Position numbers and translations under genes: made by a program. 12,115 nt of DNA from Candidatus Phoenicimicrobium oleiphilum. GTDB taxonomy: Bacteria > Atribacterota > Phoenicimicrobiia > Phoenicimicrobiales > Phoenicimicrobiaceae. The stretch is taken from positions 1 through 12,115 of the forward strand of contig JBDIWJ010000045.1 of NCBI GenBank assembly GCA_039638295.1. The letters are read 5' to 3'. The notes below the pieces were generated by a model. That model saw nothing but the letters and a program-made list of their open reading frames with translations, was not told where the DNA came from and searched no databases. Below, piece after piece: positions 1 to 12,115 of the stretch (position 1 is the stretch's first letter; every line of letters begins with the position of its first letter).

Positions 1-166
1 TTCCCTTTTTGTTTTGTCAAAGAGCAAAAAAGAGAGGATGATTTTCACAGTTTGCCTTATTAGCAAAGGATTTGGAACTGTTTTTCACACGGTCTGACGG
101 TTCTCTGTTTCACTTTTAAGAACCTGGTTAATTAAACTTATGAAATAGGATAAAGTAAGATAAAAT

Positions 167-1141
167 ATGAAAACATTACTGGAAATAAAAAATTTAAAAA
201 CACACTTTTTTACCCATGAGGGGATAGTAAAAGCAGTAGATGGAGTTAGTTTAAAGATTAATCAAGGAGAAACCTTAGGAATTGTAGGAGAATCAGGGAG
301 CGGGAAAAGTGTTACAGCTTTATCGATAATGAGATTAATTCCTCAGCCTCCCGGGAAAATTATTAACGGGGAAGTGTATTTTGAAGGTCAGGATCTCTTA
401 AAGTTGGATGATAAAGAAATAAGAGAGATAAGAGGTAAAAAAATTTCTATGATTTTTCAAGAACCTATGACCTCCTTAGATCCTGTATTCACTATAGGAC
501 ACGAGATAATAGAAACTATTCAGTTACATCAACGACTGAGTAAAACAGAAGCAAGAGAAAAAGCAATAGATATCTTAAAAATTGTGGGAATACCAGATGT
601 AGAAAAGAGAATAGACAATTATCCTCATGAGTTATCGGGAGGGATGAGACAAAGAGTGATGATTGCAATGGCCCTATCTTGCAATCCTACCTTACTTATT
701 GCTGATGAACCTACTACTGCTCTGGATGTTACTATTCAAGCCCAGATTTTAAGATTAATTAATGATTTAAAGAATAAATTTGGTGCCTCAGTGATGTTGA
801 TAACTCATGATCTGGGAGTGATCGCTGAAATGTGTGATTATGTAGCAGTGATGTATGCTGGGCATATTGTAGAGTATACAGATGTATATACACTTTTTAA
901 ACACTCTCTGCACCCCTATACTAAAGGATTAAGTAAATCGATACCTCGTTTGGATGTAGAAGTGGAACATCTTGATGTAATTCCAGGAATAGTGCCCAAT
1001 CTTCTTGATCTACCATCAGGATGTCCATTTCATCCCCGATGTAATTTCTGTTTTGAAAAATGTGTAGAAGAAATACCCGAATTAATAGAGATAGAAAATT
1101 CTCACCTGGTGAAATGTCATTTGTTTAGCAGGAGAAAATAA
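167..1141 (+). CDS. oppD: Oligopeptide/dipeptide ABC transporter ATP-binding subunit (OppD/DppD type)
   Basis: Walker [10 protein letters not shown]-loop [11 protein letters not shown], signature LSGGMRQR, Walker [12 protein letters not shown], and a C-terminal HPY domain with GCPFHPRC...C...VKCH. Confidence 0.93.
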
Positions 1142-1146
1142 ATAGA

Positions 1147-2109
1147 ATGGAAAAATTGGTAGAAGTTAAAAATCTAAAGAAGTGGTTCTTGATAGGTAAA
1201 TCTCCCCTGGGGAAGAAGGAGGCTATAAGGGCTGTAGATGATGTGAGTTTTTATATAAAGAAGAAAGAAGTTCTTGGTCTTGTCGGCGAGTCAGGATGCG
1301 GAAAGACTACTTGCGGAAAGGTTATTTTAAGGATATTAGAACCTACTGATGGAAGTATTTTTTTTGATGGCCAAGAAATTTCCCATATAAGTCGAAAGGA
1401 GATGTTAAAATTCAGGAAAAGAATGATGATTATCTATCAAGATCCTTTTGGCTCCCTTGATCCCAGAATGACCATAGGAGCAACTATTGCTGAACCGATG
1501 GAAGTGCACAAGATTGGTTCTAAAAAAGAACAAGAAAAGAGGGTAATTGAGATTATGGAAAAGGTTGGTCTTTTTCCTGATCAGATAAACAGATATCCTC
1601 ATGAATTTAGTGGCGGCCAGAGGCAAAGAATAGGAATTGCCCGAGCCTTAGCTACTAACCCAGAGTTTATAGTTGCTGATGAATGTGTATCTGCTCTGGA
1701 TGTTTCTATCCAAGCTCAGATTATTAATTTATTGCAAGATTTACAGAAAGAATTTGGGCTTACTCTTTTATTTGTAGCTCATGATTTAAGTGTTATAAAA
1801 CACATCTGCGATAGAGTTGCAGTAATGTATTTAGGTAAAATTGTAGAGACTGCGCCTAAAAAGGAATTATTTAATAATCCCAAGCATCCCTATACTCAGG
1901 CATTACTTTCTGCAATACCTATTCCTGATCCTAAACTCAGGAAGCGAGGAGAAATCTTAATGGGAGATGTTCCAAGTCCTATTAATCCTCCTTCTGGTTG
2001 TAGATTTCATACCAGGTGTCCTTATGTCAAGGCTATATGTAAAGAAGAAGAGCCTAAGCTTGAAACTTCAGAAAATACCCACCGTGTAGCTTGCCATCTA
2101 TTTGTTTAA
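1147..2109 (+). CDS. oppF: Oligopeptide/dipeptide ABC transporter ATP-binding subunit (OppF/DppF type)
   Basis: Walker A GESGCGKT, YPHEFSGGQRQRIGIARAL, HPYTQALLSA and GDVPSPINPPSGCRFHTRC. Starts 5 nt after the oppD stop. Confidence 0.93.
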   Translation: MEKLVEVKNLKKWFLIGKSPLGKKEAIRAVDDVSFYIKKKEVLGLVGESGCGKTTCGKVILRILEPTDGSIFFDGQEISHISRKEMLKFRKRMMIIYQDPFGSLDPRMTIGATIAEPMEVHKIGSKKEQEKRVIEIMEKVGLFPDQINRYPHEFSGGQRQRIGIARALATNPEFIVADECVSALDVSIQAQIINLLQDLQKEFGLTLLFVAHDLSVIKHICDRVAVMYLGKIVETAPKKELFNNPKHPYTQALLSAIPIPDPKLRKRGEILMGDVPSPINPPSGCRFHTRCPYVKAICKEEEPKLETSENTHRVACHLFV

Positions 2110-2268
2110 ATATATATACGAGAATTGAAATCTTCAAGTTAATCATTACAATCAACTATTTTGGCTAAACTGGTAATTCTTATCATTGCTTCAATTAATA
2201 CCCCAAAATTGATCAAAATATTAAGTTTCTATTATACTGTAACATAATTATTAACCAGTTGGTTGATT

Positions 2269-2296
2269 TTGACTTTTTGCAAAAAAATGATATAAT
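2269..2296 (+). promoter_or_regulatory. Putative sigma70 promoter for carD
   Basis: TTGACT (2269-2274), 16-bp spacer, extended -10 TG-A-TATAAT (TG 2288-2289, TATAAT 2291-2296). Confidence 0.65.
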
Positions 2297-2507
2297 AATA
2301 AAGGAAAAATAAAAAAACAAAAAGAGATTTATTTAAAAGTATGGAAATTTTTTAAATTTTTATATCTTTAAACTGGGACAAGATTAAGACAGAAATAAAG
2401 GGGATTTCAGGAGAAAAGAATTCCCTATTGGTTATATTGTGATTCTCTTTTTGTATAAAACAGGAGAGGAAGTGAGAAATGGATTATTAATTAATTAATC
2501 CAAAAAA

Positions 2508-3023
2508 ATGTTTAAAATTGGCGACAAAGTTTCTCACCCAGCGTTTGGAGTTGGAGATATAAAAAAGATAGAAGAAAAAAATTTTTTAGGCAAAAAACAG
2601 AAATATTATATTTTAAAACTAATGGTAAATGAAATGACTTTGATGATTCCCGTAAACAGAGCAAAAGAAATTGGGTTAAGGCATATTATCAATCCCAAAA
2701 CAGTTCCAGAGGTATTAAGTGTATTAGGGGATAAAGTAGATAATGAAATGGAAGAAAATTATAAGCACAGGATAAAATCTCAATCAGAAATGGTGGATAG
2801 TGGCGATATCCTAAAAGTAGCTCAAGTGGTAAAAAATTATATTCACTTAGATAATAGAGATAAATTATCTACTACCGAAAAAGGATTATATGAGAGAGCT
2901 CGTAAAATATTGGAAAGTGAAATTAGTGCAGCCTGTAATATTGAAAAGAGTAAAGTAAAATTTATGATCAAAGAAGCAATTAATAAGGGAAGAGTTGGTA
3001 AAGCAGAAAGAAAAAATCATTAG
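2508..3023 (+). CDS. carD: CarD/CdnL family RNA polymerase-binding transcription factor
   Basis: N-terminal FKIGDKVxHPxxGVGxI...YYILK...LMIPV...IGLR domain, then C-terminal helical domain SGDILKVAQVV...LSTTEKGLYERARKILESEI; 171 aa. Confidence 0.9.
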   Translation: MFKIGDKVSHPAFGVGDIKKIEEKNFLGKKQKYYILKLMVNEMTLMIPVNRAKEIGLRHIINPKTVPEVLSVLGDKVDNEMEENYKHRIKSQSEMVDSGDILKVAQVVKNYIHLDNRDKLSTTEKGLYERARKILESEISAACNIEKSKVKFMIKEAINKGRVGKAERKNH

Positions 3024-3068
3024 AATTAGAAAGTGAAAAATATTTTATGTTTAAAATTAATAATTGGT

Positions 3069-3102
3069 AAAATAGTCTATGTGAAAACATAGGCTATTTT
3101 TT
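3069..3102 (+). terminator. Intrinsic terminator after carD
   Basis: AAAATAGTCTATGT-GAAA-ACATAGGCTATTTT hairpin (14 bp with one G-U pair) running into a T tract. Confidence 0.8.
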
Positions 3103-3109
3103 ATATTTT

Positions 3110-3138
3110 TTGAATTAAAATTTTTACAGTAGTATTAT
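3110..3138 (+). promoter_or_regulatory. Putative sigma70 promoter for folD
   Basis: TTGAAT (3110-3115), 17 bp, TATTAT (3133-3138), just downstream of the carD terminator. The AT-rich background lowers certainty. Confidence 0.45.
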
Positions 3139-3187
3139 ATCAATAGCTGTAAAAAGTAAAAAATTACAGAGAGGAGAGAAGTTTATC

Positions 3188-4054
3188 ATGGCCAAGATTA
3201 TTGATGGAAGAAAGATAGCTAAAGAACTTAATGAATCATTAAAAGTAGAAGTAGAAGAGTTTGTAAAGAAAAATAAACTTATTCCTAAATTAGCAGCGGT
3301 AATCGCAGGAGAAGATCCCGCATCATTGTTTTATGTTAAAATGATTAGCCGGGCTTGCGAAAAGGTTTCTATTGATTTTGAAAAATACAGTCTATCTGAA
3401 AATACTAACGAAAAAGAAATTCTTAAACTTATAGAAAATTTGAATAAAAATAAAAAAATAAGTGGAATTATAGTGCAAGTTCCCTTACCTAAACATATTA
3501 ATCAGGAGAGGGTACAAGAGGCAGTCAGCCCTTCCAAGGATGTAGATTGTTTTAATCCTATTAACATGGGAAGATTGGCTTTAGGGAAACCAGAGTTTTT
3601 ACCTTGCACTCCTTACGCAGTATACGAGCTGATAAAAAGAGAGAATATTAAGGTCGAAGGAAAACATACAGTTATTGTGGGAAGAAGTAGTATTGTAGGA
3701 AAACCAATGTCACTTATACTTCTCCAGAAAGAGCCGTATGCCAATGCTACCCTTACAGTCTGTCATTCCCGGACCAATGATTTGGCTTACTATACTTGCC
3801 AGGCAGATATTTTAATTGTAGCAGTAGGTATACCTAAAATAATTAAAAAAGATATGGTTAAAGAGGGAGCAGTGGTTATAGATGTAGGGACCAATGAAGT
3901 GGAGGGAAAATTAGTTGGGGATGTAGCTTATGAAGAAGTCTTGGATAAAGTATCTGTTATTACCCCCGTCCCTGGAGGTGTTGGACCAATAACTAATATT
4001 ATGCTGATGAAAAATACCTTGAAAGCAGCAGAAAATTTAGTGAACATTGAATAA
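3188..4054 (+). CDS. folD: Bifunctional methylenetetrahydrofolate dehydrogenase/cyclohydrolase
   Basis: IIDG start, GEDPASxxYVxxI, GIIVQVPLP, KDVD, PCTP, VGRSSIVGKP, VIDVG, LVGDV, TPVPGGVGP. SD GAGGAG upstream. Confidence 0.96.
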   Translation: MAKIIDGRKIAKELNESLKVEVEEFVKKNKLIPKLAAVIAGEDPASLFYVKMISRACEKVSIDFEKYSLSENTNEKEILKLIENLNKNKKISGIIVQVPLPKHINQERVQEAVSPSKDVDCFNPINMGRLALGKPEFLPCTPYAVYELIKRENIKVEGKHTVIVGRSSIVGKPMSLILLQKEPYANATLTVCHSRTNDLAYYTCQADILIVAVGIPKIIKKDMVKEGAVVIDVGTNEVEGKLVGDVAYEEVLDKVSVITPVPGGVGPITNIMLMKNTLKAAENLVNIE

Positions 4055-4067
4055 TGAATATTGATTC
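4040..4067 (+). repeat. Heptamer tandem array overlapping the folD 3' end
   Basis: GTGAACA TTGAATA ATGAATA TTGATTC; contains the folD stop TAA (4052-4054). Confidence 0.6.
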
Positions 4068-4107
4068 GTATCGTGTAATATTTAAAGCAAATCAGAAATT
4101 TGGAGAA

Positions 4108-4131
4108 GTAGGGGCATAATACTTCGTGCCC
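4108..4131 (+). repeat. Degenerate GTAG-type REP-like hairpin
   Basis: GTAG followed by GGGCAT...GTGCCC imperfect stem. Confidence 0.45.
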
Positions 4132-4258
4132 AAATCAAGAAAGTAGATTTCCGTTTCCCTGGGACCGACAGGAGAGGATTATAGATAGGGATGACCACTG
4201 CAAAATAAGTTTTTAAAGCCAGGTAAATATAGTGGTTTGATTTAAGAGCCTAATAATC

Positions 4259-4282
4259 GTAGGACAGGCGTCTTGCCTGTCT
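4259..4282 (+). repeat. GTAG-type REP-like hairpin
   Basis: GTAG + GACAGGC-GTCTT-GCCTGTC (7-bp perfect stem), just upstream of the osmC Shine-Dalgarno. Confidence 0.6.
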
Positions 4283-4303
4283 ATTGAAAGTAAGGAGGAA
4301 AAG

Positions 4304-4744
4304 ATGAATATACGAACTTATAAAGCCACAACAAAATGGATAGAAGGAAGTAAGTCAGAAACTGAAATAAGGGAGTTTAAAGTTAAAATCGATGAACCTT
4401 TAGAATTAAGGGGAACCAATACTGCCCCCAACCCGGTAGAATTATTGTTAGCTTCCTTAGGTGGATGTATAGTGTTAACTTATCGAGGTTATGCGAAAAA
4501 ATATGGAATAGAAATAGAGAATATAGAAGTTAATTTAGAAGGAGATATGATTCGCGGTGGTTGGGTAGATGAGAAAGACAAAGAGAGAAAAGGTTTCAGA
4601 GAAATTAGATATGAGGTAAGAATAAAAACAAAGGCTTCAGCAGAAAAAGTTAACCAACTTCATAAATTAGTGGAAGAAAAATGTCCAGTATCTGATATGC
4701 TGGTAAACCCAACAGAAGTAAAAGGAATAGTTAAAATTGGATAA
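4304..4744 (+). CDS. OsmC/Ohr family protein
   Basis: IDEPxxLxGTNTAPNPVELLLASLGGC and KCPVSD (two conserved Cys). SD AAGGAGG upstream. Confidence 0.9.
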   Translation: MNIRTYKATTKWIEGSKSETEIREFKVKIDEPLELRGTNTAPNPVELLLASLGGCIVLTYRGYAKKYGIEIENIEVNLEGDMIRGGWVDEKDKERKGFREIRYEVRIKTKASAEKVNQLHKLVEEKCPVSDMLVNPTEVKGIVKIG

Positions 4745-4769
4745 TTCATCAATTTAATATAATTACTGA

Positions 4770-4815
4770 TTCGTTAAATACTGTACGCTATCCGCTAATG
4801 GCGAGCTATACGCTT
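4770..4815 (-). repeat. Heptamer (TAGCGTA-like) array overlapping the mnmG 3' end
   Basis: Minus strand reads AAGCGTA TAGCTCG ccat TAGCGGA TAGCGTA CAGTATT TAACGAA; includes the mnmG stop TAG. Confidence 0.6.
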
Positions 4816-6684
4816 TGTTGTTCTTTTCATCTTCTCAATATTTATCATTAAAGCGGTAATATCTGAAGGAGTTATTCCAGGTATTCTTTTAGCCTGGCCT
4901 AAAGAGATTGGCTGTATTTCTGAAAATCTTTCCTTACCTTCGTGGGATATGCCATGCAACTTGAAATAGTCGATACCTTTAGGTATTTTATAATTTTCTA
5001 ATTTTTTAAATTTTTTTACCTGAATTTCTTGGCGTTTGATATACCCTGCGTATTTAATTTGAATTTCTACCTGCTCAGTCACTTCAGTGGGAAGTTTTGG
5101 TCTATTAGGGTCAATAGAAGAAGTTTGGCTATAAGTTATTTCAGGTCTGGTTAGCAGAGTAGCTAAATTTGTTGCTTCCGAAAGCGGAGTAGTATGCAAT
5201 TTACTCAGCAAATGATTTACTTCTTCAGTTGGGCGAATGATTACTTCTCTTAATCTTTCTTTTTCTTTTTCAATTAATTCTTTTTTCTTCAAGAATTTTT
5301 GGTATCTTTGTTCCGAAATTAGACCTAATTTATAACCATAAGGAGTAAGTCTCAAATCAGCATTGTCCTGTCTTAATAAAAGTCGATACTCAGCTAATCC
5401 AGTCCTTAATCGGTATGGTTCGGTAACACTTTTAGTAACTAAATCATCTATCTCTACTGCGATATAAGCTTCTGAGCGATCCAAAATTAAAGGTTCTTTA
5501 CCTGATATAAGTTGTACTGCATTTATGCCAGCTATCAAACCTTGTTCAGCAGCCTCTTCATAACCAGATGTTCCGTTAATCTGTCCAGCCAAAAATAATC
5601 CTTTAATTATTTTAGTTTCTAAAGAATATTTTAATTGATTGGGATAGATTATATCATATTCAATGGCATATCCATACCGAATAATCTTACACTTTTCTAA
5701 ACCTTTAATAGTATGCAGGGCTTCTTGCTGGGCATCAGCAGGAAGACTAGTAAAAAACCCCTGTAAATATATTTCTTCGGTATTATATCCTTCTGGTTCT
5801 AAAAATATCTGGTGAGAATTTTTTTCAGGAAATCTTATTATTTTATCTTCTACCGAGGGACAATATCTAATGGCTGCACTTTGAATAGTGCCATTTAAAA
5901 GGGGTACGCGATTGATATTGTTTTGGATTACTTTATGGGTCTTTTGGTTAGTTCGGGTCATAAATACTGAAAAATTATTATATATTTTACCTTCATTCTC
6001 AAAGGAGAAGGCCAAAGGTAAATCCGCACTTTTTTGTTCCTCCATTTGGGAAAAATCTACTGTTCTTCTGTCTATACGAGGGGGGGTACTGGTATTTAAT
6101 CTGCCAACTTTTAAACCCAAACTTTTAAGGCTTTCAGCTAGATCAATAGATGCAATCTCACCTGCTCTTCCAGCAGAATAAATAGTCTTTCCGATATAAA
6201 TCAATCCATTCAAAAAAGTTCCGGGAGTTAAAATTACTGTAGGAGAAGAGAATTCTAAACCACTTTTAACCATTACTCCTTTTACTTGGAAATTATTTAC
6301 TATTAATTTTGTTACCATCTCTTGTTTTAAGTCTAAGTTTTCCTGGATTTGAAGAGTGTGTATCATTTCCTGAGTATATAATTTTTTGTCTATCTGTGCT
6401 CTTAGTGCCCACATAGCTGGACCTTTACTAGTATTCAACATTCTTATATGGATAGTAGCTTTATCAGCATTTTTAGCCATTTCTCCGCCTAAGGCGTCGA
6501 TTTCTCGAGCTACATGTCCTTTACCTGGTCCTCCTATTGAGGGGTTGCAGGGCATCAGAGCAATATTGTCTATATTGGAAGTAATAAGAAGTGTTTTTGC
6601 TCCCATTCTGGAAGCAGCCAGGGCAGCTTCACAGCCAGCATGGCCCCCTCCTACTACAATTACATCATATTGGTAGTGTTTCAC
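4795..6684 (-). CDS. mnmG: tRNA U34 modification flavoenzyme MnmG/GidA (divergent motifs)
   Basis: GGGHAGCEAA FAD motif, PCNPSIGG, LNTSKGPA, RAQ, GTFL, RYCPSVEDK, FLEPEG, GYAIEYD, AGQINGTSGYEEA, LRQDNADLRL; 629 aa. GTG start with SD AAGGAG. Confidence 0.93.
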   Translation of the reverse strand: MKHYQYDVIVVGGGHAGCEAALAASRMGAKTLLITSNIDNIALMPCNPSIGGPGKGHVAREIDALGGEMAKNADKATIHIRMLNTSKGPAMWALRAQIDKKLYTQEMIHTLQIQENLDLKQEMVTKLIVNNFQVKGVMVKSGLEFSSPTVILTPGTFLNGLIYIGKTIYSAGRAGEIASIDLAESLKSLGLKVGRLNTSTPPRIDRRTVDFSQMEEQKSADLPLAFSFENEGKIYNNFSVFMTRTNQKTHKVIQNNINRVPLLNGTIQSAAIRYCPSVEDKIIRFPEKNSHQIFLEPEGYNTEEIYLQGFFTSLPADAQQEALHTIKGLEKCKIIRYGYAIEYDIIYPNQLKYSLETKIIKGLFLAGQINGTSGYEEAAEQGLIAGINAVQLISGKEPLILDRSEAYIAVEIDDLVTKSVTEPYRLRTGLAEYRLLLRQDNADLRLTPYGYKLGLISEQRYQKFLKKKELIEKEKERLREVIIRPTEEVNHLLSKLHTTPLSEATNLATLLTRPEITYSQTSSIDPNRPKLPTEVTEQVEIQIKYAGYIKRQEIQVKKFKKLENYKIPKGIDYFKLHGISHEGKERFSEIQPISLGQAKRIPGITPSDITALMINIEKMKRTTKRIARH

Positions 6685-6905
6685 TCTTTCAGTCTCTCCT
6701 TTAGTTTAGGTTAAAATTTTAATAATTACATTTTTTATTTTGATTGTGTATCTTAATTTGATATTTAGTTACTTAGTTAGCCATTTAATTGGTTGTTAAA
6801 TTATTAGTGTTAAACCAATTAATCAGTTAATTAATTTATATTGCATTTTAAATTTTAAACTAACGACTATTTACTATTCACTAAATATTAATTTTTGCTT
6901 AGCAT

Positions 6906-6934
6906 ATTCTAATATATTTTGATATTTATCGCAA
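6906..6934 (-). promoter_or_regulatory. Putative sigma70 promoter for mnmG
   Basis: Minus strand TTGCGA (6934-6929), 17 bp, TAGAAT (6911-6906). Implies a 5' UTR of about 215 nt. Confidence 0.55.
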
Positions 6935-6939
6935 GTTAT

Positions 6940-6974
6940 AGGGAAACAAAGGTGCCAGGCACCTTTGTTTCCCT
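6940..6974. repeat. Perfect 17-bp inverted repeat with 1-nt centre (REP-like palindrome)
   Basis: AGGGAAACAAAGGTGCC-A-GGCACCTTTGTTTCCCT. Confidence 0.9.
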
Positions 6975-7050
6975 GAGCCTAAGAACCGACTAAAATCTAT
7001 ATGATGTGCGTAATATACAAAGAGAAAAAATGATAATTTCTATCTAGTTT

Positions 7051-7143
7051 TACGCGATACACAATAAAAATTTTATTCTGAATCCTGGCTTCTGGCCCCT
7101 ATTTTCTTTGCGAGATATGATTCACGCAATACGCGATACGAAT
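7051..7143. repeat. Cluster of degenerate heptamer arrays
   Basis: TACGCGA TACACAA (7051-7064); TTCTGAA TCCTGGC TTCTGGC (7076-7096); TGCGAGA TATGATT CACGCAA TACGCGA TACGAAT (7109-7143). Confidence 0.6.
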
Positions 7144-7156
7144 TTATCGGTTTTTC

Positions 7157-7185
7157 TTGCCTGAAAAAAATTATTATGTTATACT
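7157..7185 (+). promoter_or_regulatory. Sigma70 promoter for tRNA-Ser
   Basis: TTGCCT (7157-7162), 17-bp spacer, extended -10 TG-T-TATACT (TG 7177-7178, TATACT 7180-7185). Confidence 0.75.
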
Positions 7186-7192
7186 TTTAAAT

Positions 7193-7287
7193 GGAGAGAT
7201 GACCGAGAGGCCGAAGGTGGTTGCCTGCTAAGCAATTGAGCGGGTATAAAACCCGCTCCGAGGGTTCGAATCCCTCTCTCTCCGCCA
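7193..7287 (+). tRNA. tRNA-Ser(GCT)
   Basis: Acceptor GGAGAGA/TCTCTCC; D stem ACC/GGT; anticodon arm GTTGC-CTGCTAA-GCAAT (GCT at 7227-7229); long variable arm GAGCGGGT-ATAAA-ACCCGCTC; T arm GAGGG-TTCGAAT-CCCTC; discriminator G and encoded CCA. Confidence 0.98.
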
Positions 7288-7414
7288 TTTTTTATTTATA
7301 AGTTAAGAGGGTTGCTCTATTGCACGATTTAAGAGAATACAGCAGTATTTTTTATTACGCTACTGGTAGAACCAAAACAGATTATCCCTTCTTTATTTCA
7401 ACTAATAAAGATGT

Positions 7415-7456
7415 AAAAAATTGCCTCAACCTTTTATAAGGGATGGCAATTTTTTT
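7415..7456 (+). terminator. Intrinsic, possibly bidirectional, terminator downstream of tRNA-Ser
   Basis: AAAAAATTGCC...CCTT-TTAT-AAGG...GGCAATTTTTTT. Confidence 0.7.
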
Positions 7457-7512
7457 ATTAATTATAATAAGACAGAGAATGTTTAAAATATTACCTAAAG
7501 GGAGGAGAAATT

Positions 7513-8172
7513 GTGAAATTAGATAGAGGTGATTTTGAAACAGAAAATTTAATTGTTTGGGAGAAAACTATAGGAGAATTATTTCCTGTAGCAATCCCAA
7601 ACAAGTGTATCTGGAAGGATGTTGATGGTATAGTTTCTGTTCTTAATAAATTAGGTTCTATAGATAACCTAAATCATACTCTATTTCCTGTTGGTGGAGG
7701 TCATGATTTAGTAGGAGCCAAAAAGTCATCTGAAAGAGGTTGTATCGAATTTAATACCCCACATTCAATCAGGATTGTAAAGCCAAAATTATTAGAATTC
7801 AATTATTTTCCCAATAATATAGAATGGGCATATTTTCGTTTAGAAACTGCAGCTTTAAAGCCGATTACTCCTGATATTGAACCATTTTCTATAAAGGAAA
7901 AATTAACTGAAATTGAGCCAGGTCATTATGTAGAGAAGGAAGTATGGGAAAAAGGATACCTCGGTTATGATGAAAAAGGTAGTAGAATTTTACTTCCCAA
8001 GAGTGCAAGATTAGTTTCCAGATATTTCAAAGGTTCATTTGTTATCTTTGCTAAAAGTTCTCCTTACCATAAAAACCATGTTACTTATGATGCTAGACAT
8101 GATAAGATGAATAGCAAAAAATTTAGACAATATATTGAAAAGTGTATAATAAAATTTAATGAAGAAAACTGA
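7513..8172 (+). CDS. Hypothetical protein; resembles the non-kinase C-terminal domain of some bacterial Ser/Thr kinases (Stk2-like, unverified)
   Basis: SD GGAGGAG and GTG start, 219-aa open frame. Motifs LFP..P...W, NHTLFPVGGG.DL, SERGCIE, KPKLL, WAYFRLE, GSFVIFAKSSPY, TYDARH..M...FR.YI. The CDS is well supported; the family call is from recall only. Confidence 0.75.
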   Translation: MKLDRGDFETENLIVWEKTIGELFPVAIPNKCIWKDVDGIVSVLNKLGSIDNLNHTLFPVGGGHDLVGAKKSSERGCIEFNTPHSIRIVKPKLLEFNYFPNNIEWAYFRLETAALKPITPDIEPFSIKEKLTEIEPGHYVEKEVWEKGYLGYDEKGSRILLPKSARLVSRYFKGSFVIFAKSSPYHKNHVTYDARHDKMNSKKFRQYIEKCIIKFNEEN

Positions 8173-8191
8173 ATTAGTATCTCTCGCATAT

Positions 8192-8357
8192 TAGCATGGA
8201 GCGTACAGCGCATAGCGAATAGTGAAGAAGAAGAAAGATAAAAGTGAAGGTACTAATAGCTATTCACTTTACTGATTTAATTGGCAAATTACTTAATTGT
8301 ATTTTGCTTACACTTGTAGCCCGTAACTATACGCTAAACGCCATAAACTCTACGCTA
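8192..8357. repeat. Two oppositely oriented heptamer arrays enclosing two small hairpins
   Basis: TAGCATG GAGCGTA CAGCGCA TAGCGAA TAGTGAA (8192-8226) versus GTAGCCC GTAACTA TACGCTA AACGCCA TAAACTC TACGCTA (8316-8357). Confidence 0.65.
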
Positions 8358-8402
8358 ATCTTGTACTAATGACCAAATTAATCTATTAAAGTAGGAGGGT
8401 AA

Positions 8403-9110
8403 ATGACTATGAGTATCCATATCGGAGCGAAAGAAGGGGAAATCGCTAGCACGGTTCTACTGCCTGGCGACCCCTTGAGGGCAAAATATATTGCAGAAAA
8501 CTTTCTTACCAATAGTAGCTGTTATAATGAGATACGTGGTATGTATGGCTATACCGGAACTTATAAAGGAAAAAGAGTTTCAATCCAGGGTACAGGTATG
8601 GGAGTACCTTCTATATTGATATATTTAAATGAACTTATTACAAGTTATAAAGTAAAAAATTTAATCCGAATCGGAAGCTGTGGTTCTATGCAACCATATA
8701 TAAAAATTAGAGATGTTATATTGGCAATGAGTGCCTCTACAGATTCACATATTAACAAAATACGATTTAATGGTATGGATTACGCCTCAACTGCAAATTT
8801 TAACCTCTTAAAAAAGGCTTATGATATTGCCTTAGAGAAAGACATCTCAATAAAAGTAGGAAGTGTTTTAACTACCGATACTTTTTATCATGATGACCCT
8901 AATTCCTGGAAGCACTGGGCGAATTACGGAGTATTAGCGGTAGAAATGGAAACAGCTGCCTTATATACTTTAGCAGCAAAATTCAAAGTCAATGCTCTTT
9001 CGATTTTAACTGTTTCCGATAGTTTGGTAACCAGAGAAGAGACCACAGCCGAAGAGCGTCAAAAGACTTTTAACCAGATGGTGGAGATAGCTCTGGAATT
9101 AGTGGAATAA
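8403..9110 (+). CDS. deoD: Purine nucleoside phosphorylase (DeoD type)
   Basis: [67 protein letters not shown]. The start may be the second Met (8409). Confidence 0.96.
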
Positions 9111-9168
9111 TTAAAGTTTTAGTCTAAAAAATTTCCGTCATAATCGTTTTATAGGGGAGGATAAAAAA

Positions 9169-9982
9169 ATCAAAGTAACCATTTTGGTAGACAATAACAC
9201 TCTGATAGACCGCTACTTTTTGGGAGAGCTGGGAGTGTCCTACCTTATCCAGGATGAAGGGTACAAAATATTATTTGATGTAGGATATTTAGATATTTTT
9301 ATTAAAAATCCCGAAAATGAATATTCATTTTCGGGATTTAGATTACCTGGTCCTTTCTCATGGACACCTCGACCATACCTGGGGGTTAATTTCTTTAATA
9401 AAATATTATACAGAAGCCTCGATAGAAAAAATAGATTATAATAAACTAACTGTAGTTACCCATCCTTCTTCCTTTTTAAGAAAAAAAATTAAGGTTTTCA
9501 AACAGGCAGGTTCTATAGTTTCCCAGGAAGAGTTAAACAAACATTTCAAAATAGAATTAAGTAAAGAACCGCTATGGCTAACCGATAGATTGGTATTTTT
9601 GGGAGAAATAGAAAGAAAGAATGATTTTGAAGCAAAAAATCCAATCGGAAAAGTGGTGAAAGATAATTTTGAAGAGGATGATTATTTAGCAGATGATTCT
9701 GCCTTGGTCTATCGATCAGCAAAAGGTTTGGTGATTATTACCGCCTGTTCTCATTCAGGGATTTGCAATATCGTAGAATATGCTAAAAAGATTTGTAATG
9801 ATGATAGGATAATTGATATAGTCGGGGGATTTCATTTGCTTAACCCGGAGAAGATACAATTGGAAGGTACTTTGAAATATTTAGAGAAAGTCAAACCTTA
9901 CGAAGTGCATGCCTGCCACTGCACTGATTTAAAGTCCAAGATTGCCTTATCTCGAGTGGTAAACCTTAAGGGGGTACCTTGA
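9169..9982 (+). pseudogene. MBL-fold metallo-hydrolase (COG1237-like), disrupted
   Basis: One frame gives (I)KVTILVDNN...GE.GVSYLI...KILFDVG. A second frame from 9317 gives LSHGHLDHTWG, DDSAL, ITACSHSGICN, GGFHL, HACHCT. Frameshift near 9310-9317, ATC in place of the expected start codon, and an apparently truncated 3' end. Confidence 0.85.
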
Positions 9983-10212
9983 TTGCTTTATCTGCTGACG
10001 AAATAATTATGAGTCCTACCGCTGTACTAGGACCAGTAGACCCTCAGTTAGGTCAGTATCCTGCTGCTTCTATAATATCAGTGGTAGAAAAGAAACCGAT
10101 AAAGGATATAGATGACCAAACTTTGATAATGGCTGATATGGGGACCAAAGCTATAAAACAAGTTGAGCAGACTGTTTACGATTTGTTATCTCCCCATTAT
10201 TCTAAAGAGAAG
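9970..10212 (+). pseudogene. Internal fragment of an SDH-family Clp-fold serine protease (DUF114-like)
   Basis: GGTLIALSADEIIMSPTAVLGPVDPQLGQYPAASI...IDDQTLIMAD..KAIKQV. In-frame TAA immediately upstream (9967-9969), no SD, and no downstream WTHDYP motif. The 3' boundary is approximate. Confidence 0.8.
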
Positions 10213-10287
10213 GGTTATTTGAGCGGTTTATAAATTTTTAATATATGCTTAGAATGTTTTTTAAATTATTTAAGGTAACTAAAGTAA

Positions 10288-11067
10288 ATGAAAGAAATGA
10301 AAATGAATTTAAAGAAACGATTCTGGGAAATAGATTTTTTACGGGGAATCGCCATCATTATGATGGTGCTATATCATCTGCTTTATAATTTGCACTATTT
10401 TGCACATTATAATGTCAATGTTTATTCCGGTTTCTGGATGTATTTTGCTCGAACAACTGCCACGATATTTATTTTTTTAGTTGGGGTATCCCTCAGCATA
10501 AGTTTCTCCAGAGCAAAACATTTCTCTCCTAATGTTACTAAGAAAACGCGATTATTTTTAAAATACCTTCGTAGAGGCCTTAAGGTGTTCTCCTGGGGCT
10601 TAATTATAACTTTAATAACCTGGTTTTTTTTGCGAGAAGGTTTCGTAATTTTTGGCATACTTCATCTTATTGGAATTTCCATTATTTTAGCTTATCCTTT
10701 TCTAAAGCTTCACTATTGGAATCTATTAATTGGATTATTTTGCATTTTTGTGGGAGTATATTTAAAGGGTTTTGTTTTTAATTTTTATTGGTTATCCTGG
10801 TTAGGATTTAGACCAGCTCAATTTTATACAGTTGATTATTTCCCCCTTTTGCCCTGGTTTGGGGTTGTTTTAATAGGGATATTTTTTGGTAGTCTACTCT
10901 ATCCGGATTACTCTCGAAAATTTCAGATTGTTGACTTTTCATCCCTTTCAGGAGTAAAAATATTATGTTTTTTAGGTAAGCATTCTTTGTTAATTTATTT
11001 GCTTCATCAACCCTTAATAATTGCTATACTCTATCTTTTTGGCGTAGTTAAAGTAAGTTTATTCTAA
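10288..11067 (+). CDS. DUF1624 / HGSNAT-like multi-pass membrane protein (putative acyltransferase)
   Basis: RFWEIDFLRGIAIIMMVLYH, FIFLVGVS, IFGILHLIG, DYFPLLPWFG, LGKHSLLIYLLHQP. The start could be 10288, 10297 or 10303. Confidence 0.88.
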   Translation: MKEMKMNLKKRFWEIDFLRGIAIIMMVLYHLLYNLHYFAHYNVNVYSGFWMYFARTTATIFIFLVGVSLSISFSRAKHFSPNVTKKTRLFLKYLRRGLKVFSWGLIITLITWFFLREGFVIFGILHLIGISIILAYPFLKLHYWNLLIGLFCIFVGVYLKGFVFNFYWLSWLGFRPAQFYTVDYFPLLPWFGVVLIGIFFGSLLYPDYSRKFQIVDFSSLSGVKILCFLGKHSLLIYLLHQPLIIAILYLFGVVKVSLF

Positions 11068-11115
11068 TTTTATATGTTATTTGTTGAGTATTTATTTCGA
11101 AAAGAGACCTTTACT

Positions 11116-11991
11116 ATGAATCCCACAGCAATAATATTAGTTATAATCTCTGCCTTTATTCACTCTTTTTGGAATTTACTTTCTAAAAAAAGTAAAAATA
11201 AATTAGTATTTAACTGGTATATCGTTTTATTTCAACCTATACTTTACTTTCCTCTATTTTTATATCTTATATTAAGTAATCAAATTGAATTGCCACCAAT
11301 GGGGTGGCTATTTATTATTTTAAGTGCTTTTTTTCATACCTTTTATTTTTATTTCTTAGGAAAGACTTATTCTTATGGCCATCTTTCCTTAACTTACCCC
11401 ATTGCAAGATCTTCACCTCTTTTTGTTCCTTTTCTTGCTTTTTTGTTAGTTAAGGAAGAACTCTCTTTTGTTGGTATATTGGGGATAATAATAATCTTGG
11501 TAGGTGTTTACTTGTTGCATTTAAGGTCTATTAGTTGGAAATCATTTTTAAAATCTACAGAGTATCTAAAAGGTAAAGCCACATCTTATGCCTTTATTAC
11601 TGCTTTTTTTTCTGCTCTATATTCAGTTAATGACAAAATTGGGGTTGGATATGTTCGTCCCTTTGCTTATATCTATATAACCTGCATAGGGGTAAGCGCT
11701 TTTTATCTTCCCATAGTTTTTTCTAAGGATAATCGTAAAGATATTAAATTTGAATGGGAAGATAATAAGAAATCTATTTTAATTTCTTCTTCTTTGACCC
11801 TTCTTTCTTATCTTTTAACTTTATATGCTTTTACAATCGATAAAGTCAGTTATATCGTTTCTTTAAGACAGTCAAGCATAATATTTGGAGTAATTTTAGG
11901 GACTGTTGTGTTAAATGAGGAGTATGGGAAAATTAGAATATTTGCTTCCATAATAATGTTTATCGGTTTTTTCTTGGTAATTATAGCTTAA
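11116..11991 (+). CDS. EamA/DMT family transporter
   Basis: SAFIHSFWNLLSK, Y..G.LSLTYPIARSSP, YSVNDKIGV, SLRQSSIIFG, about 10 hydrophobic segments. The ORF opens at 11074, but Met at 11116 fits the usual family start better. Confidence 0.88.
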   Translation: MNPTAIILVIISAFIHSFWNLLSKKSKNKLVFNWYIVLFQPILYFPLFLYLILSNQIELPPMGWLFIILSAFFHTFYFYFLGKTYSYGHLSLTYPIARSSPLFVPFLAFLLVKEELSFVGILGIIIILVGVYLLHLRSISWKSFLKSTEYLKGKATSYAFITAFFSALYSVNDKIGVGYVRPFAYIYITCIGVSAFYLPIVFSKDNRKDIKFEWEDNKKSILISSSLTLLSYLLTLYAFTIDKVSYIVSLRQSSIIFGVILGTVVLNEEYGKIRIFASIIMFIGFFLVIIA

Positions 11992-12115
11992 ATAAAAAAT
12001 GCTACAATTTTTATTTATTGTTTTATATTTATAAATATAACTAAAAATTTAAACAAAGAAAGTAAAAAACAAACTGTGGGATTTAAGGTTTTTAGAGATT
12101 TTTTACAATTTTATT

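Follow-up and report, generated by a model that had tools for sequence, protein, structure and literature searches.

Does an MnmG in which several conserved motifs have been rewritten still carry out ordinary wobble-uridine chemistry, or does it point to a new tRNA modification? MnmE-MnmG is among the most conserved tRNA-modification machines, and mutations in its human homologues cause mitochondrial disease. The window analysed here, a 12,115-nt stretch from Candidatus Phoenicimicrobium oleiphilum, encodes such a protein. A first interpretation made without database searches (the sequence-only reading) had proposed a changed amine donor, changed cofactor handling, or a neofunctionalised paralogue. 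The gene is a full-length mnmG and the only copy in its genome. Our analysis indicates that it encodes the working MnmG of the organism and that the substitutions most likely represent a compensated, co-evolved remodelling of two surfaces with the chemistry left ordinary, a reading that we hold with moderate confidence. The docking pocket for MnmE and tRNA has probably been re-shaped by clade-wide changes, whereas what MnmG makes is likely to remain an ordinary modified uridine.

Overall features of the variant MnmG

The mnmG coding sequence (4795..6684, minus strand) starts with GTG and is translated without an internal stop into a 629-residue protein, termed here the N-type variant. A Shine-Dalgarno-like AAGGAGAG (6694..6702, minus strand) was read from the sequence 9 nt 5' of the start codon. 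The protein scored 843.2 bits against TIGR00136 (cut-off 524.85), covering profile positions 1-615 of 616, and matched the solved E. coli MnmG with an E-value of 2.5e-191. The layout is that of MnmG, with an FAD domain with insertions and two C-terminal helical MnmE-binding domains; the Pfam assignments were PF01134 (GIDA, residues 7-397), PF21680 (GIDA_C_1st, 458-553), and PF13932 (SAM_GIDA_C, 557-613). The N-terminal dinucleotide-binding GxGxxG is present as GGGHAG, with G12 and G14 invariant, and the catalytic cysteines C46 and C275 (C47 and C277 in E. coli) are retained in 28/28 variant sequences. The earlier statement that the FAD motif, both cysteines, the full length and the reading frame are intact was therefore correct.

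The window protein shares 49% identity over 615 residues with E. coli MnmG (GidA; PDB 3CES, 3CP2, 9HIP-9HIR), as well as its length, three-domain layout, and a partner MnmE with an FCIGK tail. Also common to both are the FAD motif, C47, C277, T199, T201, R275, K283, Y308, Y377, R427, R436, and E585. The two proteins differ by K198N, G200S, C242V, G273A, P274I, S313F, A382E, G411A, L413E, F429R, S431G, and R432L; moreover, the window gene lies away from mnmE/rsmG, and no MnmC was found in its genome. TrmFO, the FAD- and folate-dependent tRNA m5U54 methyltransferase, belongs to the same superfamily and gave a local match to residues 300-406 of the window protein (74 bits; PDB 3G5Q, E-value 2.5e-10). 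We rejected TrmFO as the identity of the protein, with scores far below the cut-offs (73.9 bits vs 262, and 67.5 vs 428.65). Unlike the family of the window protein, TrmFO lacks both an MnmE partner and the C-terminal domain that binds MnmE.

All six variant motifs named by the sequence-only reading were found in the translation at the residues it gave, and the family consensus that it had given was reproduced by an 84-sequence alignment (GRLKTGTPPR, GPRYCPSIEDK, QGxSTSLP, YEEAAAQG, YIGVLIDD, YRMFTSRAEYR). The motifs are described below with minus-strand coordinates, and substitutions follow the E. coli numbering. RLNTSTPPR (6076..6102, residues 195-203) carries N197 (K198N) and S199 (G200S), which flank the functionally important T199 and T201. 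AAIRYCPS (5854..5877, residues 270-277) contains A271 (G273A), I272 (P274I), and the catalytic C275, and forms the start of the MnmG-specific motif 1 (GPRYCPSIEDKxxRF, E. coli 273-287). Motif 1 reads AIRYCPSVEDKIIRF in the window protein; its first two residues are replaced, while the remainder, with R, Y and the catalytic Cys, stays. In QGFFTSLP (5740..5763, residues 308-315), F311 (S313F) is located three residues past the position of E. coli N310, which binds the MnmE C-terminal carboxylate. YRLRTGLAEYR (5383..5415, residues 424-434), with R427 (F429R), G429 (S431G), and L430 (R432L), lies in the helical-domain segment that contacts MnmE loop 171-187 and tRNA. Two motifs are limited to families f1/f2, namely YEEAAEQG (5539..5562, residues 375-382; E380, A382E) and YIAVEIDD (5443..5466, residues 407-414; A409, G411A, and E411, L413E). 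We also observed two clade-wide changes absent from the sequence-only reading: C242V (V240 codon, 5965..5967), detected by an unbiased column scan in a column that is Cys in 90% of other MnmG, and Q80H (H79 codon, 6448..6450), where other MnmG have Gln (76%) or His (20%). Among 147 non-variant MnmG, the canonical residues were K198 in 88%, G200 in 88%, G273 in 92%, P274 in 91%, and S313 in 78%; in the numbering of the window protein, the values were 97% for G409, 88% for S429, and 93% for R430.

Conservation and origin of the variant

The core set (K198N, G200C/S, C242V, G273/P274 lost, S313F, F429R, S431G, R432L/K) was carried by 47 of the 50 MnmG genes examined from the phylum Atribacterota, and the full variant set was found in none of the 147 other MnmG sequences. 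Six of the seven phylum families have the variant residues fixed, the canonical one being f7. This occurs although clade members are merely 53-55% identical overall, which makes the pattern more than chance. Each motif was also present in 118-119 of 119 close metagenome relatives, and the variant residues, encoded by 2-5 synonymous codons, survive synonymous codon turnover. Strong purifying selection was evident from dN/dS of 0.05-0.10 in seven pairs, whereas the eighth (L001 vs L050) gave no estimate owing to saturated dS. The reading frame was intact in all 50 genes. The substitutions are thus concerted, clade-wide and under selection, and they are not private to one assembly. Nor are they a sign of decay, in agreement with the sequence-only reading.

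The variant clade was monophyletic in our tree (28/28 tips), with the partial variant P0123 as its sister and the canonical f7 family branching next. P0123 and a further intermediate, L094, represent two outside lineages in intermediate states; together with the tree topology, they suggest a stepwise origin of the variant. In 149 sequences, K198 status tracked that of G200, S313, D282, C242, G271, and Y276. Some changes are confined to parts of the clade: Y276E occurs in 15/15 f3-f6 sequences, A382E and L413E in 32/32 f1/f2 sequences, and residue 432 is Leu in f1/f2. The net charge of the region drops by three in f1/f2, where K and R are lost while one R and two E are acquired, and by one in f3-f6.

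The canonical f7 MnmG (G033 and G034) is 57% identical to the window protein and therefore as near to it as the variant f3-f6 proteins (53-55%). It retains RLKTGT, GPRYCPS, STSLP, AAAQG, and YRLFTSRAEYR. Its gene is likewise unlinked to mnmE and has a TIGR01212 radical-SAM gene nearby.

Placement of the substitutions

According to PMC12397908, the FAD pocket is where motif 1 (273-287) and N310 meet the MnmE tail, and residues 427-431 contact MnmE; the MnmE/tRNA contact surface of the helical domain has also been described in PMC4027165. PMC12397908 (Table S3) gives the T199/G200 double mutant and R432 as experimentally important, with both function and tRNA binding reportedly dependent on R432. 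Of the 33 functionally important residues listed in that table, 28 are identical in the window protein, both catalytic cysteines included. The differing five are G200S, R432L, T375S, W484I, and K589R. The columns of T375, W484 and K589 vary in other MnmG too, whereas those of G200 and R432 are well conserved, and the latter two are the only real departures among the five. Several of the substitutions that the sequence-only reading took for a rewired active site do fall at functional places documented in PMC12397908 (T199/G200, R432, motif 1, N310, 427-431). On the basis of the published descriptions and the covariation, we infer two locations for the changed sites: the platform where the C277 loop and the MnmE tail dock, and the helix that contacts MnmE and tRNA. 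Placing the sites of the first group in one and the same pocket has the same two foundations.

Genomic context, partners and substrates

Profile search and tblastn each revealed one mnmG in the genome (G000). The mnmE gene (G000:C61:3110-4480; 399 bits) is of canonical type, encodes the FCIGK tail and has jag upstream and rsmG downstream; tblastn found no mnmG remnant between mnmE and rsmG. The genome also contains mnmA together with the complete set of six tRNAs whose U34 is a substrate (Lys-UUU, Glu-UUC, Gln-UUG, Leu-UAA, Arg-UCU, Gly-UCC). The check for mnmE and a second, canonical mnmG therefore had a split outcome, with the former present and the latter not found. The separation of mnmG from mnmE-rsmG, noted from the window, holds for the genome. 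The proposal of a neofunctionalised paralogue does not, because the gene is the only mnmG there and genomes across the phylum as a rule carry a single variant gene. MnmC2 and MnmM were each found in 0/86 genomes. TIGR01212 (YhcC/MnmL family) was absent from all variant-only genomes and present in 4/86, adjoining a canonical mnmG each time. Three f1 genomes hold, besides the variant gene, a canonical mnmG next to a TIGR01212 gene; if these canonical genes truly belong to the same genomes, the two MnmG types may be non-equivalent. We rejected the lack of TIGR01212 as a general marker for the variant, as 2/2 canonical-MnmG genomes checked outside the phylum also lack it.

The folD gene (3188..4054, plus strand) and mnmG point towards each other and are separated by an OsmC-like gene (4304-4744). 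The proximity of folD had been taken as a functional link, which we rejected since the carD-folD-mnmG order is common to f1/f2 genomes only and the genes are convergent, while the mnmG neighbour in f3/f4/f6 is glnA. An asparaginase gene lies beside mnmG in f3/f6, and ferredoxin-like genes adjoin it in f6 and f7. The divergent tRNA, also considered relevant, is tRNA-Ser(GCU) (7193..7287, plus strand), which carries G34 and does not belong to the substrates of MnmEG. Contigs from three RNA libraries (two studies) matched with 0-1 mismatches and were discarded as transcription evidence, as contigs cannot show transcription. One of the three libraries shares contig break points on mnmG with a DNA run.

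The MnmE loop facing the altered helix reads EAP(M/L/I)DFP(D/E)Q(D/G) in 8/9 f1/f2 sequences, the ninth (L068) having EANIDFPDQD. Most f3-f6 loops read Q..CDF.D; of the 11 sequences, 8 have Gln at E171 and 9 have Cys at I174. Family f7 and the two intermediate lineages retain an E..I(D/S)(Y/F)PD-acidic loop. The loop is variable in other bacteria as well (G088). MnmE and MnmG states changed on two or three branches, too few for a statistical case for co-evolution.

Proposed model and alternative explanations

In the model that we prefer, K198N, G200C/S, C242V, the loss of G273/P274, and S313F (with Y276E in some families) would re-pack the platform beside FAD, where the loop with the catalytic C277 and the MnmE C-terminal FCIGK tail dock. 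F429R, S431G, and R432L/K would re-model the helix touching the MnmE acidic loop and the tRNA anticodon arm, with the new Arg at 429 substituting for the lost R432, and the matching MnmE loop would have lost acidic residues in the same clade. Together with MnmE, the enzyme would pass the methylene of methylene-THF via FAD to C5 of U34, and glycine or ammonium would be added. The cmnm5(s2)U or nm5(s2)U so formed would undergo no further processing, as the genome lacks MnmC, MnmM and MnmL-type enzymes. Several observations speak against this model: residue 432, in E. coli an Arg on which function and tRNA binding reportedly depend, is Leu in f1/f2, and G273/P274, lost here, are 91-92% conserved elsewhere. 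The drop in net charge, the variability of the MnmE loop in other bacteria and the canonical mnmG in three f1 genomes also count against it.

We regard a change of nucleophile or cofactor, taken together, as the less probable outcome, though one that deserves weighing. For the nucleophile part, which we consider unlikely, the remodelled pocket would prefer ammonium and make nm5U directly, with no cmnm-to-nm converting enzyme required, or would accept another neutral or cationic amine to give a new xm5U. The loss of two basic residues (K198 clade-wide, R432 in f1/f2) and the gain of acidic ones near the catalytic loop (Y276E, A382E, L413E) are consistent with this idea, and the drop in net charge is also what a different, non-anionic nucleophile would predict. 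The missing TIGR01212, MnmC2 and MnmM fit as well, as do the glnA and asparaginase neighbours and the existence of other isotypes that depart from the canonical state in the K198 cluster. However, canonical E. coli MnmEG already takes glycine, ammonium and taurine (PMC10723064), and ammonium use would thus require no rewiring. The MnmEG literature examined does not describe where glycine binds, and no changed residue can accordingly be tied to that site. The TIGR01212 argument is weakened by the canonical-MnmG genomes outside the phylum that lack this family, and the genes beside mnmG have the opposite orientation and are not the same in all families. We rejected a new catalytic Cys at residue 199 of the variant proteins, as Cys (40 sequences) and Ser (7) interchange there and the window protein has Ser. 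More doubtful still is the stronger version, in which the N-type is a third natural MnmG isotype that adds a non-glycine nucleophile, either obligate ammonium or another amine, and produces an uncatalogued side chain phylum-wide.

A change in how FAD is held or reduced (by NADH or another reductant) appears very unlikely. It was considered because an earlier proposal placed the NADH site at motif 1 and because the C-terminal FAD-binding motif includes A382E, which follows Y377 by five residues in the GQINGT.GYEEAA.QG stretch. In addition, 47/47 variant sequences have lost G273/P274 of motif 1, and ferredoxin-like genes adjoin mnmG in f6 and f7. Nevertheless, cryo-EM work assigns motif 1 to MnmE tail contacts and not to NADH (PMC12397908), A382E is restricted to f1/f2, GxGxxG and the other FAD-motif residues are intact, and a ferredoxin neighbour is also found beside the canonical f7 gene. 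Loss of function under relaxed selection, or an assembly or binning artefact, has a negligible probability. The loss of an experimentally important Arg and the replacement of two near-invariant motif residues might suggest it, but the conservation data already refute it: dN/dS is low, all 50 frames are open, the motifs recur in nearly all metagenome relatives, at least six studies have runs with nearly the same DNA, and MnmE is kept in 42/43 high-quality genomes of the phylum.

Relation to other MnmG types

Our search for literature on tRNA modification in Atribacter returned nothing relevant. A product of the N-type MnmG that differs from the usual ones would constitute a new wobble modification; should the product be ordinary, the set of substitutions defines compensatory pairs for reading the 9HIP structure and MTO1 variants. 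In either case, a phylum with a changed tRNA-binding Arg, a changed motif 1 start, and a changed K198/G200/C242/S313 cluster under strong selection amounts to a natural mutagenesis experiment, in which the variant clade shows which residue combinations can stand in for one another. Another departure in the same cluster was observed in 10/147 background sequences, which we call Q-type (K198Q, G200A, S313T, often Y276H/F and D282R); we know of no publication on this isotype. Unlike the N-type, Q-type MnmG keeps G273/P274 and S431 in 10/10 sequences and R432 in 7/10, the exceptions being L, N and F in P0159, P0168 and P0173, respectively. The Q- and N-types have a different residue at every cluster site, and the coupled cluster thus takes at least three alternative natural states (K-, Q-, and N-type).

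The mnmG gene and its departures from the consensus

The mnmG gene occupies positions 4795-6684 on the minus strand as a 629-residue ORF with a GTG start; nine bases upstream of this start, AAGGAGAG was read from the same strand. The product scored 843 bits against the TIGR00136 MnmG equivalog model (cut-off 525), covered the entire profile, contained all three MnmG Pfam domains, and was 49% identical to E. coli MnmG, whose structure is solved (E 2.5e-191). All six variant strings listed by the sequence-only reading were confirmed in the translation with their residue numbers, and the consensus it gave was reproduced by an 84-sequence alignment (GRLKTGTPPR, GPRYCPSIEDK, QGxSTSLP, YEEAAAQG, YIGVLIDD, YRMFTSRAEYR). 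Its list was nevertheless incomplete. Our scan of every column, independent of that list, compared 28 variant sequences with 147 other MnmG (144 cluster representatives of 41-54% identity found by searching 1.84 billion proteins, two sequences of the canonical family f7, and one foreign copy) and added C242V and Q80H.

In E. coli numbering, the columns at least 75% conserved elsewhere and changed clade-wide were Q80H, K198N, G200C/S, C242V, G273A/P, P274I/V, S313F, M428L, S431G and R432L/K. F429R (residue 427 of the window's protein) was Arg in 47/47 variant sequences, in a column only ~76% Phe elsewhere. The variant families f1-f6 of Atribacterota split further. V60A, V92M, S262V, A382E, G411A, L413E, L582I and L590F were confined to f1/f2, and L84V, G267S, I269S, Y276E, A342G, A433V, L439I and L457T to f3-f6. 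A382E, L413E and R432L occurred in 32/32 f1/f2 and 0/15 f3-f6 sequences, and Y276E with R432K in 15/15 f3-f6 sequences. Residue 199 of the window's numbering was Cys in 40 variant sequences and Ser in seven, the window's protein having Ser. The full variant set was absent from all 147 other MnmG sequences.

Conservation across the phylum

The window's genome (G000) is a 1.65 Mb Atribacterota assembly in 83 contigs, 91% complete. An MnmG match was found in 84 of the phylum's 86 species genomes, above the cut-off in 78. We examined 50 genes, namely the 30 best-scoring loci and 20 picked to represent f2-f6; 47 carried the core variant set, the exceptions came from the two f7 genomes and, in G042, from an additional copy on a 6-kb contig. 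Every motif was also present in 118 or 119 of 119 metagenome proteins with 83-100% identity, none of which had Gly-Pro preceding RYCPS. The substitutions are therefore not private to this assembly. With dN/dS of 0.05-0.10 against seven relatives (81-91% identity), they co-occur in a clade under purifying selection, which the sequence-only reading had proposed to check; for an eighth pair, 79% identical, synonymous sites were saturated and dN/dS could not be estimated. The variant residues were kept through synonymous codons (five for R427 and L430, four for G429, two each for N197, F311, E380 and E411). The window's protein is 57% identical to a canonical f7 protein and 53-55% identical to the variant f3-f6 proteins; because it is as close to the former as to the latter, the signature is not a by-product of general divergence.

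Location of the changed residues

Residues were placed from published work and covariation. PMC12397908 describes motif 1 (273-287) as disordered while MnmG is free and ordered once MnmE binds, when it touches the MnmE C-terminal helix within the FAD pocket. The carboxylate at the C-terminus of MnmE lies close to MnmG K283, N310 and P278, and MnmG C277 is 4 Å from MnmE C451. MnmG 427-431 contacts the MnmE loop 171-187, with S431 meeting D175. The same paper lists T199, T199/G200, T201, Y308, R427, R432 and R436 as functionally important, R432 being required for tRNA binding as well; its A. aeolicus equivalent is Arg439 (PMC4027165). The window's protein shares 28 of the 33 residues given in Table S3 of PMC12397908 and departs at conserved columns only at G200 and R432.

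Across 149 sequences, the state of K198 covaried with G200, S313, D282, C242, G271, Y276 and E281, which we read as one coupled cluster that would hold motif 1. From these contacts and the covariation, at least three of the six strings, together with C242, therefore belong to a platform docking the C277 loop and the MnmE tail; by the same evidence, one further string is the MnmE/tRNA-contact helix. A382E and G411A/L413E were placed by domain alone, where the FAD domain ends and the helical domain begins. K198 was also missing in 18/147 MnmG of non-Atribacterota type, in recurring classes (Q-A-T with D282R in ten; N-D-Y/F; S-S-Y), and the K198/G200/C242/S313/Y276/D282 cluster thus has several natural states.

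Origin of the variant clade

In a maximum-likelihood tree of 175 sequences, variant MnmG formed a single clade (28/28 tips, local support 0.52) whose stem, 0.07 in length, is no long branch. Its sister was the cluster representative P0123 (node support 0.91), in a mixed state with H79, N197, D199, V240, H271 and Y311 beside canonical L427, S429 and R430. The next branch joined f7 and the representative P0129, both canonical (support 0.84). Two assemblies labelled uncultured Thermotogae hold P0123 relatives, as a genome-contig scan found; the sequence from one of these (L094) retains K and G but has V240, H274, A280 and Y311, a still earlier state than P0123. The variant set was thus built up step by step, beginning with the K198 cluster; the changes in motif 1 and the 427-432 helix followed.

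Partner genes and the downstream pathway

In many bacteria, mnmG is located between mnmE and rsmG. In G000, mnmE lies on a separate contig, flanked by a jag-like gene and rsmG, and tblastn found no mnmG remnant in the mnmE-rsmG interval. This 476-base spacer (contig C61; L002 2872-3347) holds two adjacent TGTGGATAA words that agree with the DnaA-box consensus, and it may contain the replication origin. The encoded MnmE ends in FCIGK and matched the solved Nostoc and Thermotoga proteins with E 2e-107 and 3e-105; MnmE was present in 42/43 high-quality genomes of the phylum.

G000 also has MnmA and all six tRNAs that E. coli MnmEG modifies. MnmC2 (PF05430) and MnmM (PF06962) were each found in 0/86 phylum genomes, no selenouridine synthase turned up in G000, and TIGR01212 (YhcC/MnmL family) occurred in 4/86, always adjoining canonical mnmG (G034 of f7; short contigs of G042, G056 and G059). 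Given this gene content, the U34 group installed by MnmEG is probably the final product, 2-thiolation aside. TIGR01212 was also missing from two canonical-MnmG genomes outside the phylum.

Three f1 bins carry an additional, canonical mnmG with the TIGR01212 radical-SAM gene immediately after it (G042:C102, G059:C52 and G056:C221; L091, L089 and L090), on contigs of 2-8 kb with GC 0.34-0.36. The nearest named relatives of these proteins are Clostridia/Peptococcaceae at ~62%, with others at 71-99% identity. They may represent bin contamination or a transferred second copy.

MnmE loop, preferred account and alternatives

The partner changed as well. In E. coli and 37 mostly Bacillota proteins, the MnmE loop has E171, I174, D175 and an acidic run past P177, a pattern shared by f7 and two intermediate lineages, save that D175 is Ser in f7. 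The f1/f2 loop reads EAP(M/L/I)DFP(D/E)Q(D/G) in 8/9 sequences and begins with EAN in the other. The f3-f6 loop is mostly Q..CDF.D, and hydrophobic residues come after it; of the 11 proteins (L057-L064, L071-L073), eight have Gln at E171 and nine have Cys at I174, adjoining the functionally important D175. The C-terminal helix and FC(I/V/L)GK tail are unaltered. Negative charge was lost from the MnmE loop alongside positive charge from MnmG, a joint loss that involves only two or three branches, in a loop that is variable in other bacteria too.

The most economical account, which we consider reasonably probable, is a working sole-copy MnmG whose active-site entrance would have been remodelled together with its MnmE/tRNA interface, the changes being compensated by co-evolution. 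The neofunctionalised paralogue offered by the sequence-only reading is contradicted by the single mnmG that a profile search and tblastn found in G000. Decay or artefact is excluded: as that reading held, the signature does not look like decay, given the low dN/dS and the retention of variant residues through synonymous codons. Two alternatives, a changed nucleophile and altered cofactor handling, would each fit the charge shift in the region and the other isotypes in the same residue cluster, such as the Q-A-T type (10/147 sequences); we regard the former as unlikely and the latter as very improbable.

Genomic neighbourhood

In f1/f2, carD-folD converge on mnmG. In f3, f4 and f6 (loci L083, L084 and L085, from G005, G019 and G030), glnA adjoins mnmG: argG-argH-glnA converge on it in f3/f6, with an Asparaginase_2 gene on the opposite side, and only argH-glnA was seen in f4. 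The glnA, arg and Asparaginase_2 neighbours are ammonia-handling genes on the strand opposite to mnmG. In the window, the genes at lower coordinates than mnmG lie on the other strand: two genes for Opp/Dpp-type ABC ATPases, then a carD-like gene, folD and an OsmC-like gene. The OsmC-like protein (4304-4744) scored 91.4 bits against an 'OsmC-related (seleno)protein' model, narrowly below the cut-off of 95; G000 encodes tRNA-Sec.

A tRNA-Ser(GCU) gene lies 508 bases past the mnmG start, followed by a 219-aa ORF, deoD, a 221-aa ORF, an 84-aa ORF and two membrane protein genes (an HGSNAT-type acyltransferase and a phn_DUF6 family protein). The 219-aa ORF (7513-8172) had no match in Pfam or NCBIfam, and a 222-aa ORF at the equivalent position in G063 is likewise without family. 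Apparent gene fragments are present at 9184-10233, where the 221-aa ORF matches metallo-beta-lactamase profiles only N-terminally (their first ~30 residues) and the 84-aa ORF covers positions 136-213 of a 286-position SDH-type ClpP-like protease profile; both are probably pseudogene remnants. The mnmG/tRNA-Ser spacer contains a dispersed repeat at ~6859-6894 and a perfect palindrome with 16-base arms at 6941-6974; metagenome contigs end at these repeats, and depth goes up. The palindrome looks like a REP-like dispersed element, and its 27-base core has ~20 further copies across 13 contigs of G000, seven of them on contig C23.
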